This document shows positions 1 to 64,000 of a DNA stretch of 64,000 nt, piece by piece (within the stretch, counting starts at the first letter, position 1; each line of letters starts with the position of its first letter). The DNA comes from Oscillospiraceae bacterium. GTDB taxonomy: Bacteria > Bacillota > Clostridia > Oscillospirales > JAAYXM01. The DNA lies in the NCBI GenBank assembly GCA_017435965.1, contig JAFSEA010000042.1, forward strand, positions 12,250 through 76,249, in the 5' to 3' direction. The notes beneath the pieces were generated by a model. The model was given only the letters and a program-made list of their open reading frames with translations. It was not told the DNA's origin and did not search any database. The translations under genes were made by a program, and so were the position numbers.

Positions 1-1
1 T

Positions 2-1462
2 GTGTCGGAATATTCAAACGCCATAACAGAATTTGAAAATTCCCGTCAGATGGTATCTGTCATTATGATAGACAATTATGAGGACATTATGAATGGGCTC
101 AATGACTCCGAGAGGTCAACCGTCACCGCCGAGATTGATAAAAAGCTTGCGGAGTGGACAGCCTCTGCCGGTGGAATCTTCGTTAAATACGAAAAGGACA
201 GATCAATATATCTGTTTGAAGAAAGATATCTCGAAGAATATACATCATCACGATTTGCAATTCTCGATTCCATAAGAGAAATTGAAAGCAAGAACGGAAT
301 GCACGTAACCTTAAGCATAGGTATAGGAAAAGACGGTCAGGGCTTTGGTGAGAATCTCCGCAATGCACGCCTTGCCATAGATATGGCACTCTCACGCGGC
401 GGAGATCAGGCAGTTATCAGAAATAAGTTTAATTTTGAGTTCTTTGGCGGAAGAACAAAGGAACTTGAAAAACGCACAAAAGTAAAATCAAGAGTTATGG
501 CAAATGCCTTGACCGGACTTATAAAGGAAAGCTCCGGAGTTATGGTAATGGGTCATAAGAATGCCGATAATGACAGCGTGGGAGCAGCTGTCGGCATTGT
601 GTGCCTTGCACGGAAGATGAACAAAAAAGCATCCATTGTAATAGGTGAGAAGACAAGTGCAGACTCACTTGTGCTGAAGTTAAAGAATTCGGAAGAATAT
701 AAAGATGCCTTCATCACCGAGGAAGAAGCAATCATAAATGCCGACAACGACACTCTCCTTGTGGTAGTTGATACAAACAGGAAGGTTGTTGTTGAATCTC
801 AGGCACTTCTTGAGTCGGCAAACAAAGTGGCAGTCATTGACCACCACAGAAGAGGAACGGAGTATATCGAAGGTGCGGTGCTTAACTTCCACGAGCCATA
901 TGCATCAAGCGCCTGTGAGCTTGTCACCGAGCTTCTTCAATATATTATCGAGTCAAGAGATGTTCTGCAGATTGAAGCCGAAGCACTCCTTTCGGGCATA
1001 GTCATAGACACAAAGAAGTTCACAATGAAGACCGGTGCGAGAACCTTTGAGGCTGCGGCATATCTTCGTCGTGCAGGTGCTGACACCGTTGAACTCAAAA
1101 GAATCCTTCAGGATGATATTGAAACATATGTCCAGCGTGCAGAGCTTGTAAAGCTCGCAAAAATGTACAAAGAAAAGATTGCCATAGTTGTATATGAGGG
1201 AACAAGTACGAGGATAACTGCTGCTCAGGCGGCAGACGAGCTTCTCTCCATCCGGGGCGTTGGTGCTTCGTTTGTATTGTATAAAGAGCAGGGAAGTGTT
1301 ATCATATCAGCGCGTTCTCTCGGTGAGATAAATGTTCAGGTAATACTTGAAAAGCTTGGCGGCGGAGGTCATTTCGACACGGCAGGTGCTCAGGTTCGTG
1401 ACAGAGAGCTTGATGATGTTGCAAATGAACTCAAGTCCGTCATTGACGATTTGGTAAATTAG
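2..1462 (+). CDS. gdpP: c-di-AMP phosphodiesterase GdpP family, C-terminal ~486 aa (degenerate GGDEF-like region + DHH/DHHA1); 5' end cut by window edge
   Basis: ORF is open at the window start. DHH-family motifs occur in order (HKNADNDSVGAA, VVVDTN, AVIDHHRR, LGGGGH). The gdpP-rplI-dnaB neighbourhood is typical of Bacillota. Confidence 0.8.
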   Translation: MSEYSNAITEFENSRQMVSVIMIDNYEDIMNGLNDSERSTVTAEIDKKLAEWTASAGGIFVKYEKDRSIYLFEERYLEEYTSSRFAILDSIREIESKNGMHVTLSIGIGKDGQGFGENLRNARLAIDMALSRGGDQAVIRNKFNFEFFGGRTKELEKRTKVKSRVMANALTGLIKESSGVMVMGHKNADNDSVGAAVGIVCLARKMNKKASIVIGEKTSADSLVLKLKNSEEYKDAFITEEEAIINADNDTLLVVVDTNRKVVVESQALLESANKVAVIDHHRRGTEYIEGAVLNFHEPYASSACELVTELLQYIIESRDVLQIEAEALLSGIVIDTKKFTMKTGARTFEAAAYLRRAGADTVELKRILQDDIETYVQRAELVKLAKMYKEKIAIVVYEGTSTRITAAQAADELLSIRGVGASFVLYKEQGSVIISARSLGEINVQVILEKLGGGGHFDTAGAQVRDRELDDVANELKSVIDDLVN

Positions 1463-1493
1463 ATTAAAAAGTTTTCTACGGAGGTAATATAAA

Positions 1494-1940
1494 ATGAAAG
1501 TAATTCTCAATGCAGATGTAAAAGGACAGGGCAAAAAAGGACAGATTGTAAATGTATCCGACGGATATGCAAGAAACTTCCTTTTCCCCAAAAATCTCGC
1601 AAAGGAAGCAACTGCCGATAATCTCAATGCGGCAAAAATCAAAGAGGCTGCGGATATTGCACGTCTTGCCCGTGAGAAGGCAGCAGCTGAAGAGCTTGCA
1701 AAAACTCTCTCCGAGCTTGTTGTCGAGGTTCGTGCAAAGGCAGGCTCAAACGGAAGACTCTTCGGTTCAATAACGGCAACGGATATTTCCGATGCACTTA
1801 AGAAACAACACAAGATTGAGATAGACCGTCATAAGATCGTGCTTGAAGAGAATATCAAGCAGTTTGGCACTTATGAAGTAAAAGCAAAGCTTTACAGCGA
1901 AGTAAGCGGGAAGTTCCGCGTTAAGGTCTGTGAGGCATAA
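1494..1940 (+). CDS. rplI: 50S ribosomal protein L9
   Basis: 148 aa. The N-terminus [33 protein letters not shown] is the conserved L9 signature. GGAGG RBS upstream. Confidence 0.95.
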
Positions 1941-1986
1941 TGCAGGAGAAGAACCGTATTGATAACGGTTTTTGGGAGGTAAGGTT

Positions 1987-3297
1987 ATGGATGAGCTTAT
2001 AGGTGCAAGGCTTCCGCACAATGTGGAAGCGGAGCAGTCGGTACTCGGCTCAATGCTTCTTGATGAACGCTGCGTTCCGGAAGTTATGGAACATCTTCGG
2101 AGTGAAGATTTTTATGTATCGCAGAATCGCGCAATTTTTGAAGCAATGCAGAGTATGTTCACCCTCAATGAAACAATAGACCCTGTCACGGTTATAGATA
2201 AGCTCACTGTTCGAGGTACTCTTGATGCGGCGGGGGGAAGAACATATATATTGAAGCTCCTTGATGTCACGCCCACAGCAGTAAATGTTGCACAGTATAT
2301 CAAGATAGTAAGAGACAGAGCTGTGCTTCGCAACCTTGATGAGATTACTGCGGAGATTCACGAGGTGATAGCCTCGGGTGAGGGTGAAGCGGATGCCGTT
2401 GTGGAGTTCGCAGAGCAGAAAATATATGAGATAAGAAACGAGAAAAAAGCGAAGGGTATGGCACCTATCCGTGATGTTCTCGAAAATACATATGCACATC
2501 TCGGACATCTTGCAAAAAATGCAGGAAAGCTCCCCGGTGTTTCCACAGGCTTTTCAACCGTTGATGCTTTTCTTTCGGGACTCAATGATTCTGACTTTAT
2601 CATTCTTGCGGCAAATACCGGTGTCGGTAAAACGAGTTTCGCTCTCAATATCTGTTCAAATGCGGCAAAAAGTTGCGGTAAGGCAGTAGTTGTATTCTCA
2701 CTTGAAATGTCAAATGAACAGCTCGCTCTGCGACTCATTGCAGGAGATGCACTTATCGATTCAAAAAAGCTTCGTACCGGAATTCTAAATGAAGAAGAGT
2801 GGGTGGCTATTGCCCATGCTTCGGAAAACCTTGCAAATACAAAGATATATCTCGCCGATGCTACCGGCGTTACGGTAAATGAGATGAAGGCAAAATGCCG
2901 AAGACTCAATGAAGAAATCGGACTTGTAATAGTGGATTATCTCCAGCTTGTACAGTCGGGAATAAAGAGTGACAGCCGTGCAAATGAAGTTGCGGCAATT
3001 TCACGAGCACTTAAAATTATGGCAAAAGACCTCAATGTTCCGATTCTTTGCCTTTCTCAGCTTTCCCGAAGCAGCGATAAGCAGGAAAGACGTCCTCGTC
3101 TTTCGGACCTTCGAGAATCGGGAGCTATTGAGCAGGATGCCGATGTGGTTATGATTCTTTACAGAGAGAACCCCGAAACTCCCGAAACGGTAAAGCTTCT
3201 TATAGAGAAGAACCGTCACGGAAGCACAGGTGATATAGACCTTCATTGGGATGGTAAATACACAAAGTTTACATCTATTGATACACATGGTTACTAA
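1987..3297 (+). CDS. dnaB: Replicative DNA helicase DnaB (DnaC of B. subtilis nomenclature)
   Basis: N-terminal LPHNVEAEQSVLGSML motif and Walker A ANTGVGKTSFAL. RecA-like C-terminal motifs are present (VVDYLQL, LSQLSR). ATG 1987 lies 8 nt after GGGAGG; the ORF track starts at TTG 1972. Confidence 0.93.
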   Translation: MDELIGARLPHNVEAEQSVLGSMLLDERCVPEVMEHLRSEDFYVSQNRAIFEAMQSMFTLNETIDPVTVIDKLTVRGTLDAAGGRTYILKLLDVTPTAVNVAQYIKIVRDRAVLRNLDEITAEIHEVIASGEGEADAVVEFAEQKIYEIRNEKKAKGMAPIRDVLENTYAHLGHLAKNAGKLPGVSTGFSTVDAFLSGLNDSDFIILAANTGVGKTSFALNICSNAAKSCGKAVVVFSLEMSNEQLALRLIAGDALIDSKKLRTGILNEEEWVAIAHASENLANTKIYLADATGVTVNEMKAKCRRLNEEIGLVIVDYLQLVQSGIKSDSRANEVAAISRALKIMAKDLNVPILCLSQLSRSSDKQERRPRLSDLRESGAIEQDADVVMILYRENPETPETVKLLIEKNRHGSTGDIDLHWDGKYTKFTSIDTHGY

Positions 3298-4636
3298 AAT
3301 TAAAAATACGATAAAACAGAATAATATGTTGAGCTGTGGAGAGCGAATTCTTGTGGCTTTCTCCGGTGGTGCAGACTCCGTAGTTTTATTGGACGTGCTT
3401 GTTGCTTTGTCAGAAGAGCTTGGGATTTCTGTGTGTGCGGCACATCTGAATCATATGCTGCGTGGAAAAGATGCCGACGCTGATGCGGAATTTACACGCA
3501 GACGTTGTGAGAAATACGGAATCGGCTACATATCCGAGTGCGTTGATGTGGCGGCATATGCAAAGGAAAAAGGTGAGTCAACAGAGCTTGCGGCGCGCAA
3601 TGTGCGCTATGATTTTCTGCACAGGGCAAAAGCTCATTTTTCTGCAGACAGGATTGCAACGGCACACAATGCAAACGACAATCTCGAAACCATACTTTTC
3701 AATGTATCCCGTGGAAGCGGCATTGACGGACTTTGCGGCATTCCGCCCGTGAGGGACGATATAATCCGTCCGCTTATAGAAACCACAAGAGCTGAAATAG
3801 AAAATTACGCAAAAGAAAAAGAACTTTCTTTCCGCACGGATAAAACAAATGCAGAAACCGTCTATTCAAGAAACAAGTTGCGTCATATGGCACTTCCCGT
3901 GCTTTCGGAGATAAATCCGATGGCTGTGGAAAACGCCGCCCGTATGTCAAGACTTCTCCGTGAAGATGCAGAGTTTTTGAAAAATGCGGCAATAAATGTC
4001 GCAAAGGAAATATCGCTTTCGGAGCACGTCTGCAAACGTTTTGATATGGTAAAACTTTCCGATGGAATGTTTGGCAGGGTTTGTGAGCTTTTTGCCAAAA
4101 GAGCTTTGAGAAAAGATAACTATACTCTTGAATATAAGCACATCTCATCTATAAGAAAGCTTGCTTCCGGGAACAACCCGTCCGGAGAAATATATCTTCC
4201 GGATGAGCTCTGTGTGCGATGTGAATATGAAAAGCTTGTTTTTGAAAAGAGGGAGGAAAGCAGAGCGCTTTCGGTGCAGAATCTTAATTTCGGAGAAAAT
4301 ATCTTCGGAGAATATAAGATTTTTCTGGAAAAAACAAAAAAAAATGGAAAAGTTAATAATTCCGTAAATACTTTTTTTGTTTTGTGTGATAAAATTAGCG
4401 GTGGTTTGTTTGTGCGTCCGAGAAAAGAAGGCGACAGGATCAAATTGTCGGCACGACCGGGAAAGAGCATTAAAAAATTGCTTATTGATGAGCATATTCC
4501 CAAAAACGTGAGGGATAAAATTCCGATAATAGCGGATGAAGAAAAGGTTTTGGCTTTGTTCGGATTCGGAACAGATGAAAGTGTTATACCGGAAAACGGG
4601 CAGGAATGCTTTGAAATCCGGATAGAGAAATTATAA
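3287..4636 (+). CDS. tilS: tRNA(Ile)-lysidine synthetase TilS
   Basis: PP-loop motif ILVAFSGGADS and tilS-hpt-ftsH synteny. Start is uncertain (3251, 3287 or 3326); 3287 gives the usual ~20 aa before the PP-loop and overlaps the dnaB stop by 11 nt. Confidence 0.85.
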   Translation: MVTKIKNTIKQNNMLSCGERILVAFSGGADSVVLLDVLVALSEELGISVCAAHLNHMLRGKDADADAEFTRRRCEKYGIGYISECVDVAAYAKEKGESTELAARNVRYDFLHRAKAHFSADRIATAHNANDNLETILFNVSRGSGIDGLCGIPPVRDDIIRPLIETTRAEIENYAKEKELSFRTDKTNAETVYSRNKLRHMALPVLSEINPMAVENAARMSRLLREDAEFLKNAAINVAKEISLSEHVCKRFDMVKLSDGMFGRVCELFAKRALRKDNYTLEYKHISSIRKLASGNNPSGEIYLPDELCVRCEYEKLVFEKREESRALSVQNLNFGENIFGEYKIFLEKTKKNGKVNNSVNTFFVLCDKISGGLFVRPRKEGDRIKLSARPGKSIKKLLIDEHIPKNVRDKIPIIADEEKVLALFGFGTDESVIPENGQECFEIRIEKL

Positions 4637-4642
4637 TAAGAT

Positions 4643-5200
4643 TTGGGAGTGGGGATTTTGGAAAAGGATATAGCAAGAGTTCTTTTGACGGAAGAACAAA
4701 TAAAAGAAAAGGTAAAATTCCTCGGAAGTGAAATAAAACGTGCATACGGAGATAAAAATCCGCTTATATTATGTATATTGAAAGGTTCGCTCATTTTCAC
4801 GGCTGATCTTGTCCGTTGCCTTGATTTCCCCTGCACGATTGATTTTATGCAGGCTTCAAGTTATGGCTTGGGTTCAGAAACAACGGGAAAACTGAAAATT
4901 AAAAAGGATATGGATACCGATGTTCACGGACGCGATGTAATAATCGTAGAGGATATCCTTGACACGGGAGTTACTCTTTCAAATCTCATCCCGGAGTTAA
5001 AAAACAGGGGTGCAAGAAATGTAGTGCTTTGTGTACTTTTAAACAAACCCGAGCGTCGTCGCATAGAAGTGAAAACCGACTTTGTCGGATTTGAAATAGA
5101 AAACGAATTTGTGGTAGGCTATGGTCTGGACTATGCGGAAAAATACAGAAACTTACCATATGTGGGGATTTTGAAACCCGAAGTGTATGAAAATAATTAA
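4643..5200 (+). CDS. hpt: Hypoxanthine(-guanine) phosphoribosyltransferase
   Basis: PRPP-binding motif VIIVEDILDTGVTL and a C-terminal VVGYGLDYAEKYRNLPY motif. An in-frame alternative TTG start at 4658 follows GGGAG. Confidence 0.92.
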   Translation: MGVGILEKDIARVLLTEEQIKEKVKFLGSEIKRAYGDKNPLILCILKGSLIFTADLVRCLDFPCTIDFMQASSYGLGSETTGKLKIKKDMDTDVHGRDVIIVEDILDTGVTLSNLIPELKNRGARNVVLCVLLNKPERRRIEVKTDFVGFEIENEFVVGYGLDYAEKYRNLPYVGILKPEVYENN

Positions 5201-5219
5201 GATAAGGATGTGACATCAA

Positions 5220-7160
5220 GTGAAAAAGAAAAGCAGCTTCAGGGACATAGTGCTTTTTCTGATGATAATTGCAATGCTTGTCGCTGTGGCATCTTTCCTT
5301 TTTGAGGAAAGGGCTCCGGAAAAGATAAAGTATTCGGATGTGGTGCATCAGATTAAGGACAAAAATGTAGAAAAAGTCCTGATAGACGGTGAGGAAATTC
5401 TCAGGCTGACGTTGAAGCAACCTCACGGAGGAATGAAAGAGATAAGCTTTGACCTGTCTGATCAGTATATCCGCACAGAGTTCCAGCGCGATTGCGTGCC
5501 CCTTATTTTAGAACAGGTTAAAGAAGACCATATTGAATATGATATTCTTCCTGCAGAAGGTTCTCCCTGGTGGATGATGTTTTTGCCCTACATTATAGTT
5601 ATCGTTGTCATTGGAATCATGTGGTTCTTTATGTATAGCAAGGCAGATGGCGGAGCAGGTAAGGCAATGCGCTTCGGAAAAGCACGCACAAAGCTTGGAA
5701 GCGATGAGAAAAAGAAGGTAACTTTTGCCGATGTTGCAGGTGCAGAGGAAGAAAAGCAGGAGCTTTCGGAAATAGTTGATTTTCTGAAAGAACCGAAAAA
5801 GTTCACCGAGATTGGTGCAAGAATCCCCAAGGGCGTTCTTCTTGTAGGCCCTCCGGGAACAGGTAAAACATATATCGCGAAGGCAGTTGCAGGTGAGGCG
5901 GGAGTTCCGTTCCTCTCGATTTCCGGTTCCGACTTTGTTGAGCTTTATGTCGGTGTCGGTGCATCCCGTGTACGTGACCTTTTTGATCAGGCGAAAAAAT
6001 CTGCCCCTGCAATCATATTTATTGATGAAATTGATGCCGTCGGTCGTCACCGTGGCGCAGGCTATGGTGGTGGTCACGATGAACGTGAACAGACCCTCAA
6101 CCAGCTCCTTGTTGAGATGGACGGTTTCGGAAATAACGAAGGCGTTATCATAATTGCGGCAACAAACCGCCCGGATATCCTTGACCCGGCACTTATGCGC
6201 CCGGGAAGATTTGACCGCCAGGTTTATGTCGGACTTCCGGATCTCAACGATCGTGAAAAGGTTCTTGAAATCCACGCAAAAACAAAGAAGCTCGGAAACA
6301 ATGTTTCTCTCCGTGATGTTGCAAGATCAACAAGCGGTTTCTCACCGGCTGACCTTGAAAATCTTCTCAACGAGTCTGCACTTCATGCGGCTCGTCGCGG
6401 AGATACAAGTATCAACCAGAAGGATATTGAAGAGTCGATGCTCAAGATAATCGCAGGTCCTGCAAAGAAAGCAAAGGTAAGAAGTAAGCAGGTCAATAAG
6501 CTTACTGCATACCACGAAGCAGGTCATGCCATCGCAATGAAATTCCTTCCCACGCAGGACCCTGTACATCACATTTCAATTCTGCCCCGAGGTATGGCAA
6601 ACGGATATACCATTTCTTTGCCGCGTCAGGATGTTTATTCCGTGTCAAAGAAGGAAATGGAAGAGCAGATCGTCTCACTCCTCGGTGGACGTGTTGCGGA
6701 AAAGCTTGTGCTTGAAGACATTTCCACAGGCGCATCTCACGACTTGAAGCGTGCATCACAGATTGCACGCGATATGGTAACAAAATATGGTATGAGTGAA
6801 AAGCTTGGTCCCGTGAGCTTCGCAGAGGATAACGGAGAAGTATTCCTCGGACGTGATTTTGCATCAAAACGCACTTATTCCGAAGCTGTTGCAAGTGCTA
6901 TTGACGAAGAAGTTCGTGCAATTATCGAAGCGGCATACAGTAACTGTGAAAAGATTCTCACGGATAATATGGATAAGCTTCACGAGGTTGCAAACTTCCT
7001 CCTTGAAAAAGAGACTATGGAAGCAAAAGACTTCTACGCAGTATTCGGTGAAGATGTTCCGCCTTCAATTGCGGAAGAAACCGAAGATGCTCCTGCAGAA
7101 AATGTAAACGCAGAGGAAAACACGGAAGCAACACAGGAAGAAAACAAGGAAAACGAATAA
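5220..7160 (+). CDS. ftsH: ATP-dependent zinc metalloprotease FtsH
   Basis: Two N-terminal TM segments, AAA Walker A GPPGTGKT, Walker [12 protein letters not shown] region, HEAGH zinc motif. GTG start. Confidence 0.97.
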
Positions 7161-7163
7161 TAC

Positions 7164-7200
7164 AAAAGCTATCTGCAAAAAAATGCAGATAGCTTTTCAG
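7164..7200 (+). terminator. Intrinsic-terminator-like hairpin, copy 1 (13-bp stem, 6-nt A loop, short T tail) 3 nt after the ftsH stop
   Basis: aaagctatctgca-aaaaaa-tgcagatagcttt followed by tc. Identical to 7474-7507. Confidence 0.6.
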
Positions 7201-7473
7201 CGTGTCGAAAAACTTTCGACACGCTGGGAGGCTGTCCAAAAAGGTGTGAGATTTTCCGAATGGAACCCGAAGGTGTATGTTGACACATCGAGAGGTGACA
7301 CTTCGGGAAAAACAAGCGAAAAAGTCCTTGAAACTCGATGTTTCAAGGACTTTTGTGAAAACTATGCATCTTTTTGAAAATCAGGTTATTCGAAAAATCC
7401 GAGACGGAACGACCGGTTGTCGTTCCCTATATGCATTTCTTCGCTTGTGGTCTCGCACCTTTTTCGACAGTCT
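7198..7473 (+). other. Unclassified 276-nt hairpin-dense non-coding insert (candidate structured sRNA or MITE-like element)
   Basis: No credible ORF. Perfect hairpins at 7197-7225 (13 bp) and 7319-7353 (14 bp), and an 8-bp stem at 7405-7425. The long-range helix 7228-7250/7450-7472 pairs at 22/23 positions, with two G:U pairs valid only on the + strand. Terminal inverted repeats 7197-7211 vs 7459-7473 match at 13/15. Confidence 0.45.
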
Positions 7474-7513
7474 GAAAGCTATCTGCAAAAAAATGCAGAT
7501 AGCTTTTCTTTTA
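7474..7513. terminator. Intrinsic terminator hairpin, copy 2, probably bidirectional (ends the + strand transcript and the convergent SGNH hydrolase gene)
   Basis: Same 34-nt hairpin as 7164-7197, followed by ttttcttttatt. It abuts the stop codon of the - strand gene at 7514. Confidence 0.7.
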
Positions 7514-8161
7514 TTACTTTATTTCTTCAAATTTCTTTATCCATTCTTTTGTTATGAGAGCGTGACCCGAAGTGTTGGGATGAACTCCGTCGGTGAGCCA
7601 GTAGGAGGGATTTTCAGGATTATAGAGAGTATCAAACTTTTCCTGAAGCGGGATGAAGGGAAGATTATATTTTTCAGAAACTCTCTTTGCGGCAGCTGCT
7701 TTGTCAAGAACATCTGCGCGGAAAGCAGGATAAATCTCTTCGCCGCTTGCATTTTCGGATGTGCCGTTTCCTTTGAGAACAAAGGGTTCAAGAATCATTA
7801 TCTTAAGGTTTGGCAGAGCTTTTTGAAGCTCCTCAATAAGCATTGAATATACCTTTTCAAACTTATCTGTTGCAACGCCGTTGGGACTTTCCGAGAACTC
7901 ATGCCACACATCGTTTACTCCGATTAAAAGACTCATATAATCGGGTTTGAGATTTATGATATCACGCTTCATTCTGGCATAGATATCCACGATGCGATTG
8001 CCTGATATTCCGCGGTTTATAAACTCATATTCCTCTGGATAAGCAAGTCCGAGCTCTCCCGAGACCATTGTTGCATATCCGTGACCTCTCCAATCATTGC
8101 GCTCATAGGAACGGCCTGCATCCGTTATTGAGTCGCCTTGAAAAAGAATTACTTTCGACAT
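7514..8161 (-). CDS. SGNH/GDSL-family hydrolase (lipase/acylhydrolase-like)
   Basis: N-terminal block I motif ILFQGDSITD, block III GVND, C-terminal DGVHP (Asp-x-x-His). Confidence 0.85.
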   Translation of the reverse strand: MSKVILFQGDSITDAGRSYERNDWRGHGYATMVSGELGLAYPEEYEFINRGISGNRIVDIYARMKRDIINLKPDYMSLLIGVNDVWHEFSESPNGVATDKFEKVYSMLIEELQKALPNLKIMILEPFVLKGNGTSENASGEEIYPAFRADVLDKAAAAKRVSEKYNLPFIPLQEKFDTLYNPENPSYWLTDGVHPNTSGHALITKEWIKKFEEIK

Positions 8162-8299
8162 TATTCATTTCTCCTTATTACTTGAATTACAGTAATTATA
8201 AAACAGAAGAAAACAAAAATCAAGACAAGTCATTGCTTTTTACGTAACATACACATCAAATCCGCAAAATATAATGTATAAGAAAGGGGAGACTTATCT

Positions 8300-8575
8300 G
8301 TGGAGAAGGACAGTTTCAGAGTGCGTGCGTCGCGGCTTTTTGATATTCCGCAGGATATTCCGGGCGGGCTTTTACATATAGAAATGACGGGGGATCGGGA
8401 GGTGTTTGTGGAAAACCATAAAGGGATTCTTGAACTTTCGGAAAATGAGGTAATTCTCAGCTTCGGAAAAGCGGGGAAACTTCATATTCAGGGCAGTAAT
8501 CTTGCCGTTACCGCAATGAATCCGGAAGAAATTCGTCTTTCGGGAATAATAGGGAATGTGGCTTTTGGCGGATAG
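8300..8575 (+). CDS. yqfC: Sporulation protein YqfC (YabP family)
   Basis: 91 aa, GTG start after GGGGAG. The YabP/YqfC-like pattern is present (LHIEMTGDREVFVENHKGILELSENEVIL). It sits directly upstream of yqfD-phoH-ybeY as in B. subtilis. Confidence 0.8.
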   Translation: MEKDSFRVRASRLFDIPQDIPGGLLHIEMTGDREVFVENHKGILELSENEVILSFGKAGKLHIQGSNLAVTAMNPEEIRLSGIIGNVAFGG

Positions 8576-8587
8576 GAGAGATGAATT

Positions 8588-9769
8588 TTGCAAAAAATAA
8601 TAAACTTCTTCCTCGGAAGTGTATATGTGCGTATTGAAACATCCTATCCGGAACGCTTTTTGAATCTGTGTGCAAAATTCGGTATAGCATTTTGGGATAT
8701 GTCAAATGAAGCGATAGATGTAATTTTTGTGCGTATGACGGTGAGAAACTTCAGAAGACTTCCCGATGTGGTGAGAAAAGTGCCTTGCCGGGTTCATATA
8801 ACCGAAAAAAACGGACTTCCTTTCTTTTTGCATCGTTTCAGAAAACGCAAGGCATTGGTTCTGGGATGTATGGCATTTTGTGTTGCGGCGTGGATTTTCA
8901 CAAGCTTTGTCTGGGTTATAGACATTGAAGGCTTTTCGGGACTTGATACCGAAAAACTCAATGAAAATCTCCGGAAATATGGACTTGACGTTGGTGTATA
9001 TGCCTCCGGTGTGGATGTTGATGCCATAAAAAACAATATCCTCATAGAAATGCCCGAGTTGTCATATGTTTCCGTGAATTTAAACGGAGCTTATGCATAT
9101 GTTACGGTGAAGAAACGGTCAATGCCGCCGGAAATATTGTCAAAGGAAATTCCCTGTGACATAATAGCAGATAAGGACGGAACAATATCCGACATAACTG
9201 TAAAAAGTGGAACGCCCCAGGTAAAACGGGGAGATGCGGTAATAAAAGGTCAGCTTCTTGCAAGCGGATATATAACAGGTCGGGCAGGCACAACGATTAT
9301 AACCCATGCCGATGCGGAAATCCGTGCTGATATATGGCGGAAGGTTTCTGCAAGGATGCTGAAAAAATATGAGAAAAAAGTGTATTCGGGACGGGAAGAA
9401 AAAGTCTATACGATAATTTTACCGAAAAGGCGGATAAAATTATCATTTAATAGTGGAATTTCATATGCCAAGTGTGATAAAATAATAGAAACAACGGAGC
9501 TTGAATTTTTCGGAGGCATAAAACTTCCTCTTGCTCTTGAATGTGAGACATTTCGGGAGTATAAAACGGAAGCCTCTTTCTTTACCGATGCGGAAATCTT
9601 TGATGAGCTTGGGCAGGATGTACATTCCTGTCTTATTCCGGGAGAAGATGCCGTGGAAAAGGATTCCGATTTTGTAACCTCCTCCGATGATACATTCGCA
9701 TATGCAACTCTCACGGTAAAACACAATGAGCCAATAGGAGAGAAGAGAGAAATACTTAAGAATGGGTGA
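8588..9769 (+). CDS. yqfD: Sporulation protein YqfD (stage IV sporulation family)
   Basis: 393 aa. The N-terminus GSVYVRIETSYPERFLNLCAKFGIAFWD is typical of YqfD, and there is one central TM segment. Synteny supports the call. Confidence 0.85.
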   Translation: MQKIINFFLGSVYVRIETSYPERFLNLCAKFGIAFWDMSNEAIDVIFVRMTVRNFRRLPDVVRKVPCRVHITEKNGLPFFLHRFRKRKALVLGCMAFCVAAWIFTSFVWVIDIEGFSGLDTEKLNENLRKYGLDVGVYASGVDVDAIKNNILIEMPELSYVSVNLNGAYAYVTVKKRSMPPEILSKEIPCDIIADKDGTISDITVKSGTPQVKRGDAVIKGQLLASGYITGRAGTTIITHADAEIRADIWRKVSARMLKKYEKKVYSGREEKVYTIILPKRRIKLSFNSGISYAKCDKIIETTELEFFGGIKLPLALECETFREYKTEASFFTDAEIFDELGQDVHSCLIPGEDAVEKDSDFVTSSDDTFAYATLTVKHNEPIGEKREILKNG

Positions 9770-10764
9770 TTGACAGAATGGTAGAACGCACGATAAACAT
9801 TGAAAGGCTTGAACAGATGACAGACATCTTCGGCTCTTTCGATGAAAATATAGGAATACTCGAAAAGGAGCTTGGCATAACTGTTTTAAACCGCAACACG
9901 GAACTTAAGGTTGTTGGAGAAGAAGCAAAGGCAGATCGAGCTGTAAGAGTTATTGAGAGCCTTCTTGTTCTCTCATCAAAGGGCGAGGGAATAAACGAGC
10001 AGAATATTCGTTATGCCATAGGTCTTGTTGAGGAGAATAAGGAAAGTCAGATAGCCGAACTTTCAAAGGACATAATCTGCATAACAACAAAGGGCAAACC
10101 CATAAAGCCGAAGACTATCGGACAGAGAGATTATATAAATGCCATCCAGTCACATACCATCACATTGGGCGTAGGTCCTGCAGGTACGGGAAAAACTTAT
10201 CTTGCCGTTGCGGCGGCGGTAAATGCCTTCCGTGAGAAGAAGATAAACAGAATAATCCTCACAAGACCTGCAATCGAAGCAGGCGAAAAACTCGGCTTTC
10301 TCCCAGGTGACCTGCAGAGCAAGGTTGACCCCTATCTCCGTCCTCTTTATGACGGACTTTATGATATGATAGGCCCCGAATCCTTCCAGAGATATATGGA
10401 AAGAGGAACAATAGAAGTAGCACCCCTTGCGTATATGCGAGGAAGAACTCTTGACGATTCTTTTATAATCCTTGATGAAGCACAGAACACCACTCCCGAG
10501 CAGATGAAGATGTTTTTAACCCGCCTCGGCTTCAATTCAAAGGCAGTTATAACAGGCGATATAACACAGATAGACCTGCCCGACGGCAAATCATCGGGAC
10601 TTCGTGATGCGATGAAGGTTTTAAAGGACGTTGAAGATGTTGCACAATGCATACTTACATCTACCGACGTTGTGCGCCACGTTCTTGTTCAGAGAATAAT
10701 AAACGCATACGAAAAGCGTGACCGTGAAAGACAAAAGAGAATGCAGGGAAAGGACAGTAAATAA
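9766..10764 (+). CDS. phoH: PhoH family ATPase
   Basis: Walker A GPAGTGKTYLAV, Walker B IILDEAQN and the ITGDITQIDLP motif. The GTG start overlaps the yqfD stop. Confidence 0.95.
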   Translation: MIDRMVERTINIERLEQMTDIFGSFDENIGILEKELGITVLNRNTELKVVGEEAKADRAVRVIESLLVLSSKGEGINEQNIRYAIGLVEENKESQIAELSKDIICITTKGKPIKPKTIGQRDYINAIQSHTITLGVGPAGTGKTYLAVAAAVNAFREKKINRIILTRPAIEAGEKLGFLPGDLQSKVDPYLRPLYDGLYDMIGPESFQRYMERGTIEVAPLAYMRGRTLDDSFIILDEAQNTTPEQMKMFLTRLGFNSKAVITGDITQIDLPDGKSSGLRDAMKVLKDVEDVAQCILTSTDVVRHVLVQRIINAYEKRDRERQKRMQGKDSK

Positions 10765-10765
10765 T

Positions 10766-11254
10766 ATGGCAGAGCATTATATAACGGTAGTAAGTGATAC
10801 CCCTGATGAAAAAACAGAAAAAACTGTTAAGCGTGCAGTTCTTGCGGCACTTGATTTTGAAAAGGTAGAGCAGAATTGTGACGTGTGCATTATGATAACG
10901 GATGATGAAAACATCCGTGAGCTTAACCGTGAGCACAGAGAAATCGACCGTGCAACGGATGTGCTTTCATTCCCAATGCTTGAGCTCTCTCCTGGGCAGA
11001 AGATAGAAGTATCTCCTTTGGAGATTGACCCGAGCACAGGTGCAGTTATGCTTGGGGATATTGCAATATCTCTTGAGCGTATGTGTGAGCAGGCGAAGGA
11101 ATATGGACACAGCGAGGAAAGAGAGCTTTCTTTCCTTACGGTTCACGGAATTCTCCACCTTCTCGGCTATGACCACGAGAGAAGCGAAGAGGATGAAAAG
11201 CTTCACTTCTCACGGCAGGAAGAAATTCTCGATGAAATGGGAATAAAGAGGTAG
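10766..11254 (+). CDS. ybeY: rRNA maturation endoribonuclease YbeY
   Basis: Zinc motif HGILHLLGYDH. ATG 10766 follows the phoH stop; the ORF-track start 10718 would overlap phoH by 47 nt. Confidence 0.95.
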   Translation: MAEHYITVVSDTPDEKTEKTVKRAVLAALDFEKVEQNCDVCIMITDDENIRELNREHREIDRATDVLSFPMLELSPGQKIEVSPLEIDPSTGAVMLGDIAISLERMCEQAKEYGHSEERELSFLTVHGILHLLGYDHERSEEDEKLHFSRQEEILDEMGIKR

Positions 11255-11260
11255 TCTCTT

Positions 11261-11728
11261 ATGAAAAAGTGCAGAAAAGGCGGATTTCTCAAATCCTTTG
11301 GATATGCCGCCCGTGGAGTGCTTTACGCAATAAGAAATGAGCGAAATTTCAGGGTGCATCTGTGCGTGACCTTGTATGTGCTTGTCTTTTCAATTATCGG
11401 AGCACCGCCACGGGACGATGTTGCACGCCTTTTTCTGTGCATTGGTCTTGTTATGAGTGCAGAGCTTGTAAATACTGCCCTTGAAAAGATGTGCGATACC
11501 GTGACAGAGGAAAAGAACGAGAAAATTAAAATAGCAAAGGATACGGCGGCAGGTGCTGTGCTGATATCCGCAATTATGGCGGCTGTGGTGGGACTTATAA
11601 CATTCCTTAACCCACCTGTGTTTAATCGTGTTGTGAAAACTCTTTCTGATATGCCATATATTGCGGCACTTATAATAATCAGCATACCTCTTGCAGTTTG
11701 GTTTATTGTGGGACGGAAGAAGAAATGA
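11261..11728 (+). CDS. dgkA: Diacylglycerol kinase / undecaprenol kinase family membrane protein
   Basis: 155 aa with 3 TM segments. Conserved NERNFRVH and AELVNTALE motifs. ybeY-dgkA synteny. Confidence 0.85.
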   Translation: MKKCRKGGFLKSFGYAARGVLYAIRNERNFRVHLCVTLYVLVFSIIGAPPRDDVARLFLCIGLVMSAELVNTALEKMCDTVTEEKNEKIKIAKDTAAGAVLISAIMAAVVGLITFLNPPVFNRVVKTLSDMPYIAALIIISIPLAVWFIVGRKKK

Positions 11729-13062
11729 AAAAGTCAGATGTGTATACTGTGAAAATTGAAGGCTACACCTCCGAGGGTGCAGGTATTGCGAGAATTGACG
11801 GAATGGCAGTTTTCGTGCCTCAGGCGCTTCGGGGAGAAACCTGCGAAATAATGATACTTAAAGTGGAAAAAAGCTTTGCATATGCAAAGCTTATTCGTGT
11901 TATTGAAGCTTCTCCCGAAAGGGTGGAAAGCCGCTGTGAGCACTATCCCAAATGTGGCGGTTGTTCCATGTGGCATATGTCCTATGAGGAAGAGCTTCGG
12001 GTAAAAGAAGACCACGTTCGTTCCTGTATTGAAAGAATAGCAAAGACTTCCGCACCTGTTCTTCCGATTATCGGCGGAGACGAAACAACACGCTATCGAA
12101 ATAAGGCACAATACCCGGTTGGAAAGGATACCACAAGCGGATTTTATCGCACCCGAAGTCACGATATAGTCCCCTCGAAGACCTGCCTTATACAGAGCGA
12201 GCTTGCAGATAAAATCCGTGGCGTTGTACATAAATGGCAGAGGGAGAATAACATTCCTTCCTATGACGAAAAGAGCGGAAAAGGAATTCTCCGTCATATC
12301 TATGTGCGAAGCGGGAAAGGCGGCGCAGTTCTCTGCCTTGTGGCAACGAAAAAGCCGGATGAAACGGAAAGTCTTATAAAGCTTATAGAAAAGGAATGTC
12401 CGGAGGTCTGCGGAATCGTTCTTAACATAAATAAGAAAATCACAAACGTAATCCTCGGTGATAAGTATATAACCCTTTGGGGAAAAGGCTTTGTGGAGGA
12501 CGAGCTGTCGGGACTCTGGTTTGAAATATCCCCTGCGGCATTCTATCAGGTAAACCGTGCCCAGACCGAAAAGCTCTACGATATAGCCGTAAGTCTTGCA
12601 ACGGAAAACGGTGCCAAAACAGCACTTGATCTCTATTGCGGAATAGGAACGATAACGTTGAGCCTTGCAAAGAAAATGGACAAGGTAATCGGAGTTGAGG
12701 TTGTGCCTCAGGCAATCAAAGATGCAAAACGGAATGCAAAGCTCAACGGAATGGAAAATGCAGAATTCATCTGTGCCGATGCAAGCGAGGCGGCAAAGAT
12801 GCTCGCCGACCGTGGTGAAATGCCGGATGTAATAGTGGTAGACCCACCGAGAAAAGGTCTCACTCCCGAAGGGATATCGGAAATAAAAAGAATGAACCCC
12901 AAAACAATAGTATACGTCTCCTGCGACCCGGCAACGTTAGCACGAGACCTAAAGATATTTGAAGAAGACGGAAGCTATAAGACACAAAGTGTACAACCTG
13001 TAGATATGTTCCCAAGGACAAAACACGTGGAAAGTGTGGCAAAGCTCACGCTTTCCAACTAA
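11725..13062 (+). CDS. rlmD: 23S rRNA (uracil-C5)-methyltransferase, RlmD/RumA family
   Basis: N-terminal TRAM-like domain, Fe-S Cys cluster CEHYPKCGGCSMWH, SAM motif DLYCGIGT and catalytic VSCDP. ATGA overlap with the dgkA stop. Confidence 0.9.
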   Translation: MKKSDVYTVKIEGYTSEGAGIARIDGMAVFVPQALRGETCEIMILKVEKSFAYAKLIRVIEASPERVESRCEHYPKCGGCSMWHMSYEEELRVKEDHVRSCIERIAKTSAPVLPIIGGDETTRYRNKAQYPVGKDTTSGFYRTRSHDIVPSKTCLIQSELADKIRGVVHKWQRENNIPSYDEKSGKGILRHIYVRSGKGGAVLCLVATKKPDETESLIKLIEKECPEVCGIVLNINKKITNVILGDKYITLWGKGFVEDELSGLWFEISPAAFYQVNRAQTEKLYDIAVSLATENGAKTALDLYCGIGTITLSLAKKMDKVIGVEVVPQAIKDAKRNAKLNGMENAEFICADASEAAKMLADRGEMPDVIVVDPPRKGLTPEGISEIKRMNPKTIVYVSCDPATLARDLKIFEEDGSYKTQSVQPVDMFPRTKHVESVAKLTLSN

Positions 13063-13158
13063 GTTTGCCTTGCGGCAAGTAGCGAATTGTCCGAACAAGG
13101 AAGTTGATTCTCACAAAGCATTAATTAAGAAATCTAATATGTAAAAGGAATGATAGAT

Positions 13159-15678
13159 ATGACAAAAATAATCGGAAAAAGTATTTATGCAATTTTAATT
13201 ATGATTTTTGTATTTGCAATTGCAGGCTGTAGCAATGGAAACGACTCATTTGATAGCAGTTCAAAGGCAAAATTAGAAGAAAACAAGTCACAAGAAAAAA
13301 CAGTGGATTTTTCGGTTGAAGAATTAAAGACCGAGAAAGGTATAGAACGTTTTAAAGAATATTACGAAGAATGTAAAAAAGATGGAACAATTTCCACTGA
13401 AGCAACACCGGAAGAGATTGTAGTAGCATATATCAATACCGCTGAACTTGATGCCGGAATCAATGAAATTAATGATAAATATATTGATGATAACGGATAT
13501 ATAAAGTCGGAAAGTGTGTTGGATGTTCTTGATGAAATATATAAATACACTCAACAACTTGAGAATGAAGGAAAGGTTTCGGGAGTTCAGTATAATTACG
13601 ATGATATGAATATATGCATTGTAACAAATGATGGGTTTAGATATATGTACGCTCCACGTATTGAAGGATTAATGAGTGGAGGTGGAGATTTAGATGTTTT
13701 GGCTCTGAATAACGCAGAAAATTATGAATATGATATGACTGCCAATATTGAATCGATTACTCTTAATCATATCAATAAGGCAGGTGAACATATAGAAGAT
13801 GAATTAGATGTAAATTTATATCAATATGAAGATAAATCCACGCTTGGAATTAATAGGATAAAAACATTAATTAAAAATCTTGACTCCAAGCAAAGACACG
13901 TTATTCTTTGGCGAGGACATGGAAATGTATGGGACTATGCAAGCCGCGAAAATGTACCTGCACAATCTACTTCGGCTACGAGAGAGTCTGTTTTTTGGGT
14001 GGATACCGATGGCAAACTGGCTGTTTTTATGATGTATTATGATGATCTTGTGGAAGGGAATGTTATTGTATCGAGTGGTTCATATGCCCTTGCACCGGGA
14101 TTTTTTACCAAATATATGAGCAGTGTTGAAGGAGGAATATTCTATACAGGTGCTTGCTATTCAGCTGCTGACGGCGGTGATATGTCAAATGCGATTTTAA
14201 GCAAAGGATTTGAGTGCTATTTTGGGTCGACAGATTCAATATCAGTTGGTTATTCAGATCTTATGATGTTGTCTGTTATAGAGAATCTGTGTAAATACGA
14301 AGATGAATTCTCAAGAAAACCTGATGCATCTGCCGTAAAAGAAGAATATGTTTCAAGTGAAAGAAGGACAATTACAGCTCAAAAGGCACTTCGTCTTTCA
14401 CAAGAAGATAAGGGTACTGTGGATATTCGACACAACTTGCGGGATGTTTTATTGAATTTACCTGAAGTGCTTAAAGTTAAGGTAAGGAATACCCAAGTTG
14501 TAATAAGAGGTAATGCCTCGGCACGATTAATAGGTTCAGAAGAACTTGATTTGTCTTTTGCATGGGTTGAAGATATTGGAAATAATCCTAATAATTTGTG
14601 GCAAAGTAGTGATACCCTTGCGTTTGATGATGATTATATTTATTATGCATCAAACGAGAATTTATACAGAGTAAAGTATAATGGTGAGGATAATGAGAAG
14701 ATTGCAAGCAAAGTTGAAGCAACATTAAATGTATATGACGGATACATTTATTCGTCTGATTGTGGAACGGCGAGTAATCCTTATGTTAAAATCAAACGCA
14801 TAAATTCCGAAACAAAGGCTGAGGAAATATTATTTGAGATGGCGGGAACAAAATGGAGAGAGGATTATTACGTTGAGTCAATGCTTGCATACGATGGATA
14901 TCTGTTTTGTACAATAATTGATGAAGGAAACAGAGAAAAAACTTATATATATGCAATAGATTTAGATGATCTATCATATTACCAAATACATTATGAGCCG
15001 GCTGCAAGAAGCACAGAATTTACTGTCGATGATGCAGGGAATCTCTATGCCATAATGAAGACAGATGGTTCCAATGCAAACTTAAGAAAGTTTTTGAAAG
15101 TAAGCATGGATGATTTGAGAAACAATGCGAACGATGTTTCTTTGGAGGAAACTTTATTTATGGAAGAGTTTGTGGGAGAAACTAATTTGGGTAATTACGC
15201 AAATGTTATATTGGGTTCAGGGGGGATGCTTCGAAATCTTTCGAATTCAGATTCATACGGTGAATATTATTATGGTAAAGTTGATGCACAGCAAAAGAAA
15301 TGGTATGCCAGCGGTAATAGTTATCCCGAATTAAATTCCAATGATGCAGACGCTGATAAGCATACAATAGTTACAGCGAGAAATCGAAGATATTATCTTG
15401 ATGGAAGCGTTGTGTTTTTTGTAACAGACGTATTATATACAAAATCGAATATAATCGGTGACGATCAAAATAATGTGCCTATATACATATGTAGTGATAT
15501 GGATTTTGCAAATCCTCAAAAAATCGGGACAATTTACGGTATGAACCTTTTTGATAATGGAGGGAATCTTGTTGGTGTTCATGATGGAAAAGTTTATGCT
15601 ATAGAAAAGAAAGGGACAGAAATAAATCTTGTTATTATTGATCAGAAAGGAGTTGTAAATCGCTTGACAATTTCGTGA
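13159..15678 (+). CDS. Large hypothetical lipoprotein: putative clan-CD (gingipain/C25-like) cysteine peptidase region plus C-terminal DUF5050-type beta-propeller-like repeats
   Basis: Signal peptide with lipobox FAIAGC. HVILWRGHG ... GGIFYTGACYSAADGG ... YFGSTDS follows the clan-CD motif order. Repeated YIYY/YDGYIY/YDGYLF/NLYAI/KVYAI strands. Visibly AT-rich coding sequence. ATG 13159 has AAGGA 9 nt upstream (ORF track 13150). Confidence 0.75.
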   Translation: MTKIIGKSIYAILIMIFVFAIAGCSNGNDSFDSSSKAKLEENKSQEKTVDFSVEELKTEKGIERFKEYYEECKKDGTISTEATPEEIVVAYINTAELDAGINEINDKYIDDNGYIKSESVLDVLDEIYKYTQQLENEGKVSGVQYNYDDMNICIVTNDGFRYMYAPRIEGLMSGGGDLDVLALNNAENYEYDMTANIESITLNHINKAGEHIEDELDVNLYQYEDKSTLGINRIKTLIKNLDSKQRHVILWRGHGNVWDYASRENVPAQSTSATRESVFWVDTDGKLAVFMMYYDDLVEGNVIVSSGSYALAPGFFTKYMSSVEGGIFYTGACYSAADGGDMSNAILSKGFECYFGSTDSISVGYSDLMMLSVIENLCKYEDEFSRKPDASAVKEEYVSSERRTITAQKALRLSQEDKGTVDIRHNLRDVLLNLPEVLKVKVRNTQVVIRGNASARLIGSEELDLSFAWVEDIGNNPNNLWQSSDTLAFDDDYIYYASNENLYRVKYNGEDNEKIASKVEATLNVYDGYIYSSDCGTASNPYVKIKRINSETKAEEILFEMAGTKWREDYYVESMLAYDGYLFCTIIDEGNREKTYIYAIDLDDLSYYQIHYEPAARSTEFTVDDAGNLYAIMKTDGSNANLRKFLKVSMDDLRNNANDVSLEETLFMEEFVGETNLGNYANVILGSGGMLRNLSNSDSYGEYYYGKVDAQQKKWYASGNSYPELNSNDADADKHTIVTARNRRYYLDGSVVFFVTDVLYTKSNIIGDDQNNVPIYICSDMDFANPQKIGTIYGMNLFDNGGNLVGVHDGKVYAIEKKGTEINLVIIDQKGVVNRLTIS

Positions 15679-15885
15679 GTATATAAACAGTAACAATCAA
15701 TATAGCAAGGTGCCAAAATGAGTGGCATAGAAGTGACAAAACAAATTTCTGATTCACAAACGTAAATGTTGCATGGATTGCAGAAAGAATACGAGTTGGA
15801 ATAAGGAAAAAGAATATGGTTTCAAGTGAAAGTTGGAGGGTATAAATGTTTTTGAAGAAAAGCAGATTTTCTCGCATACATAAAC

Positions 15886-16023
15886 ATGGCAGTTGGTAAT
15901 AAAGGAAACAAAATATATCATACATATGGATGCGAGCACCTTGATCTTTCATCTTTTTGGGCGTACAATGAGGCACAAGTTACAAACAATGATGAATACA
16001 CAAAGTGTCAATATTGCAATTAA
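15886..16023 (+). pseudogene. 45-codon ORF or gene remnant with a KIYHTYGCEHL...YTKCQYCN motif (YH-x3-C ... C-x2-C metal-binding-type C-terminal module)
   Basis: My own translation of 15886-16023: MAVGNKGNKIYHTYGCEHLDLSSFWAYNEAQVTNNDEYTKCQYCN. There is no RBS. Short out-of-frame ORFs lie upstream, which suggests decay. Confidence 0.3.
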
Positions 16024-16052
16024 ATACAAGTGGAAAAAGGATGACTAAACCA

Positions 16053-16937
16053 ATGAAAAAAGAATATTTATATGCAGGGTTTGCAATTCTTTGCTGGTCT
16101 ACCATTGCGACTATTTCAAAGCTTCTTCTCGGTAGCCTTGACAGTATGCAGATAACCTTTATAAGCTCTGCTTTTGCCTTTGTCTTTTTGCTTATTCTCA
16201 ACATTTTCAAAGGCAATATGAAAATGTTTAAAATGTATAAGGTGCGTGAGTATCTTGTTATGTCGGGAATAGGAATCCTCGGAATATTCATATACCACCT
16301 TCTTCTCTATATGGGCATTGACTGTATGGATGCATCCCAGGCATTTATCATAAATTATCTCTGGCCCATAATGTCGGTGCTTTCTGCCTGCATTATACTG
16401 AAAGAAAAAATGACTTTGCGAAAAAGCATTGCAATCCTTCTTTCTTTTGCCGGCGTTATAATAGTCACGGCAAACGGAAATCTCTTGAGCATCGGGCGTG
16501 ACACACTTACGGGAGCATTATATTGCATAATTGCCGCCGTGTCCTATGGTCTCTTTTCTGCGCTTAATAAGAAAAAAGACTACGACAAGTATTTCAGCAT
16601 GATGGTGTTTTACTTTGCGGCAACCGTTGTTTCACTTGTGTATATAATTGCCACAAAGAGCACCTTCACCCTTGATGCGATGCAGGTGGCAGGACTTGCC
16701 TGGATGGGTATATTCACAAACGCAATAGCCTTCACCTTCTGGGCGATTGCGATTAAAATTGGGGACACGGCAAAGGTTTCAAACCTTGCTTACATAACTC
16801 CGTTTTTGTCGCTTGTGTGGACAACCCTTGTTCTCAAAGAGGACTTCAACCCCTATTCCCTGATAGGACTTTCGGTAATAGTCATAGGTATATTCATTCA
16901 GCTTAAAGACAAAAAAGAAATAAAGACACGAGGATAA
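16053..16937 (+). CDS. EamA/DMT-superfamily transporter
   Basis: About 10 TM segments in two EamA-like halves. Alternative starts at 16041 and 16005; 16053 has AAGGA 11 nt upstream. Confidence 0.8.
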   Translation: MKKEYLYAGFAILCWSTIATISKLLLGSLDSMQITFISSAFAFVFLLILNIFKGNMKMFKMYKVREYLVMSGIGILGIFIYHLLLYMGIDCMDASQAFIINYLWPIMSVLSACIILKEKMTLRKSIAILLSFAGVIIVTANGNLLSIGRDTLTGALYCIIAAVSYGLFSALNKKKDYDKYFSMMVFYFAATVVSLVYIIATKSTFTLDAMQVAGLAWMGIFTNAIAFTFWAIAIKIGDTAKVSNLAYITPFLSLVWTTLVLKEDFNPYSLIGLSVIVIGIFIQLKDKKEIKTRG

Positions 16938-16944
16938 AGAGATC

Positions 16945-18168
16945 ATGGGCAATTCAATTTTAAAAATCAAAGGTGTGTTCCGGAAAAACTCACCCTTCAA
17001 GATGTTTCTCCTTTCCGTTCTTATAACGGGTATTTCATATGGTTTGTATAAAGGAATGCTTGATAACTTCCTTGCGGAGGTTGTAAATATGGGTGAGATG
17101 GACAGAGGTGTTACGGAGTTTTTCCGTGAGCTTCCGGGTATTCTTCTCATATTCATTCTCGCGGCATTCTATATGCTCTCTGCAGAAAGCCTTTACAAGG
17201 CGGGAGCACTTATTATGCTTGTTGGCATGGCGATGCACGCCGCTTTTCCGGCAACGAAAATATTTGCTACTCTTGCTATATGTACGTATTCCGTCGGTGA
17301 GCATATTCAGATAGGAATGAAGAACACTCTTTCTCTCAAGTACGCAAACGAAGGTTCGGGTGGTGCGGCTCTCGGTGCACAGACTGCAATAAACCAGATA
17401 GGAACACTTTTGGGTTATCTTCTTGTTATTCTTGCCTTTTCCTTTGCTGTCGGCAAGAGTACATATACCACCTTTTTCTGGGTTGCAACGGCTCTTGCCG
17501 GAATAAGCCTTATCTTCTCAATGAGGATAAGCGGCAGAAGCGAAACGGACAAGAACAAACGCCGTTTTTATTTCCATAAAAAGTATAAGAAATACTACAT
17601 GCTTGAAATGTTCTACGGTGCGAGAAAACAGGTGTTCCTCACCTTTGGCCCTTATGTGCTCATTCGCTTCTACGGTGCATCCACTGCTACAATAAGTCTT
17701 CTCTTTGCAATATCCGCCGTTACCTGCTTCTTTGCATCTCCTCTCGTAGGAAGAATTATAGACAAGCTCGGATATAAGGTTGTTATGGTGGCAGATACGA
17801 TTATTCTTGTGGCGGTATGTTTCTTCTACGGCTTTGCACATCACGTATTCCCTATGCATATTGCGTTTATTGTATGTTGTGTAAACTATGTGCTTGATGC
17901 CGTGATATCCCTTGCTTCAATGGCGTCAAATCTCTATGTTAAGGACTTGGCGGATAACGACGAAGAGGTAAAGGCAACCATTTCCACAGGCGTTTCAATA
18001 AATCACGTCATCACGATATTTATTGCACTTTTCGGTGGCTGGATATGGTATTCTCTCGGAATTGAGCTTCTCTTTATAACCTCGGCGGTTCTGGGACTTT
18101 GCAACAGCGCATATGCCGCAACCGTCAATGCGGAAAAAGACAAGCTTTGCGGAAGGAAGGTTAAATAG
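16945..18168 (+). CDS. MFS-type transporter
   Basis: 407 aa, about 11-12 TM segments with a basic central loop (SGRSETDKNKRRFYFHKKYKKY) between two halves. Starts 7 nt after the preceding gene. Confidence 0.6.
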   Translation: MGNSILKIKGVFRKNSPFKMFLLSVLITGISYGLYKGMLDNFLAEVVNMGEMDRGVTEFFRELPGILLIFILAAFYMLSAESLYKAGALIMLVGMAMHAAFPATKIFATLAICTYSVGEHIQIGMKNTLSLKYANEGSGGAALGAQTAINQIGTLLGYLLVILAFSFAVGKSTYTTFFWVATALAGISLIFSMRISGRSETDKNKRRFYFHKKYKKYYMLEMFYGARKQVFLTFGPYVLIRFYGASTATISLLFAISAVTCFFASPLVGRIIDKLGYKVVMVADTIILVAVCFFYGFAHHVFPMHIAFIVCCVNYVLDAVISLASMASNLYVKDLADNDEEVKATISTGVSINHVITIFIALFGGWIWYSLGIELLFITSAVLGLCNSAYAATVNAEKDKLCGRKVK

Positions 18169-18170
18169 AT

Positions 18171-18707
18171 ATGGATATAAAAATAATTTTTCAGGATGTG
18201 CTCACGGAAGGGCAGAAAAAGGAAATATGGGAGCTTTTAAAAGCTTATGACCACGAATTTGTTCCGCCGCTTTCTGCACGCAACAGCGCATTTAAGAAAA
18301 TACCGGGAAAAGACGGAAACCTCGTTATAAACGAAGAAGGCCCCGTTGTATATTTTAACGAGATAATAAACTATAAGTTCGTTCTTGCACTTCTCGATGA
18401 AAAGATAGTCGGATTTATGACATACATACCGAATCACACCGTTGCGGTGGAAGGCTATGAGCCTTTTGTGGCAGAATATGCAAGCACCGCCATCGTAACC
18501 CCCGAATGTCGTGGACAGGGTGCGATGAAACGCTTTTACAAGGAAATCATAGAAAGAAACCCCGGAAAGAATGTGGCAACAAGAACGTGGTCGGGAAATG
18601 AAGCACATCTTCACGTTCTCGCAAAGCACGGCTTTGAGCTTTTTGCAACCCTTAAGGACGACCGTGGCCCCGGGATTGACACCGTATATTACATAAGAAG
18701 AGGATAG
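18171..18707 (+). CDS. GNAT-family N-acetyltransferase
   Basis: 178 aa. Acetyl-CoA binding motif CRGQGAMKRFY (R/Q-x-x-G-x-G/A) and beta-alpha topology by eye. Confidence 0.6.
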   Translation: MDIKIIFQDVLTEGQKKEIWELLKAYDHEFVPPLSARNSAFKKIPGKDGNLVINEEGPVVYFNEIINYKFVLALLDEKIVGFMTYIPNHTVAVEGYEPFVAEYASTAIVTPECRGQGAMKRFYKEIIERNPGKNVATRTWSGNEAHLHVLAKHGFELFATLKDDRGPGIDTVYYIRRG

Positions 18708-18709
18708 AG

Positions 18710-19633
18710 ATGAACTTATACCTTGCCCCTCTTGAGGGCATAACAACATATACATTCAGAAACACCCACGCCGAGATGTTCGGCGGTGCAGACGCTTACT
18801 TTGCACCATTTATAAACCCCAGCGATCAGGAAAAGGTCAGCCGCAAGGGTATGCGTGATATCCTGCCCGAAAATGACAAAACGGGAAAGCTGAAGGTACA
18901 GGTGCTCACCTCAAATGCAGAATCCTTTTTGAAGTTTTTAGAAAAGATAAAGCCTTACGGTTATGATGAAATCAACATAAACATAGGTTGCCCTGCAGGC
19001 ACGGTGGTAAGAAAGGGCAGAGGCTCGGGCTTTTTGCAATACCCCGATGCAATGGATGAGTTTTTTTGCGGAATATTTTCAAAAACCGATATAAAGGTAT
19101 CGGTTAAAACCCGTGTGGGATATTCTTCCCACGATGAGCTTTACCGACTTATGGAGATATATAACAAATACCCCATAAGTGAGCTTACGATTCATCCGAG
19201 AACAAGGGAAGAGCTGTATGGGGGAAGTGCAAACATCGAAAGCTTTGAAGCTGCATATAATATTTCAAAAAACAAAGTCTGCTACAACGGAGATATCTGC
19301 TCTGTGGGAGCTTTTGAGAGAATCGCAGAGAAATTTGAAAACTTAAGCGGAGTTATGCTCGGGAGAGGTGTAGTTCAGAATCCTGCACTTTTTCGTGAAA
19401 TCCGCGGCGGTGAAAAGCTTACGACAGAAGAACTCGTTGAATTTTCCGAAAGACTTGCGGAAAAATACAGAATCGTTCTCGGCTCCGATGTGTTCACTTT
19501 GCATAAATTGAAGGAAGTATGGGTTTATGCCGGACGAAATTTCCCCGGGGAGAAAAAACTCATAAAGGCAATACATAAGGCGAATACATTGGAAGACTTC
19601 AAATCTGCAATAAGAGCGTTGCCGAAAATATGA
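18710..19633 (+). CDS. tRNA-dihydrouridine synthase (Dus) family FMN oxidoreductase
   Basis: N-terminus LAPLEGITTYTFRN and the NIGCPAGTVVRKGRGSGFLQ motif (catalytic Cys region of Dus). Confidence 0.7.
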   Translation: MNLYLAPLEGITTYTFRNTHAEMFGGADAYFAPFINPSDQEKVSRKGMRDILPENDKTGKLKVQVLTSNAESFLKFLEKIKPYGYDEININIGCPAGTVVRKGRGSGFLQYPDAMDEFFCGIFSKTDIKVSVKTRVGYSSHDELYRLMEIYNKYPISELTIHPRTREELYGGSANIESFEAAYNISKNKVCYNGDICSVGAFERIAEKFENLSGVMLGRGVVQNPALFREIRGGEKLTTEELVEFSERLAEKYRIVLGSDVFTLHKLKEVWVYAGRNFPGEKKLIKAIHKANTLEDFKSAIRALPKI

Positions 19634-19652
19634 TGCATTGGGAGGTACTTTT

Positions 19653-20180
19653 ATGAACGCAATAGTTATCTACAAAACAAAATACGGCTCCACAAGAACT
19701 TATGCCGAGTGGATAGCGGAGGAGCTGTCCTGTGAGGCGGTTGATGTTAAAAAATTAAAGATTGACGATGTTTTGAAATACGATACCATTGTATACGGCG
19801 GAGGTCTTTATGCCGAAACAATAAACGGAGTAAACTTCATAACGAAGAATATGGAGAAGCTTGAAGGCAAGAAGCTTATTGTGTATTCCACAGGCATAAC
19901 GCCACTCCATTGCCGTGAATATTACGACAAAATGGTTATTGAGAAAAATTTCAAGGGCGATATAAAGGATAAAGTTAAGGTTTATAACTTTCTCGGCAAA
20001 ATGATTATCGAGGAGCTTTCCTTACCTCATAGGGCGGCACTCAAAACTCTTAAAAAGATTATGTCGGGGAAAGAAAATCCAACAGAAATGGAAAAGATGC
20101 TCATAGAGCTGTGCGAGGCAAGCGGAGATTTCTCCGACAGAGGTGCAATAACAGAGCTTGTTGAGTATGCAAAAGCATAA
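19653..20180 (+). CDS. Flavodoxin-domain protein (HemG/flavodoxin_5-like)
   Basis: N-terminus IVIYKTKYGSTRTYAEWIAEEL, the typical flavodoxin-like FMN loop. ATG 19653 follows GGGAGG. Confidence 0.6.
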   Translation: MNAIVIYKTKYGSTRTYAEWIAEELSCEAVDVKKLKIDDVLKYDTIVYGGGLYAETINGVNFITKNMEKLEGKKLIVYSTGITPLHCREYYDKMVIEKNFKGDIKDKVKVYNFLGKMIIEELSLPHRAALKTLKKIMSGKENPTEMEKMLIELCEASGDFSDRGAITELVEYAKA

Positions 20181-20195
20181 AATAAGGAGGATAAT

Positions 20196-21560
20196 ATGGG
20201 AAACAACGACAAAAGAGAAAGCTTTAAATCAAGTCTTGGCTTCCTGCTTGTGAGCGCAGGCTGTGCCATAGGCATCGGAAATGTATGGAAATTTCCTTAT
20301 GTGGCAGGACAGAACGGCGGAGGGGTTTTTGTGCTCTTCTATCTGCTGTTTCTTCTCATTATGGGTGTGCCCGTGCTCACTATGGAGCTTGCAGTAGGTC
20401 GTGCAAGCCGAAAGGGTGCGGTTGACAGCTTCAGAGCACTCGAGAAGCCGAAGAGCAAATGGCATATCCACGGCTATGTGTGTATTATCGGCTGTGCACT
20501 TCTTATGATGTACTACACAAGTGTATCCGGATGGATGCTGGGATACTTCGGAAAGTTTGTGACAGGAACGTTTTCAGGTCTCACTCCCGATGGCGTTGAC
20601 GGAGTTTTCGGAAGTATGCTCTCAAATCCATGGGAAATGATTGCCTTTATGGGTATTACCGTGCTTATTGGAACTGTTGTTTGCAGCTTTGGACTTCAAA
20701 ACGGAATTGAGCGTATAACAAAGTATATGATGCTGGGACTTCTCGGACTTATTGTAGTACTCGGAATAAACAGCGTGCTTCTTCCGGGTGGTATGGACGG
20801 ACTAAAGTTCTATCTCATGCCCGACTTTGACCGAGCAATGGAGCAAGGCCTTTTTGATGTAATCGTTGCCGCGATGAATCAGGCGTTCTTTACTCTCAGC
20901 ATCGGTATCGGTTCAATGCAGATTTTCGGAAGCTATATGACAAAAGACAGAACCATAGGAAACGAGGCTGTGAGAATCTGCGGTCTTGATACATTCGTTG
21001 CACTTATGTCGGGTCTTATCATATTCCCAGCCTGCTTTGCTTACGGCGTTGAGCCTTCGGCGGGACCTCCTCTCATATTTGAGGCACTTCCCAGAGTTTT
21101 CGTGGATATGCCCGGCGGAAGGATTTGGGGCTCTCTCTTCTTCCTCTTTATGACCTTTGCAAGTCTCACAACCGTAATAGCTGTGTTTGAAGGCATTATT
21201 GCAAACGTTATGGAGACAAAGAAGTGGCAGAGAAGAAAAGCTTCAATCATCGTTGGCATTGTGATATTTGTCACAAGTATTCCTGCAATTCTCGGCTATA
21301 ACGTACTTAAAGGTGTGACCTTTATCGGTGCCCGTGATGTACTTGACAGCGAGGATTTTATAGTATCAAACCTCCTTCTTCCCATCGGTGCTCTTGTATA
21401 TCTCCTTTTCTGCGTTACAAAGTGGGGATGGGGCTTTGACAAGTATCTTGAAGAATGCAACGAGGGCAAAGGCTTTAAGCTTCCGAAAGCTCTCAAACCC
21501 TATTTTCAGTTTGTGCTTCCCGTGCTCATAATCGTAATTCTTGTTGTAGGACTTATGTGA
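20196..21560 (+). CDS. Sodium-dependent transporter, neurotransmitter:sodium symporter (NSS/SNF) family
   Basis: Hallmark GIGNVWKFPY motif in TM1, about 11-12 TM segments, strong AGGAGG RBS. Confidence 0.9.
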   Translation: MGNNDKRESFKSSLGFLLVSAGCAIGIGNVWKFPYVAGQNGGGVFVLFYLLFLLIMGVPVLTMELAVGRASRKGAVDSFRALEKPKSKWHIHGYVCIIGCALLMMYYTSVSGWMLGYFGKFVTGTFSGLTPDGVDGVFGSMLSNPWEMIAFMGITVLIGTVVCSFGLQNGIERITKYMMLGLLGLIVVLGINSVLLPGGMDGLKFYLMPDFDRAMEQGLFDVIVAAMNQAFFTLSIGIGSMQIFGSYMTKDRTIGNEAVRICGLDTFVALMSGLIIFPACFAYGVEPSAGPPLIFEALPRVFVDMPGGRIWGSLFFLFMTFASLTTVIAVFEGIIANVMETKKWQRRKASIIVGIVIFVTSIPAILGYNVLKGVTFIGARDVLDSEDFIVSNLLLPIGALVYLLFCVTKWGWGFDKYLEECNEGKGFKLPKALKPYFQFVLPVLIIVILVVGLM

Positions 21561-21604
21561 GTTGGCAATGAGAAAACAAGTGCCCGAAAATGTAAAAAAT
21601 AATG

Positions 21605-21633
21605 TTGCATTTTGGAATTGTAAGTGTTAAAAT
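21605..21633 (+). promoter_or_regulatory. Sigma-A-type promoter candidate for solute-binding protein paralog 1
   Basis: TTGCAT - 17 nt - TAAAAT, about 25 nt upstream of the RBS. Confidence 0.4.
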
Positions 21634-21656
21634 TAAATAAACATTAAAAGGAGGAA

Positions 21657-23276
21657 ATGAAAATGAAAAAACTTATAGCACTTTCTCTTGCCGTTGCTAT
21701 GATGCTTGCTCTTGCAGCTTGCGGCGGAGATGTTGCACAAGACGGTGTCGAAGGAAAGCCTCAGGTCGAGAAGAAAGATGAGTTCTTCGAGAGCGTTCCC
21801 AGGGATAATGTCCCCGAGGGCAAGGCTGTTCCCAACGATGCAGTTCTTGATGTAATAATCGCAAGTCACCCGTCTTGGGCTTATGATGAAAACTGGAAAG
21901 TATGGGAATATATCAAAGAAGGTGTCGGCGGACAAATTAACGTAACAGCTATCCCGTCATCCGACTTCGGAACAAAGTTCCCGCTTCTTATGGCTGATAA
22001 AGAGGCCATGCCCAATGTGTTCGGATTCCAGGGAAAGCCCTCCGGTTTTGCTGATTACTGTGCGCAGGGTGCATTCGTGTCACTTGAATTCTGCGAAGAC
22101 TTTATGCCCAATTATAAAGCGTTCTGGGAAAGTAAGCCTGAGGAAGATCAGTGGCTCAAGGAAGCAAGAAGATCTGCAGATGGTCTTATTTATGCTGCAC
22201 CGAGCTATGGTATGGATCGCTATACTAATGTTCGTTGCTGGCTCTACCGCAAAGATATTTTTGAAAAGAACAACATCAAGACTCCTGAAACTATGGACGA
22301 TCTTTATAAGGCTGCAAAGAAACTTAAGGCAATTTATCCCGATTCTTATCCCATCGCTATGCGTTCGGGACTTGGAAATATCAATGTTATAGGTTGCTCA
22401 TGGAAGCCCAACTTCCATTATGGCGTATACTATGATTATGACAGTGCTGAGTGGTGCTATGGTGCAACAGAAGATGTTATGTATGATATCGTTGAGTACC
22501 TTAACAAGCTTGTAAAAGAAGGTCTCATTCCGGCGAACTTCACAACCATTCAGACATCTGAGTGGGAAGAGCTTGTCACAACAAATCGTGGTTTCATTCT
22601 CCCTGCTGAGTATCAGATAAGAATTGACTACTTCAATCAGCCGGCAAGACTTTCAAATCCCGAGTTCACACTCGCAGGAATGACTCCGCCCCATGCTGAT
22701 AACGGAGTAGGTGTCCCGAAGGTTAATAAATATAACTATGAAGTAGGTTTTGTATCAATCTGTAACAAGGGTGATGCACAGACAATCGCAAATGCTGCAA
22801 GATATGTTGACTGGTTCTATTCAGATGAAGGAATTGAACTCGTTTCCTGGGGTAAGGAAGGCGAGACATTTGAATGGGTAAACAAAGATGCAGGTGAGAG
22901 AAGATACATCCTCGAAGATGGTGAAAGTGTTGAAGGTAAGTATGGCTTTAAGACAATCGGTTCATACCGTTGCGTAACCCCCGATTGTATTACTGCTGCT
23001 ATTTCCAAGGAACAGGCAGATACAACAGACTTCTTGCTCGACTGCACATATGAGAACCTTGATCCGGGTCTCTTTATGGAACTTTCAGCAGAGGACGCAA
23101 ATAAAGTTTCAGAGCTTACCACATCTATAGATACTGTTGTTCAGGAAGGTCTCACAAAGTTCATCACCGGACAGCGTTCACTCAAAGAGTGGGATGCATT
23201 CCAGCAGGAGCTTGAAGCACTTCCCATCAAGGAAGTTCTTGAAATTTACGATGCAACATATTCAAAATATCAATAA
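21657..23276 (+). CDS. Extracellular solute-binding lipoprotein (ABC-transporter family-1 SBP-like, ~540-aa class), paralog 1, no adjacent permease genes
   Basis: Signal peptide with lipobox LALAACGG. SBP-like block WLYRKDIFEKNNIKTPETMDDLYKAAKKLKA. Paralog of 26629-28245. Confidence 0.65.
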   Translation: MKMKKLIALSLAVAMMLALAACGGDVAQDGVEGKPQVEKKDEFFESVPRDNVPEGKAVPNDAVLDVIIASHPSWAYDENWKVWEYIKEGVGGQINVTAIPSSDFGTKFPLLMADKEAMPNVFGFQGKPSGFADYCAQGAFVSLEFCEDFMPNYKAFWESKPEEDQWLKEARRSADGLIYAAPSYGMDRYTNVRCWLYRKDIFEKNNIKTPETMDDLYKAAKKLKAIYPDSYPIAMRSGLGNINVIGCSWKPNFHYGVYYDYDSAEWCYGATEDVMYDIVEYLNKLVKEGLIPANFTTIQTSEWEELVTTNRGFILPAEYQIRIDYFNQPARLSNPEFTLAGMTPPHADNGVGVPKVNKYNYEVGFVSICNKGDAQTIANAARYVDWFYSDEGIELVSWGKEGETFEWVNKDAGERRYILEDGESVEGKYGFKTIGSYRCVTPDCITAAISKEQADTTDFLLDCTYENLDPGLFMELSAEDANKVSELTTSIDTVVQEGLTKFITGQRSLKEWDAFQQELEALPIKEVLEIYDATYSKYQ

Positions 23277-23286
23277 GTAAAATGAA

Positions 23287-23320
23287 AAAAGAACGGTATC
23301 ATTGCGATGCCGTTCTTTTC
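23287..23320. terminator. Bidirectional hairpin terminator between SBP paralog 1 and the convergent ylmH-like gene
   Basis: agaacggtatc-attgc-gatgccgttct (11 bp including one G:U), with an A-run before and a T-run after. Confidence 0.6.
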
Positions 23321-23325
23321 TTGCG

Positions 23326-24090
23326 CTATTTTTTTGAAAACACGTGAAGCTCTATGAATTGTCGCCCCTTTTTGCTTGTGCCGCCGACAGAATTAAGCTT
23401 TGCCCTGCCAAACCCACGAAGTGAAAGAAGGTCGTCTTCCAAGACATCGGCGGAAATGTTCTCTTCGGGAAGGTGATTTAATGAAAGTGCACCGGAGATT
23501 ATAAGCTCTGCTGCTTTTGTGCGTGAAATGCCAAATGCAAGGGCGGTGACGGAATCAACCCGAAGAGAGGCAACCGTCCCGGAAACAATATCGAATTCCG
23601 GAGTAGGAACTTCGATTTCCGAAAGGGAAACGGTGCTGCATTCTATTCCCAGTCGTCCTATTTTTTTCAGATTGGTGAGAATGAAATCTCTGATCTGAAC
23701 TGCACAGATAATATATGCACGATCGGGAAAAACAAGAATGTCTCCAAGGACTTCTCTTTTTATTCCCAAACCCATAAGAGAGCCGAGAAAATCACGGTGA
23801 GTGGGAGAAGAAAATGAAAACTCGACTTTTATGACGGAGATGTATTCATCCAAAGGAAAGTACTCAGGGTCAATATAGTCGGGAAGAAAAAACAGTCGTT
23901 TGCGTTCTGCGTCCGGAAAAGCTCCGTCAAAAATAAATTTCACGGCGCTTTGATGTTTGAGGAAGCGGTGAGCCTCCGCTACTTCGGCAGGATTTAAAAA
24001 AAGTGTTTCCGTTATCCTGTTCGTGCGGCGTGAACGCTCGGCAAGATCTTCTATACGTTTTATAAATTCGTTACAATGTTGTTCTGCCAT
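23326..24090 (-). CDS. YlmH-like RNA-binding protein (C-terminal S4 domain)
   Basis: About 254 aa from ATG 24090, which has GGGAG 8 nt upstream. The C-terminal S4-like segment is LRVDSVTALAFGISRTKAAELIISGALSLNH. The ORF-track start 24171 would run into the copA promoter. Confidence 0.6.
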   Translation of the reverse strand: MAEQHCNEFIKRIEDLAERSRRTNRITETLFLNPAEVAEAHRFLKHQSAVKFIFDGAFPDAERKRLFFLPDYIDPEYFPLDEYISVIKVEFSFSSPTHRDFLGSLMGLGIKREVLGDILVFPDRAYIICAVQIRDFILTNLKKIGRLGIECSTVSLSEIEVPTPEFDIVSGTVASLRVDSVTALAFGISRTKAAELIISGALSLNHLPEENISADVLEDDLLSLRGFGRAKLNSVGGTSKKGRQFIELHVFSKK

Positions 24091-24156
24091 CAGGTCAGCT
24101 CCCGTGCTTTTTTCTCCATTATAGCACTTTTCTTTTTTGACAACAAGTAGTCCGGC

Positions 24157-24185
24157 TTGATAAAATGACAAATGAATGATATAAT
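24157..24185 (+). promoter_or_regulatory. Sigma-A-type promoter candidate for copA
   Basis: TTGATA - 17 nt - TATAAT, 35 nt upstream of the copA ATG. Confidence 0.5.
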
Positions 24186-24220
24186 ACAGTTAGTGAAAGC
24201 TAACCGGAGGTATAGCAAAA

Positions 24221-26467
24221 ATGAGATATTTTGATATCACGGGAATGAATTGCGCTGCTTGTAGTGCACGGGTCGAAAAGGCGGTTACGTCCCTTGAGGG
24301 AGTTGAAATCTGTGCCGTAAATCTTCTCACAAACTCTATGGGAGTTGAGGGGAGTGTGACGGATGCGGAAATAATAAAGGCTGTGAAGAAAGCGGGATAT
24401 GGAATTGCTCCCAAAAGAGATAAGGAAAAAGGTGATTCCGAGAATGCTCTTGCGGATAACGAAACGCCTGAATTAAAAAGACGACTTATGCTCTCGTGTG
24501 GCTTTTTGCTGGTACTTATGTATATTTCTATGGGATATAATATGTGGTCACTCCCTCTGCCTGAATTTTTTGAGAAAAAAACAGTTTTTATAGCAATAGC
24601 GCAGATGCTTCTTGCAGGAGTCGTTATTCTCATAAATCGCAAGTTTTATATAAACGGTGTGAAAGGGATTATAAAGCGTGCACCGAATATGGATACCCTT
24701 GTTGCAATGGGCTCATTTGCGGCATTTGCCTATAGCATCGGAATACTTATTTCAATGTGGGGGAATCCTCACGATTCAAAGCATATGCTTCATGAATTGT
24801 ATTTTGAATCTTCGGCAATGATTCTTGTGCTTATAACGGTTGGAAAAATGCTTGAAGCAAAAGCAAAAGGTAAAACCACCGATGCAATTCGTTCACTTAT
24901 GAGTCTTGCCCCGAAGACTGCAACTGTTATTGTGGACGGAAAAGAAAAAGAAGTCGGAATAGAGGAGATTAAAAAAGGAGATATTTTTGTTGTAAAAAGC
25001 GGAGAAAGCATCCCTGTTGACGGAATCGTTCTGGAGGGAAGCTCTGCTGTGAATGAAGCGGCTCTTACGGGGGAAAGTGTTCCGGTAGACAAAGAAAAAG
25101 GCGATGAAGTAAAAAGTGCAACACTTAATCTCTCGGGATTTATAAAGTGCAGGGCTACACGTGTTGGTGAAGATACTACTCTGGCACAAATAATCAGGAC
25201 TGTAAGAGAGGCTGCGGCAACAAAAGCTCCGGTGGCAAAGGCGGCAGATAGGGTGTCGGGAATATTTGTGCCGATAGTTATCGGTATTGCCGGCATCACG
25301 ACGGGAGTATGGCTCATTTGCGGCGAAAGCCTCGGATTTTCTCTTGCAAGAGGAATATCGGTGCTTGTTATATCCTGTCCTTGCGCTCTCGGACTTGCAA
25401 CACCTGTTGCGATTATGGTTGGAAGCGGTGTTGGCGCACGAAACGGAATTCTGTTCAAAACGGCTGAGGCACTTGAAATGACGGGACGTGCAAAGGTGGT
25501 TGCGCTGGATAAGACCGGAACAATAACCAAGGGCGAACCTGAGGTGACGGATATAATCACATCGGATGCGGTGACGGAATCGGAGCTTATGTCCCTTGCG
25601 GTTTCAATAGAAAAAAAGAGCGAACATCCTCTTGCGAGTGCTGTTGTGAAAAGAGGTTACGAAGACGGTGTTGCGGAAAAGGAAACAGGGGATTTTGAGG
25701 TGCTTTCGGGAAGTGGTGTCCGTGCAAAAATCGATGGAAAACTTGTGATGGCAGGAAATTATAAATTTGTTAAAATGGGGGCGAAAATACCGGATAATCT
25801 GAAAAAAGAAGCAGACAGACTTGCCGATGAAGGAAAAACCCCTATGTTTTTTGCTTCGGACGGAGAGTGCGTTGGAATTATCGCTGTTGCGGATGTGATT
25901 AAAAGTGACAGCTACAAGGCAATCCTTGACTTGCGTGATATGGGAATCCACGTTGTTATGCTCACGGGCGATAACGAAAGAACCGCACGGGCGATAGGAA
26001 ACACAGCAGGAGTTTCGGAAGTGATTGCCGGGCTTCTGCCGAATGAAAAAGAAAAGGCGGTGGCAAAGCTTTCCGGGAAGGGATGCGTGGTTATGGTAGG
26101 CGACGGGATAAACGATGCTCCGGCGCTTGTGCGTGCAGATGTGGGAATTGCCATAGGCGCAGGTGCCGAGGTGGCGATGGATGCAGCCGATGTGGTGCTT
26201 ATGAAAAGCGGATTATCCGATCTTGCGGCATCAATACGACTCTCAAAAGCAACACTTCGCAATATTCATCAAAACTTATTCTGGGCGTTTTTGTATAATG
26301 TGATATGTATTCCTTTTGCGGCAGGGGTGTTTGTTCCGTTTATCGGAATCGGGATAAATCCAATGTTTGGTGCGGCGGCTATGAGTATTTCCAGTTTTTG
26401 TGTTGTGTCCAATGCATTGAGATTGAATTTTGCAAAAATTCACGCAAAAACATTTGAAAAAAGTTGA
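24221..26467 (+). CDS. copA: Copper-translocating P1B-type ATPase
   Basis: N-terminal HMA domain GMNCAACSARVEKAV, TM CPC motif SCPCALGLATP, phosphorylation site DKTGTITKG, and hinge GDGINDAPAL. Confidence 0.95.
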   Translation: MRYFDITGMNCAACSARVEKAVTSLEGVEICAVNLLTNSMGVEGSVTDAEIIKAVKKAGYGIAPKRDKEKGDSENALADNETPELKRRLMLSCGFLLVLMYISMGYNMWSLPLPEFFEKKTVFIAIAQMLLAGVVILINRKFYINGVKGIIKRAPNMDTLVAMGSFAAFAYSIGILISMWGNPHDSKHMLHELYFESSAMILVLITVGKMLEAKAKGKTTDAIRSLMSLAPKTATVIVDGKEKEVGIEEIKKGDIFVVKSGESIPVDGIVLEGSSAVNEAALTGESVPVDKEKGDEVKSATLNLSGFIKCRATRVGEDTTLAQIIRTVREAAATKAPVAKAADRVSGIFVPIVIGIAGITTGVWLICGESLGFSLARGISVLVISCPCALGLATPVAIMVGSGVGARNGILFKTAEALEMTGRAKVVALDKTGTITKGEPEVTDIITSDAVTESELMSLAVSIEKKSEHPLASAVVKRGYEDGVAEKETGDFEVLSGSGVRAKIDGKLVMAGNYKFVKMGAKIPDNLKKEADRLADEGKTPMFFASDGECVGIIAVADVIKSDSYKAILDLRDMGIHVVMLTGDNERTARAIGNTAGVSEVIAGLLPNEKEKAVAKLSGKGCVVMVGDGINDAPALVRADVGIAIGAGAEVAMDAADVVLMKSGLSDLAASIRLSKATLRNIHQNLFWAFLYNVICIPFAAGVFVPFIGIGINPMFGAAAMSISSFCVVSNALRLNFAKIHAKTFEKS

Positions 26468-26552
26468 GGTAACTTTTGGTAATGTTTGCGAAAAATGAGT
26501 TTTTTGCTATGCTTGTATTGTAAAAATGTTACAAGAAAGTTTCGGAATATTC

Positions 26553-26581
26553 TTGACAATGAAAAGAGCATTGAGTATAAT
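26553..26581 (+). promoter_or_regulatory. Sigma-A-type promoter candidate for solute-binding protein paralog 2
   Basis: Consensus TTGACA - 17 nt - TATAAT. Confidence 0.55.
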
Positions 26582-26628
26582 GTATATATTCAATGCGTGA
26601 AAAAATCATGCAAAATTTTAAGGAGGAA

Positions 26629-28245
26629 ATGAAAATGAAAAAACTCATAGCACTTTCTCTTGCGCTTGTGATGATGTTTGCTCTCGCAGCCTGCGGCGGC
26701 GAAGGCGGCTCAGAAAGCGCAAACGATTTGGGAAATGTTGCAGGCGGAAACAAAATCGAATGGAAAGACGAAGTAGTAAACGTTGAAATTCCTGAAGGTA
26801 AAGCTATCCCCGATAATGCAACTCTCAAAGTAACAATCGCAAGCCATGAAAGCTGGCCTTATGACCAGAACTGGGCAGTATGGAAGTACATAAAGGAAAG
26901 CATCGGTGGAGATCTCCAGGTTACAGCTATCCCGTCATCCGATTTCGGAACAAAGTTCCCGCTCCTTATGACAGACGACGAAAACAGACCTGACGTATTT
27001 GGTTTCCAGGGTAAGCCCTCCGGATTCTCAAGCTACTGTGCACAGGGCGCATTCGTTTCTCTCGACCAGTGTGAGGAATTTATGCCCGATTATAATGCAT
27101 TCTGGGATGGCCTCCCCGAAGAAGATCAGTGGATGAAAGATACTCGCAAGACTTCTGATGGACAGATTTACTATTCACCGGTTTATGGTGTTGAGAGATC
27201 AACAAACATCCGCGCATGGCTCTATCGTAAGGATATTTTTGAAAAGAATAACCTCAAAACTCCCGAAACAATGGACGACCTTTATAAGGTTGCGAAGAAG
27301 CTCAAAGCTCTCTATCCGGATTCCTATCCGCTTTGCATGCGTTCAGGACTTGCAAATATCGGTGTTATAGGTTGCTCTTGGAAGCCTAACTTCCATTACG
27401 GCGTATACTATGATTTTGAAAATGCAACTTGGTCCTATGGTGCAAGAGAAGAGACTATGAGAGAAATCGTCGAGTTCTTTAACAAGATGGTAAGAGAAGG
27501 TCTCGTTCCCCCGAACTTCACAACAATCAAAGCAGGTGAGTGGGAAGAACTTGTTGCAACAAACCGTGGATTTATGATGCCTGAGTATCAGGTTCGTATG
27601 GACCACTTCAACCTCCCGGCACGCAAGAGCAATCCTGAGTTCACACTCGCTGTAATGACACCGCCTCATGCAGATAATGGTGTAGGTATTGCAAAGGTTA
27701 ATAAATATAACAATGACCCGACTGGTATGGCAATCTGCAATAACAATGACCAGGCAAGAACTGCAAATGCTGCAAGATACATCAACTGGTTCTACACAGA
27801 TGAAGCAGCAGAGCTTGTTTCTTGGGGTAAAGAAGGAGAGTCCTATTCTGTTGATGCTGAAGGCAAGAAGGACTACATCCTTGGCACAGACGAAAAGGGA
27901 CAGACAAAGTATGGATTCAAGACAATCGGCACATACTGCCGTATAGATCCGGCTTCCATCGACGTCGCTATCTCTGCAGAGCAGGCTGCAACAACAGATA
28001 TAATCCTTGATGAATACACATATGAGTATCTTGATCCGACTCTCTATATCCAGATGTCAGATGAGGATTCAACAGCACTTTCCGAGCTCAACACATCTAT
28101 CGATGCAGTTGTTCAGGAAGGTATCTCAAAGTTCATCACAGGTCAGCGCTCTATGAAGGAATGGGATGCATTCCAGCAGGAGCTCGCAGGACTTGCAATT
28201 GATGACGTTCTCGCAATTTACGAGAAGTATGAAGTTATCAGATAA
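26629..28245 (+). CDS. Extracellular solute-binding lipoprotein, paralog 2 of 21657-23276, no adjacent permease genes
   Basis: Same MKMKKLIALSLA...LAACGG lipoprotein leader, and long identical blocks shared with paralog 1. ATG 26629 follows AGGAGG; ORF track starts at 26593. Confidence 0.65.
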   Translation: MKMKKLIALSLALVMMFALAACGGEGGSESANDLGNVAGGNKIEWKDEVVNVEIPEGKAIPDNATLKVTIASHESWPYDQNWAVWKYIKESIGGDLQVTAIPSSDFGTKFPLLMTDDENRPDVFGFQGKPSGFSSYCAQGAFVSLDQCEEFMPDYNAFWDGLPEEDQWMKDTRKTSDGQIYYSPVYGVERSTNIRAWLYRKDIFEKNNLKTPETMDDLYKVAKKLKALYPDSYPLCMRSGLANIGVIGCSWKPNFHYGVYYDFENATWSYGAREETMREIVEFFNKMVREGLVPPNFTTIKAGEWEELVATNRGFMMPEYQVRMDHFNLPARKSNPEFTLAVMTPPHADNGVGIAKVNKYNNDPTGMAICNNNDQARTANAARYINWFYTDEAAELVSWGKEGESYSVDAEGKKDYILGTDEKGQTKYGFKTIGTYCRIDPASIDVAISAEQAATTDIILDEYTYEYLDPTLYIQMSDEDSTALSELNTSIDAVVQEGISKFITGQRSMKEWDAFQQELAGLAIDDVLAIYEKYEVIR

Positions 28246-28261
28246 TTCATTTTGAATTTCT

Positions 28262-28297
28262 AATCGGCGATGATTTAATCATCGCCGATTCTTTTAT
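28262..28297 (+). terminator. Intrinsic terminator after SBP paralog 2
   Basis: aatcggcgatgat / atcatcgccgatt 13-bp stem followed by cttttat. Confidence 0.75.
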
Positions 28298-28338
28298 GCA
28301 AAAAGGAGAGAGCCTGTCGGATTTTCCGACAGGCTCTC
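28298..28338 (-). terminator. Intrinsic terminator of punA (- strand)
   Basis: 13-bp stem 28308-28320/28326-28338. On the - strand it is followed by tccttttt. Confidence 0.75.
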
Positions 28339-28352
28339 CTTGCTATTGAGAA

Positions 28353-29180
28353 TTAAAGACTTTTCATTTTTGAAACAGAGTGTTTTACCAGGCTTGCAAA
28401 TTCTTTTCCCACACGATCGGCTGTTTCTTTTACTTCCGCATGGCTTAATGGTGCATCACTTATTCCTGCCGCCATATTTGTTATACAACTTATGCCGCAA
28501 ACCCGTATGCCCATATGGCGTGCTGTCATCGCTTCGCAGGCGGTACTCATTCCAACGGCATCCGCACCCCAAAGAGAATATGCACGGATTTCGGCAGGGG
28601 TCTCGTAATTTGGTCCCGATGTCTGGATATACACGCCTTCTTCAACATTGATTGAAAGCTCATTTGCACTGTTTTTGATAATAGTGCAAAGCTCTTCATC
28701 ATAAACACAACTCATATCGGGAAACCGAACTCCCAATTCATCAATATTGGGGCCGATAAGAGGGGACGGGACAAGGCTTGAAATGTGGTCCCGTATCACC
28801 ATAAGACAGCCTTTGGAAAAATCACGCCGTATTCCGCCTGCGGCATTGGTGAGAAAGAGAATTTTCGCGCCTAAAAGTCCCATGATGCGGATGGGTAGAA
28901 CAACATCGTGAATATCGTAGCCTTCATAGTAGTGGACACGTCCCTGCATGACAACGACGGGAACATCTTCGATATATCCGAAAAGGAATTTTCCGGCGTG
29001 ACCGCTTACTGTTGATATGGGAAAGTCGCTGATTTCGCTATAGGATATTTCCGAAACGATATCCATATCATCAGCAAGTCCGCCCAGTCCCGAACCGAGA
29101 ACAAGTCCTATTTTGGGGACGAAATCGGTTTTCTTTCTTATATCCGCAAGGGCAAGTTCAAGTTTATCAAGAATTTTCAT
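28353..29180 (-). CDS. punA: Purine nucleoside phosphorylase (PunA/PupG type)
   Basis: Colinear with B. subtilis PupG as recalled: IGLVLGSGLG, STVSGHAGKF, VVVMQGRVHYYEGY, NAAGG, GPNYETPAE, DAVGMST. Confidence 0.92.
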   Translation of the reverse strand: MKILDKLELALADIRKKTDFVPKIGLVLGSGLGGLADDMDIVSEISYSEISDFPISTVSGHAGKFLFGYIEDVPVVVMQGRVHYYEGYDIHDVVLPIRIMGLLGAKILFLTNAAGGIRRDFSKGCLMVIRDHISSLVPSPLIGPNIDELGVRFPDMSCVYDEELCTIIKNSANELSINVEEGVYIQTSGPNYETPAEIRAYSLWGADAVGMSTACEAMTARHMGIRVCGISCITNMAAGISDAPLSHAEVKETADRVGKEFASLVKHSVSKMKSL

Positions 29181-30036
29181 GAGAATTGGTCTCCTTTTGT
29201 TCGTTTTTTAAATCAATCACGATTTTGTTCAGCTCCGCACCGAGGATGAGAACTATTCCGATAAAATACATCCATAGCATAAAGAGAATTATAGTGCCGA
29301 TAGAACCATAGAAGATAGATTCTCCGGCAAAGACATTGACATACAGGGAAAAAGCACCGGTCAGAATAAGAAATCCTATAAGAGTGAAGAACGTTCCCGG
29401 CAGAGTTTCAACAAAAGCTATTTTTTTTGAGGGCAAAAGCTTATACATAAGTGATATTGAAAAAAAGATAAGCATTGATGTTGTGCTCCATCTCCATACA
29501 TCCACAAGATTATAAATAGAGGGGGAAATGTCAGGATGAAGAAAGAGACGTGTGATGACGTCATTCCCCAGCGCAACAAGAATTATACAGGCGGCGATGA
29601 GGAGTGCAAAGAGGAAAAGAAACAACATCGAAAAGAAAATTTCCGAAAAAAAGCCTCTTGAACTTTTTACTTCATAAGCACGATCGAAGGAAGCGGTAAG
29701 AGTTCTGACAGACTTTGAAGCTGTAAACAACGCCAGAATAACACCTATTGAGAAAAGGTTCATAGCACCACCTGAATTGATGGTATCGAGATAAGTGGAG
29801 AGAAAAGATACAAACTGATCGGGGAAAATCGGGGTCAGAAATTGAATGGTGCTCTCTTTTGGTATATTCAGAGAAGCGATAATTGTGTTTGTGAAAATTA
29901 TAAACGGGAAAATGCTCAGAATGAAGAAAAAGGCAGTTTGTGCACCGGCAGAACCGATGCTGTGTGAACGCGAACGACGAAAAAGCATTGCGATTGTTCT
30001 TCCCGAAAGAAGAAAGAATCTTTTGATGGCTTTCAT
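29167..30036 (-). CDS. YihY/BrkB (ribonuclease BN-like) family membrane protein
   Basis: About 289 aa from ATG 30036 (AAGGAGA upstream) with 6 TM segments. The N-terminus has the family-typical GAQTAFFFILSIFPFIIF. Overlaps the punA start by 14 nt. Confidence 0.75.
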   Translation of the reverse strand: MKAIKRFFLLSGRTIAMLFRRSRSHSIGSAGAQTAFFFILSIFPFIIFTNTIIASLNIPKESTIQFLTPIFPDQFVSFLSTYLDTINSGGAMNLFSIGVILALFTASKSVRTLTASFDRAYEVKSSRGFFSEIFFSMLFLFLFALLIAACIILVALGNDVITRLFLHPDISPSIYNLVDVWRWSTTSMLIFFSISLMYKLLPSKKIAFVETLPGTFFTLIGFLILTGAFSLYVNVFAGESIFYGSIGTIILFMLWMYFIGIVLILGAELNKIVIDLKNEQKETNSHENS

Positions 30037-30138
30037 CTTCAAGCAGTCTCCTTTTCTTGGCAACATAAAGCAAAATGTCTTTCTTTTATATCATTATACA
30101 CCATATTTTCGGATTTGAAAACACTTAAATCATATAGG

Positions 30139-30167
30139 TTGTATTTTTGTTATGAATTTGTTATAAT
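30139..30167 (+). promoter_or_regulatory. Sigma-A-type promoter candidate for recJ-rel operon
   Basis: TTGTAT - 17 nt - TATAAT, 32 nt upstream of the recJ ATG. Confidence 0.45.
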
Positions 30168-30198
30168 ATAAAGATAAAGAATAAAGGAAAAGAAAGAT

Positions 30199-32235
30199 AT
30201 GAAGAATACAAGATGGATAACAGGACAGTATGATGAAAGTGAAGTAAAGCGTCTGTCGGAGGAAATGGGAATACCTTCCCTCACAGCCAAGCTCCTTTCC
30301 GTCAGGAAGATAGACAAAGCAAGTGCCGGAGTTTTTATGAGAAAAGAGCTCTCGGATTTATACGACCCATTTCTTCTCAAGGATATGGATAAGGCAACGG
30401 AAAGGATTAAAAAAGCGATATCCGCAAAAGAAAAGATTGCGATTTACGGAGACTATGATGCCGATGGTGTAACGGCTACATATATTCTTCTTCACTACCT
30501 CAAATCGTTGGGGGCGGATTGCACAAGCTATATTCCAGATCGCCTTGGCGATGGTTATGGAGTTTCCGAAGGTGCCGTTGCATCTCTTGCCGGAGAAGGT
30601 GTGAGTCTGATTATAACCGTTGATACGGGAATAACTGCGGCAAAAGAAGTGAATTTTGCAAAAGGGCTTGATGTTGATTTTGTGATAACAGATCATCATA
30701 AATGTGGTGATGAAATGCCGGAAGCATCGGCTGTTGTAAATCCCAATCGTGATGACTGCACATATCCCTTTGAGTCTCTTGCGGGAGTTGGGGTAGCCTT
30801 CAAACTCATATGCGCCTTGTGCGGAAATGACATAACCGTTATGGAAAGATATCTTCCCTATGTCTGCATAGGCACGGTCGCGGATGTTATGCCGATAACG
30901 GATGAAAACAGAATACTTGTGGCAAACGGTCTCTCGCTTATAGAAAAGAGGGGAGAGGTCGGACTTTCGGCACTTCTCGATGTGGCAGGATATAAAAAGA
31001 GTGAAGCTCTGACTGCCGGTGCCATAGGTTTTCTCATTGGACCCAGAATGAATGCGGCAGGAAGAATGGGAAGTGCAAGACTTGCACTTGATCTTCTGTT
31101 TGCGGATGAGAAAAGTGCTCCGGAGCTTGCTGCAAGAATAGATGAAAAAAACAGAGAGCGTCAGGCTTGTGAAAGTGCAATTATGAAAGAAGCCATGGCG
31201 GTGCTTGAAGAACACCCTGAATATAAAGAGGGAAGTGCTATTGTTATAGCCGGTGAAAGATGGCATCAAGGAGTTCTCGGTATAGTTGCATCACGGGTGT
31301 GTGCAATGTTCGGTAAGCCCACTATCCTTATTTCTGCCGATGAGGGGGAATGTCGCGGCTCCGGAAGAAGTGTTGCCGGGGTAAGTCTCCATTCTGCTCT
31401 CGGAAGATGTTCGGATACTCTTGAAAAATTCGGAGGTCATGACCTTGCGGCAGGTATAGTTGTTAAAAAAGAAAACATTTCCGAATTCCGCCGCAGGCTC
31501 AATGAAGAGTTATATGAAGATATGCGGGAATATGTTCCCATTCTTGATATAGATTTTGAAGTTGATCCGAGAGAACTCACTCTTTCTCAGCTTCGTGCAC
31601 TTCGGATAATGGAACCTTACGGAAAAGAAAATGAAGCACCAAAGCTTCGCCTTAACAAATGTAAGGTCACAAGAATCATACCGATTGGCAATAACCGACA
31701 CACGAAAATACAGATAGAGCAAACAGGAAAGTTTCAATGTGTATACTTTGGTCAGCAGATGGAAACGCTTCCGTTTTCGGAAGGGGATTTCATAGATATA
31801 GCCTTTACTCCGGAGATAAATAATTTTATCGGTGAAAATGTTCAGCTTCATATAAAGGATGCCCGCCCTCAGGAAAAAGAATTGTGTGAGTTCGAAAATG
31901 CATTTTCTTGTCTTGAAGCCGCCCGTATGGGAAAAAGAACAGACGATGTCGCAATAAGCTATGAAGAGCTCGGGAAAATATGGCGAATGATAACTCGCGC
32001 CGATTTTTCTTTGTCTGCACCGATGTTGCAGATCCGACGCCGCGCATTCTCGCTTATAAGAAATATTACTTTGTCAAAATTGCTCCTTGCTTTTGAGATA
32101 TTTACGGAAGTGGGACTTATGAGTTATGAATGTGAGAATTACAGGGTACAGATAGAAATTGCGGAGCATAATAATAAAGTGGATTTGAACGATTCAAAAA
32201 TATATAGATTGTATAATCAAAGTGGGAGAAGATGA
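30199..32235 (+). CDS. recJ: Single-stranded-DNA-specific exonuclease RecJ
   Basis: DHH motifs IYGDYDADGVT, ITVDTG, ITDHHK and DHHA1 GGHDLAAG. recJ-rel synteny. Confidence 0.93.
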   Translation: MKNTRWITGQYDESEVKRLSEEMGIPSLTAKLLSVRKIDKASAGVFMRKELSDLYDPFLLKDMDKATERIKKAISAKEKIAIYGDYDADGVTATYILLHYLKSLGADCTSYIPDRLGDGYGVSEGAVASLAGEGVSLIITVDTGITAAKEVNFAKGLDVDFVITDHHKCGDEMPEASAVVNPNRDDCTYPFESLAGVGVAFKLICALCGNDITVMERYLPYVCIGTVADVMPITDENRILVANGLSLIEKRGEVGLSALLDVAGYKKSEALTAGAIGFLIGPRMNAAGRMGSARLALDLLFADEKSAPELAARIDEKNRERQACESAIMKEAMAVLEEHPEYKEGSAIVIAGERWHQGVLGIVASRVCAMFGKPTILISADEGECRGSGRSVAGVSLHSALGRCSDTLEKFGGHDLAAGIVVKKENISEFRRRLNEELYEDMREYVPILDIDFEVDPRELTLSQLRALRIMEPYGKENEAPKLRLNKCKVTRIIPIGNNRHTKIQIEQTGKFQCVYFGQQMETLPFSEGDFIDIAFTPEINNFIGENVQLHIKDARPQEKELCEFENAFSCLEAARMGKRTDDVAISYEELGKIWRMITRADFSLSAPMLQIRRRAFSLIRNITLSKLLLAFEIFTEVGLMSYECENYRVQIEIAEHNNKVDLNDSKIYRLYNQSGRR

Positions 32236-32241
32236 TGCCCT

Positions 32242-34419
32242 ATGATGCCTGAAGGAAAATATCAGGAACTTATAAGTAAAATAAAAGGATATATCCCTCA
32301 TGCCGATGAAAAGCGTATTCATGAGGCATATGACTGTGCAACGGAAGCACACGAGGGACAGAAGCGTCGTGACGGAAGTGACTATGTAACCCATCCCATT
32401 TCCGTTGCGGAGGTTGTTGCGGAAATGGAGCTTGATACCGATTCCGTAATTGCGGCACTTCTGCACGACTGCATCGAAGACACAGAGTTTGGCTATGATA
32501 AGATAAAATCCAAATTCGGCAAAGAGGTTGCAGATATAGTAGAAGGTGTTTCAAAACTCACAAGAATGCCATATGCAAGTAAGGAAGAGGCGCAGATAGA
32601 GAGCCTTCGCAAGATGTTTCTTGCAATGGGTAAGGATATTCGTGTTATCCTTATAAAAATTGCGGACCGCCTTCATAATATGCGCACAATTGAATTCCAC
32701 AGACCGGAAAAACAGCGCGAAAAAGCTCTTGAAACTATGGAGGTATACGCACCTCTTGCGCATAGACTTGGTATGCAGAAGATAAAATGGGAGCTTGAAG
32801 ACATATCGCTTCGTTGTCTTGACCCGGTCGGATACGCCGAGATAACCGAGGAACTTGAAAAAAGAAGCGAAGAGCGTGACGAGTTTTTAAGTCACATCAA
32901 GGAACGTCTCATAGCACGTCTTGAAGAGGCGGATATAAAGGCGAGACTTCAGAGCCGTGTAAAGCATATCTACAGCATTTACAGAAAAATGTATACTCAG
33001 CATAAGACCATTGATGAGGTATATGATCTCTATGCTGTGCGTGTTATAGTTGATAGTGTGGCAGATTGTTATAATGTCCTTGGATTCATTCACGATATGT
33101 ACCGCCCGGTACCCGGAAGATTCAAGGATTATATAAGCACGCCCAAACCTAATATGTACCAGTCTCTTCATACTACCGTTATCGGGCGCGAAGGAATTCC
33201 GTTTGAGGTGCAGATAAGAACAGAGGAAATGCATCAGACCTCGGAATACGGAATTGCGGCTCATTGGAAGTATAAAACAGGTGTGGGAAAGAGCAACCTC
33301 GAAGAAAAGCTTGCCTGGGTGCGTCAGCTTCTTGAAAATCAGGAAGTTGAGGATGAGGACTTTATTTCCTCGCTCAAAACCGATATGTTCAGCGATGAGG
33401 TGTTTGTGTTCACTCCCAACGGAGACGTTGTAAGCCTTCCTGCAGGCTCAACACCCATTGACTTTGCATATTCCATTCATTCAGCTGTCGGTAATCGTAT
33501 GTCCGGTGCAAAAGTAAACGGACGTATGGTGCAGATTGACTATAAGCTCAAAAACGGCGAAATAGTTGAGGTACTCACTACCAATTCCGGAAAGGGTCCG
33601 AATCGTGACTGGATAAAGATTGCAAAGACGGGCGAGGCAAGAAATAAGATAAAACAATGGTTTAAGAAGGAATGCCGCGAGGAAAATATCGCAAGAGGAC
33701 GTGCTGAGGTTGAAAAGGAATTCAAACGTGAGGGAATTCAACTTTCGGGAGAAGAACAGGACTCAATTCTTACAACCGTAGGCAGCCGTATGTCTTTCAA
33801 TCACGTTGAAGAACTCTATGCAAGCATAGGCTACGGCGGTGTGAAGCTCAGCAGAATCATAAATCGTGTCAAGAGTGAATTGCAAAAATCACAGCCACCC
33901 GTATCAAACGATGATGAGGCTGTAAAAGAGAAAATCGCAACTCAGGCAAAGCCGCAAACTTCGGCATCCGGTGTAATTGTACCGGGCGTTGAAAACTGTC
34001 TTGTTAAGTTTGCAAGGTGTTGTACTCCGATACCGGGGGACTCTATCATAGGTTTTGTAACCCGTGGTTATGGTGTTTCGGTGCATCGTTCGGATTGCCA
34101 GAACGTCACCAATGCAATGAAAAATTCCGATGACCTTACGAGGTGGATATGCGTATCCTGGGCAGATGATATCAAGGATAAATTCCAAACATCGCTCCAG
34201 ATTTCTGCAAAGGATCGTGCGGGTCTTGTTATGGACATAGTTACAATTCTCAATAATTTAAAAATACCTGTTCAACAGCTTGATGCACGAATTCTCGGAG
34301 ACGGATATGCAATAGTGAATGTTGTTATGAACACAAATGGCAAGGAACAGCTTGAGTTTGTTATGAACAAGCTCCACGGTGTTGCCGGAGTAATTGATAT
34401 AAAGAGATCGCTCAGCTGA
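32242..34419 (+). CDS. relA: Bifunctional (p)ppGpp synthetase/hydrolase Rel (RSH long form)
   Basis: HD hydrolase motif HDCIEDT, synthetase motifs DLYAVRVIV, YISTPKPNMYQSLHTTV and EVQIRT, plus TGS and C-terminal ACT regions. Confidence 0.96.
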   Translation: MMPEGKYQELISKIKGYIPHADEKRIHEAYDCATEAHEGQKRRDGSDYVTHPISVAEVVAEMELDTDSVIAALLHDCIEDTEFGYDKIKSKFGKEVADIVEGVSKLTRMPYASKEEAQIESLRKMFLAMGKDIRVILIKIADRLHNMRTIEFHRPEKQREKALETMEVYAPLAHRLGMQKIKWELEDISLRCLDPVGYAEITEELEKRSEERDEFLSHIKERLIARLEEADIKARLQSRVKHIYSIYRKMYTQHKTIDEVYDLYAVRVIVDSVADCYNVLGFIHDMYRPVPGRFKDYISTPKPNMYQSLHTTVIGREGIPFEVQIRTEEMHQTSEYGIAAHWKYKTGVGKSNLEEKLAWVRQLLENQEVEDEDFISSLKTDMFSDEVFVFTPNGDVVSLPAGSTPIDFAYSIHSAVGNRMSGAKVNGRMVQIDYKLKNGEIVEVLTTNSGKGPNRDWIKIAKTGEARNKIKQWFKKECREENIARGRAEVEKEFKREGIQLSGEEQDSILTTVGSRMSFNHVEELYASIGYGGVKLSRIINRVKSELQKSQPPVSNDDEAVKEKIATQAKPQTSASGVIVPGVENCLVKFARCCTPIPGDSIIGFVTRGYGVSVHRSDCQNVTNAMKNSDDLTRWICVSWADDIKDKFQTSLQISAKDRAGLVMDIVTILNNLKIPVQQLDARILGDGYAIVNVVMNTNGKEQLEFVMNKLHGVAGVIDIKRSLS

Positions 34420-34440
34420 TTTCTTTTAGGAGGTAAAGTT

Positions 34441-34902
34441 TTGAAAGCAGTAATAACACGCGTGAAATCCGCCGAGGTAAAAATTGACGGTATCACACAT
34501 TCAAAAATAAAAAACGGACTTCTCATTCTGCTCGGTATATCCACAAGGGATACTGCCCAGGATGCAGAATATCTTGCAAAGAAAATCTCAATGATGCGGA
34601 TCTTTGAGGATTCGGAAGAAAAACTCAATCTTTCCTGCGCACAGGCAGGAGGCTCGATGATGGTTGTGTCAAATTTCACTTTATATGCCGATACAAAAAA
34701 AGGAAACCGCCCGAGCTTTGTTGAAGCCGCAAGACCGGAACACGCAAAACCGTTGTATGAGTATTTCACGGAGCTCTTGCGCGATGCCGGATATAAGACT
34801 GAAACCGGAGTTTTCGGTGCATATATGGAGCTTGAGTCGGTAAACGACGGACCCATAACCGTTGTTATGAACACAGATGAGGTATTCGGAGAAGAAAGAT
34901 GA
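34441..34902 (+). CDS. dtd: D-aminoacyl-tRNA deacylase
   Basis: 153 aa. N-terminus MKAVITRVKSAEV, SNFTLYADTKKGNRPSF motif, C-terminal NDGPITV. TTG start. rel-dtd synteny. Confidence 0.92.
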   Translation: MKAVITRVKSAEVKIDGITHSKIKNGLLILLGISTRDTAQDAEYLAKKISMMRIFEDSEEKLNLSCAQAGGSMMVVSNFTLYADTKKGNRPSFVEAARPEHAKPLYEYFTELLRDAGYKTETGVFGAYMELESVNDGPITVVMNTDEVFGEER

Positions 34903-35531
34903 TGGAAGTAAAGACCATTCCGGTGGGAAATCTCGGAACAAATTGCTATATAGTATTCAGCGGAAAAAATGCCGTGGTCATTGATCCCGGTGATGATGCC
35001 AAAGTGATTCTGAAAGAAACGGAGGCACTTGGCGTGCAGGTTTCGTATATTTTTCTCACTCACGGACATTTTGACCATATTCTTGCCGTAAATGAGCTCA
35101 CAAATGCAACAAATGCAAAGGTTGCGGCAGGTGCACTTGAATATGAACGACTCTCAAGTGCATATCTCTCGGGACTTTCGCTTATGGGGGTCGGAGAATT
35201 TGATCCCATTACGGCTGATATGGAAATCTCCGATGGAGGTTTCCTTGATGTGGGGGATATGCATTTTGAATTTCTTCACACTCCGGGTCATACGGAAGGA
35301 AGTTTCTGTATTTTTTGCGATGACGTTATGTTTTCCGGAGATACACTTTTTGCGGGAACCTGTGGTAGATGTGATTTGCCCGGCGGAGATATATCAGAGA
35401 TGTTCGCGTCTCTCAAGAAGTTGTATCTTCTTCCGGGAGATTTCAAGGTCTATCCCGGACACGGAGAGAGCACTTTGCTCTCGGAAGAAAGAATATTCAA
35501 TCCCTATATGGCAGAGGCGATGAGACGATGA
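34899..35531 (+). CDS. MBL-fold metallo-hydrolase (glyoxalase II-like)
   Basis: Metal motif THGHFDH, with a later HTPGHT. ATGA overlap with the dtd stop. Confidence 0.85.
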   Translation: MMEVKTIPVGNLGTNCYIVFSGKNAVVIDPGDDAKVILKETEALGVQVSYIFLTHGHFDHILAVNELTNATNAKVAAGALEYERLSSAYLSGLSLMGVGEFDPITADMEISDGGFLDVGDMHFEFLHTPGHTEGSFCIFCDDVMFSGDTLFAGTCGRCDLPGGDISEMFASLKKLYLLPGDFKVYPGHGESTLLSEERIFNPYMAEAMRR

Positions 35532-37006
35532 AGTTATATCTTGAGGGTCATAATTTTGATTATGCTTCACAACAGATATATATGTGTCTTTTTCCCAATT
35601 CTCACGCTGAGATAGTTGAGGAAAGACCGAAGAATGGAGACTTTTCTGTTATAAAACTGTCTTTTTCGGAAAATCGCGTGCTTTCACGGACAGAAATATA
35701 TCTGGACGGAAAAGAAAGCTTTTCGGAGTGTGAGTTTTCATTTTCTCCAATTGATGAGGAAGACAGAAAACGTGCTTGCAGAAGAGGTATAAAAACCTCA
35801 TTTTACAATGCGGCATTGCCATTTCTTCCGAAGACTCCTGCCTGGGGTGCACTTACAGGGATTCGTCCGTCCAAGGTGGCGGCAAATTTCCTGAGGGAAG
35901 GTATGGATGAAAAGCTCTCGGCAGAAATGATGGAAAAGGAGTATTTCGTATCGAAGGAAAGAGCAGAGCTTGCAGTTTCTTGTGCTGTCCGTGCAGAAAA
36001 ACTTTTGAAAAGCGCAAAGAAACGTGATATGTCACTCTATGTGGGCATACCGTTTTGCGTTTCGAGATGTCGTTATTGTTCTTTTGTAAGTCATTCAATT
36101 GAAAAGGCGAGACATCTTGTCTCTCCGTATCTTCATATGCTTGAGCGAGAAATAAAGATGCTCGGTGATTCGGCAAAGGAAGCGGGACTTCTGCTTAAGT
36201 CCATATACATAGGCGGAGGAACTCCCACATCACTTGAGAATGATGAGCTTGCTTTTGTGATGAAATGTATTTCCGATAATTTTGATATAAAAAATGTTGG
36301 TGAATACACCGTGGAAGGCGGACGACCCGACACGCTTACAATGGATAAAATCAGAACAATCCGCGAAGGTGGGGCAACGCGGATAAGCGTAAATCCGCAA
36401 ACAATGAATGATGAAATCCTTAAAGCGATGGATCGCCGTCATACTGCGCAGGATGTTGTGCAGGCAATCGGAGCTGCAAGAGCTGTGGGAGGACTTGTTA
36501 TAAACACAGACCTGATAGCCGGACTTCCCGGTGACAGCTTTGATAGTTTCCAAAATTCCGTAGACCGCATGACAGAGCTTTCTCCCGAGAATATAACGGT
36601 GCATACTCTTGCCATAAAAAAAGGCTCGGAGCTTCATCGCGAAAAGTATATTCTTCCGGACGGAAAGGCAACAGAAGAGATGGTGGAATATGCAATGCAC
36701 GCACTTTACGGAAGCGGATATGTTCCTTATTATCTCTACAGACAAAAGTATATGTCGGGAAATCTTGAAAATGTAGGTTATTCAAAACCCGGATATGAAA
36801 GCGATTACAATAATTATATTATGGATGAGCTTCACACAATACTTTCTGCCGGTGCAGGCGGAGTTACGAAGCTTATTGACAGGGAAAATGGACGGATAGA
36901 AAGAATATTTAATCCCAAATATCCATATGAATACAATAATGCAACTGAAAAAATAGCTGAAACACAAAAATCGGTTGTTGACTTCTTCGCAGAATGGGAG
37001 GCGTAA
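35528..37006 (+). CDS. hemZ: Radical SAM protein, HemN/HemZ family (oxygen-independent coproporphyrinogen dehydrogenase-like)
   Basis: 492 aa. Radical SAM motif CVSRCRYCSF and IYIGGGTP. ATGA overlap with the preceding stop. Confidence 0.65.
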   Translation: MKLYLEGHNFDYASQQIYMCLFPNSHAEIVEERPKNGDFSVIKLSFSENRVLSRTEIYLDGKESFSECEFSFSPIDEEDRKRACRRGIKTSFYNAALPFLPKTPAWGALTGIRPSKVAANFLREGMDEKLSAEMMEKEYFVSKERAELAVSCAVRAEKLLKSAKKRDMSLYVGIPFCVSRCRYCSFVSHSIEKARHLVSPYLHMLEREIKMLGDSAKEAGLLLKSIYIGGGTPTSLENDELAFVMKCISDNFDIKNVGEYTVEGGRPDTLTMDKIRTIREGGATRISVNPQTMNDEILKAMDRRHTAQDVVQAIGAARAVGGLVINTDLIAGLPGDSFDSFQNSVDRMTELSPENITVHTLAIKKGSELHREKYILPDGKATEEMVEYAMHALYGSGYVPYYLYRQKYMSGNLENVGYSKPGYESDYNNYIMDELHTILSAGAGGVTKLIDRENGRIERIFNPKYPYEYNNATEKIAETQKSVVDFFAEWEA

Positions 37007-37009
37007 ATA

Positions 37010-37945
37010 ATGGCACTTGAACTGAAGGAAGTGAATTCGCGGATTTTGCTTGATCCAAAAGCGTTTGTGGAGGAATGTGAAAGCTCATATGCAAAGTCGG
37101 TGATGACGGCAACGAAGAAAATTGCCGAAAAGTCGGGAGAAAGCTGCGTGGTTCTCTTGTCGGGTCCGTCAGGCTCCGGAAAGACCACCACAGCCCTGAA
37201 ACTCAAAAATGCTCTTGAGAAAAAGGGGATAATGACCCATTCCGTTTCGCTCGATGATTATTTCAGAACAGTTGACCCGGAGACTGCACCCAAGACCGAA
37301 GATGGGAAAATTGATTATGAATCCCCCGAATGTCTTGACCTTCCTCTCTTGAACGGCCACATTGAGGATATAATCGCAGGACGTGAAGTGCTTGTTCCGA
37401 AATTTGACTTCGCAAATCAGAGAAGAAGTGAGACTGTGACCCCTCTTTGCCTTAAAAAGAATGAGATAGTTATATTTGAAGGAATTCACGCGCTTAATGA
37501 AATGATAACTTCCCATGCGGGGAATCACGGAATTAAACTTTATATTTCTGCAAGAAGCAATTTTATGAATGACGGGAATGTGTTCTACAAAGGCACGTGG
37601 ACACGACTCACAAGAAGAATTGTCCGCGACAACCTTTTCCGCGGTGCAGATGCAAACTTTACTCTTGCTATATGGGAAGGAATCCGAAACGGGGAGAAAA
37701 AGTATATTTCTCCGTTCAAATCCCATGCCGACATAACGATAAATTCAACACATGAATATGAAATATGTGTTTTGAAGAAGCATCTCAAGGATGCAGTCAA
37801 ATGTGTGCCCGAGGGAATTGCGAGATACGATGAGGTCTGCAGACTTCTCGAAAATATCGAGGCGTTTGAAGACTTGTCGGATGATTTTGTACCGAAGGAT
37901 TCGCTGCTTCGTGAATTTATAGGCGGAGGAAGCTTTGCATATTGA
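37010..37945 (+). CDS. Uridine kinase/PRK-family P-loop nucleoside kinase-like protein
   Basis: Walker A LLSGPSGSGKTTTA, IFEGIHALN, and RRIVRDNLFRGAD...W (Udk-like lid and C-terminal pattern). Confidence 0.6.
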   Translation: MALELKEVNSRILLDPKAFVEECESSYAKSVMTATKKIAEKSGESCVVLLSGPSGSGKTTTALKLKNALEKKGIMTHSVSLDDYFRTVDPETAPKTEDGKIDYESPECLDLPLLNGHIEDIIAGREVLVPKFDFANQRRSETVTPLCLKKNEIVIFEGIHALNEMITSHAGNHGIKLYISARSNFMNDGNVFYKGTWTRLTRRIVRDNLFRGADANFTLAIWEGIRNGEKKYISPFKSHADITINSTHEYEICVLKKHLKDAVKCVPEGIARYDEVCRLLENIEAFEDLSDDFVPKDSLLREFIGGGSFAY

Positions 37946-38008
37946 TTTTTTGAGCCGCCGGTAGTATACTAAAGGTAGAATGACATAGTATTTTCGGGAG
38001 GTTGTATC

Positions 38009-38401
38009 GTGAACGAAAATTTCAGTTCAATTCTGGAAAAAATTTATTCCACCGCAGCAACTGCCGGTGATATGGCATCAAAGGCAGTCGGTGATGCCGG
38101 CAAAAAAGCCGGTGAAGTATATAGTGCTTCAAAACTTAAAATAAAAATCCTGAACATTAAAACGGATATGGATATCCTCTATAAAGAAGCGGGACGGCTT
38201 GTTTATGCCGAACACAGAGATGAGGAAATTCAAAGGGGAAGACTTCAGGCGGTTCTTCTTGCACTTGACGATAAAAAAGAAGAGCTTGATGAGCTTCTGG
38301 AGGCACTTGAAGCAGTCAAGGGAACAAAGAAATGCGAATCCTGCGGTGCGGCAAACTGTCGTGACAATGCTTTTTGCGCTTCTTGCGGTGCTGAACTTTA
38401 A
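38009..38401 (+). CDS. Hypothetical protein with helical N-terminal region and C-terminal zinc ribbon
   Basis: 130 aa. GTG start after GGGAGG. C-terminus CESCGAANCRDNAFCASCGAEL (C-x2-C ... C-x2-C). Confidence 0.55.
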   Translation: MNENFSSILEKIYSTAATAGDMASKAVGDAGKKAGEVYSASKLKIKILNIKTDMDILYKEAGRLVYAEHRDEEIQRGRLQAVLLALDDKKEELDELLEALEAVKGTKKCESCGAANCRDNAFCASCGAEL

Positions 38402-38407
38402 AATTAT

Positions 38408-38432
38408 GGCGGCGGCAAATACCGCCGCTTTA
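38408..38432 (+). terminator. Hairpin terminator after the zinc-ribbon gene
   Basis: ggcggcgg-caaata-ccgccgc followed by ttt. Confidence 0.5.
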
Positions 38433-38454
38433 AAACTTTACGGAGAGAATACTT

Positions 38455-39732
38455 ATGAATATTTTGTTTAAAAATGTCCGAGTGATAACGATGGATGACG
38501 AAATGCCTTATCTTGAAAACGCATATGTCGTTGTGTCGGATAAGAAAATCTCATATGTGGGAACTACTATGCCTGAAGGTGAGTTTTCACGAATAATAGA
38601 TGCATCGGGGAAGGTTATGATGCCGGGATTTGTAAATACTCACACTCATATTCCCATGACCCTTTTTCGCGGTCTTTCGGATGACTGTGAGCTTTCTGAT
38701 TGGCTTTTCAATCACATTTTCCCGGCAGAGGACAAGCTTACGGGAGAAAAAGTTCTTGCCGGAACAAAGCTTGCTCTTGCAGAAATGATTGCATCGGGCA
38801 CGACATCTTTCTCCGACAGCTATTTCTTCACAGACGAAATTGCCGAAGCAACCGTGCAGTCGGGAATCTGTGCAAATCTTTCAAGATCAATCGTAGGAAA
38901 TGGTGAGGATTTTGAAAATATGCCCTCGGTTTCAGAAATGAAGAGACTTCTTGAGTATGTGAAGGAAAACGGCGACGGGCGTGTAATTGCCGATATCTCT
39001 ATCCATGCGGAATACACAACCGAATCGCTTTGTCGTATCAAAACGGCGGAATATGCAAAGAAAAACAATCTTATTTTACAGATTCACACCTCGGAAACGG
39101 AGGCGGAGCATAAAAATTGCATTGAAAAGTATGGAAAAACGCCTGTGGAGCTTTTTGCTTCGGAAGGTTTGCTTGAAGGAACGCATCCGCTTCTTGCACA
39201 TTGTTGTTATATAACAGAAAATGATATGGAGATTCTAAAAAGCTATGACGGGCACATAGCACATTGTCCTATGAGCAACTTAAAGCTTGCATCAGGCGTT
39301 GCTCCCGTTCCTGAAATGATGAGAAGGGGTGTAAATGTGACTCTCGGCACCGACGGTGTTGCAAGCAATAACAATACGGATATGTTTGAAGAAATGAAGC
39401 TCTTTGCCGTTCTGCATAAAGGTATTGAAAAGAAAGCAACGGTGACAGATGCATACGTAGCCTTGAAAATTGCTACCGCAAACGGAAATCTTGCACAGGG
39501 AAGAAAAAACTGCGGAAAGATAGCCGAGGGTTATTTTGCAAATCTCATTCTTGTTGATTTTGAACGTCCTCATCTGGTTCCGTGTCATAATGTAATATCC
39601 AATATCGTTTATGCGGCAAAAGGCTCGGATGTTGTTATGACTATGGTACATGGCAGGGTGCTTTATGAAAACAATGAGTTTAAAACTATAGATATTGAAA
39701 AAGCAATGTATAATGTCAAAGGCATAAAATGA
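38455..39732 (+). CDS. mtaD: Amidohydrolase, 5-methylthioadenosine/S-adenosylhomocysteine deaminase (MtaD) family
   Basis: PGFVNTHTHIPMTLFRG metal motif, IHTSET, LAHC and GTDGVASNN motifs in MtaD order. Confidence 0.75.
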   Translation: MNILFKNVRVITMDDEMPYLENAYVVVSDKKISYVGTTMPEGEFSRIIDASGKVMMPGFVNTHTHIPMTLFRGLSDDCELSDWLFNHIFPAEDKLTGEKVLAGTKLALAEMIASGTTSFSDSYFFTDEIAEATVQSGICANLSRSIVGNGEDFENMPSVSEMKRLLEYVKENGDGRVIADISIHAEYTTESLCRIKTAEYAKKNNLILQIHTSETEAEHKNCIEKYGKTPVELFASEGLLEGTHPLLAHCCYITENDMEILKSYDGHIAHCPMSNLKLASGVAPVPEMMRRGVNVTLGTDGVASNNNTDMFEEMKLFAVLHKGIEKKATVTDAYVALKIATANGNLAQGRKNCGKIAEGYFANLILVDFERPHLVPCHNVISNIVYAAKGSDVVMTMVHGRVLYENNEFKTIDIEKAMYNVKGIK

Positions 39733-39784
39733 GTTTTTCAAGCATAAATTCGCATATAAAAAACAAAGGGTGTGAATTTGTGCT

Positions 39785-41368
39785 ATGAAAAAGAAAAAGC
39801 AAGGTTTTTTTTACGGTGCCGCAATTCTTGCATTTGCGGGAGTGGCCGTAAAAGTGATAGGCGCGTGCTATAAAATACCTCTCGGAAATCTTCTCGGACC
39901 TGTTGGTATGGCTGATTTCTCGATAGCTTATAACATATACACGCTTTTGTTCGTTCTTTCCACGGCAGGAATACCTTCTGCAGTATCGAAAATGGTTTCG
40001 GAAGCGGAATCAAAAAAAGATGACGGATATGCTTTTCGGATATATAAAGTATCTTGCTTCACTTTTGCGGCAGTAGGGATGGCAGGATTTTCTGTAATGT
40101 TCTTCGGCGCAGATATGCTGGCTGAACTTATGGGAAGCAAAAGTGCCGCCCTTTCGATAAAGGCGATTTCTCCTGCTGTGATGTTCGTTTGCATTTCTGC
40201 GATAAACAGAGGCTATTTTCAGGGTAAATCAAATATGTATCCAACAGCTGTATCGGAAATTCTTGAAGCCTTGGGAAAGTTGCTTTTCGGAATTGCGGCG
40301 GCGATATATATGAGGTTTTTAGGCTTTGACAGTGCGGTAATAAGCGCGGGCGCGATTTTTGGAGTGAGTGTCGGAGCTTTTCTCTCTGCTTTGTTTTTCT
40401 GCTTTTGTCGGGAAGGAAAGAAGGATAAGGTGACTGTGTCTGATGAGTCGGAGGGAAAGATAATACGAAAACTCTTTTCTCTTGCAATTCCGATTACCGC
40501 AGGTGCGGCGATAATAAGTGTCGGAAATGTGGTGGACAGCGCTTTGGTGATGAAGTTGCTTCAGGGCAGCGGATTTTCCGAATATCGTGCAAAATGGCTC
40601 TTTGGAGCATATAACTATGCGGTAACTCTTTTTAATTTGCCCTCTGTATTTACAACCACTCTTGCGATATCTGCCATTCCTGCGATATCCTTTGCTTTTG
40701 CAAAAGGCGATAAGTCGGAAGTAAATAAACTCGCAAATTCCGCAATGACCATCGGTATGACGGTTGCGTTTCCTGCGGCCTTCGGGCTTCTGGCTCTGTC
40801 TGAAGAAGTGATGTCACTCCTTTATGGTAGAAATGTAAGTTCGCTCTGTCTGGAGGCTTCATCGCTGATTCTCGGATATCTTTGTTTTGCGATTCCGTTT
40901 CTCACGATTGTTACGGTAACAAATTCAATTCATCAGTCTTTGGGAAGTGTTCATATACCGGTGATTTCAGGTGCACTTGGTGTTGCTGTGAAGATAGTGT
41001 CAAATATTTTGTTTGTAAGCCGTGTGGAAATAAATATTCTCGGTGCCGCAATCAGCACGGTTCTATGCTACGGAACCATTGCCGCAATCAATGTGGGGAC
41101 ACTCAAACGATATGATTTTATAAAAATTGAAATCACCAAAGTTTTTATTAAACCTTTCCTGCCGGGAGTCGTGTCTTATGTTGCTGCAGAGACCGCTTCG
41201 AGTTTAACAAGAACTGCGTTTGGATTCTGTTTTTCGACAGTTTTCTCGGTTTTTGCAGGTTTTTTGATGTGCCTTGTGACCTTTTTTGCGGTGGGTATAG
41301 TGCAGGTGAAAGGCAAAAGTGTGTATTTCGGTGGGGAAAGTATATCTAAATTTTTAAATAATGATTGA
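39785..41368 (+). CDS. MOP-superfamily flippase (polysaccharide biosynthesis protein; YabM/SpoVB/MurJ-like)
   Basis: 527 aa with about 14 TM segments. N-terminus AAILAFAGVAVKVIGACYKIPLGNLLG. Positioned before mazG like B. subtilis yabM. Confidence 0.75.
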   Translation: MKKKKQGFFYGAAILAFAGVAVKVIGACYKIPLGNLLGPVGMADFSIAYNIYTLLFVLSTAGIPSAVSKMVSEAESKKDDGYAFRIYKVSCFTFAAVGMAGFSVMFFGADMLAELMGSKSAALSIKAISPAVMFVCISAINRGYFQGKSNMYPTAVSEILEALGKLLFGIAAAIYMRFLGFDSAVISAGAIFGVSVGAFLSALFFCFCREGKKDKVTVSDESEGKIIRKLFSLAIPITAGAAIISVGNVVDSALVMKLLQGSGFSEYRAKWLFGAYNYAVTLFNLPSVFTTTLAISAIPAISFAFAKGDKSEVNKLANSAMTIGMTVAFPAAFGLLALSEEVMSLLYGRNVSSLCLEASSLILGYLCFAIPFLTIVTVTNSIHQSLGSVHIPVISGALGVAVKIVSNILFVSRVEINILGAAISTVLCYGTIAAINVGTLKRYDFIKIEITKVFIKPFLPGVVSYVAAETASSLTRTAFGFCFSTVFSVFAGFLMCLVTFFAVGIVQVKGKSVYFGGESISKFLNND

Positions 41369-41414
41369 AAAATTTAAATATTTTGAAAAAAGTACTTGCA
41401 GGAGAGTGATAAAT

Positions 41415-42143
41415 ATGATAAATTTTATAAGGAAAGAAAAATATGGTTTCCGGGATCTTGTCGAGATAACAAAGATTCTCCGATCCGATGAGGGATGTCC
41501 CTGGGATCGTGAGCAGACTCACAAGAGCATCAGAATGAATTTTGTGGAAGAAGTTTATGAGGCGTGCGAGGCTATTGATAATGAAGATGCCGAACTTCTT
41601 CTTGAGGAACTCGGGGATGTTCTTGCTCAGGTGGTTTTTCACGCAGAGCTTGAAAGTGAAGTCGGAAGATTTGATATCGATGATGTGGCCGATGGGGTCT
41701 GTAAAAAATTCATTCTGCGTCATCCCCATGTTTTCGGAGATGTAACAGCGGATACTTCCGATGAAGTTCTCGAAAATTGGGACGATATAAAGCGGAAGGA
41801 AAAAAGCCACAACACCCATTTTTCTGCTATGGATTCGGTTGCAAGAAGTCTTCCTGCTCTTATGCGGGCGGAGAAGCTTCAAAGTAAGGCGAAAAAAGCA
41901 GGCCTTTTGCAGAAGGATATATCGGAGCTTTCCGATTCCATAAAAAAAGAGCTTGATTTGGGCAATGATATGAATGTAGGAAATATATTGCTCGATGTTG
42001 TGAGGATTTCTCGCCTTTTGGGGGTTAATCCGGAGCAGGAGCTTGATAGCCGCAATGAGAAGTTTCTTGCGGAGTTTAAAAAGCTTGAAGATGAAGACGG
42101 AGAGCTTTCGGAGCTTCTCTCTCGTTTCTCGGACAAGCTTTGA
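41415..42143 (+). CDS. mazG: Nucleoside triphosphate pyrophosphohydrolase MazG (YabN-like)
   Basis: CPWDREQTHKSIRMNFVEEVYE and LEELGDVL (EExxE/D) motifs. ATG 41415 avoids overlap with the flippase gene (ORF track 41361). Confidence 0.85.
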   Translation: MINFIRKEKYGFRDLVEITKILRSDEGCPWDREQTHKSIRMNFVEEVYEACEAIDNEDAELLLEELGDVLAQVVFHAELESEVGRFDIDDVADGVCKKFILRHPHVFGDVTADTSDEVLENWDDIKRKEKSHNTHFSAMDSVARSLPALMRAEKLQSKAKKAGLLQKDISELSDSIKKELDLGNDMNVGNILLDVVRISRLLGVNPEQELDSRNEKFLAEFKKLEDEDGELSELLSRFSDKL

Positions 42144-42220
42144 TTATTTAATTGCTAAAACGGTGGGGAATTTTTTACTTCACGCCTTTTAGATAAAAAC
42201 AAAATAGGAGGCAAAATCAG

Positions 42221-42496
42221 ATGAACAAAACAGAATTGGTAAATGCAGTTGCTGAAAAGGCAGCACTTTCCAAGAAGGACGCTGAGAAGGTTATCAACGC
42301 AACAGTTGATGCTATCACAGCTGCTCTTGTAGCAGGCGACAAGGTTCAGCTCGTTGGCTTTGGTGCATTCGAGGTTAAGACTCGTGCAGCAAGACAGGGT
42401 CGCAACCCGCGCACAAAAGAGACAATTACCATTCCTGCATCTAAGAGCCCGGTATTCAAGGCCGGCAAGGCTCTTAAGGACGCTGTCGCGAAGTAA
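42221..42496 (+). CDS. hup: DNA-binding protein HU
   Basis: 91 aa. MNKTELVNAVAEKA...GFGAFEVKTRAARQGRNPRTKETITIPASKSPVFKAGKALKDAV is the canonical HU sequence pattern. Confidence 0.97.
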   Translation: MNKTELVNAVAEKAALSKKDAEKVINATVDAITAALVAGDKVQLVGFGAFEVKTRAARQGRNPRTKETITIPASKSPVFKAGKALKDAVAK

Positions 42497-42608
42497 TTAA
42501 GCTTAAGCTATGTTATTGCCGGAGACAGGTTTTTTTCTGTCTCCGGGTAGCATATCCTCTTCACAGCACAAAACTTAATGCCTGTTTTAGGGCAAGCGAA
42601 GGTTTTAT

Positions 42609-42851
42609 ATGAGAATAGACAAATACCTTAAGGTTTCAAGACTTATAAAGAGAAGAACGGTCGCAAATGAAGCTTGTGACAATGGCAGAGTCTCAGTAAA
42701 CGGAAAGCCGGTGAAGGCATCTTATGATGTTAAGGTTTCCGATATTATTGAGATTTCTTTTGGTACTCGAACACTCAAGATTCGTGTCCTCGCCGTGAAT
42801 GAGCATATGACCAAGGACGAGGCGCACACTATGTATGAAGAAGTGCGCTGA
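42609..42851 (+). CDS. yabO: S4-domain RNA-binding protein (YabO/Hsp15-like)
   Basis: 80 aa. MRIDKYLKVSRLIKRRTVANEACDNGRVSVNGK S4 motif. Synteny with yabP-yabQ. Confidence 0.85.
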   Translation: MRIDKYLKVSRLIKRRTVANEACDNGRVSVNGKPVKASYDVKVSDIIEISFGTRTLKIRVLAVNEHMTKDEAHTMYEEVR

Positions 42852-42934
42852 TTTTTATGTAGACCTATAAATTTGAGAATAAAACTCAGAAGCGACAAAT
42901 ATACTTATCACAAGAAAAGTATTGGAGGTCGCTT

Positions 42935-43219
42935 ATGCAGTTTGAAGATAAAAGTGTTTCAAAAGATGTTCCGCAGAACATCATAATCGAAAATCGATTC
43001 AGAATGAGTATCTCCGGAGTTTCGGATGTTGAAAATTTTGATGAAAGTATTGTGCAGCTTTCAACAAATCGCGGACTTTTAACTGTGAAAGGTTCGGGAC
43101 TTCATATAGAAAGATTGAATCTCGAAACGGGAGAACTTGCGGTTGAGGGCACAATTGACGGACTGGAATATAGTGAGCTTATAGCAGGCGGCAGTTTCTG
43201 GTCACGCCTTTTTAAGTAG
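42935..43219 (+). CDS. yabP: Sporulation protein YabP
   Basis: 94 aa. The NIIIENRFRMSISGVSDVENFDESIVQLST...LTVKGSGLHIERLNLETGEL pattern is typical of YabP. Confidence 0.85.
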   Translation: MQFEDKSVSKDVPQNIIIENRFRMSISGVSDVENFDESIVQLSTNRGLLTVKGSGLHIERLNLETGELAVEGTIDGLEYSELIAGGSFWSRLFK

Positions 43220-43231
43220 CGGTGCTCTGTT

Positions 43232-43714
43232 GTGGCGAATTTAGTTTCTTTGCAAACTTTAGAATTCTTTTATTCTGCACTTATGGGAGTTTGCCTTGGT
43301 GCTTTGTTTGACTTATTCAGAGTGCTCAGGTTTTTTTCGCCCGGTAAAAGAATTCTTACGGTGGTAACGGATATACTGTTCTGGAATGTTGCAATAATTA
43401 TTCTTTTTGCATTTGTACTTACTGTTTCAAATGGCAGAATGCGATGGTATGTGCTTTTAGGCACTTTTTGCGGAGGCTTTGTTTACATATCGGCTGTAAG
43501 CGAAATAGTGTTCAGAGTTTGCGTGTCGGTCGTATTCTTAATTAAAAAGTTTTTATGGATGATAACACATCCTGTCTATCTTGTTTTGAGATGGATGTGG
43601 CGTGGGGTAAAGCAAAGCTATCGGGGAAGAATGAAGAAGATTAAGGAAAGGAGAGAGTCAGTTGCAGAAAAAAGAGAAGAGCAAGAAAAAGAGAAGACGC
43701 AATTTGATGCCTAA
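43232..43714 (+). CDS. yabQ: Spore cortex biosynthesis protein YabQ
   Basis: 4-5 TM segments. The N-terminus FFYSALMGVCLGALFDLFRVLR is typical of YabQ. GTG start. Synteny supports the call. Confidence 0.8.
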   Translation: MANLVSLQTLEFFYSALMGVCLGALFDLFRVLRFFSPGKRILTVVTDILFWNVAIIILFAFVLTVSNGRMRWYVLLGTFCGGFVYISAVSEIVFRVCVSVVFLIKKFLWMITHPVYLVLRWMWRGVKQSYRGRMKKIKERRESVAEKREEQEKEKTQFDA

Positions 43715-43991
43715 AATAATTCTTGCGGTATTTGTTGTTTACGCATCTGTCACTCTTGTTCAGAATCAAGTTGAGGCAAATAGGAGTGCTTCGGAAGTTG
43801 AAAAGACTGAAATGTCCATATCCGGTGAGAAGCTCAAGAAGATAGAACTTGAAGAAAAGTATGCAGACCTTGAACAACTGTTCGGGAAAGAATCAAGCGA
43901 TGAGTATATGGAGTATATGAAGAAAAAAGCGGAAGAACAAGGTTTTGTTGATTCGAATGCAATAATATTTGAAGATGTTTCAAAGAATTAG
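43662..43991 (+). CDS. divIC: Septum formation initiator (DivIC/FtsB family)
   Basis: Basic N-terminus, single TM segment (IILAVFVVYASVTLV), then coiled coil. Start is ambiguous: TTG 43662 (after AAGGAAAGGAGAG, 53-nt overlap with yabQ) or ATG 43707. Confidence 0.7.
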   Translation: MQKKEKSKKKRRRNLMPKIILAVFVVYASVTLVQNQVEANRSASEVEKTEMSISGEKLKKIELEEKYADLEQLFGKESSDEYMEYMKKKAEEQGFVDSNAIIFEDVSKN

Positions 43992-44030
43992 GCTTTCTTT
44001 TAAAATACAAAGGAGGACACAGGTAAGGGT

Positions 44031-44435
44031 ATGGGACTTGAGATAGGTGCGGTATGTAACGGGAAGGTTACATCAATCACAAAATATGGTGCTTTTGTAG
44101 CTCTGGGAGATGGGAAAAGCGGAATGGTACATATTTCCGAAATTTCTCATACATATGTAAACGATATAAATGAACATTTGAAAAACGGTCAGGATGTCAA
44201 GGTTAAAGTTATCGGAATTGACGAAAACGGAAGGATAAGTTTATCTATTCGCAAGGCTGAGCCGCGTCCGGAACGTCCGCAAACGAATTTTGCACCAAAG
44301 TCCTCTCCGAAAGAGAATGTGGAACTTTCTTTTGAAGATAAGCTCAAGCAGTTTATGCAAGATAGTGACAGCAAGATTTCCGGAATAAAACAGTATTCAG
44401 ACAGACGTACGAATACTCGCCGTCCGAGACGATAA
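44031..44435 (+). CDS. yabR: S1-domain RNA-binding protein (YabR-like)
   Basis: S1 fold motif GKVTSITKYGAFVALGDGKSGMVHISEIS and a basic C-terminal tail. Follows divIC as in B. subtilis. Confidence 0.88.
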   Translation: MGLEIGAVCNGKVTSITKYGAFVALGDGKSGMVHISEISHTYVNDINEHLKNGQDVKVKVIGIDENGRISLSIRKAEPRPERPQTNFAPKSSPKENVELSFEDKLKQFMQDSDSKISGIKQYSDRRTNTRRPRR

Positions 44436-44441
44436 TAAAAC

Positions 44442-44489
44442 AACACCGATGATGTGTGGATATACATCATCGGTGTTTGCATTTTTTTT
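44442..44489 (+). terminator. Intrinsic terminator after yabR
   Basis: 14-bp stem 44442-44455/44464-44477 followed by tgcatttttttt. Confidence 0.8.
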
Positions 44490-44539
44490 CTTTTTCGCAA
44501 TATATATGTTAATGGATATTTTGCGGACGGAGGAAAAAG

Positions 44540-45700
44540 ATGAAAGGAAAGAAAAACAATTTTTTTATTATTGTTATTTTCGCGGTAGTGTCTGTCTGTG
44601 TTATGGTAAGAGTGCTCTCTTACTTTGGGGCAGAAGAAAAAATTATGAAATATATGTCAGAACTGTCGGAGAATGAAAGCTTTGTGAAATATGCGGTTGC
44701 AGGGCAGACTCCGTTGGTTGAAGGTGATACCGGAAAGTTTTTTTTGAATATGGCTTTTTCCGAGACTGCCGTGGATGTGGGAGATGAGGATGAAGCAGAA
44801 AATGAAGTATATGAAGAAACTGTGGTTGAGATTGAAGTTGAATCCGGACAGCCGGAACGCGAAGAGCTTACGGTGTGGGAATATACCATAGGAGGAGAGA
44901 AAACAGAGAAAACTTATCCCATAGAAAATATAACCATAAAGCCCGTAACATCGAAAGGATATGTTGTTTATGAAAATGTATGGGTGAAGAATGACAGCAC
45001 AAAGGGAATAGATATCAAATGGTTGCTTAATTCAAAACTTCCATTTAAGCTTGTGGGAGACGGGCCCCATGTACTTATAATTCATACTCACGGAAGTGAA
45101 AGTTATTTACCGCAGGGAAGGGATTTCTACACACTTACAGATGTGGAGAGAACTGAGGATAAACGCTACAATGTGATAAGTGTCGGAGATGAACTTGAAA
45201 ATGTGTTGAAGGAAAATGGAATATCGGTAATTCATGACAGAAATATATACGACAGCCCATCATATAACGGTTCTTACACAAGGGCTCTGGATGCCATTGG
45301 AAAGACGCTTAAAGCAAACCCGACCATCAAAGTGGTTATCGATTTGCATCGAGATGCCATGACAAATGCCGATGGTGTTAAATACAGAACTGTAGCAAAC
45401 GTAAACGGAAAACAGATGGCACAGATGATGCTTGTTATGTCAACGGGCGAAAGCGGGCTGCCACATCCTGACTGGGCGGAAAACTTAAAACTTGCCGTCA
45501 AACTTCAAAATGTTATGTCGGAGAAATATCCCGGGATTATGCGGCCTGTGAATCTGAGAAAAGAACGTTTCAATATGCACGCAACAACGGGATCAATGCT
45601 TGTTGAAGTGGGAACAAGCGCAAATTCTCTTTCTGAAGCGAAGGAATCGGTAAAACTTCTGGGAAAGGAACTTGCAGAGATACTCAAAAAGGCAAAATGA
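44540..45700 (+). CDS. spoIIP: Stage II sporulation protein P
   Basis: N-terminal TM segment. VLIIHTHGSESY motif and VIDLHRD, typical of the SpoIIP amidase/peptidase family. Confidence 0.85.
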   Translation: MKGKKNNFFIIVIFAVVSVCVMVRVLSYFGAEEKIMKYMSELSENESFVKYAVAGQTPLVEGDTGKFFLNMAFSETAVDVGDEDEAENEVYEETVVEIEVESGQPEREELTVWEYTIGGEKTEKTYPIENITIKPVTSKGYVVYENVWVKNDSTKGIDIKWLLNSKLPFKLVGDGPHVLIIHTHGSESYLPQGRDFYTLTDVERTEDKRYNVISVGDELENVLKENGISVIHDRNIYDSPSYNGSYTRALDAIGKTLKANPTIKVVIDLHRDAMTNADGVKYRTVANVNGKQMAQMMLVMSTGESGLPHPDWAENLKLAVKLQNVMSEKYPGIMRPVNLRKERFNMHATTGSMLVEVGTSANSLSEAKESVKLLGKELAEILKKAK

Positions 45701-45734
45701 GAGCGTGCCTCACATAAAGAGAGACACGCCTCTT

Positions 45735-47090
45735 CTACTTGCCTACGCAGAATCTGCTGAATATGTCGGATATGATTGCATCCTGAGCGTGAAGTCCTGT
45801 TATTTCTCCCAGGATATTTATGGCGTTTTCGATGTCGCTTACCGCAAGGTCGGGATATATTCCGCCCCGGAAGGCGTCTGCAGAACTTTTTATAGAGTCG
45901 GTCGCTCGCATAAGAGTTGATGCGTGGCGGGGGTTTGTTACGGTTTTGCCGTCACAGGGAATATCGGCAATTTCGAAGATATCACAGATCATATCGAGAA
46001 GTCTGTCGGTGCCCGTTTTTTCTTTTGCCGATATTTCGATTGTGGGAAGATTTGAGAATGCTTCTTTATCTAAAACGCAACCGAGGTCAGTTTTATTTAT
46101 AACACATATACTGCGTTGCTTTTTTGCTATTTCAATGACTTCTTTGTCATAGTCGTTGATTTCTTCTGCTCCGTCAAATACGGCGATTACCAGATCGGCA
46201 TCCTCTGCGGCTCTGCGGCTTCGCTCAATTCCCATTTGTTCCGGGATTGTTTCGGCATCACGAAGCCCGGCTGTGTCGATAAGACGAAGTGCGAGGGAAT
46301 TTATCGAGAGGTTTTCTTCAATGGTGTCACGGGTTGTTCCTTCGAGATCTGTTACTATACTGCGCTCGCATCCGAGGAGGGCATTTAACAGAGAGGATTT
46401 TCCGACATTTGGTCTGCCGATGAGGGCGACTTTTACTCCATCACGGAAAAAACGCCCCTTTTCAAATGTGCCTCCCAACGCTTCTGTTTGCGAGGAGAGC
46501 GCATAAAGCTTTTCGGCGATATCATCTCGCTCTGTTTGCGGTATTTCATCATCGGGATAGTCGATGTATGCATAAAACTCTGATGCGATTTCGGTGAGCT
46601 TTTGGGAAATTGAAGAAATCTCACGCCCAAGAGAACCGTTCATCTGTTCTGCGGCATTTCTTGCAGACAGCTCGGTTTCGGAATCTATGAGATCGATAAT
46701 GGCTTCTGCCTGTGTTAAGTCCATTTTACCGTTGAGAAAAGCTCTGTGAGTGAATTCTCCCGGATTTGCAGGGCGTGCGCCTGCGTGATAAAGTGAGATG
46801 AGAATGGTGCGCAACACGGCCAAAGAACCGTGGGTGTAAAACTCAACACAGTCCTCTCCGGTAAAGCTTGCAGGAGCTTTGAAATAAACTCCCATACCGA
46901 AATCGCAGATATCTCCGTTTTTTGAGAGAAACTTTCCGGTCACCATATTGCGTGGGTTTTCACCGTGATTACCGAGGAAAACTTTGTTTGAAATCGCAAG
47001 GGCATCCTGCCCGGATATACGTATTATGCCGATTGCACTTTTCATGGGCGCGGTGGCTATTGCGGCAATGGTATCAGACATTGGGAACAC
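45735..47090 (-). CDS. mnmE: tRNA modification GTPase MnmE (TrmE)
   Basis: N-terminus DTIAAIATAPMKSAIGIIRISG, G-domain GRPNVGKSSLLNAL and DTAG, C-terminal FCVGK. Confidence 0.96.
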   Translation of the reverse strand: MFPMSDTIAAIATAPMKSAIGIIRISGQDALAISNKVFLGNHGENPRNMVTGKFLSKNGDICDFGMGVYFKAPASFTGEDCVEFYTHGSLAVLRTILISLYHAGARPANPGEFTHRAFLNGKMDLTQAEAIIDLIDSETELSARNAAEQMNGSLGREISSISQKLTEIASEFYAYIDYPDDEIPQTERDDIAEKLYALSSQTEALGGTFEKGRFFRDGVKVALIGRPNVGKSSLLNALLGCERSIVTDLEGTTRDTIEENLSINSLALRLIDTAGLRDAETIPEQMGIERSRRAAEDADLVIAVFDGAEEINDYDKEVIEIAKKQRSICVINKTDLGCVLDKEAFSNLPTIEISAKEKTGTDRLLDMICDIFEIADIPCDGKTVTNPRHASTLMRATDSIKSSADAFRGGIYPDLAVSDIENAINILGEITGLHAQDAIISDIFSRFCVGK

Positions 47091-47170
47091 CTCCGTAGTG
47101 ATTATATATCAGAAAAGGAATTATTTCAACAGTTTGAGGACACATTGGTAAAAAATGAAGTGGGTTTTGA

Positions 47171-47199
47171 TTGACTATTGGTTGCTTTTGTGATATAAT
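47171..47199 (+). promoter_or_regulatory. Sigma-A-type promoter candidate (extended -10) for the MscS-family gene
   Basis: TTGACT - 17 nt (ending TGA) - TATAAT. Confidence 0.5.
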
Positions 47200-47223
47200 A
47201 TTTCCGTTTTAAAGGGGTATGCG

Positions 47224-48129
47224 GTGATATTGGGTTTACGGTATCATCGCATTTTTGTTGATTTGCTTGTCGAAAAATGTATAAAAATGAAGAAGGTGTT
47301 TATTGTGGATTGGGATGCAATTGTTGATTCGGTGGTCGATGCCATAACCTCGTTTGGGTTGAGACTTTTAACAGCGGCGATTGTTTTCTTTACAGCTCAT
47401 AAATTTATAAAAAAATTCCGCAAATGGATTCGTACTTCAGAACGTTTTGATAAGTTTGATGAAGGTGTTCGGTCTTTTCTGACGAGCTTTTGCGGAATAG
47501 TGCTTTATATTATCTTGGCCATAACAATCACAATTATGTTGGGGATTCCCAGTACATCGCTGATAACGGCGTTGGCTTCTTGCGGTGTCGCAATAGGTCT
47601 TGCTTTGCAGGGGTCACTCAGTAATTTCGCCGGTGGAATAATGATACTTATTTTCAAACCGTTTAAGGTTGGAGATTATATCTGCACGGAAGAAACCTCC
47701 GGCACAGTTTCGGAAATAACGGTAGTATATACCATATTGCACACGCCGGACAATAAAGTTATAACGGTTCCGAATGGAACTCTTACCAATTCGGTTATTG
47801 AAAATTATTCTGCAGTCGAAAACCGAAGAATAGATATTACATTCAATGTGTCTTATGATAGCGATATAGATAAAGTAAAGTCTGTTATTATGAATGTTAT
47901 TTCAGAACGCAGTCAGGTGCTTCCGGAGCCTCAGCCTTTTGCAAGGCTCTCGGATTGTGGGGAAAATTCCCTTGTTTATACAATAAGAGTGTGGTGCAAA
48001 ACCGAAGATTATTGGAATTTGCGGTTTGATATTATTGAAGAAATGAAACGGGCTTTTGACAGAAACGGAATTTCGATCCCCTTTCCACAGTTGGATGTGC
48101 ATATTAAAGATGATAAAGCTGCAAAGTAA
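47224..48129 (+). CDS. Mechanosensitive ion channel, MscS family
   Basis: 3 TM segments, pore helix LASCGVAIGLALQGSLSNFAGG, then a beta domain (FKVGDYI). Start is GTG 47224 (AAAGGGG RBS) or ATG 47287 (no RBS). Confidence 0.85.
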   Translation: MILGLRYHRIFVDLLVEKCIKMKKVFIVDWDAIVDSVVDAITSFGLRLLTAAIVFFTAHKFIKKFRKWIRTSERFDKFDEGVRSFLTSFCGIVLYIILAITITIMLGIPSTSLITALASCGVAIGLALQGSLSNFAGGIMILIFKPFKVGDYICTEETSGTVSEITVVYTILHTPDNKVITVPNGTLTNSVIENYSAVENRRIDITFNVSYDSDIDKVKSVIMNVISERSQVLPEPQPFARLSDCGENSLVYTIRVWCKTEDYWNLRFDIIEEMKRAFDRNGISIPFPQLDVHIKDDKAAK

Positions 48130-48132
48130 AAA

Positions 48133-51100
48133 ATGGCAGGGAGGTGCTTGCATATTTTGAAACGGTATAGAGTGGGTGTGGATGTCGGTTCGACAACGAT
48201 AAAGGTTATATTGCTCGACGAAAATAATGAAATCATATACAAAAGATATGAAAGGCATTGTGCACGTATCCAGGAAACTATGACAGAGCTTCTTGTAGAA
48301 GCACGCAGTATTGTGGGAAAGTGTATTTTGCATATAAGAATGACGGGCTCCGGTGCTATAAATCTTGCAAAAGCATTGGAGACCGGGTTTGTGCAGGAGG
48401 TGGCTGCGGTTGCGGTTGCTCTCAAGGAAAAACTTCCTCAAACGGACGTTGCTATCGAGCTTGGAGGAGAAGATGCTAAGATAATATACTTTGACAATGG
48501 TATAGAAGAGAGAATGAATGGTGTATGTGCCGGCGGAACGGGAGCATTCATCGACCAGATGGCAGCACTTTTGCAAACTGATGCAAAAGGACTTGATGAT
48601 GCGGCAAAAAAGTATAAGCAGATATATCCCATAGCGGCACGTTGCGGTGTTTTTGCAAAGACAGACATACAGCCGCTTATCAATGAGGGAGCTGCTGTTC
48701 CTGATCTTGCGGCATCTATTTTTCAGGCTGTGGTAAATCAGACAATTTCGGGGCTTGCCTGCGGCAGACCGATTCGCGGCTGCGTTGCATTTCTCGGTGG
48801 ACCGCTTCACTTTTTGCCTGAACTTAAGAAGGCGTTTGCAAGAACTTTAGAACTCACTCCCGATAAGATGGCAGAAAGTGAAGATTCTCATCTTTTTGCG
48901 GCTTTCGGTGCGGCGCTGAATGCGGATGAAGAAATGGGCGTGGAAATAGATGCGTTCATAGAAAAAATGCAACAAGGGATACAAATGCAGTTTGAGATAA
49001 AAAGACTTGATCCTTTGTTTGAAAGTGAGTCGGAGTATAAAGAATTTTGCGATCGCCATAGTGATGCGGTTGTTTTCAAAAAAGATATTTCGGAATATCG
49101 CGGAAAATGTTTTCTCGGTATAGATGCAGGCTCTACTACCACAAAGATGGCACTTATCGGAGAAGCGGGAGAGCTTTTATTTTCTTATTATGCAAACAAC
49201 AGAGGAAACCCCATTCATACTGCCATTGATGCAATGGTCAAGCTTGGCGAGAAGCTTCCGGATGGCGCAGAAATTGTTCGTTCCTGTTCCACGGGTTATG
49301 GTGAGGCACTACTCAAAACTGCATTTTCTCTTGATGTCGGCGAGGTTGAGACTGTAGCTCATTGTACAGCCGCAACATTTTTTGATTGTGATGCTGATTG
49401 CATTCTTGATATCGGCGGTCAGGATATGAAGTTCATACGTCTTAAAAATGGCGTGGTGGATAATGTAATACTTAATGAAGCTTGCTCCTCCGGTTGTGGG
49501 TCTTTTATTGAGAGTTTTGCGGCATCGTTGGGTTATGATGCGGAGGGTTTTGCGAATGAAGCCCTGTATGCGAAAAATCCGGTTGATTTAGGGACTCGTT
49601 GCACAGTTTTTATGAATTCCAATGTAAAACAGGCACAAAAAGAAGGCGCATCGGTATCGGATATTTCTGCAGGTCTTGCGTATTCGGTAATCAAAAATGC
49701 GCTGTTTAAAGTTATAAAGCTCGGAGATGTGTCTGAACTTGGAAACAGAATAGTAGTTCAGGGCGGAACGTTTTATAACCATGCTGTTCTTCGTGCTTTT
49801 GAAAAGGTTTCGGGAAAGAATGCCGTTTGTCCCGATATTTCCGGAATAATGGGTGCTTTTGGCGCTGCACTCATTGCAAAAAACGGATACACAGGACAGA
49901 AAAGTACAATGCTCTCTTTTGAGGAGATAGCTACTCTTACATATAAAACAAAAGTTACAAGATGCTCCGGTTGTACGAATAATTGCATACTCACGATAAA
50001 TGATTTTGGCAACGGCAGGCGTCATATCACAGGCAATCGTTGTGAAAAAGGAATTGGCACAAAGCTGAGTACGGCTGCTCCCAATCTTGTGCAATATAAG
50101 CGTGAGCGTATTTTTGCCTACGAACCGCTTTCTGAGGAAGATGCTTTCCGCGGAACAATAGGTATACCTCGTGTTCTTAATATTTACGAAAATTTTCCAT
50201 TCTGGGCAACTTTCTGGAAAGAGCTCGGCTTCAAAGTTGTACTTTCCCCGTTTTCTGACAGACGGATATATGAATTGGGAATGGAATCCATTCCGTCTGA
50301 GTCGGAATGCTATCCGGCAAAGCTCGCTCACGGACATATCGAATGGCTTATCAAAAATGGAATAAAAACAATTTTTTATCCGTGTGTATACTACGAAAAG
50401 CAGGAGACAGAAGCTGCACAGAACCACTACAACTGTCCGATTGTTGTGTCTTATCCCGAAAACATAAAGAACAATGTGGAAGAAATAGCTGACGGCGATG
50501 TGGATTTTGTAAGACCTTTCGTTGCGTTTACGGATGAAAAAACAGTTGCAGATCGACTTGTGATGTTATGTTGTGATAAATGGCAGATAGCAACAAGTGA
50601 AATTCTTTCGGCAGTTAAAAAAGCTTGGGAAGAGATGGAAAAGGCAAAGTCGGATATTCTTGAAGAAGGAAAGCGTGTTCTTTCCGAGATGGAAAAAAGG
50701 GGAGAATGTGGCATTGTAATTGCGGGAAGACCGTATCATATCGACCCTGAAATAAATCACGGAATCCCTGAGCTTATTTCTTCTTTTGGTCTCACTGTTT
50801 TCACGGAAGATAGCGTACCGGTCGATTTTGTGCCCACACGGCCACTCCGTGTTGTTGATCAATGGGTTTATCATTCGAGACTTTATAATGCGGCGGAATT
50901 TGTGAGCACCCGTGATGATCTGGAACTGATTCAGTTCAATTCCTTCGGTTGTGGTCTTGATGCGGTCACAACTGATCAGGTGTGTGAAATACTTGAGAAG
51001 AACAATAAGCTTTATACTCTCCTTAAGATAGATGAAGTCAATAATCTCGGCGCGGCAAGAATACGGATCAGAAGTCTTGTTTCTGCAATGAAGATGCGTG

Positions 51101-52380
51101 GTGAAAGGGGAATAAAGGCTGAGGCTTGCTCCGAAAAATATAACAGGGTTGAGTTCACGAAAAAGATGTTCGATGAGAATTATACAATCCTTGCACCGCA
51201 GATGAGTCCGATACATTTCGATATCCTCCGTCCGATATTTGAAAAAGCAGGGTATAATGTTGTTGTTCTTGATAATGACAATAGAAGTGCTATCGACGTT
51301 GGTCTTAAGTTTGTAAATAATGATGCTTGTTTCCCGTCAATAACCGTTGTTGGTCAGATTATGGAAGCTGTTTTATCCGGGAAATATGACACGGATAAAC
51401 TTGCTGTTATGGTAACTCAGACCGGCGGCTGTTGCCGTGCAAGTAATTATGTTGGGTTCATACGAAAGGCACTTGCAAAAGCAAATCTTTCTCATATTCC
51501 GGTTATTTCCCTCAATGCCAATGGTATGGAGAAAAATGAGGGATTCAAGCCAGGTATAAAAATGATAGTTGATGCGGCAAAAGCGATTGTGTATGGAGAC
51601 CTTCTTATGCGCTGTCTTTATAGAGTCCGTCCTTATGAGAAGGTTACGGGTGATGCGGAAAGATTGCTGAAAAAGTGGAGTGAAATCTGCGTTGACTCTC
51701 TGGTTAATCCCAAGAGCGAATATAAATATAAGAAGGTTTGCTATGGTATTGTTCGGGATTTTGATTCGTTGCCCATTGATGAAACTGTAAAAAAACCGCG
51801 AGTCGGTATAGTTGGTGAGATTCTTGTAAAATATATGCCTCTTGCCAATAATCATCTGGTTGAGCTGTTGGAAAAAGAAGGTGCAGAAGTCGTTGTTCCT
51901 GATCTTATGGACTTTATGAATTACACGTTCTACAATGCTCATTATAAAACGGAGTTTCTCGGTGAGGGGAAAGCTTCGTCACGTGTTGCGAAGATTGCAG
52001 TCGCACTTATTCAGCGTTTCAGGCGACACGCGATAAAGGCTCTCGGAAAAAGTAAACGTTTTGAAGCACCTGAACATATAAGTGAACTTGCTGAAAGAGC
52101 AAAGCCGTTCTTGTCTCTCGGTAACCAATATGGTGAAGGGTGGTTCCTTACCGGAGAAATGGCAAAGCTTGTTTCGGGTGATGTTCCGAATGTCATATGC
52201 GTTCAGCCGTTTGCGTGTCTTCCGAATCACGTTGTCGGCAAAGGTGTTATCAAAGCTATGAAAAAAGTATATCCCGAAGCAAATATTGTTGCGGTGGATT
52301 ATGACCCCGGTGCAAGCGAGGTAAACCAGCTCAACAGAATAAAATTGATGCTGACAACAGCAAAAGAAAAACTCAAATAA
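48133..52380 (+). CDS. 1415-aa fusion: two BcrAD/BadFG-type activase ATPase modules plus 2-hydroxyacyl-CoA-dehydratase-like (HgdB/D-component-like) C-terminal region; substrate unknown
   Basis: Two ASKHA phosphate-1 motifs (VGVDVGSTTIKV near aa 15, LGIDAGSTTTKM near aa 330), each followed by Cys-containing NGVCAGGTGAF / NEACSSGCGSF segments. A long Cys-rich C-terminal half follows. Confidence 0.75.
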   Translation: MAGRCLHILKRYRVGVDVGSTTIKVILLDENNEIIYKRYERHCARIQETMTELLVEARSIVGKCILHIRMTGSGAINLAKALETGFVQEVAAVAVALKEKLPQTDVAIELGGEDAKIIYFDNGIEERMNGVCAGGTGAFIDQMAALLQTDAKGLDDAAKKYKQIYPIAARCGVFAKTDIQPLINEGAAVPDLAASIFQAVVNQTISGLACGRPIRGCVAFLGGPLHFLPELKKAFARTLELTPDKMAESEDSHLFAAFGAALNADEEMGVEIDAFIEKMQQGIQMQFEIKRLDPLFESESEYKEFCDRHSDAVVFKKDISEYRGKCFLGIDAGSTTTKMALIGEAGELLFSYYANNRGNPIHTAIDAMVKLGEKLPDGAEIVRSCSTGYGEALLKTAFSLDVGEVETVAHCTAATFFDCDADCILDIGGQDMKFIRLKNGVVDNVILNEACSSGCGSFIESFAASLGYDAEGFANEALYAKNPVDLGTRCTVFMNSNVKQAQKEGASVSDISAGLAYSVIKNALFKVIKLGDVSELGNRIVVQGGTFYNHAVLRAFEKVSGKNAVCPDISGIMGAFGAALIAKNGYTGQKSTMLSFEEIATLTYKTKVTRCSGCTNNCILTINDFGNGRRHITGNRCEKGIGTKLSTAAPNLVQYKRERIFAYEPLSEEDAFRGTIGIPRVLNIYENFPFWATFWKELGFKVVLSPFSDRRIYELGMESIPSESECYPAKLAHGHIEWLIKNGIKTIFYPCVYYEKQETEAAQNHYNCPIVVSYPENIKNNVEEIADGDVDFVRPFVAFTDEKTVADRLVMLCCDKWQIATSEILSAVKKAWEEMEKAKSDILEEGKRVLSEMEKRGECGIVIAGRPYHIDPEINHGIPELISSFGLTVFTEDSVPVDFVPTRPLRVVDQWVYHSRLYNAAEFVSTRDDLELIQFNSFGCGLDAVTTDQVCEILEKNNKLYTLLKIDEVNNLGAARIRIRSLVSAMKMRGERGIKAEACSEKYNRVEFTKKMFDENYTILAPQMSPIHFDILRPIFEKAGYNVVVLDNDNRSAIDVGLKFVNNDACFPSITVVGQIMEAVLSGKYDTDKLAVMVTQTGGCCRASNYVGFIRKALAKANLSHIPVISLNANGMEKNEGFKPGIKMIVDAAKAIVYGDLLMRCLYRVRPYEKVTGDAERLLKKWSEICVDSLVNPKSEYKYKKVCYGIVRDFDSLPIDETVKKPRVGIVGEILVKYMPLANNHLVELLEKEGAEVVVPDLMDFMNYTFYNAHYKTEFLGEGKASSRVAKIAVALIQRFRRHAIKALGKSKRFEAPEHISELAERAKPFLSLGNQYGEGWFLTGEMAKLVSGDVPNVICVQPFACLPNHVVGKGVIKAMKKVYPEANIVAVDYDPGASEVNQLNRIKLMLTTAKEKLK

Positions 52381-52381
52381 A

Positions 52382-52421
52382 AAAGATAACCGATTCTGAA
52401 CCGAATCGGTTATCTTTTTTT
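52382..52421. terminator. Bidirectional intrinsic terminator between the activase-fusion gene and the convergent alarmone synthetase gene
   Basis: aaagataaccgattc / gaatcggttatcttt 15-bp stem with T-runs on both strands. Confidence 0.85.
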
Positions 52422-53109
52422 ATATATTTACTTTTTCACGGAGTGAATCCATTCTTTTGTCGAGTTCTGCACTGAGTTGCGAACAAAGATATAAATCGTT
52501 TGCCATATCTTCGGTGAAGTTGATGTCTTTTTTATATTTAAGCTGATGCTCCAATGCGGCCCATGAGTCCATCGCAATTGTGCGCAGTTGTATTTCTACC
52601 CTCATGCTTCGCTTTTCGTGGAGAAGAAAAATGGGAACGGACACAATTAGATGCAGACTACGATAGCCGTTTGGCTTGGGGGATTTGATGTAATCCTTTG
52701 TTTCTATGAGAGTGATATCGTCCTGAGAGAGAAGGGCATCTGCGAGCATATACACATCGCGTTCAAAAGAACAGATAATTCGTATGCCGGCTATATCGTT
52801 GAGATTGTCTTCCAGCGAATTCAGGGATAATGGGATATCTTTTTTTGAGAGTTTGCGTATGATGCTGTCTAACTTTTTCAGGCGGGTTTTTATTGCACTT
52901 ATAGGGGTTCGGTCGTGTCGGAGGGAAAACTCCTCGTTGAGAACGTTGAATTTTGTTTCGAGCTCCATCATCGCACATTTGTAATATGCCATAAGTCTTG
53001 TGAAGCTTTGCATAGCTGTACGGATTTCTGTTGCTTCCGGATTGTCGCTGAAGAAAATCTCGAATAGCTTTCTGTCATTTTCGGAGAATGAGTAAAAAGA
53101 ATTGTTCAT
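52420..53109 (-). CDS. Small alarmone synthetase (RelQ/RelP-type GTP pyrophosphokinase)
   Basis: 229 aa, single RelA/SpoT synthetase domain: DIAGIRIICSF, KPNGYRSLHLIV, EIQLRTIAMDSWAALEH. Confidence 0.9.
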   Translation of the reverse strand: MNNSFYSFSENDRKLFEIFFSDNPEATEIRTAMQSFTRLMAYYKCAMMELETKFNVLNEEFSLRHDRTPISAIKTRLKKLDSIIRKLSKKDIPLSLNSLEDNLNDIAGIRIICSFERDVYMLADALLSQDDITLIETKDYIKSPKPNGYRSLHLIVSVPIFLLHEKRSMRVEIQLRTIAMDSWAALEHQLKYKKDINFTEDMANDLYLCSQLSAELDKRMDSLREKVNI

Positions 53110-53209
53110 TCCTGTTCACCTTTCTGTGTTTCTTCTCATTATATAAATTATCATTTAAAACGTCGAAAGTCAATGAACGGATTGTAAAATTTGAGAAAAA
53201 AGAAAAATT

Positions 53210-53226
53210 AAACCACTTTGCACCAC
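53210..53226. repeat. Left arm of a perfect 17-bp inverted repeat (aaaccactttgcaccac)
   Basis: Exact reverse complement of 53371-53387. Read on the - strand it is GTGGtgcaaaGTGGttt, facing the alarmone synthetase gene. Confidence 0.9.
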
Positions 53227-53330
53227 CGGGTTTCTTGTGGATAATTCTGTGGAAACTGTGGAAAAGTAATAATATTTCAATCATATTACAAAAAATGATG
53301 AAAAAATGTAATGAAATTTTAAAATGGGTA

Positions 53331-53359
53331 TTGATTTTTCGTTTATCTGCGTTTATAAT
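53331..53359 (+). promoter_or_regulatory. Sigma-A-type promoter candidate for the dcw cluster (Pmra)
   Basis: TTGATT - 17 nt - TATAAT, 46 nt upstream of the mraZ GTG. Confidence 0.55.
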
Positions 53360-53370
53360 ATAAATACGTC

Positions 53371-53394
53371 GTGGTGCAAAGTGGTTTGAAATGG
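53371..53394 (+). promoter_or_regulatory. Candidate MraZ operator: GTGG-N6-GTGG-N6-ATGG (10-nt phasing); the first 17 nt are the right arm of the inverted repeat
   Basis: Boxes start at 53371, 53381 and 53391, immediately downstream of the candidate -10. MraZ proteins are known to bind phased direct repeats at their own promoter. Confidence 0.35.
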
Positions 53395-53404
53395 AGGTGA
53401 AGCT

Positions 53405-53815
53405 GTGAGAGGCGAATACGCACATGTTATAGATGAAAAAGGCAGGCTGTTTATTCCTTCAAAATTCCGTACGGAATTGGGTTGCAGCTTCGTCCTCACA
53501 AAGGGACTCGGAAAATGCCTTGCGGCATATCCTTTAAGTGAGTGGGCGCTCTTTGAGGAAAAAATCAAATCTCTACCCACCCGTAAATCCCGTGAACTTC
53601 AGCTCTTCTTTGTCGCTCCGTCTCAGGATATGGAGCTTGATGGACAAGGGCGTATTCTTGTTCCTCAGAAGCTTCGCGCATATGCGGGGCTCAATAAGAG
53701 TCTTGTTATAGTCGGAATGATTGACCACCTTGAAATATGGTCCGAAGATGAATGGGAAGCACAGAACCTCACATCTGATTATATTATGGATGTGATGGAC
53801 GAGGCGGGTATATAA
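53405..53815 (+). CDS. mraZ: Transcriptional regulator MraZ
   Basis: 136 aa. Two SpoVT/AbrB-like halves, each with the DxxGR motif (VIDEKGRLFIPSKFR and ELDGQGRILVPQKLR). GTG start after GGAGGTGA. Confidence 0.95.
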   Translation: MRGEYAHVIDEKGRLFIPSKFRTELGCSFVLTKGLGKCLAAYPLSEWALFEEKIKSLPTRKSRELQLFFVAPSQDMELDGQGRILVPQKLRAYAGLNKSLVIVGMIDHLEIWSEDEWEAQNLTSDYIMDVMDEAGI

Positions 53816-53817
53816 AT

Positions 53818-54735
53818 ATGTACGAGCTTCATTTTCCCGTAATGCTCTCTGAGTGCATTGAAATGTTGAATATAAAACCCGATGGTGTATATATAGACGG
53901 AACTTTCGGTCGTGGCGGACATTCACGCGAAATTGCAAAAAGACTTCGCGGTGGAAAGCTTATCTGCATCGACAGGGACAATAGTGCAATCGAATACGGA
54001 AAAGAGAATTTTTCGGAATTCGACAATGTCGAATTCATCAAAGGTGATTTTTGCAACATACCTGAATTGGTATCCGAAAAGGTGGACGGAATACTTCTTG
54101 ACCTCGGTGTTTCGTCCCCACAGCTGGATGAAGCCGAACGTGGCTTTTCATATATGGCAGACGGTGCTCTCGATATGCGTATGGACAGAATGCAGAAGTT
54201 GTCTGCTTATGAAGTTGTTAACGAGTGGAGTTTTGAAGAACTTCGCAGAATAATCTCCGAATATGGGGAAGAGAGATATGCATCAAAAGTGGCTTCGGCA
54301 ATAGTGAGGTCGCGTGATAAAAAAGAAATTTCCGGCACATTGGAGCTTGTGGAGATAATCAAGGCTGCACTTCCGGGAGCTGCTCTTCGTGAAAAGCAAC
54401 ATCCTGCAAAGCGAACTTTTCAGGGTATAAGAATCGCGGTGAATGATGAGCTGGGCGAGATAGAAAGGTTTCTGGCGACTTTGCCGGATGTACTCAAGTC
54501 CAAGGGACGTGCTGTTATAATAACCTTTCATTCGCTTGAGGACAGGCTTGTCAAGCACGCCTTCCGGATTGCGGAAAAACCGTGCACTTGTCCACCGTCT
54601 TTGCCTGTGTGCGTTTGCGGGAAAAAACCCACATTAAAGGTTATCACAAATAAACCCGTTCTTCCGGGAAAAGACGAGCTTGATAAGAATCCCAGATCAC
54701 GGTCTGCAAAGGTTCGAGTGGCTGAAAAAATATGA
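53818..54735 (+). CDS. rsmH: 16S rRNA (cytosine1402-N4)-methyltransferase RsmH
   Basis: HFPVML, DGTFGRGGHS, LLDLGVSSPQLD and FHSLEDR motifs. Confidence 0.96.
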   Translation: MYELHFPVMLSECIEMLNIKPDGVYIDGTFGRGGHSREIAKRLRGGKLICIDRDNSAIEYGKENFSEFDNVEFIKGDFCNIPELVSEKVDGILLDLGVSSPQLDEAERGFSYMADGALDMRMDRMQKLSAYEVVNEWSFEELRRIISEYGEERYASKVASAIVRSRDKKEISGTLELVEIIKAALPGAALREKQHPAKRTFQGIRIAVNDELGEIERFLATLPDVLKSKGRAVIITFHSLEDRLVKHAFRIAEKPCTCPPSLPVCVCGKKPTLKVITNKPVLPGKDELDKNPRSRSAKVRVAEKI

Positions 54736-54756
54736 TTTAAGAAAGGAAAGGCAAAT

Positions 54757-55275
54757 ATGGCGACTGCTACAGACGGCAAAATTGCATACAATCTTGCGAA
54801 GTTTGACAACAGAACGCTTGTTAAAGAACAGGTAGAGAGAGAGCGTGTGGCAAGTCGTGCAAGGGCAAAAAGTCGTGCAAAGGCTAAAGGTCATGCAAAA
54901 ACGAGACCTGCAATAAGCGGCTTTGCTATTTTTAGCGGAGTGGTTGTTTTCACTATGTTGCTTGCACTCCTTTTTTCGTATGTAAATCTTTCTGAAATAT
55001 CTGATTTAAGCCGAATCAAAGGAAATGAGCTCAAGAAACTCAAAGAAGAGAATCAAATGCTTGAAATAAATTACAATCAGCGTTTGAGTGAGCTTGATGT
55101 CCGCGACTATGCTGTTACAAGGCTTGGTATGAGAAGAGTTGATAAATCCCAGATAAGATATGTGGAAACTCCTCGTGAAGATGTTTTTGAAGTTCCGGAG
55201 GAAAAAAAGAAAGAGACCGGAATCATTGCGGGGCTTGCAAATGGATTTTCAACAGTCATAGAATTTGTCAATTGA
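54757..55275 (+). CDS. ftsL: Cell division protein FtsL-like (bitopic, basic cytoplasmic tail)
   Basis: 172 aa. Basic N-terminal tail, one TM segment (FAIFSGVVVFTMLLALLF), then coiled coil. Position between rsmH and the class B PBP. Confidence 0.75.
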   Translation: MATATDGKIAYNLAKFDNRTLVKEQVERERVASRARAKSRAKAKGHAKTRPAISGFAIFSGVVVFTMLLALLFSYVNLSEISDLSRIKGNELKKLKEENQMLEINYNQRLSELDVRDYAVTRLGMRRVDKSQIRYVETPREDVFEVPEEKKKETGIIAGLANGFSTVIEFVN

Positions 55276-55377
55276 CAGGAATATCGTATCTTTTGCAATA
55301 ATATAAATTATGGCAGAGAATTGTGAGCGGAGTTTGTTGATGCATTCTCCGCATTGTTACTATACCGGGGTGATTAT

Positions 55378-57642
55378 ATGGCACGAAACGGTCCGTCAAA
55401 TATGATACTCAAAAGAATAATAAAGTGTATGTTCGCCTGTCTTATCCTCGGCTTTTTGCCGCTTGTTTGTGCGCTCGTAAAGATTCAGCTTGTTGACTAT
55501 AAGCTGTATCAGTCAAAAGCCATCGAGCAGCAGACAAAGGATTCCATCGTTACTCCAAAGCGAGGGGTAATATATGACAGGAATATGAATGAGATTGCAG
55601 TAAGCGCCTCGGCTGACACCGTGGCTATTTCTCCTGCAGACATTGAAACGCCGGAGGAAGCTGCAATTGTTGCGAAAGCATTATCTGAAACTCTGAACCT
55701 CGATTATGAGAACGTGTATAAAAAAACCGAGAATAAAAAGCTTCATTATCAGGTTATAAAGAAAAAAATAACTCTTGAAGAATCCACGGCACTGCGCGAA
55801 AGAATAAAAGCCGACAAAATCTCGGGAATACAGTTTATCGAAGATACCAAGAGATATTATCCTTATGGTAATTTTGCATCACAGGTAATAGGCTTTTGCG
55901 GTGATGACAATTCCGGACTTTCGGGAATTGAAATGAAGTATGAAGATGTCCTCAAGGGAATGCCCGGAAGAATGATTGCGGCGAAGAATGCAAAAGGTAC
56001 AGCGATGCCTTTTAAGTATGAAAAATATTACGATGCACGAAATGGATATAATATAGTGCTCACGATAGATGAGACTGTACAGCAGGTTCTGGAAAATCAT
56101 CTCGAAACAGCTGTAATTGACGGACAGATAGAAAATCGTGGTGCAGGGATTGTATATAACATAAAAACAGGTGAAATCCTCGCTATGGCAACGTACGGAG
56201 ATTTTGATCTGAATGCGCCGTTTGAAGTGGTTGACCCGAAAGCACTTGAGCGAATCGAAGCGGTTGAAGATGAAGAGGAAAGAAAAAAAGCAAGGTCAAA
56301 CGAGCTTCAGGCTTCGTGGAGAAACAAGTTCATATCAGATGCATATGAGCCGGGTTCGGTATTTAAAATACTGACCGTTGCAATGGGGTATGAAGAGGGT
56401 GTTGTAAACGAAAATTCATCCTTCAATTGTCCCGGTGGACTTCAGGTAGCAGACCGTATGATACATTGCTGGAAAAGAGCCGGTCACGGAGAGGTTTCTC
56501 TTTCTCAGGCTTTGGAAAAGTCGTGCAACTGTGCTCTGATGAATATTGCATCAAGAGTGGGAAACTCAAAGTTTTATGATTACTGTGAAAACTTTGGGCT
56601 TCTCGATAAGACCGGAGTTGACCTTATCGGAGAAGCGAAAGGATATTTCTTCCCTGAAAATGACTTTAAGAATGTCAATAACAAAGTCAGCCTTGCCGTT
56701 GCATCGTTCGGTCAGACTTTTAAGGTCACTCCCATGCAGATGGTGTGCGCAGTAGGCGCGGTTGTAAATGACGGAAAGCTTATGAAACCGCATCTTGTTA
56801 AGGAAATTATTGATGACAATGGAATCGTAATTCAGAAAAACGAACCTGAGGAGGTTCGTCAGGTAATATCTGAAACAACCTCTGATTTTATAAATAAGTC
56901 ACTTGAGGAAACAGTTGCCACGGGAACAGGTAAAAATGCAAGAGTATCGGGTTATCGTGTGGGTGGCAAAACCGGAACATCGGAAAAAGTTGACGAATAC
57001 AGCGAGGAAGAGGGAAAGAAGTATATAGCTTCGTTTTTCGGAGTAGCACCTATGGAGGACCCGGAAATTGCGATACTTATAATGCTTGATACTCCTCGTG
57101 GAATTTATCTTGAAGGAAGTCAGCTTGCTGCACCGGCCGCAGGAAAAGTGCTGGAAGAAATTCTTCCGCACCTCGGATATAAACCCACGTATACTGCGGA
57201 TGATCTTATGGGTGTTGAGGTGACGATGCCGAATCTTCTTGGCGGAACTATGGAAAGCATCAATAAAAAACTCAGCACGAACAGAGATTATTCTTCTTTC
57301 ATTATTAAAACTGTCGGTAGTGGAGATGTCTGTACGGATCAGCTTCCTGCTGAAGGTTCAAAAATCCCCAATAATTCAACCATTGTTGTTTATATGGGCG
57401 AGAAGGCTGATTCGGAACAGGTGAAAATGCCAAATGTTATCGGAACAACTCCTGAAGCAGCAAACAAACTTATTACCAATGCCGGGTTGTATATGAGAGC
57501 ACAAGGGGCAGTAAGTGTTGGAACTTCAACTGTTACTGCGACAAAGCAGGAATATCCGGAAGGTACCATGCTGTCTCCGGGAACAGTTGTGACCGTTGAT
57601 TTTTATGATATTAAAGGGGTATCGGAAGGCGTATCGGGTTAA
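55378..57642 (+). CDS. Class B penicillin-binding protein (PBP2B/SpoVD-like) with two C-terminal PASTA domains
   Basis: N-terminal TM anchor. Transpeptidase motifs SVFK (SxxK), SCN (SxN) and KTGT. Two PASTA-like repeats lie after aa ~620. ATG 55378 (ORF track 55354). Confidence 0.92.
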   Translation: MARNGPSNMILKRIIKCMFACLILGFLPLVCALVKIQLVDYKLYQSKAIEQQTKDSIVTPKRGVIYDRNMNEIAVSASADTVAISPADIETPEEAAIVAKALSETLNLDYENVYKKTENKKLHYQVIKKKITLEESTALRERIKADKISGIQFIEDTKRYYPYGNFASQVIGFCGDDNSGLSGIEMKYEDVLKGMPGRMIAAKNAKGTAMPFKYEKYYDARNGYNIVLTIDETVQQVLENHLETAVIDGQIENRGAGIVYNIKTGEILAMATYGDFDLNAPFEVVDPKALERIEAVEDEEERKKARSNELQASWRNKFISDAYEPGSVFKILTVAMGYEEGVVNENSSFNCPGGLQVADRMIHCWKRAGHGEVSLSQALEKSCNCALMNIASRVGNSKFYDYCENFGLLDKTGVDLIGEAKGYFFPENDFKNVNNKVSLAVASFGQTFKVTPMQMVCAVGAVVNDGKLMKPHLVKEIIDDNGIVIQKNEPEEVRQVISETTSDFINKSLEETVATGTGKNARVSGYRVGGKTGTSEKVDEYSEEEGKKYIASFFGVAPMEDPEIAILIMLDTPRGIYLEGSQLAAPAAGKVLEEILPHLGYKPTYTADDLMGVEVTMPNLLGGTMESINKKLSTNRDYSSFIIKTVGSGDVCTDQLPAEGSKIPNNSTIVVYMGEKADSEQVKMPNVIGTTPEAANKLITNAGLYMRAQGAVSVGTSTVTATKQEYPEGTMLSPGTVVTVDFYDIKGVSEGVSG

Positions 57643-57660
57643 ACATCCAACGAAAGGTGA

Positions 57661-59112
57661 GTGTCATCTATGAAGCTTTGTGATATATTGAACGGAATTG
57701 ACGTAATCGAGTGCAATGCCGACTTGGAAAGCGAAATTCTCGGTGTTGAGTGCGATTCAAGAAAGGCAACAGAGAAAACTCTTTTTGTGGCGATAAAGGG
57801 ATATGAAACCGATGGGAACAAATATATAGCATCGGCAAAGGGCGCAGGAGCATCTGTGTATATCACAGATGAAAAAAATGCGCTTTCAAAAGATGGGATT
57901 CTTGTTTCCGATGCAAGGCGTGCTCTTGCTGTTGCCGCCAAGAATTTTTACGGAAATCCTACCAAAGATATCAAGGTCATAGGTGTTACCGGTACTAACG
58001 GAAAGACAACAGTAACGTATCTCATAAAGCATATTCTTGAAAAACAAGGGGCAATCTGTGGACTTATAGGCACAAATAAAAACATGATTGGCGAAAAAAC
58101 TCTGGAAACGGAGCGAACAACACCGGAATCAAATGAGCTGTGGAAGTTGTTTTCGGAAATGCGTGATGCCGGATGTACCCATATCATAATGGAAGTTTCG
58201 TCTCATTCTCTTGAACTTTCAAGAGTATATGGCATCGAATATACCGTCGGTGCGTTCACAAACCTCACCCAGGATCATCTTGACTTTCATAAAACAATGG
58301 AAAACTACGAGGCGGCAAAACTCAAGCTTTTCAATCAATGTGAAATCGGCGTGATAAATATTGATGATGAGGCAGGAAAGAGAATTTCAAAACTTGCGCC
58401 ATCTGAGGTTATAACATATTCCGCAAAGTCAAATGAAGGTGACTACGTTGCGAAGAACATCAGAACAAAACCGGCATCTGTTGAGTTTGAGTTTGTGGGA
58501 ATTGACACCATTGCAAGAATGGAAATGAACATCCCCGGAAAGTTTTCGGTATATAATGCGCTTTGTGCAATAAGCGTGCTTATGGCTCTGGGTGTTCCCG
58601 TATATGAAATAAGTGCGGCTCTGCGCACGGTAAAAGGCGTTAAAGGACGAGCAGAAGTTGTTCCGACGGAAACTGATTATACAGTTATGATAGACTATGC
58701 TCATTCGCCCGACGGACTTGAAAACATATTGAGAACAGTTAAGGAAATAACAGAAGGCAAAGTTTATGTGGTTTTTGGTTGCGGTGGAGACCGCGATGCC
58801 ACAAAACGTCCCAAAATGGGTAAGGTTGCGGCTTCTCTTGCCGATGTTGTTATAGTAACATCGGATAATCCGCGTACCGAAGATCCGAACCTTATAATAA
58901 ATGATATAATACCCGGAGTGCGTGAGGTTCGCGATGATTTTATAAGCATTGCCGACAGACGTGAAGCCATATTCAAGGCTCTTGATATGGCAGGTAAGGG
59001 TGATATGATTGTCCTTGCGGGAAAAGGACATGAGACCTATCAGGAAATAAATCATATAAAGCATCATATGGATGAACGGGAGATAGTGCAGGAATATTTT
59101 AGCGGGAGATAG
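57661..59112 (+). CDS. murE: UDP-N-acetylmuramoyl-L-alanyl-D-glutamate--2,6-diaminopimelate ligase
   Basis: GVTGTNGKTT P-loop and a DNPR motif consistent with DAP specificity (SDNPRTEDP). dcw position. Alternative start ATG 57670. Confidence 0.93.
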   Translation: MSSMKLCDILNGIDVIECNADLESEILGVECDSRKATEKTLFVAIKGYETDGNKYIASAKGAGASVYITDEKNALSKDGILVSDARRALAVAAKNFYGNPTKDIKVIGVTGTNGKTTVTYLIKHILEKQGAICGLIGTNKNMIGEKTLETERTTPESNELWKLFSEMRDAGCTHIIMEVSSHSLELSRVYGIEYTVGAFTNLTQDHLDFHKTMENYEAAKLKLFNQCEIGVINIDDEAGKRISKLAPSEVITYSAKSNEGDYVAKNIRTKPASVEFEFVGIDTIARMEMNIPGKFSVYNALCAISVLMALGVPVYEISAALRTVKGVKGRAEVVPTETDYTVMIDYAHSPDGLENILRTVKEITEGKVYVVFGCGGDRDATKRPKMGKVAASLADVVIVTSDNPRTEDPNLIINDIIPGVREVRDDFISIADRREAIFKALDMAGKGDMIVLAGKGHETYQEINHIKHHMDEREIVQEYFSGR

Positions 59113-59115
59113 ATT

Positions 59116-60465
59116 ATGAAAAAGCTGAGTGTTAAATACATATCGGAGCTGTGCGGCGGAACGATTTGCGGCAAGGATGCATATGTTACGGCAGTTGTCC
59201 GTGACAACCGTGAAATTTCCGGCGGTGAACTTTTTGTTGCCATTCGCGGAGAAAAGTTTGACGGACACAGTTTTGTGCGTGATGCGGAGGGAAAAGGTGC
59301 CGCTGCTGCGTTGGTATCCGAGAAAGTCAAAGGTGTCTCCATACCGCAGATAGTAGTTGCCGATACAATTGAAGCACTCGGAAAGATTGCAAAAGGATAT
59401 CTCGCATCGCTTCCCGTGAAAAAAGTTTGTATAACCGGAAGCGTGGGGAAAACTACCACAAAGGAAATGTGCTCTGCCGTTTTGTCGGCAGGTTTCAAAA
59501 CTCATAAGACAGCAGGAAATTACAATAATAACATAGGCCTCCCACTCACGATTTTCGGTCTTGATGAAAGCTATGAAGCGGCAGTTCTTGAAATAGGAAC
59601 AAATCACTTCGGAGAGATTCTTCCTCTTGCAAAAATTGCGGCTCCGGATGTTGCTCTCATAACCACCATCGGCGCAAGCCACCTTGAAGCTTTTGGCACA
59701 AAAGAAGGAGTCCTTGCGGAAAAAACAGAAATTTTCAAAGGGCTTTCAAAGGACGGCATTGCTGTTCTCAATGGTGATGACCCGCTTTTGTGGGGCATTC
59801 GCAACACATTGTTCAATAAAGCGGTGTGGTTTGGCATTGAGAATCCGGAATGTGATGTCCTTGGTAAAATTGAGAAAAACAATGCATATGAAGCCTCGTT
59901 TACCGTGAAAGGAAGTCAAACAGAATTCAGGCTCACTTGCGGTGGCGAACATAATATCAGAGATGCTCTTTCGGCAATTGCCGTGGGAAGAGCTTTTGGA
60001 ATGGATGATGAAGCAATCGCAAAAGGGCTTCTCACTTTTAAAAACACAGGGATGCGACAAGATATATATAAATGGAATGAAATAACGATAATCCGCGATT
60101 GCTATAATGCAAATCCGGATTCCATGCGTGCATCGCTTATGGTACTCCGTGATTTTGAATGTAGCGGGAAGCGCATTGCGGTTCTCGGCGATATGAATGA
60201 GCTCGGTGAAAATGCAAATGTTCTTCATGAGGAAATAGGCGCATTTGCGGCAAGCTGTGCGGATGTCATTCTGGTAACCGGAAGATACTCCGATTCTTAT
60301 AAAAACGGAGTGACAGATGAAAAAATAAAGGTGTTTGAAGACAAAGAAACACTCGCAAAAGAGCTTTCCGATAAAGCAGGCAAGGGAGATGTTCTTCTTG
60401 TTAAGGGAAGCTATGGTACAAAAATGTGGCAAGTACTTGAATACCTTCAGGGAAAAGAGGAATAA
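59116..60465 (+). CDS. murF: UDP-N-acetylmuramoyl-tripeptide--D-alanyl-D-alanine ligase
   Basis: ITGSVGKTTTKE P-loop and Mur ligase middle and C-terminal domains. dcw position. Confidence 0.93.
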   Translation: MKKLSVKYISELCGGTICGKDAYVTAVVRDNREISGGELFVAIRGEKFDGHSFVRDAEGKGAAAALVSEKVKGVSIPQIVVADTIEALGKIAKGYLASLPVKKVCITGSVGKTTTKEMCSAVLSAGFKTHKTAGNYNNNIGLPLTIFGLDESYEAAVLEIGTNHFGEILPLAKIAAPDVALITTIGASHLEAFGTKEGVLAEKTEIFKGLSKDGIAVLNGDDPLLWGIRNTLFNKAVWFGIENPECDVLGKIEKNNAYEASFTVKGSQTEFRLTCGGEHNIRDALSAIAVGRAFGMDDEAIAKGLLTFKNTGMRQDIYKWNEITIIRDCYNANPDSMRASLMVLRDFECSGKRIAVLGDMNELGENANVLHEEIGAFAASCADVILVTGRYSDSYKNGVTDEKIKVFEDKETLAKELSDKAGKGDVLLVKGSYGTKMWQVLEYLQGKEE

Positions 60466-60468
60466 AAA

Positions 60469-61455
60469 ATGCTTGAATATCTTCTTGCGGCAGGACTTGG
60501 ATTTTTACTTACATACGTTTTCGGAAAGGCTCTTATTCCATATCTCCGAAAACTCAAATTCGGACAAAAGATACTTGAAATAGGTCCTAAATGGCATATG
60601 GGAAAGCAAGGCACTCCCACTATGGGCGGAATTATGTTCATCCTGGGAAGCGGACTGGCGTGCATCTTTGTAGGTGTACCACAGATGCTTGAGGGAGATT
60701 TCAGACATATCATAGTATTTCTTTTTGCACTCACTTTTGGTTTTATCGGACTTATAGACGATTATGCAAAAATAAAGAAAAAGAAAAATCAGGGGCTTAC
60801 AGCTATCCAGAAGCTTCTTCTTCAGCTCATTTCCGCAACGGTGTTTCTCTCAATTCTGCGTTACATAGGAGATCTCAATCCGGTATTGTATGTTCCTTTT
60901 TTTGGAGTTTCGATAGATGTTGGCTGGATTCCTTATCTTGTGATAATGCTCCTCGCAATAGTAGGCACGGTAAACGCAGTAAACCTTACCGATGGAGTTG
61001 ATGGACTCGCAACAAGTGTAACCATGCCGGTGCTTCTTGTGTTTGGCTTGATGGGAGCGTATATGGGATATACCACATCGGGACTTTTTGCGGCAGCTCT
61101 TTTTGGTGGGCTTGCAGCATTCCTTATTTACAATTTCAACCCTGCAAAGGTATTTATGGGAGATACAGGGTCATTGTTCCTCGGCGGAGCAGTATGTGGT
61201 ATGGCGTTTGCATATGACTTGCCGCTTCTTTTGTTGCTTATGGGAATTGTTTATATAGTGGAGGCACTTTCTGTAATATTGCAGGTCACATACTTTAAAT
61301 TGACTCACGGAAAACGTCTCTTTAAAATGTCGCCCATTCATCACCATTTTGAAATGTGTGGATGGAATGAGAAGAAAATCTGTATTGTATTTATGATAGT
61401 TTCAGCAATTGGTGCACTTGTAGGTTTTGCGGGAATACAAAGTATGTTAATTTAG
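60469..61455 (+). CDS. mraY: Phospho-N-acetylmuramoyl-pentapeptide transferase
   Basis: 10 TM segments. GTPTMGG, NAVNLTDGVDGLA, GDTGSLFLGG and PIHHHFE motifs. Confidence 0.96.
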   Translation: MLEYLLAAGLGFLLTYVFGKALIPYLRKLKFGQKILEIGPKWHMGKQGTPTMGGIMFILGSGLACIFVGVPQMLEGDFRHIIVFLFALTFGFIGLIDDYAKIKKKKNQGLTAIQKLLLQLISATVFLSILRYIGDLNPVLYVPFFGVSIDVGWIPYLVIMLLAIVGTVNAVNLTDGVDGLATSVTMPVLLVFGLMGAYMGYTTSGLFAAALFGGLAAFLIYNFNPAKVFMGDTGSLFLGGAVCGMAFAYDLPLLLLLMGIVYIVEALSVILQVTYFKLTHGKRLFKMSPIHHHFEMCGWNEKKICIVFMIVSAIGALVGFAGIQSMLI

Positions 61456-61476
61456 TTTTCGGGAGTGTAGGATCTT

Positions 61477-62838
61477 ATGGCAGAGAAAAGAAGAACAGGA
61501 AGACCCGAACCCAGAAGAAAAGAGACTCCGGCAAGGCGTAGAGATATGTCATCAGCGAGAGAACGTTCGCGTTCTGAACGTGAAAGAGTTGCAAATCGAA
61601 GCGAAAGACCGCACTCCGGTCGTGAAAGAGTTGCAGAAAAAGGCAAAAGACACGATAAGAAATATCTTGAAAAGGAACGGGCAAGGCGTTCGGGAAGAAG
61701 ATATTCCGGAGAAAGAAAAAAGGTTGAGAAGAAAGAAAGAACAACCGGGTCAATTGACTATCCATTTCTCATACTTGTGCTTATTCTTATGGCGATAGGA
61801 CTTATAATGCTTTTTTCAGCAAGTCACGCCACGGCGTATGAAGAAGGTCATGCATCCACCTACTATTTTTCAAGACAGGCGATTTTTGCTGTTGCGGGAA
61901 TAGCGATTATGATAATGATAAGCTTTATGGATTATCGCAGATTCCGTATGTTTTCGCCGATGCTTCTCATGATAAGTATTGGTTTGCTCATAGCGGTTCT
62001 TCTTGTAGGTACGGGAAACTATGGTGAAAAGCGATGGATAAATCTTGGATTTACGCAGTTTCAGCCATCGGAGATTGCAAAGGTCGCAGTAATATTCTTC
62101 TTCTCGAGTATGATTTCCGTAAATACAACAAAGATGCACACATTCAGGCATGGTGTTCTTCCTTATGTTGTAGTTCTTGCAATCATATCGGGGCTTATGT
62201 TCCTTGAACCACACCTTTCCGGTGCTATCCTCATTGTAGGTGTTGGTGCTGCTCTTATGTTTATGGGCGGCACACATTGGAAATGGTTTGCAATTGCAGT
62301 GGGAAGCGCAGGTGTTGCCGGTGCTGCTGCAATAAGCTTCCTCGACTATGCACGCCAGAGAGTGGACACATGGATGAATCCGTTTAACGACCCCAGTGAC
62401 AGCGGATATCAGATAATTCAGTCGCTTTATGCAATTGGCTCGGGCGGTGCTCTGGGACTTGGTTTTGGCAACAGCAGACAGAAGTATCTTTATCTTCCGG
62501 AGGCACACAATGACTTTATATTTGCAATTGTATGTGAAGAACTCGGATTTATAGGAGCACTTCTTATCTTGATATTGTTTGCACTGCTTGTTGTGCGAGG
62601 TTTCTGGATAGCACTTCATGCCAGGGACAAATTCGGATCACTTCTCGCAGGAGGAATAACAACAATGGTTGCCCTGCAAACGGTGCTCAATATAGGAGTT
62701 GTGACGGGTGTTCTGCCCGTAACGGGTGCGGCACTTCCGTTTTTCAGCTACGGAGGAACGGCTCTCTTGATTTTGCTTGCCGAGATGGGAGTAGTTCTTT
62801 CGGTGTCCAGATATATTCCGGCGAAAAAAGCCGGGTAG
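61477..62838 (+). CDS. ftsW: SEDS-family peptidoglycan polymerase FtsW/SpoVE with ~95-aa Arg/Glu/Lys-rich N-terminal extension
   Basis: SEDS core from about aa 100 (FSASHA..., FQPSEIAKV, LPEAHNDFIFA, PFFSYGGT). There is no in-frame Met between aa 24 and TM1, so the extension is part of the protein. Confidence 0.9.
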   Translation: MAEKRRTGRPEPRRKETPARRRDMSSARERSRSERERVANRSERPHSGRERVAEKGKRHDKKYLEKERARRSGRRYSGERKKVEKKERTTGSIDYPFLILVLILMAIGLIMLFSASHATAYEEGHASTYYFSRQAIFAVAGIAIMIMISFMDYRRFRMFSPMLLMISIGLLIAVLLVGTGNYGEKRWINLGFTQFQPSEIAKVAVIFFFSSMISVNTTKMHTFRHGVLPYVVVLAIISGLMFLEPHLSGAILIVGVGAALMFMGGTHWKWFAIAVGSAGVAGAAAISFLDYARQRVDTWMNPFNDPSDSGYQIIQSLYAIGSGGALGLGFGNSRQKYLYLPEAHNDFIFAIVCEELGFIGALLILILFALLVVRGFWIALHARDKFGSLLAGGITTMVALQTVLNIGVVTGVLPVTGAALPFFSYGGTALLILLAEMGVVLSVSRYIPAKKAG

Positions 62839-62850
62839 GAGGGAGTTTTT

Positions 62851-63972
62851 GTGCGGTTTTTGTTTGCGTGCGGAGGCACGGGTGGACATATAAACCCTGC
62901 CATAGCCATTGCGGGAACTATAGCGGAAAAAAGGAAAAACGCAGAGATACTCTTTGTGGGAATTGATGGCGGTATGGAAACGAGACTTGTGCCTGCTGCA
63001 GGATTTGAGATAAAAACCATAAACTCCGGTGCAATTTCCCGAAAAAAGGGAATAAAGGGAATTTTTGATAATATTGCTTCCTTAAAAAAGGTAATCAACG
63101 CGGAGAAGGCTGCGAAGAAGATAATAGAGGAGTTTTCTCCGGATGTTGTGATAGGAACAGGCGGATATGCGTGTTATCCGGTATTGGCGGCAGCAGCAAA
63201 GCTTAAAATTCCAACAGCGGTACACGAAGCAAACGCATATCCGGGACTTGCCACACGTGCACTTGCAAAGCGTGTAACAAGAGTTCTTCTGAATTTCGAG
63301 GCAGGAAAAGAAAGACTTCCTAAAAAGGTTGATTCAAAAGCGGTTGGATATCCCGTCCGAGGTGACATACTTATGTATGACAGAGAAAAGGCAAGGGAAG
63401 AGCTTGGGATTACAAAACCGCTGATTGTGAGCTTCTGGGGTTCTCTGGGTGCGAGAGAAATGAATAAGTGCATTGCGGAATTTATAAAACTTGAAACAGA
63501 CAGAGAATGCGCTTTTGAACATATTCACGCTACCGGAAAATTTGGATACGAATGGATGCCGAAAACGATTTCGGATATGGGAGTAGATCTTGCCAAAACG
63601 AAGAATATAAGATTGCGTGAGTATATCGATGATATGCCGAGAGTGCTTGCAGCGGCGGATGTTGTTATGTGTCGCGGAGGTGCGGGAACTCTTGCTGAAA
63701 TCAGCGTGAGAGGTGTGCCGGCGATAATCATACCTTCTCCAAATGTGACGGATAATCATCAATTCAAAAATGCTTCGGAGCTTGAGAAAATCGGTGGAGC
63801 CGTTGTTATCGAAGAAAAGGACGTTTCGGCGGGAAAACTTTTTGAAGTGGCGGAACAACTACTGAAGGATGAGGAAAAACGGCTGAAAATGTCGGTGAGA
63901 CTTATAGAACACTCCGTTCCGGAGTCCTCGGAAATGATATACGAAGAGATAATGAAACTTTGCAAAAGATAA
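62851..63972 (+). CDS. murG: Undecaprenyldiphospho-muramoylpentapeptide beta-N-acetylglucosaminyltransferase
   Basis: GGTGGHINPA N-terminal motif and C-terminal GAGTLAEI. GTG start after AGGAGGGA. Confidence 0.95.
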   Translation: MRFLFACGGTGGHINPAIAIAGTIAEKRKNAEILFVGIDGGMETRLVPAAGFEIKTINSGAISRKKGIKGIFDNIASLKKVINAEKAAKKIIEEFSPDVVIGTGGYACYPVLAAAAKLKIPTAVHEANAYPGLATRALAKRVTRVLLNFEAGKERLPKKVDSKAVGYPVRGDILMYDREKAREELGITKPLIVSFWGSLGAREMNKCIAEFIKLETDRECAFEHIHATGKFGYEWMPKTISDMGVDLAKTKNIRLREYIDDMPRVLAAADVVMCRGGAGTLAEISVRGVPAIIIPSPNVTDNHQFKNASELEKIGGAVVIEEKDVSAGKLFEVAEQLLKDEEKRLKMSVRLIEHSVPESSEMIYEEIMKLCKR

Positions 63973-64000
63973 ACCGGAAGAAAAGTAACCCAAAACTGAA

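Follow-up and report, generated by a model that had tools for sequence, protein, structure and literature searches.

A small non-coding element at the ftsH terminator of an Oscillospiraceae bacterium, probably a MITE whose insertion duplicates the whole terminator hairpin

Introduction

The insertion elements IS1272 and TnSha1 target terminator hairpins whatever their sequence, insert in either orientation and can hit one hairpin more than once (PMC4923244, PMC5678879). In a cruciform model, joining to the 5' feet was predicted to duplicate the entire stem-loop (Wan et al., 2017; PMC5678879, Fig. 13 pathway b). Other groups of elements have different hallmarks: IS200/IS605 elements and PATEs have no terminal inverted repeats (TIRs), leave the target unduplicated and enter on the 3' side of a short, conserved oligonucleotide (PMC3119063, Table 4); IS110 elements are also without TIRs (PMC1525189, PMC12288879); and the IS1634/IS1549 group shares the family termini C-----YT (PMC2266710). 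Among the MITEs covered by a 2024 review of prokaryotes, none has structure-defined, hairpin-length duplications (PMC10969869).

In this study, we analysed an insert downstream of ftsH in a stretch of 64 kb from an Oscillospiraceae bacterium; the whole of this stretch is called the window. Our analyses suggested that positions 7198-7474 are very probably a non-coding MITE copy, mobilised in trans, whose target was a terminator palindrome chosen by structure and whose insertion duplicated the whole stem-loop.

Results

The duplicated hairpin between ftsH and the SGNH hydrolase gene

The insert lies between ftsH (5220..7160, plus strand; Pfam Peptidase_M41, AAA and FtsH_ext) and a convergent SGNH/GDSL hydrolase gene (7514..8161, minus strand; Pfam Lipase_GDSL_2). 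A first, sequence-only reading of this DNA had described two identical 34-mers bracketing an insert of 276 nt. Their identity was confirmed, with 0 matches expected in shuffles, and their position moved by one base, to 7165-7198 and 7475-7508; comparison across the family shows that the element starts with C7198, which leaves 33 nt (7165-7197 and 7475-7507) as the true target duplication. The insert between them measures 277 nt (7198-7474).

Each 33-nt copy amounts to a whole bidirectional terminator stem-loop, and its form, a 13-14-bp stem with a 6-nt loop, agreed with the earlier description. The left copy has its stem at 7164-7177/7184-7197 around the loop AAAAAA and received a terminator-like call on the minus strand (7165-7197), and the right copy is followed by the original T-tract (TTTTCTTTTATT). 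The two copies do lie near the stop codons of the flanking genes, at slightly greater distances than first stated: the left copy is separated from the ftsH stop, at 7160, by 4 nt instead of 3, and the right copy ends 6 nt before the SGNH stop instead of abutting it. The insert indeed holds no credible ORF. The 189-aa frame at 7277-7846 had no Pfam match. The same ftsH-SGNH neighbours are retained in relatives (L012-L016) with a single hairpin and no insert, which is the ancestral state. The ftsH terminator was the insertion target in the window, and ftsH and the SGNH gene each still end at a hairpin copy because their one common bidirectional terminator was hit.

Anatomy of the element

The element extends from CAGCGTGTCGAAAAA to TTTTTCGACAGTCTG on the plus strand (7198..7474), with its ends taken from an alignment of 15 copies. 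Its TIRs are CAGCGTGTCGA…TCGACAGTCTG, with the consensus CAG(C/A)(G/C)TGTCGA(A/T)AAA, and the termini of the family can also be written CAGNNTGTCGAAAAAGG. Inverted repeats at the extreme ends had been noticed before, and the outer termini CAGCGTGTCGAAAAA and CAGACTGTCGAAAAA match at 13/15 positions. At the left end, the terminal repeat and its own inverted copy form H1 (7198..7226, plus strand), a perfect 13-bp fold-back with the loop AAC whose arms (7198-7210/7214-7226) lie one base beyond the position originally given. Nearly all copies retain H1; one A:T pair in it has become T:A by a compensatory change, and the loop is inverted in copies L031 and L022. An inner copy of the left terminal repeat (AGGCTGTCCAAAAAGGTGTGAGA; 7229..7251, plus strand), with 2 matches in the window against 0 expected, pairs with the right end, where the right TIR (7451..7474, minus strand) reads inward as CAGACTGTCGAAAAAGGTGCGAGA. 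The long-range helix proposed for these arms is present at 7229-7251/7451-7473, shifted by one base, with 20/23 Watson-Crick plus G:U pairs.

A second long-range helix joins 7312..7323 to 7437..7448 (both on the plus strand) and shows two compensatory double changes relative to the copies of the MAG type described below (columns 120/258 and 126/252). The centre is occupied by a perfect, terminator-like 15-bp palindrome with A- and T-tracts (7320..7354); its stem (7320-7334/7340-7354) had been recognised as perfect but measured at 14 bp, and it differs from the MAG type by four compensatory double changes, with 0 pairs broken. A 23-nt insertion (7400..7426, plus strand), missing from 14/14 other aligned copies, is specific to the window subfamily and bears the reported 8-bp hairpin, one base further on (7406-7413/7419-7426). 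Folding of the region was far better than chance on both strands (z = -13.9 for the plus strand and -15.0 for the minus strand). The motif TGTCSAAA occurs 4 times in the insert, as claimed, and 8 times in the entire 64-kb window; these TGTC(C/G)AAA repeats and the end inverted repeat had been correctly identified as transposase-type signals. All copies are under ~500 bp (173-277 nt) without a transposase ORF, carrying spurious ORFs only and giving 0 Pfam hits.

Copies, subfamilies and distribution

Low-stringency blastn found no other copy of the element within the 64-kb window. The goat-colon Oscillospiraceae MAG RGIG2118, by contrast, contains at least 31 copies that are 80-85% identical to that of the window, with the same ends, and this multicopy outcome of the proposed blastn check of the insert indicates a MITE. 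The terminal-repeat consensus matched 31 stretches of RGIG2118, many at contig ends, and blastn resolved 15 complete copies plus 16 left-end fragments with a mutual identity of 92-98%; at least 19 contig ends of this MAG lie within element copies. One further copy was found in an Acutalibacteraceae MAG (L050). Element copies occupy unrelated loci in both orientations.

A shared terminus of 17-20 nt was detected more widely, at no fewer than 120 gut-metagenome loci including human gut, in 7 viral contigs and in Subdoligranulum variabile replicons. Among the 120 metagenome loci listed, 88 belong to a GC-rich human-gut subfamily of 176/221 nt (for example L131, L135, L173 and L175). The S. variabile element is 173 nt long and has a 41-nt hairpin duplication. 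The interiors of the GC-rich and S. variabile subfamilies are unrelated, and only the termini are in common; hairpin duplication was found in both. Four consensus matches outside the Oscillospiraceae (L021, L034, L045 and L049) were rejected as chance matches within ORFs.

Target-site duplications and hairpin targeting

Exact direct duplications adjoining the element ends measured 23, 28, 29, 29, 31, 33 and 38 nt; they span 23-38 nt in the window subfamily, and a related one reaches 41 nt. At 13 or more unique sites, direct duplications of 21-41 nt were present, a feature of MITEs that is atypical here in that the duplication corresponds to the local perfect terminator palindrome within ~5 nt. 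We scored a junction as hairpin-associated when it lay <=3 nt from the foot of a perfect hairpin of >=8 bp. By this measure, 25/26 unique left outer junctions (p ~1e-52) and 17/20 unique right outer junctions (p ~1e-34) lie at a hairpin foot, compared with 0.75% of 40,000 random positions. Each locus has a flanking palindrome of its own, with a different sequence and loop and with arms of varying length (9-18 bp).

Some copies, L018 and L050 among them, have a hairpin on one side only or unlike hairpins on the two sides, and these need secondary recombination or alternative repair. At two sites, the hairpin copy adjoining the left end has a reverse-complemented loop; a plain staggered cut followed by fill-in does not explain these two loop-inverted left-hand copies.

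Empty and filled alleles

Three natural pairs of empty and filled alleles with identical flanking genes were recovered, in which the empty allele has one hairpin and the filled allele two. At the PFK site, L193 is empty and L192/L196/L197 are filled; at the HAD site, L204/L205/L208 are empty and L203 is filled; and at the CLC site, L216-218 are empty and L051 is filled, with an exact 38-nt duplication. The element is present or absent between near-identical strains. The PFK terminator received repeated insertions with varied duplication lengths and in both orientations, and one hairpin at this site is linked to differing downstream loci across strains. The suggested search of relatives for empty sites succeeded at these three sites but gave no exact empty site for the insertion in the window, since an additional S8 peptidase gene occupies that position in sister lineages. 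L007, whose SGNH gene is 90% identical, was considered as such a site and rejected, as its adjoining gene is not ftsH.

Search for a transposase

Searches of the window, of the fetched loci (1.2 Mb) and of plasmid and viral collections yielded no autonomous IS whose termini match those of the element. All window ORFs of >=425 aa are housekeeping genes and none is a transposase, and the ORFs lying inward of the terminus at the 120 metagenome and 7 viral loci likewise included no transposase. A recurrent cluster of 458-495-aa ORFs was examined as a candidate and proved to be a host lipoprotein/SH3-like gene at one common site, and the remaining inward ORFs encoded solute-binding proteins, radical-SAM enzymes and glycosidases or were in the wrong frame. 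A tblastn search with ISKpn6 gave no IS1182-type ORF in the fetched DNA (1.2 Mb, of which ~230 kb came from the copy-rich MAG). Plasmid blastn gave 0 matches with the whole element, and S. variabile MITE copies plus chance matches only with the terminus alone; three further scans of viral collections added nothing new. The motif CCACTGTCACATTTAGG beside blaKPC was considered as an ISKpn6 end and discarded, for a full copy gives the true inverted repeats GGCTAGGAGYCTGCGCGGCAGA, unrelated to the element.

Discussion

Of the two alternatives offered by the sequence-only reading, a non-autonomous mobile element that inserts at and duplicates a terminator hairpin is upheld by the TIRs, by duplications specific to each locus and by the presence/absence polymorphism. 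The mobility of the element, its termini, its insertion at hairpin feet and the match between duplication and palindrome are direct observations, as are the alleles before and after insertion. The insertion footprint points to a transposase that reads DNA shape and not sequence. Here we infer the cruciform geometry, as we do the DDE chemistry and the identity of the transposase. In the mechanism that we propose, a transposase supplied in trans would pick the perfect palindrome of an intrinsic terminator by its structure, once this palindrome has formed a cruciform or some other hairpinned state, and would attack both 5' feet of the extruded cruciform. In linear coordinates the stagger would then be as long as the palindrome, and gap repair would copy the hairpin to both sides, so that the target-site duplication would be the entire stem-loop, with the A-tract kept at the left and the T-tract at the right of the insertion.

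Two readings bear on the enzyme. First, the element may be a MITE that arose from an IS1182-family (IS1272/ISClbu1-like) element and moves by means of its DDE transposase, a reading that we regard as a real possibility, if somewhat short of an even chance. IS1272 and TnSha1 also target terminator hairpins of any sequence, the termini of ISClbu1 (AGGGGCTGTATCAAAA) resemble the inner TIR (GGGAGGCTGTCCAAAAA), ISClbu1 has a terminal fold-back hairpin like H1, and an Enterococcus faecium member has GGGACTGTGACATAAG; the IS1182-family element of E. faecium carries the GACTGTGAC motif. For the IS1182 family, ISfinder is said to give direct repeats of 0-60 bp. However, the resemblance to the ISClbu1 terminus spans just ~12/17 bases, the ISKpn6 termini are unrelated, the fetched 1.2 Mb held no IS1182-type ORF, and IS1272 as well as three independent ISClbu1 insertions remove the hairpin and make no duplication; the ISClbu1 copies are flanked as A-tract|IS|T-tract.

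Second, we tentatively raise an undescribed mode of transposition, in which a transposase would read the four-way (cruciform) junction and join both element ends at the 5' feet, the duplication being the entire terminator, of whatever length. Its enzyme may be IS1182-like with reversed attack polarity, or may belong to an unrecognised family. Under this four-way-junction mode, the loop-inverted left copies would arise by a template switch between complementary single-stranded hairpins during gap repair. With a terminator kept on either side of it, the element could then settle behind essential genes, such as ftsH, with little harm.

The other alternative of the sequence-only reading was a single-copy, independently transcribed structured sRNA gene of ~245-275 nt with its own terminator and incidental repeats, which we now consider very unlikely. 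The extreme fold (z ~ -14), six compensatory double substitutions between subfamilies that preserve helices, and the G:U pairs of the closing helix on the plus strand would all suit an RNA. Yet the minus strand folds at least equally well, and co-variation of the arms is also expected of transposase-binding inverted repeats and DNA-level palindromes; the argument for the plus strand rests on G:U positions that all copies inherited by descent. No promoter-like site was found within or ahead of the element. Dozens of copies with TIRs and target duplications are spread over unrelated loci, in either orientation, and near-identical strains differ by presence and absence. The sequence-only reading had seen no hallmark of SRP RNA, RNase P, tmRNA or known riboswitches, and no Rfam family reached its gathering score in the whole window or had E<0.05 in a permissive scan of 7000-7700; the best sub-threshold match scored 27.9 bits against a cutoff of 48. 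Individual copies may nevertheless have been exapted as 3'-UTR RNA.

The remaining readings fare worse. An IS200/IS605-type PATE, mobilised in single-stranded form by a Y1 HUH transposase, would agree with an element that is hairpin-rich and hairpin-associated and with the Y1_Tnp gene in sister-lineage loci (L185/L186), but is hardly tenable for an element with clear TIRs, long duplications and no common flanking oligonucleotide. A cassette of a site-specific tyrosine/Xer-type recombinase, with the two 34-nt palindromes as attL and attR, is almost certainly wrong: the two identical direct arm-spacer-arm palindromes (13-14-bp arms, 6-nt spacer) are superficially lox/dif-like, but the flanking palindrome differs at every locus and therefore offers no common recombinase core, the empty sites show it to be the host's own terminator, and the elements bear TIRs. 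A local tandem duplication of spacer or an assembly artefact deserves next to no credence, since, although De Bruijn assemblies can mis-join at repeats and the Logan and ENA contigs break within the region, the same 460-nt junction was independently assembled in several samples with 0-3 differences (L001, L002, L006), homologs of the insert lie at dozens of other loci, and the 277 nt between the repeats are not copied from neighbouring sequence, which disposes of the simple duplication named beforehand as the refuting outcome.

A MITE mobilised in trans to terminator hairpins matters in several respects. The paired alleles provide natural before/after evidence for a bacterial transposon duplication defined by DNA structure instead of a fixed stagger; for IS1272, a hairpin-length duplication is the outcome of a hypothetical pathway and is not documented in that work. 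A duplication set by structure may likewise be relevant to IS1634/IS1549, whose direct repeats are long and variable; we know of no model proposed for these repeats. This class of elements is probably under-annotated, because the usual MITE finders filter for short TSDs of fixed length and would miss duplications of 21-41 nt. An insertion separates a gene from its effective terminator by a further 170-280 nt of strongly folded sequence, and the copies constitute dispersed homology; this has a bearing on how 3' UTRs evolve and genomes rearrange in uncultured Oscillospiraceae. If identified, a transposase that reads shape, seeks terminators and spares genes would be an attractive tool.

Compared with known systems, the element resembles bacterial MITEs (Correia, RUP, BOX, SPRITE, ERIC, Chunjie and MITEAba12) in being small, non-coding, multicopy, intergenic and strongly folded, with TIRs; like them it breaks up assemblies and may join 3' UTRs, whereas those MITEs duplicate short target stretches of a fixed size (2-10 bp). 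Class C group II introns insert directly downstream of intrinsic terminator stem-loops. They are, however, retroelements of >0.6 kb that fold as ribozymes, usually encode a reverse transcriptase and make neither TIRs nor a duplication, and Rfam detected no such intron in the element. The REP-targeting ISs (IS1397 and ISKpn1; the IS110-family ISPpu9/ISPpu10) share insertion at extragenic palindromes, but they are sequence-specific for one REP family and enter the palindrome itself or a fixed site, where they leave at most a short duplication (PMC1525189, PMC12288879). IS1634/IS1549 elements, compared here through their literature description (PMC2266710), are alike in footprint only: their duplications are much longer than a turn of the helix and differ in length from copy to copy, while most members of the family make 5-6-bp AT-rich duplications and the length in our element is set by the palindrome.

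The closest likeness is to IS1272/TnSha1 of Staphylococcus and to ISClbu1, which also choose intrinsic-terminator hairpins of any sequence by structure, insert at the stem foot in both orientations with repeat hits on one hairpin, and have termini that can fold back, the terminal motif of ISClbu1 being partly similar. In contrast, these are autonomous elements of 1.8-1.9 kb that remove the stem-loop and make no duplication (PMC5678879, PMC4923244; for ISClbu1, the flanks analysed here), while the present family comprises 173-277 nt without an ORF and duplicates the whole hairpin. Pathway b of Wan et al. (2017) does not predict the loop-inverted copies; it was a theoretical alternative without examples (PMC5678879), and here the outcome is seen at 13 or more natural sites together with empty-site controls.

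The element at the ftsH-SGNH junction

In the window, ftsH (5220-7160, + strand) and the convergent SGNH/GDSL hydrolase gene (7514-8161, - strand) are separated by two identical 34-nt sequences at 7165-7198 and 7475-7508, one base to the right of where the sequence-only reading had placed them. Both fold into a stem of 13-14 bp capped by a 6-nt loop, the ftsH stop lying 4 nt before the start of the first and the SGNH stop 6 nt past the second, and no equal match arose in 100 shuffles. The sequence between them matched no Rfam family and folded strongly on the two strands (z = -13.9 and -15.0 versus shuffled controls), and every helix previously listed in it was recovered. As had been claimed, it holds no credible ORF: a Pfam search with the 189-aa ORF crossing it antisense to SGNH (7277-7846, + strand) was negative. 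In addition, a 64-aa ORF inside the element (7183-7377, + strand) is annotated by gene callers in public assemblies; both ORFs are likely spurious.

A search with the consensus of the inner terminal repeat, in which each species was represented by one genome, found 31 stretches in the goat-colon Oscillospiraceae MAG RGIG2118 alone, plus one in an Acutalibacteraceae MAG; four matches in other phyla were located within ORFs and were rejected as chance. The RGIG2118 loci comprised 15 complete copies (254-257 nt) and 16 left-end fragments truncated at contig ends, with 92-98% identity to each other and 80-85% to the window copy. Alignment placed the element ends at CAGCGTGTCGA(T/A)AAA … TTTTTCGACAGTCTG, so C7198 is an element base and the window duplication is 33 nt. 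The left end (H1, 7198-7226) consists of the terminal repeat followed by its inverted copy, and its loop was itself flipped in two copies (L031, L022). Assemblies stop within the element (L004 and L005 at their ends, L003 at an end equivalent to window 7312, and the MAG loci L017-L051), with at least 19 RGIG2118 contig ends located in copies; Logan k=31 contigs end inside the 34-nt repeat, and an ENA contig ends just ahead of the 15-bp central palindrome.

Compared with the MAG type, the window copy carries a 23-nt insertion, an 8-bp hairpin at 7406-7426. Six base pairs were altered in both partners between the two (four in the central 15-bp palindrome, two in a long-range helix) and none was broken, so the fold is maintained. 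Such paired changes would also suit an RNA gene, the independently terminated sRNA offered earlier as an alternative. However, co-variation of arms is expected of a transposon at the DNA level, where binding sites are paired or palindromes maintained; the fold is equally good on the minus strand; the G:U positions, once taken to favour a plus-strand RNA, are common to the copies by descent; and no promoter-like site was found. The element was therefore not read as an RNA gene, and the sRNA alternative is not supported. Read-through from ftsH would extend its 3' UTR by the element, as far as the distal hairpin, where the T-tract is retained. An assembly artefact was ruled out, because the junction was identical, with 0-3 differences over 460 nt, in independently assembled contigs of the same lineage (L001, L002, L006).

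More distant relatives in which ftsH adjoins an SGNH gene of ~74% identity (L012-L016) have one bidirectional terminator hairpin between the stops and nothing more. Terminators usually differ in sequence between lineages, and this hairpin also varies from lineage to lineage. Between SGNH and ftsH, sister lineages (nucleotide identity 81-84%) have an additional gene, for a 612-aa Peptidase_S8 (L191:3698-5536; L185/L186:3701-5542; compare window 7161-7513), and this gene has unrelated terminators of its own. This gene is absent from the window and from the more distant L012-L016, and thus the gene content of the junction varies independently of the element. An IS200/IS605-type Y1 transposase gene adjoining the peptidase gene (L185:5735-6217, L186:5735-6235) appears unrelated to the element studied here.

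Duplication of the target hairpin

Exact direct repeats of 23, 28, 29, 29, 31, 33 and 38 nt adjoined both element ends at seven sites, and in five of the seven the repeat was exactly the perfect palindrome of the local terminator; the repeat begins inside the 5' arm by 1 nt in the window and by 5 nt at the PFK site. After insertion, an A-tract lies on one side and a T-tract on the other. Among all unique outer junctions of the window-element family, 25 of 26 on the left and 17 of 20 on the right had the foot of a perfect hairpin (8 bp or longer) no more than 3 nt away, versus 0.75% of random positions in the same DNA (n=40,000; p ~1e-52 and ~1e-34, respectively).

The flanking genes of three RGIG2118 insertions were identical or >90% identical on contigs of other samples and MAGs, and empty alleles with one hairpin were found for the PFK, CLC and HAD sites. 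The empty PFK allele (L193) has a single hairpin, where filled alleles show hairpin-element-hairpin with a duplication of 28 nt (L192, L196) or, in another MAG, 31-32 nt (L197). At the CLC site, one 38-nt hairpin in three empty alleles corresponds to the exact 38-mer on both sides in the filled allele. Empty alleles of two HAD sites (L204/L205/L208; L212-L215) likewise hold one hairpin; in the filled alleles (L203:2132-2520, L032:2120-2460), the ancestral loop is kept in the copy at the right end of the element and is reverse-complemented in the copy at the left (H1) end. These allele pairs demonstrate that insertion turns one terminator hairpin into two.

In five more assemblies (L194, L195, L198-L200), the PFK terminator carries the element reversed at the same foot, followed by foreign downstream sequence, and in L050 and L195 the hairpins on the two sides differ. 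The right-flank hairpin is common to L195 and L050. The simplest reading of these copies would be that dispersed copies recombined secondarily with one another; the PFK-terminator loci and L050 suggest element-mediated rearrangements or repeated insertions, and one terminator can be struck repeatedly.

Taken together, the multiple copies with the same ends, the terminal inverted repeats, the hairpin duplication and the empty and filled alleles bear out the mobile-element half of the sequence-only reading, and apart from lacking a known parent the element fits a MITE on all structural criteria.

Related subfamilies and the candidate transposase

The right-terminal 20-mer matched at least 120 metagenome stretches, many from the human gut, and this element type is widely distributed in gut Clostridia. 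The interior of the window element occurred in none among the 120 matches listed, and 88 of those listed represented a GC-rich family, 176 or 221 nt in length, that carries the same termini and has nothing beyond the CAGACTGTCGAAAAAGG terminus in common with the window element. This family (L053-L172, e.g., L053, L131, L135; L173, L175) was seen in two viral contigs as well as in human-gut metagenomes, and a single motif, ccttcccc…ggggaagg, accounts in variant form for many of the hairpins that it targets. It lies between hairpin copies in L131 (24 nt), L135 (21 nt), L173 and L175. A third subfamily, in Subdoligranulum variabile (L180:5950-6230; OY725846.1), measures 173 nt and has a 41-nt hairpin duplicated at its flanks, the longest clean hairpin duplication seen. 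That the three subfamilies have the terminus and the footprint in common while their interiors are unrelated points to one type of trans-acting transposase for all of them; judged from these comparisons, the footprint goes with the termini and not with the interior. In an IMG/VR contig (L179:2500-3904), the terminus adjoins a hairpin foot, and a 145-nt direct repeat (95% identity) surrounds a 1.26-kb segment with neither right terminal repeat nor transposase, possibly an insertion that is one-ended or has been rearranged.

No transposase with matching ends was found in the window, among the ORFs inward of the terminus or in the plasmid and viral collections, nor did tblastn with ISKpn6 find a transposase in 1.2 Mb of fetched DNA. 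The inverted repeats of ISKpn6, of the IS1182 family, are unrelated to those of the element. The clostridial IS1182-family member ISClbu1, in contrast, has AGGGGCTGTATCAAAA at its termini, with an inverted copy after each; these termini resemble the element's inner repeat (GGGAGGCTGTCCAAAAA) and H1, and an E. faecium member of the family has GGGACTGTGACATAAG. Given these motifs and the hairpin targeting, an IS1182-like enzyme is our leading guess for the transposase, though a tentative one that we hold at somewhat less than even odds; membership of the element in this family is not established and is a candidate assignment only. An IS1182-like transposase gene on an Anoxybacillus amylolyticus plasmid (L183:1-2790) is split by a group II intron (ltrA), and that IS1182-like element has a long fold-back at its right terminus, CTGACTCCAAAAGTCCGC…GCGGACTTTTGGGTCAG.

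Proposed mechanism and comparison with known systems

The duplication scales with palindrome length (21-41 nt), and therefore both strand-transfer sites are set by structure. The target palindrome would be extruded as a cruciform, bringing its two 5' feet together across the four-way junction; the element ends would be joined at these feet, and gap repair would then copy the entire stem-loop onto both sides. Simple fill-in does not predict the loop-flipped copies, which might come from a template switch during repair between the two complementary single-stranded hairpins; the left-side asymmetry is based on two sites.

Joining at the 5' feet corresponds to "pathway b" of the model of Wan et al. 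for IS1272, where it is theoretical only (PMC5678879); in IS1272 and TnSha1, the stem-loop is deleted and no duplication was observed (PMC4923244). At three independent ISClbu1 insertion sites on C. butyricum megaplasmids (four records; L219:809-2637, L222/L223/L224:252-2080), the arrangement was A-tract, IS, T-tract with no duplication. These flanks look like the tracts of a terminator whose stem-loop was replaced, as in IS1272, and extend IS1272-type behaviour to a Clostridium element. The footprint of our element is thus opposite to that of characterised IS1182-family members. According to ISfinder-based reviews, direct repeats in this family reportedly range from 0 to 60 bp, and palindrome duplication may therefore already be known to its specialists. 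Nothing like this element appears in a 2024 review of prokaryotic MITEs. It is unusual in three ways: its duplication is hairpin-length and defined by structure, it strictly targets terminators, and loops are flipped. It offers a clean example from nature of shape-directed transposition, with a mechanism that can be tested. IS1634 and IS1549 produce long, variable repeats with no model proposed, and REP-targeting ISs are sequence-specific, unlike the structure-based targeting of this element.

What the first reader, a model, noticed from the sequence alone, without database searches (positions are those of the whole stretch)
13063..16040. AT-rich ~3-kb insert between rlmD and a transporter operon encodes an ~840-aa lipoprotein with a gingipain-like His/Cys arrangement fused to beta-propeller-like repeats
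Seen directly: the composition drops sharply. My hand count of the single 60-nt line starting at 13501 gives 18 G+C, against 27 for the line starting at 12661 in rlmD. The only substantial ORF (13159-15678) has a lipoprotein signal (…IFVFAIAGCSNG). A mid-region contains HVILWRGHGNVWDY. About 90 aa later comes GGIFYTGACYSAADGGDMSNAILSKGFECYFGSTDS. Established knowledge: clan CD cysteine peptidases (C25 gingipains, C11 clostripain, caspases) place the catalytic His in an H-G motif after a beta strand. The catalytic Cys follows in an A-C motif after a hydrophobic strand, and in gingipains a G-x-x-x-x-G-S-T segment comes next. The order here matches, although the His-Cys spacing is longer than in gingipains. 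The C-terminal ~350 aa carry repeated YIYY / YDGYIY / YDGYLF / NLYAI / KVYAI strands, as in DUF5050/YWTD-type propellers. Inference: this may be a horizontally acquired surface-anchored protease or adhesin of a family I cannot place. It is followed by about 360 nt of AT-rich non-coding DNA with decayed small ORFs. I saw no integrase, no transposase and no obvious flanking direct repeats.
Basis: partly seen in the sequence, partly recalled or inferred. Interest (0 to 1): 0.6.

Follow-up and report, generated by a model that had tools for sequence, protein, structure and literature searches.

The report
Surface lipoprotein: gingipain-like protease plus propeller

Summary
The ORF at 13159-15678 (839 aa) exists, and the motifs and hand GC counts are exact. 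The segment 13081-16034 has GC 0.345 against 0.43 elsewhere (z = -7.8) and GC3 0.25 against about 0.45. It is absent from all 7 related genomes, where the slot after rlmD holds other cargo.

The protein has four parts: a lipoprotein signal (IAGC), a tether, an N-module (res 88-392) and a C-module (res 465-842).

- **C-module:** a DUF5050-type beta-propeller. 11 of 20 relatives hit PF16472, and the Foldseek top hit is 3s25 (E 8e-9).
- **N-module:** it has no Pfam, NCBIfam or PDB sequence match, but about 130 relatives exist in SLH-, LRR-, lectin- and Ig-bearing surface proteins. His257 is invariant (123/123) and Cys336 nearly so (122/123), in W-x-G-H-G and G-[AST]-C motifs after hydrophobic strands.
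- **Link to clan CD:** 12 of 32 members of one subfamily weakly but colinearly match Peptidase_C25 and 3 match CHAT. Both are clan CD, and no other family recurs.

Verdict: a horizontally acquired, lipid-anchored, probable clan-CD cysteine peptidase of a new family (His-Cys spacing 63-86) fused to a propeller. Catalysis and substrate are untested.

The parts
13081..16034 (.). Lineage-specific low-GC segment (accessory cargo in the variable slot between rlmD and the EamA gene)
   Evidence: blastn homology to the related genome L009 ends at 13080 and resumes at 16035. GC is 0.345 against 0.43, z = -7.8. The segment is absent from 7 of 7 related genomes.
13144..13149 (+). Probable ribosome-binding site AAAGGA, 9 nt before ATG 13159
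   Evidence: Read directly from the sequence. It supports the 839-aa start used by GenBank.
13159..15678 (+). Gene for the 839-aa lipoprotein. Residue numbers in this report count from the upstream in-frame ATG at 13150, i.e. 842-aa numbering.
   Evidence: ORF list. It is 100% identical to the MAG protein P0001, seen on 5 contigs. dN/dS is about 0.17 against the 60%-identical homolog.
13159..13230 (+). Lipoprotein signal peptide: MTKIIGKS (n-region), IYAILIMIFVFA (h-region), lipobox I-A-G-C with Cys27 (TGT 13228-13230)
   Evidence: Read directly. G26-C27-S28 is invariant in the 3 homologs. There is a weak EexN-lipoprotein match over res 14-48.
13231..13410 (+). Ser/Asp/Lys-rich tether, followed by the first helices that lead into the N-module (res 28-87)
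   Evidence: Low-complexity composition. Helices are seen in the AF2 model. Constraint is relaxed, with dN/dS about 0.3.
13411..14325 (+). N-module (res 88-392): unannotated clan-CD-like (gingipain/C25-like) cysteine-peptidase-type domain
   Evidence: About 130 independent relatives. There is no Pfam, NCBIfam or PDB sequence hit. Peptidase_C25 and CHAT hits occur in relatives. The AF2 core has pLDDT above 90 with alternating strands and helices. 23 of the top 50 Foldseek hits are clan CD.
13918..13920 (+). His257 codon (CAT): proposed catalytic His in V-I-L-W-R-G-H-G
   Evidence: His is present in 123 of 123 sequences, Gly+1 in 122, Gly-1 in 116 and Trp-3 in 114. It lies directly after a strand in the model.
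14155..14157 (+). Cys336 codon (TGC): proposed catalytic Cys in G-G-I-F-Y-T-G-A-C-Y-S
   Evidence: Cys is present in 122 of 123 sequences (the other has a gap). Position -1 is A, S or T, position -2 is Gly in 91, and Asp at +5 in 103. It lies directly after a strand in the model.
14326..14541 (+). Inter-module linker (res 393-464)
   Evidence: Low pLDDT in the model. It has the weakest constraint, dN/dS about 0.5. No relatives cover it except the 3 full-length homologs.
14542..15675 (+). C-module (res 465-842): DUF5050-type beta-propeller
   Evidence: About 20 stand-alone lipoprotein relatives of about 400 aa. 11 of 20 match PF16472, best E 5e-12. The AF2 model has pLDDT 84, pTM 0.86 and is all-beta. 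The Foldseek top hit is 3s25, a 7-bladed propeller, at E 8e-9 and TM 0.63.
15886..16023 (+). 45-aa ORF with a YHxxGC...C-x-x-C motif (small gene or gene remnant) in the AT-rich spacer
   Evidence: ORF list. It is called as a gene on contig L008. tblastn gives 37% identity over 32 aa to the C-terminus of the ORF upstream of homolog P0003. No family hit.
11698..13062 (+). Left flank: rlmD-type 23S rRNA (uracil-5) methyltransferase, core gene
   Evidence: Pfam TRAM plus tRNA_U5-meth_tr. It is conserved at 47-78% identity in 7 genomes.
16053..16937 (+). Right flank: EamA-family transporter, followed by MFS, GNAT and Dus genes
   Evidence: Pfam EamA, E 3e-35. Gene calls on the same contig.

Best explanation
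The gene encodes a cell-surface enzyme of a monoderm gut Clostridium (Oscillospiraceae). A type-II (lipoprotein) signal peptide leads to lipidation of Cys27, which tethers the protein to the outer face of the membrane through a flexible Ser/Asp/Lys-rich stalk. The N-module is a catalytic domain of the caspase/gingipain type (MEROPS clan CD). His257 would act as the general base and Cys336 as the nucleophile. Each sits at the C-terminal end of a hydrophobic beta-strand, in H-G and A-C motifs. An unusually long insertion of about 70-80 residues separates the two strands. The C-terminal seven-bladed DUF5050 propeller would act as the binding or recruiting module that brings a substrate or ligand to the protease. 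In other family members, SLH, LRR, lectin or Ig-like modules take the place of the propeller or the anchor. The gene arrived by horizontal transfer from a lower-GC donor into a slot downstream of rlmD that holds different cargo in every related genome. Shown: the domain boundaries, the conservation, the propeller fold, the foreign composition and the presence/absence pattern. Inferred: the clan-CD fold, catalysis, the surface location and the role of the propeller.
For: Two independent module families. His257 is present in 123 of 123 sequences, Gly258 in 122 and Cys336 in 122, at about 25% mean identity. They are the most conserved columns. Motif context matches the clan-CD signature His-Gly...Ala-Cys (PMC12445089) and the rule that the dyad sits at the ends of beta3 and beta4 (PMC4357240). 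The AF2 model has strand-helix alternation with His directly after strand 190-196 and Cys after strand 269-274, plus small beta-hairpins between them, as in caspases. Peptidase_C25 is matched by 12 of 32 and CHAT by 3 of 32 subfamily members, while every other Pfam family is hit by only one. The matches are colinear, with the Cys strand to beta5 mapping to C25 profile 250-327 and longer matches reaching back over the His. The profile's only peptidase hit in the PDB aligns FWS-HG of fragipain (C11, 5DYN) with FWrGHG. 23 of the top 50 Foldseek hits are clan-CD structures. No member lacks the dyad. Purifying selection acts on both modules. The partners in relatives are surface modules. Lipobox. 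Propeller. Insert.
Confidence: 0.68

Rival explanations
1. The N-module has the clan-CD catalytic machinery but works mainly as a transpeptidase or ligase. It would be a sortase-like enzyme in the manner of the C25-family PorU or ligase-active legumains. It would process or attach surface or S-layer proteins rather than degrade external substrates.
For: The same conservation and C25/CHAT evidence applies. Many relatives carry SLH cell-wall anchors (13 of 60). In Evtepia the relative sits next to an SLH-plus-lysozyme wall hydrolase. PorZ, a partner of PorU, is among the propeller hits. PorU's sortase role is background knowledge, not tested here.
Against: There is no conserved neighbouring substrate or secretion gene across the contexts examined. 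Sequence alone cannot separate hydrolase from transpeptidase.
Confidence: 0.12
2. The N-module is an alpha/beta sandwich of another superfamily (flavodoxin-like or vWA-like). His257 and Cys336 would be metal or cofactor ligands, or a non-proteolytic active site, and the C25/CHAT matches would reflect convergent strand-loop motifs.
For: The top Foldseek hit is a vWA-type pilin module (E 2.5e-4). About 17 of the top 50 hits are flavodoxin-like, with TM-scores similar to the caspase-fold hits. All sequence matches to clan CD are sub-threshold.
Against: No MIDAS-type (DxSxS) or flavin-binding motif is among the conserved columns. Flavodoxin-like and caspase folds share the 2-1-3-4-5 sheet, so those hits are expected for a caspase-type fold. 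Twelve independent, colinear matches to one peptidase family, with none to any vWA or flavodoxin family, are hard to explain by convergence.
Confidence: 0.1
3. The protein is a non-catalytic adhesin or ligand-binding lipoprotein. The propeller would be the functional part, like the propeller lipoprotein XusB, and the N-module a structural or pseudo-enzyme scaffold.
For: Stand-alone DUF5050 lipoproteins exist without the N-module. XusB-type ligand-binding propeller lipoproteins are among the fold hits. Partner modules in relatives are typical adhesin modules such as LRR_5, Lectin_C and Big_2.
Against: Pseudo-enzymes usually lose catalytic residues in some lineages. Here His is present in 123 of 123 and Cys in 122 of 123, with flanking glycines near-invariant. 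The N-module is as constrained as the propeller (dN/dS 0.15 against 0.11).
Confidence: 0.07

Closest known systems
Gingipain family, MEROPS C25 / Pfam PF01364 Peptidase_C25 (clan CD)
   Same: The order His then Cys is shared. Both have H-G after a hydrophobic strand, [AST]-C after a hydrophobic strand, and a following K-G-A-x-A-V-(V/I)-G-N-T strand. Both are surface-exposed multidomain proteins with accessory binding domains. It is the only Pfam family repeatedly matched by relatives (12 of 32).
   Different: All matches are below the 23-bit threshold, and the query itself gives none. The His-Cys spacing is 63-86 residues in this family; gingipain's shorter spacing was not measured here. Other clan-CD enzymes quoted in the papers read have 42-49. 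Anchoring is by lipobox or SLH in monoderm Clostridia, whereas gingipains are known from background knowledge to be exported by the T9SS with a C-terminal domain in Bacteroidota.
Clostripain family, MEROPS C11 (PmC11, fragipain 5DYN, thetapain)
   Same: [quoted passage not shown] A marginal profile hit aligns the fragipain FWS-HG with the family's FWrGHG. A C11 structure (6n9j) is among the Foldseek hits.
   Different: E is 0.2, which is not significant. C11 enzymes have Asp two residues before the Cys for Arg/Lys specificity (background knowledge, not tested here). This family has Gly at that position. No autoprocessing site could be identified.
CHAT domain (PF12770) and caspase/metacaspase/paracaspase family C14
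   Same: Weak recurring matches: CHAT in 3 of 32 members, best E 8e-5. SAVED-CHAT, MALT1, metacaspase-4, caspase-7/-9 and the caspase-like GSU0716 appear among the Foldseek hits. Small beta-hairpins lie between the His strand and the next helix, as described for caspases.
   Different: The hits are sub-threshold. TM-scores are 0.37 or lower. hhalign against caspase-3 gives probability 0.2. These families are intracellular signalling proteases, whereas this is an extracytoplasmic lipoprotein.
DUF5050 (PF16472), structure 3s25 EUBREC_1955 of Eubacterium rectale
   Same: The C-module's stand-alone relatives pass the Pfam threshold. One is named 'DUF5050 domain-containing protein' by NCBI. 3s25 is the best fold match, at E 8e-9 and TM 0.63. 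The stand-alone relatives are also lipoproteins of gut Clostridia.
   Different: The window's own C-module does not reach any Pfam hit by itself. It is about 90 residues longer than 3s25, with insertions in the later blades. Here it is fused behind a peptidase-like module, an arrangement seen only in the 3 close homologs and, with divergent propellers, in a few other N-module proteins.
Propeller-plus-peptidase architectures (prolyl oligopeptidase/DPP4, tricorn)
   Same: A beta-propeller is joined to a peptidase domain in one chain. These propellers are among the fold hits.
   Different: Those enzymes are serine peptidases, with the propeller gating an alpha/beta-hydrolase or tricorn core. Here the modules are joined by a poorly conserved linker of about 70 residues that is predicted to be flexible. 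That argues for recruitment rather than gating.

Membership tests
MEROPS clan CD (caspase-hemoglobinase fold cysteine peptidases) | Catalytic His precedes catalytic Cys in the sequence. His sits in an H-G motif and Cys in an A-C-type motif, each after a block of hydrophobic (strand) residues. | tested here: met
   V-I-L-W-R-G-H257-G and I-F-Y-T-G-A-C336. The family consensus is hhhW-x-G-H-G and hhh-x-G-[AST]-C.
MEROPS clan CD (caspase-hemoglobinase fold cysteine peptidases) | The His and Cys are conserved in homologs | tested here: met
   His is present in 123 of 123 and Cys in 122 of 123 (one gap), at about 25% mean identity. They are the top conserved columns.
MEROPS clan CD (caspase-hemoglobinase fold cysteine peptidases) | Alpha/beta/alpha sandwich with a central sheet of order 2-1-3-4-5-6 (strand 6 antiparallel) and the dyad at the C-terminal ends of beta3 and beta4 | tested here: inconclusive
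MEROPS clan CD (caspase-hemoglobinase fold cysteine peptidases) | Detectable sequence-profile relationship to an established clan-CD family | tested here: inconclusive
   Relatives match Peptidase_C25 (12 of 32, best E 4.3e-4) and CHAT (3 of 32, best 8.2e-5), colinearly. No match reaches the gathering score, and the query itself has none. The fragipain hit has E 0.2. Caspase-3 hhalign was negative.
MEROPS clan CD (caspase-hemoglobinase fold cysteine peptidases) | Endopeptidase activity with specificity dominated by the P1 residue | not testable with these tools
   This needs biochemistry. The only sequence hint is Gly at Cys-2 and a conserved Asp at Cys+5.
Peptidase family C25 (gingipains; Pfam PF01364) | Score at or above the Pfam gathering threshold (23 bits) | tested here: not met
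   The query has no hit at E<=10. The best relative shown scores 17.8 bits. It is therefore not filed as a C25 member.
Peptidase family C25 (gingipains; Pfam PF01364) | Short His-Cys spacing typical of gingipains (about 33 residues, from background knowledge) | tested here: not met
   The spacing is 79 residues in the query and 63-86 (median 71.5) across 122 relatives.
DUF5050 (Pfam PF16472) beta-propeller | Match to PF16472 at or above the gathering threshold (27 bits) | tested here: not met
   The query C-module has no hit by itself. By transitive homology, however, relatives with E 1e-67 to 1e-20 to the query pass the threshold: P0004 at 34.3 bits, P0006 at 38.7 and P0032 at 27.5. In all, 11 of 20 match.
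DUF5050 (Pfam PF16472) beta-propeller | Seven-bladed propeller fold like the family's solved structure 3s25 | tested here: met
   The AF2 model has pLDDT 84, pTM 0.86 and about 27 strands. 3s25 is the top Foldseek hit at E 8e-9, probability 1.00 and TM 0.63, and 404 hits have E<=1e-3 (every one of the 50 listed is a propeller).
Bacterial lipoprotein (signal peptidase II substrate) | N-terminal positive n-region, hydrophobic h-region, and lipobox [LVI][ASTVI][GAS]C | tested here: met
   MTKIIGKS-IYAILIMIFVFA-IAGC, read directly. G-C-S is invariant in the homologs. Stand-alone C-module relatives nearly all carry lipoboxes. No dedicated predictor such as SignalP was available.
Horizontally acquired genomic islet | Atypical composition, and absence from the same locus in relatives | tested here: met
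   GC z = -7.8 and GC3 0.25 against about 0.45. Absent in 7 of 7 relatives, with different cargo in the slot. The closest homolog, P0002, sits on a contig of matching low GC (0.37, GC3 0.27-0.30).
Horizontally acquired genomic islet | Mobility signatures: integrase or transposase, tRNA target, flanking direct repeats | tested here: not met
   None in the segment or next to it. No relatives on viral contigs.

The most novel reading that the evidence does not exclude
The N-module founds a ninth or tenth clan-CD family specific to monoderm gut Clostridia. Its long insertion of 63-86 residues between His and Cys, together with interchangeable targeting modules (propeller, SLH, BspA-LRR, C-type lectin), would make it a modular surface 'sortase/processing protease' system. 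It would edit the bacterium's own wall or S-layer proteins, or host or competitor glycoproteins. This would be a Gram-positive functional analogue of the gingipain/PorU system that has gone unannotated.
Probability: 0.15. Interest if true: 0.7.

Novelty: new variant of a known kind. Interest (0 to 1): 0.45.

Why it matters
Clan CD peptidases of gut bacteria (gingipains, clostripain-like C11 enzymes, fragipain) are established effectors at the host-microbe interface. This work points to a further family of about 230 clusters at 50% identity. The family is confined to metagenomic and gut Clostridia sequences and is invisible to Pfam and NCBIfam. Where public annotation names a member at all, it is only as 'hypothetical' or 'S-layer homology domain-containing protein'. 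If the activity is confirmed, it would add a new clan-CD family to MEROPS. It would also give DUF5050 propellers a functional context as targeting modules for a protease. A cultured host, Evtepia gabavorous (WP_417344049.1), is available for experiments. For the genome at hand, it marks a hot spot of gene flux downstream of rlmD.

Tried and rejected
- **Direct family and PDB searches with the whole protein:** nothing found.
- **Profile searches of PDB sequences:** alignments A2 and A4 gave nothing significant.
- **The search for homologous proteins with profile A2:** zero hits. The word index was apparently swamped, so the call was wasted.
- **hhalign of A4 against human caspase-3:** The probability was 0.2.
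- **NCBIfam on subfamily members:** only noise.
- **RNA and signal scans:** no Rfam hit, tRNA, promoter or terminator of note in or near the segment.
- **Flanking repeats:** only short, chance-level matches.
- **Other collections:** no C-module relatives on viral contigs, the N-module alignment was too divergent to scan, and the JGI metagenome scan with A1 found nothing.
- **Conserved operon partner:** the contexts of P0002, P0003, P0012 and the Evtepia relative share no neighbour. The only exceptions are a four-helix-bundle gene and a YHxxGC-motif ORF near P0003.
- **vWA-type domain (top Foldseek hit):** considered and rejected. No MIDAS-like conserved motif exists, and no vWA Pfam hits occur in 73 scanned members.
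Full report
**Observation.** Every directly stated feature is present. The ORF list shows one long ORF at 13150..15678, 842 aa. The second ATG, at 13159, is preceded by AAAGGA at a 9-nt spacing. It yields the 839-aa protein deposited for an Oscillospiraceae MAG, 'hypothetical protein IJO09_03240'. The quoted motifs and the two hand GC counts of 18 and 27 are exact. The His-Cys distance is 79 residues rather than about 90.

GC falls from 0.43-0.47 to 0.33-0.38 across 13000-16250, which is the lowest value in the 64-kb window. For 13063-16040 the GC is 0.345. Non-overlapping 3-kb windows have a mean of 0.429 and sd 0.011, so z = -7.8. GC3 of the ORF is 0.25, against 0.42-0.46 in phoH, rlmD, EamA, MFS and Dus.

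**Is it an insert?** The rlmD protein retrieved seven related genomes at 47-78% identity. None encodes the 842-aa protein. The slot after rlmD holds something different in each:
- L009: a TIGR02436 four-helix-bundle protein and a 122-aa ORF, then EamA-MFS-Dus.
- L011: an HNH endonuclease, small zinc-ribbon ORFs and a GDSL hydrolase.
- L010: a GDSL hydrolase plus a thioesterase-like ORF.
- L012: nothing, with rlmD running straight into the MFS gene.

Nucleotide homology to L009 stops at 13080 and resumes at 16035. The lineage-specific segment is therefore 13081-16034. There is no integrase, transposase, tRNA or convincing flanking repeat. The closest homolog, P0002 (60% identity), lies on a contig whose neighbours share its low GC (0.37; GC3 0.27-0.30). 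That fits a lower-GC donor lineage. On four independent metagenome contigs of the window's own organism the arrangement is identical.

**Anatomy of the protein.** The word-indexed search found only three full-length relatives among 5.8 billion proteins. The exhaustive HMMER scan of 1.84 billion representatives found 233 hits, and these fall into two non-overlapping sets.
- Residues of about 88-392 match internal regions of roughly 130 large multidomain proteins.
- Residues of about 465-842 match about 20 proteins of roughly 400 aa.
- Only the three close homologs have both regions.

The N-terminus is MTKIIGKS-IYAILIMIFVFA-IAGC, followed by a Ser/Asp/Lys-rich stretch. G-C-S is invariant in the homologs. 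This is a textbook lipoprotein signal, read directly because no dedicated predictor was available.

**C-module.** Its stand-alone relatives are nearly all lipobox proteins. Eleven of 20 match Pfam DUF5050 (best E 5e-12), three or more of them above threshold. NCBI names one 'DUF5050 domain-containing protein'. An AlphaFold2 model built on a 20-sequence alignment is confident (pLDDT 84, pTM 0.86) and all-beta. Its best PDB match is 3s25, the 7-bladed propeller EUBREC_1955 of Eubacterium rectale (E 8e-9, TM 0.63). 404 hits follow at E<=1e-3, and all 50 listed are propellers, including the ligand-binding lipoprotein XusB, PorZ and the propellers of prolyl oligopeptidases.

**N-module.** Pfam, NCBIfam and PDB sequence searches are all negative for it, both with the single sequence and with profiles. 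In 60 full-length relatives the module is combined with:
- SLH (13)
- CarboxypepD_reg (11)
- zinc ribbons (7)
- BspA-type LRR (6)
- C-type lectin (4)
- Big_2 (3)
- DUF5050 (3, best E 2.9e-34)

No Pfam model covers the shared module itself. In a 123-sequence alignment at about 25% mean identity, His257 is present in all 123, Gly258 in 122 and Cys336 in 122 (the other has a gap). Next come Gly353 (121), Gly256 (116), Pro169 (115), Trp254 (114) and Phe318 (113). The local patterns are hhhW-x-G-H-G and hhh-x-G-[AST]-C-x-S-x-x-D. This is the clan-CD signature His-Gly...Ala-Cys. No member has lost either residue.

**Link to known clan-CD families.** The family splits into two large subfamilies. Scanning 32 members of the subfamily with IIW-x-GHGGY / LIYLG-x-C-x-SGKD / KGA-x-AVVGN motifs against Pfam at a permissive threshold gave Peptidase_C25 in 12 members (best E 4.3e-4) and CHAT in 3 (best 8.2e-5). 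Every other family appeared once. The same two families also led the list for the mixed alignment.

The C25 matches are colinear. The Cys-strand-to-next-strand segment always maps to C25 profile positions of about 250-327, and the longer matches extend back to positions 187 or 222, across the His strand. The only peptidase among the marginal PDB profile hits is fragipain (5DYN, family C11), and it aligns its FWS-HG with the family's FWrGHG. None of these matches is significant alone and none reaches a curated threshold. Their recurrence, their exclusivity to clan CD and their colinearity are what count.

**Fold.** The AF2 model of residues 60-470 has pLDDT 78, and above 90 in the core. In model numbering (model residue = window residue minus 59) it shows:
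- strand 122-128, helix, strand 164-168, helix, strand 190-196, then His198;
- two hairpins and helices;
- strand 269-274, then Cys277;
- helix, strand 297-299, helix.

**Selection and context.** Against the 60%-identical homolog, dN/dS is about 0.15 for the N-module and 0.11 for the propeller. It is 0.5 for the linker and 0.3 for the tether. Synonymous sites are saturated, so these values are rough. Relatives examined elsewhere are solitary genes among housekeeping genes. In Evtepia gabavorous the SLH-bearing relative is followed by an SLH-plus-lysozyme gene, and NCBI labels it only 'S-layer homology domain-containing protein'.

**Mechanism proposed.** The protein would be a lipid-anchored extracytoplasmic protein. 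A flexible stalk presents a clan-CD-type Cys/His catalytic domain, and the C-terminal propeller, joined by a flexible linker, recruits the substrate or ligand. In other family members the propeller or anchor is replaced by lectin, LRR, Ig-like or SLH modules. Confidence is about 0.68. The steps shown and the steps inferred are listed under the best explanation. The rivals are a transpeptidase rather than a hydrolase (0.12), another alpha/beta superfamily with His and Cys as ligands (0.10), and a non-catalytic adhesin (0.07).

**Comparison and novelty.** The module works like a gingipain or clostripain-type surface protease, but it is not a member of C25. It fails the Pfam threshold, and its His-Cys spacing of 63-86 residues exceeds the 42-49 quoted for caspase-7, PmC11, MARTX-CPD and YabG. 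It is best described as a new family-level variant within a known clan, fused to a known DUF propeller, on a small horizontally acquired segment. Interest is moderate. It is not a surprise in kind, but it is a sizeable unannotated protease-like family in gut Clostridia, with a cultured representative available for testing.

Noticed in passing
window 15886-16023 (+); L002/L003 168-932: The 45-aa ORF in the AT-rich spacer (…NKIYHTYGCEHLD…EYTKCQYCN) resembles the C-terminus (…TYHKFGCEKVY…KYTKC) of a 224/243-aa membrane and coiled-coil ORF. That ORF lies directly upstream of the 49%-identical homolog P0003 (37% identity over 32 aa, E 4e-4 in a tiny database). It may be a real small zinc-ribbon-like gene or the remnant of a gene that travels with the protease gene. 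It has no Pfam or NCBIfam hit.
   Followed up: partly
L009 7794-8234; L002/L003 1-258: A TIGR02436 four-helix-bundle gene occupies the rlmD-EamA slot in the related genome L009. A copy 85% identical at the protein level sits at the start of the contigs that carry homolog P0003. This suggests that P0003 lies in the same variable slot, or that these cargo genes move together.
   Followed up: partly
L009-L013, downstream of rlmD: The slot after rlmD is a gene-flux hot spot in this clade. Its cargo includes an HNH endonuclease with small zinc-ribbon ORFs (L011 4042-5424), GDSL hydrolases (L010, L011), a thioesterase-like ORF (L010), or nothing at all (L012).
   Followed up: partly
P0049/P0166 cluster; L017 8001-11968: An N-module relative in the cultured gut bacterium Evtepia gabavorous (WP_417344049.1) belongs to a 226-member cluster seen in 150 index blocks. 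It is annotated only as 'S-layer homology domain-containing protein' and is followed by an SLH plus Phage_lysozyme2 gene. This gives a tractable organism for testing the family.
   Followed up: no
N-module family (alignment of 123 segments): The family splits into two large subfamilies with distinct motifs after the Cys: KGAxAVVGN against KGFDAYxG. Only the first gives most of the Peptidase_C25 matches. Asp at Cys+5 is conserved in 103 of 123 sequences and Gly at Cys-2 in 91 of 123. These are possible specificity determinants.
   Followed up: partly
P0012 (L016 8001-10547) and 3 of 60 relatives: Fusion of the N-module with a DUF5050 propeller occurs in other, divergent family members whose propellers did not match the query's C-module in the phmmer scan. 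The combination may therefore have arisen more than once.
   Followed up: no
window 13000-16000: GC skew on the + strand rises to 0.26-0.34 inside the segment, against about 0.1-0.2 in the flanks. So the foreign segment differs in strand composition as well as in GC.
   Followed up: no
window 39785-47090: The second-lowest GC region of the window (about 43-45 kb, GC 0.39) holds ordinary sporulation and housekeeping genes: SpoVB-like, MazG-like, SpoIIP-like and MnmE. I named these by reading the translations myself, and nothing is mobile. The whole window has no tRNA and no Rfam hit at gathering score.
   Followed up: partly

Follow-up and report, generated by a model that had tools for sequence, protein, structure and literature searches.

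Upstream of mraZ in an uncultured Oscillospiraceae bacterium, known from ruminant-gut metagenome-assembled genomes, two pairs of MraZ-type boxes in opposite orientation enclose the mraZ promoter (Pmra), and the distal pair, which forms the left arm of an inverted repeat, is clearly under purifying selection across the clade. A gene for a RelP-like small alarmone synthetase (SAS) diverges from the same intergenic region, and comparison of relatives leads us to favour a left arm that belongs with Pmra rather than with SAS, to which its link seems weak. With moderate confidence, on the basis of sequence comparison and of analogy with looping regulators, we propose that both arms are sites for the MraZ encoded at the locus and that the left arm is a distal auxiliary operator of Pmra, bridged or looped to the proximal one. 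Read from its sequence, the locus is a new operator layout for a known regulator, of interest mainly to work on MraZ and dcw regulation. In the following, the window is the whole 64-kb stretch of DNA that was analysed, and the features discussed are collected in Table 1.

Table 1. Features of the SAS-mraZ intergenic region and of the genes flanking it (positions in the 64-kb window).
Feature	Position	Strand	Basis or remark
RelP-like small alarmone synthetase (SAS) gene, 229 aa	52420-53109	-	Pfam PF04607 (RelA_SpoT), 8.8e-33
SAS promoter (predicted)	53173-53145	-	-35 TTGACT 53173-53168, 17-nt spacer, -10 TAATTT 53150-53145
Distal inverted MraZ-type two-box site (left arm)	53210-53226	-	boxes invariant in 22/22 clade genomes
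DnaA-box-like cluster (candidate)	53236-53265	-	match to 9-mer consensus TTATNCACA; three units within 30 bp
Palindrome ATTACA-N16-TGTAAT (53285-53312), then A/T tract up to -35	53285-53330	.	conserved in nearly all clade members
Pmra promoter (predicted)	53331-53359	+	-35 TTGATT 53331-53336, 17-nt spacer, -10 TATAAT 53354-53359; promoter scan
Proximal MraZ operator (right arm and third box; putative)	53371-53394	+	boxes 1-2 conserved; matches published MraZ repeats
mraZ, 136 aa, GTG start	53405-53815	+	Pfam PF02381; TIGR00242 above cut-off

MraZ heads the division/cell-wall cluster in most bacteria, and mraZ is here the first gene of a mraZ-rsmH-ftsL-like-pbp series, followed downstream by RsmH/MraW, a small FtsL-like ORF and a PBP. 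The locus encodes a cognate MraZ whose DNA-contact residues K12, R14 and R83 are invariant in the relatives and correspond to K13, R15 and R86 of M. genitalium, the DNA contacts in the MraZ cryo-EM structure that appeared in 2026. The divergent gene, annotated initially as RelQ/RelP-like, has a RelA_SpoT domain and proved nearer to RelP/YwaC than to RelQ/YjbM: PF04607 is its only domain, with no hydrolase or regulatory domain, as in RelP/RelQ-type enzymes, which consist of a lone RelA_SpoT synthetase domain of about 210-230 aa, and among solved structures RelP/YwaC 6fgk is the nearest (3.8e-50), ahead of RelQ/YjbM (about 1e-34), while its score falls below the NCBIfam YjbM equivalog cut-off. 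Both promoter assignments of the initial annotation were borne out. The promoter scan finds Pmra, which is kept in all relatives with TTG and TATAAT invariant in the alignments, and the proposed SAS -35 is conserved together with a TG-extended -10 (TGaTAATTT, 53153-53145) 17 nt downstream; this promoter was placed by conservation, with TTGAC(T/A)-N17-TAnnTT present in all SAS-adjacent relatives and TGn before the -10 nearly always.

A repeat search of the window recovered the 17-nt inverted repeat as it had first been described, with 53210-53226 (AAACCACTTTGCACCAC) and 53371-53387 (GTGGTGCAAAGTGGTTT) 100% complementary and 144 nt between them. Each arm, read toward its own neighbouring gene, follows the pattern GTGG-N6-GTGG, and these two are the only such sites in the 64 kb. 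No further copies of the 17-mer were found in the window with up to three mismatches allowed, and in shuffled controls two or more matches arose in only 3 of 100 shuffles. The right arm has its boxes at 53371-53374 and 53381-53384, and a third, degenerate box (ATGG, 53391-53394) carries the 10-nt phase into the ribosome-binding site GGAGG, which it overlaps, as the initial annotation had noticed; the whole reads GTGGTG-CAAA-GTGGTT-TGAA-ATGGAG and begins 11 nt past the Pmra -10. Among the relatives, the third proximal box occurs as ATGG, as GTAG, or as GTGG shifted by 1. Given that the repeats of B. subtilis MraZ are GTGG[A/T]G hexamers with 4 nt between them (bioRxiv 10.1101/2022.02.09.479790), the right arm would by its sequence be a textbook case of the canonical MraZ operator, just downstream of the conserved Pmra promoter. 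The left arm, whose boxes read CCAC on the + strand (53213-53216 and 53223-53226), has no third box and starts 121 nt upstream of the Pmra -35, the first CCAC box lying at 118 nt. Both arms thus show GTG(G/T)/GTGG boxes with 10-bp periodicity and 6-nt spacers and neither holds 3-4 direct repeats in one block, while only the right arm lies at the mraZ/dcw promoter just past the -10.

For the comparison, 22 genomes were used, namely the window and 21 further mraZ loci (L011-L026, L038, L122, L123, L126 and L127) whose MraZ proteins are 63-95% identical to that of the window and all 136 aa long; L128 was left out as its upstream sequence was too short. Ten contigs of the same species (L001-L010) differ by at most 1 nt in their intergenic regions and are therefore uninformative for conservation. 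An inverted CCAC-N6-CCAC is present 147-170 bp upstream of the first proximal box in every one of the 22 genomes, including all those with the divergent SAS-mraZ arrangement, which is itself retained in 18; these were the two comparisons that the initial annotation had suggested making among relatives. In the alignment of the left arm, all 8 box positions are invariant, and variation is confined to spacer positions 5, 7 and 10 and to the flanks (for example CCACTTTGCACCAC, CCACCTTCCACCAC, CCACTTTACACCAC, CCACTTTGCCCCAC and CCACTTTGCGCCAC), suggesting a protein-type site because the boxes are fixed while the spacers vary. The left arm and boxes 1-2 of the right arm have the consensus GTGGTG-N-AA-R-GTGG in common (17 genomes), which agrees with the B. 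subtilis/Firmicute MraZ repeat in the literature and with the GTG(G/T)-N6 rule. The 250-nt stretches upstream of mraZ in the 22 genomes contain GTGG-N6-GTGG 42 times; the other 169 kb have it twice, in each case in the same intergenic region (L021 and L126). This amounts to 7.6 per kb upstream of mraZ vs 0.012 per kb elsewhere, a difference of about 640-fold. Outside the clade, the outgroup loci L027, L124, L125 and the L040 group (MraZ 49-54% identical) contain 3-5 perfect boxes in direct orientation and lack a distal inverted pair. A scan of metagenomes with the MraZ alignment returned 80 loci, 79 of which belong to one human-gut species that is likewise an outgroup at 54% identity, with 4-5 direct boxes, without the distal pair and without SAS.

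The initial annotation had placed the same MraZ operator in front of both genes, with MraZ co-regulating SAS through the left arm. Both arms do carry MraZ-like boxes, but the left arm does not appear to be primarily an operator of SAS, and a primary role of this kind is not supported, given its persistence where SAS is missing and a gap to the SAS promoter that varies from 26 to 113 nt. In four of the 22 genomes the divergent SAS gene is absent and the left arm intact: in L016, an internal deletion has removed all of SAS except about 80 nt at its 3′ end; in L122 and L127 the upstream gene is a sulfatase gene, co-directional with mraZ and followed by an intrinsic terminator about 30 nt before the left arm; and L123 has another co-directional gene in place of SAS. 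In a neighbour-joining tree of MraW and MraZ, L122 and L123 fall outside the SAS-adjacent group (82/100 bootstraps; 100/100 for the whole clade); L127, which shares its upstream sulfatase gene with L122, was left out of this tree. The arm therefore either predates the arrival of SAS or has long outlived its loss. Moreover, no GTGG-N6-GTGG was found near three SAS homologues (64-71% identity) that are located away from mraZ, so that across these genomes the boxes do not accompany the supposed target.

Distances lead to the same preference. The left arm is separated from the SAS -35 by 39 nt in the window, by 26 nt in clade B and L020, by 49 nt in L018, by 60-62 nt in most of clade A, and by 111-113 nt in L021 and L126, and these gaps are not in helical register. 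The left arm never overlaps the SAS promoter and, being 26 nt or more upstream of its -35, cannot occlude it. Toward mraZ the spacing is tightly kept: the Pmra -35 is 118-120 nt away from the arm in clade A and also in L127, which is outside clade A, 128-131 nt in clade B and L122, and 108 nt in L123; in L020 the intervening sequence is unrelated and the distance nevertheless kept.

That MraZ at the left arm regulates the divergent SAS gene, alone or besides a role at Pmra, and so couples (p)ppGpp to the division operon, strikes us as rather unlikely, although several observations speak for it. The left-arm boxes face the SAS gene, the divergent pairing extends down to 63% MraZ identity, and conserved divergent gene pairs are a known pattern that often means a regulator controls its neighbour. 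In clade B and L020, the deeper branches, the 26-nt gap is fixed and puts the boxes at about -62 to -75, and L021 and L126 have added box triplets between the left arm and the SAS promoter. RelP/RelQ-type enzymes also respond to cell-wall stress in S. aureus (PMC7533549). Against this stand, besides the four SAS-less genomes, two of them deeply diverged, the bare SAS homologues elsewhere and the unphased gaps of clade A, the RNA-seq data of B. subtilis, in which the MraZ regulon is essentially the mra operon, and a literature search on MraZ with ppGpp or small alarmone synthetases that found nothing relevant, in keeping with the initial annotation, which had been aware of no such link. A secondary co-regulation of SAS by MraZ is possible. 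The alarmone synthetase gene does lie next to mraZ, in an arrangement that is fairly well conserved, but a link between MraZ and (p)ppGpp should not be assumed from this locus, where the shared "operator" does not travel with SAS.

Returning to the left arm as a distal operator of Pmra, the spacing of the two arms offers further indications. The arms enclose the -35 and -10 of Pmra in all 22 genomes at a separation inside the range of about 90-400 bp over which sites flanking a promoter are looped, and from arm to arm the distances form three classes, 147, 157-160 and 167-170 bp, with steps of about 11-13 bp. With one value taken per lineage, so that no more than 3-5 distance classes are independent, the Rayleigh statistic peaks at R = 0.95 for a period near 11.7 bp; sets of random distances do as well in 0.8-4% of trials, the share varying with the way independent lineages are counted, and the best-fit period is longer than 10.5 bp. 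The sole indel in the proximal operator (L021, L126, L022 and L024) is exactly 10 nt, so binding phase matters at that site.

How the ring-shaped MraZ oligomer works on DNA has begun to emerge only recently. Published work on MraZ describes cooperative binding as an oligomer, with an affinity that falls stepwise as boxes are removed and is weaker on two-box DNA, and a tolerance of longer spacers between boxes when the protein is able to oligomerise. The oligomers range from octamers to dodecamers, and only four subunits of an opened octamer contact four boxes. Against this background, the right arm would be an ordinary proximal operator through which MraZ represses mraZ-rsmH-ftsL-pbp, as in B. 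subtilis and Mycoplasma, and the left arm a distal, inverted, two-box auxiliary operator serving the same promoter. An octamer or larger oligomer would use only 3-4 of its subunits at the proximal boxes, and the same oligomer, or two interacting ones, could also capture the two distal boxes. Such bridging would raise occupancy and sharpen the autoregulation of the division operon; the looped-out DNA, about 145-170 bp, would include the -35 and -10 of Pmra, the palindrome and, in part of the clade, the DnaA-like boxes. By geometric reasoning, the inverted orientation may suit DNA that comes back to the same MraZ ring in the antiparallel direction. The SAS gene would lie outside the loop, and its promoter may feel the nearby MraZ, yet the site would not be there for SAS. 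The logic of a split operator follows from the box counts, since the clade loci combine two perfect proximal boxes with two distal ones and have fewer perfect proximal boxes than outgroups such as L040 and L124, with their 3-5 perfect direct boxes. What the sequences show directly are the features themselves, their conservation, their independence from SAS and the pattern of spacings; binding of MraZ to the left arm, cooperation between the two sites and a repressive effect are what we infer from them.

Two observations weigh against parts of this proposal. The inverted orientation is not what a simple head-to-tail oligomer continuing along the DNA would predict, and the divergent SAS-mraZ pairing in most of the clade and the extra box triplets nearer the SAS promoter in L021 and L126 could point to an action of MraZ on SAS. 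A literature search on MraZ with DNA looping or a distal operator found no precedent. The initial annotation had offered looping between the arms as its second choice; this fits better than an operator for SAS, with support of a comparative kind. An extension that would accommodate both genes, in which a split operator looped over Pmra (about 160 bp) was later joined by SAS, whose promoter came to lie 26 nt from the distal boxes and which was drawn into the same MraZ complex, appears unlikely. If it were true, a single nucleoprotein structure, with DnaA boxes in part of the clade, would govern both the autoregulation of the division operon and (p)ppGpp synthesis. A looped operator, if real, would be the first sign that unused subunits of the MraZ oligomer capture a second DNA segment; it would be a naturally conserved split operator whose two half-sites have opposite orientations and lie about 15 helical turns from each other.

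The segment between the arms contains further elements. The initial annotation had counted three additional GTGG boxes there (53237, 53249 and 53258); they are present, but they are spaced by 12 and 9 nt rather than 10, and the better reading is a candidate cluster of DnaA boxes instead of MraZ boxes. On the + strand they read TGTGGATAA, TGTGGAAAC and TGTGGAAAA, the reverse complements of TTATCCACA (53244-53236, a perfect match), GTTTCCACA (53256-53248, 7/9) and TTTTCCACA (53265-53257, 8/9), and apart from TTATCCACA no 9-mer in the window matches the DnaA box perfectly. Most of clade A conserves these units as TGTGGAWAA / TTTGGAAAM / TGTGGAWAA, the middle unit having TTTGG, and among the relatives variation in the outer units is limited to the W position of TTWTNCACA; the third box is degenerate in L021 and L126, and the cluster is absent from L020, clade B, L122, L123 and L127. 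A reading as AbrB-type TGGNA pairs was considered, but conservation of the whole 9-mer TGTGGAWAA fits DnaA better. In B. subtilis, DnaA binds the yllB(mraZ)-ftsL promoter, as the work of Goranov et al. (2005) is quoted in PMC2533591 and PMC8203912. The left arm itself was tried as a pair of DnaA boxes and rejected, the base after CCAC not being a conserved A, so that the CACA core is missing. Between the cluster and Pmra lies the palindrome, the only ATTACA-N16-TGTAAT in the window.

Two candidate promoters around the left arm were also discarded. A leftward promoter arranged as the mirror image of Pmra, with the left arm then at the SAS +1, has no -10/-35 at the mirrored positions and none that is conserved, and a rightward TTTGCA-17-GATAAT overlapping the left arm, proposed by the promoter scan, is not conserved in the relatives.

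The left arm might also bind MraZ independently of the proximal operator, acting as a decoy that titrates the protein or as a boundary element insulating Pmra, and its conservation whatever the upstream gene, together with its position about 30 nt past an upstream terminator in SAS-less genomes, would suit such a role. We regard this as quite improbable, given that in 18 of the 22 genomes no gene reads toward mraZ, leaving a boundary nothing to block, and that a decoy would need neither a fixed orientation nor a quantised distance to the operator. Binding of another protein, of the AbrB/SpoVT fold or unrelated, with a merely convergent likeness to the operator, is a very improbable reading of a site that, with two boxes only and in opposite orientation, is unlike any described for MraZ; in most genomes the identity to the proximal boxes extends past the GTGG cores (T5, G6, A8-A9), and the motif is absent from the other 169 kb of clade sequence save for the extra copies in the same intergenic region. 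Finally, an RNA hairpin, a DNA cruciform or a chance or neutral duplication can hardly account for the repeat, and the RNA explanation was rejected: the interval 53200-53400 does fold strongly with the arms paired (MFE -50.2 kcal/mol, z = -4.5), but of the 17 genomes that could be compared only 5 have perfectly complementary arms, the remaining 12 showing 1-4 uncompensated mismatches; the left arm lies upstream of Pmra, so that no predicted transcript includes both arms; nothing in Rfam matches; and fixed boxes separated by variable spacers are typical of a site bound by protein. As far as the alignments tell, selection does not act on the perfect 17-bp match between the arms as such.

Compared with the Pmra repeats of B. 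subtilis, E. coli and Mycoplasma, the right arm has the same GTGG[T/A]G, that is, GTG(G/T) boxes 6 nt apart in 10-bp phase, and the same position right after the -10, around the transcription start and at the head of mraZ-rsmH-ftsL-pbp; as in those species, the locus encodes a cognate MraZ with the conserved DXXXR, Lys and Arg contacts. Unlike the MraZ operators described so far, which form one block of 3-4 direct repeats, the proximal site here consists of two perfect boxes and a degenerate one, and it is accompanied, 147-170 bp farther upstream, by another block of two boxes in inverted orientation; White et al. report no second intergenic box pair upstream of B. subtilis mraZ. The DnaA-box 9-mers clustered upstream of the mraZ promoter resemble the DnaA control of yllB(mraZ)-ftsL in B. 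subtilis, as far as the quoted accounts of it go; unlike there, the likeness here consists of sequence matches (perfect, 8/9 and 7/9) conserved in part of the clade.

In B. subtilis, ywaC is under sigM/sigW control. As with RelP/RelQ of S. aureus and ywaC of B. subtilis, a RelP-like SAS is here tied to cell-wall physiology, in this case by dcw adjacency; unlike those enzymes, which are controlled by VraRS or ECF sigma factors, its link to MraZ is one of position, and the comparative data speak against it. The closest parallels to the proposed arrangement are the loops of lac O1-O3, gal OE-OI, ara O2-I1 and deo. Unlike these systems, in which palindromes are read by helix-turn-helix dimers, the sites here are phased short boxes read by the beta-strands of an open ring, and, looping being proposed by analogy, the evidence for phase is comparative. 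Like them, the locus would combine a strong proximal site with a weaker distal one, about 100-200 bp apart and flanking the promoter, under a multivalent oligomeric regulator, and its spacing may change in steps of about one helical turn.

The intergenic region between mraZ and the divergent small alarmone synthetase (SAS) gene is longer in two sister genomes (mraZ loci L021, ~609-1008, and L126, ~1119-1500), in which the stretch from the SAS promoter to the distal arm, the inverted CCAC-N6-CCAC pair, bears an additional run of GTGG boxes in + orientation. In L021 this run reads GTGG-N5-GTGG-N6-GTGG and is followed by one inverted box. MraZ-type boxes seem to accumulate in this intergenic region. 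Moreover, in the proximal operator beside mraZ, the gap between box 1 and box 2 is 10 nt longer in L021, L022, L024, and L126 (GTGG-N16-GTGG), an insertion of one full turn that keeps the 10-bp phase. Other features of the intergenic region are compiled together with those of the flanking genes in the table.

Features of the mraZ-SAS region and its flanking genes (window coordinates)
Feature	Position	Description
Bidirectional intrinsic terminator	52379-52420	18-bp stem; common to SAS and the convergent gene 48133-52380
SAS promoter	53145-53173	-35 TTGACT, near-consensus; -10 TAATTT, weak, TG-extended
DnaA-box-like cluster, three units	53236-53265	Reverse complements of DnaA-box 9-mers: TGTGGATAA (perfect), TGTGGAAAC (7/9), TGTGGAAAA (8/9)
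Palindrome, then A/T tract	53285-53330	ATTACA-N16-TGTAAT; abuts -35 of mraZ promoter (Pmra) on upstream side
ORF in FtsL position	54757-55275	172 aa; place in operon conserved

The -10 of the SAS promoter is kept in the form TGnTAnnTT in nearly all genomes with an adjacent SAS gene, and the gene convergent with SAS encodes a BcrAD_BadFG/DUF2229 fusion of 1415 aa. A natural deletion of SAS was found in L016 (2626-2800), where ~80 nt of its 3′ end are left, fused near the former SAS promoter, and synteny is otherwise unchanged, a nagB-like gene being followed by mraZ. Hence at least one close relative can do without SAS, provided that the deletion is not an artefact of MAG assembly.

The palindrome occurs once in the window and is kept in nearly all of the 22 clade genomes; TGTAAT-N5-TTTAAA by Pmra presumably resembles a WalR-type direct repeat. 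Within the operon, the ORF in FtsL position has no match in Pfam or NCBIfam.

Across the 64 kb of the window, a perfect TTATCCACA occurs once, within the DnaA-box-like cluster between the two arms. Among the relatives compared, these units are kept in most of clade A and are missing in L020, clade B, L122, L123, and L127. The candidate 9-mers suggest that the division promoter Pmra receives DnaA input, in line with what has been reported for yllB/ftsL of B. subtilis.
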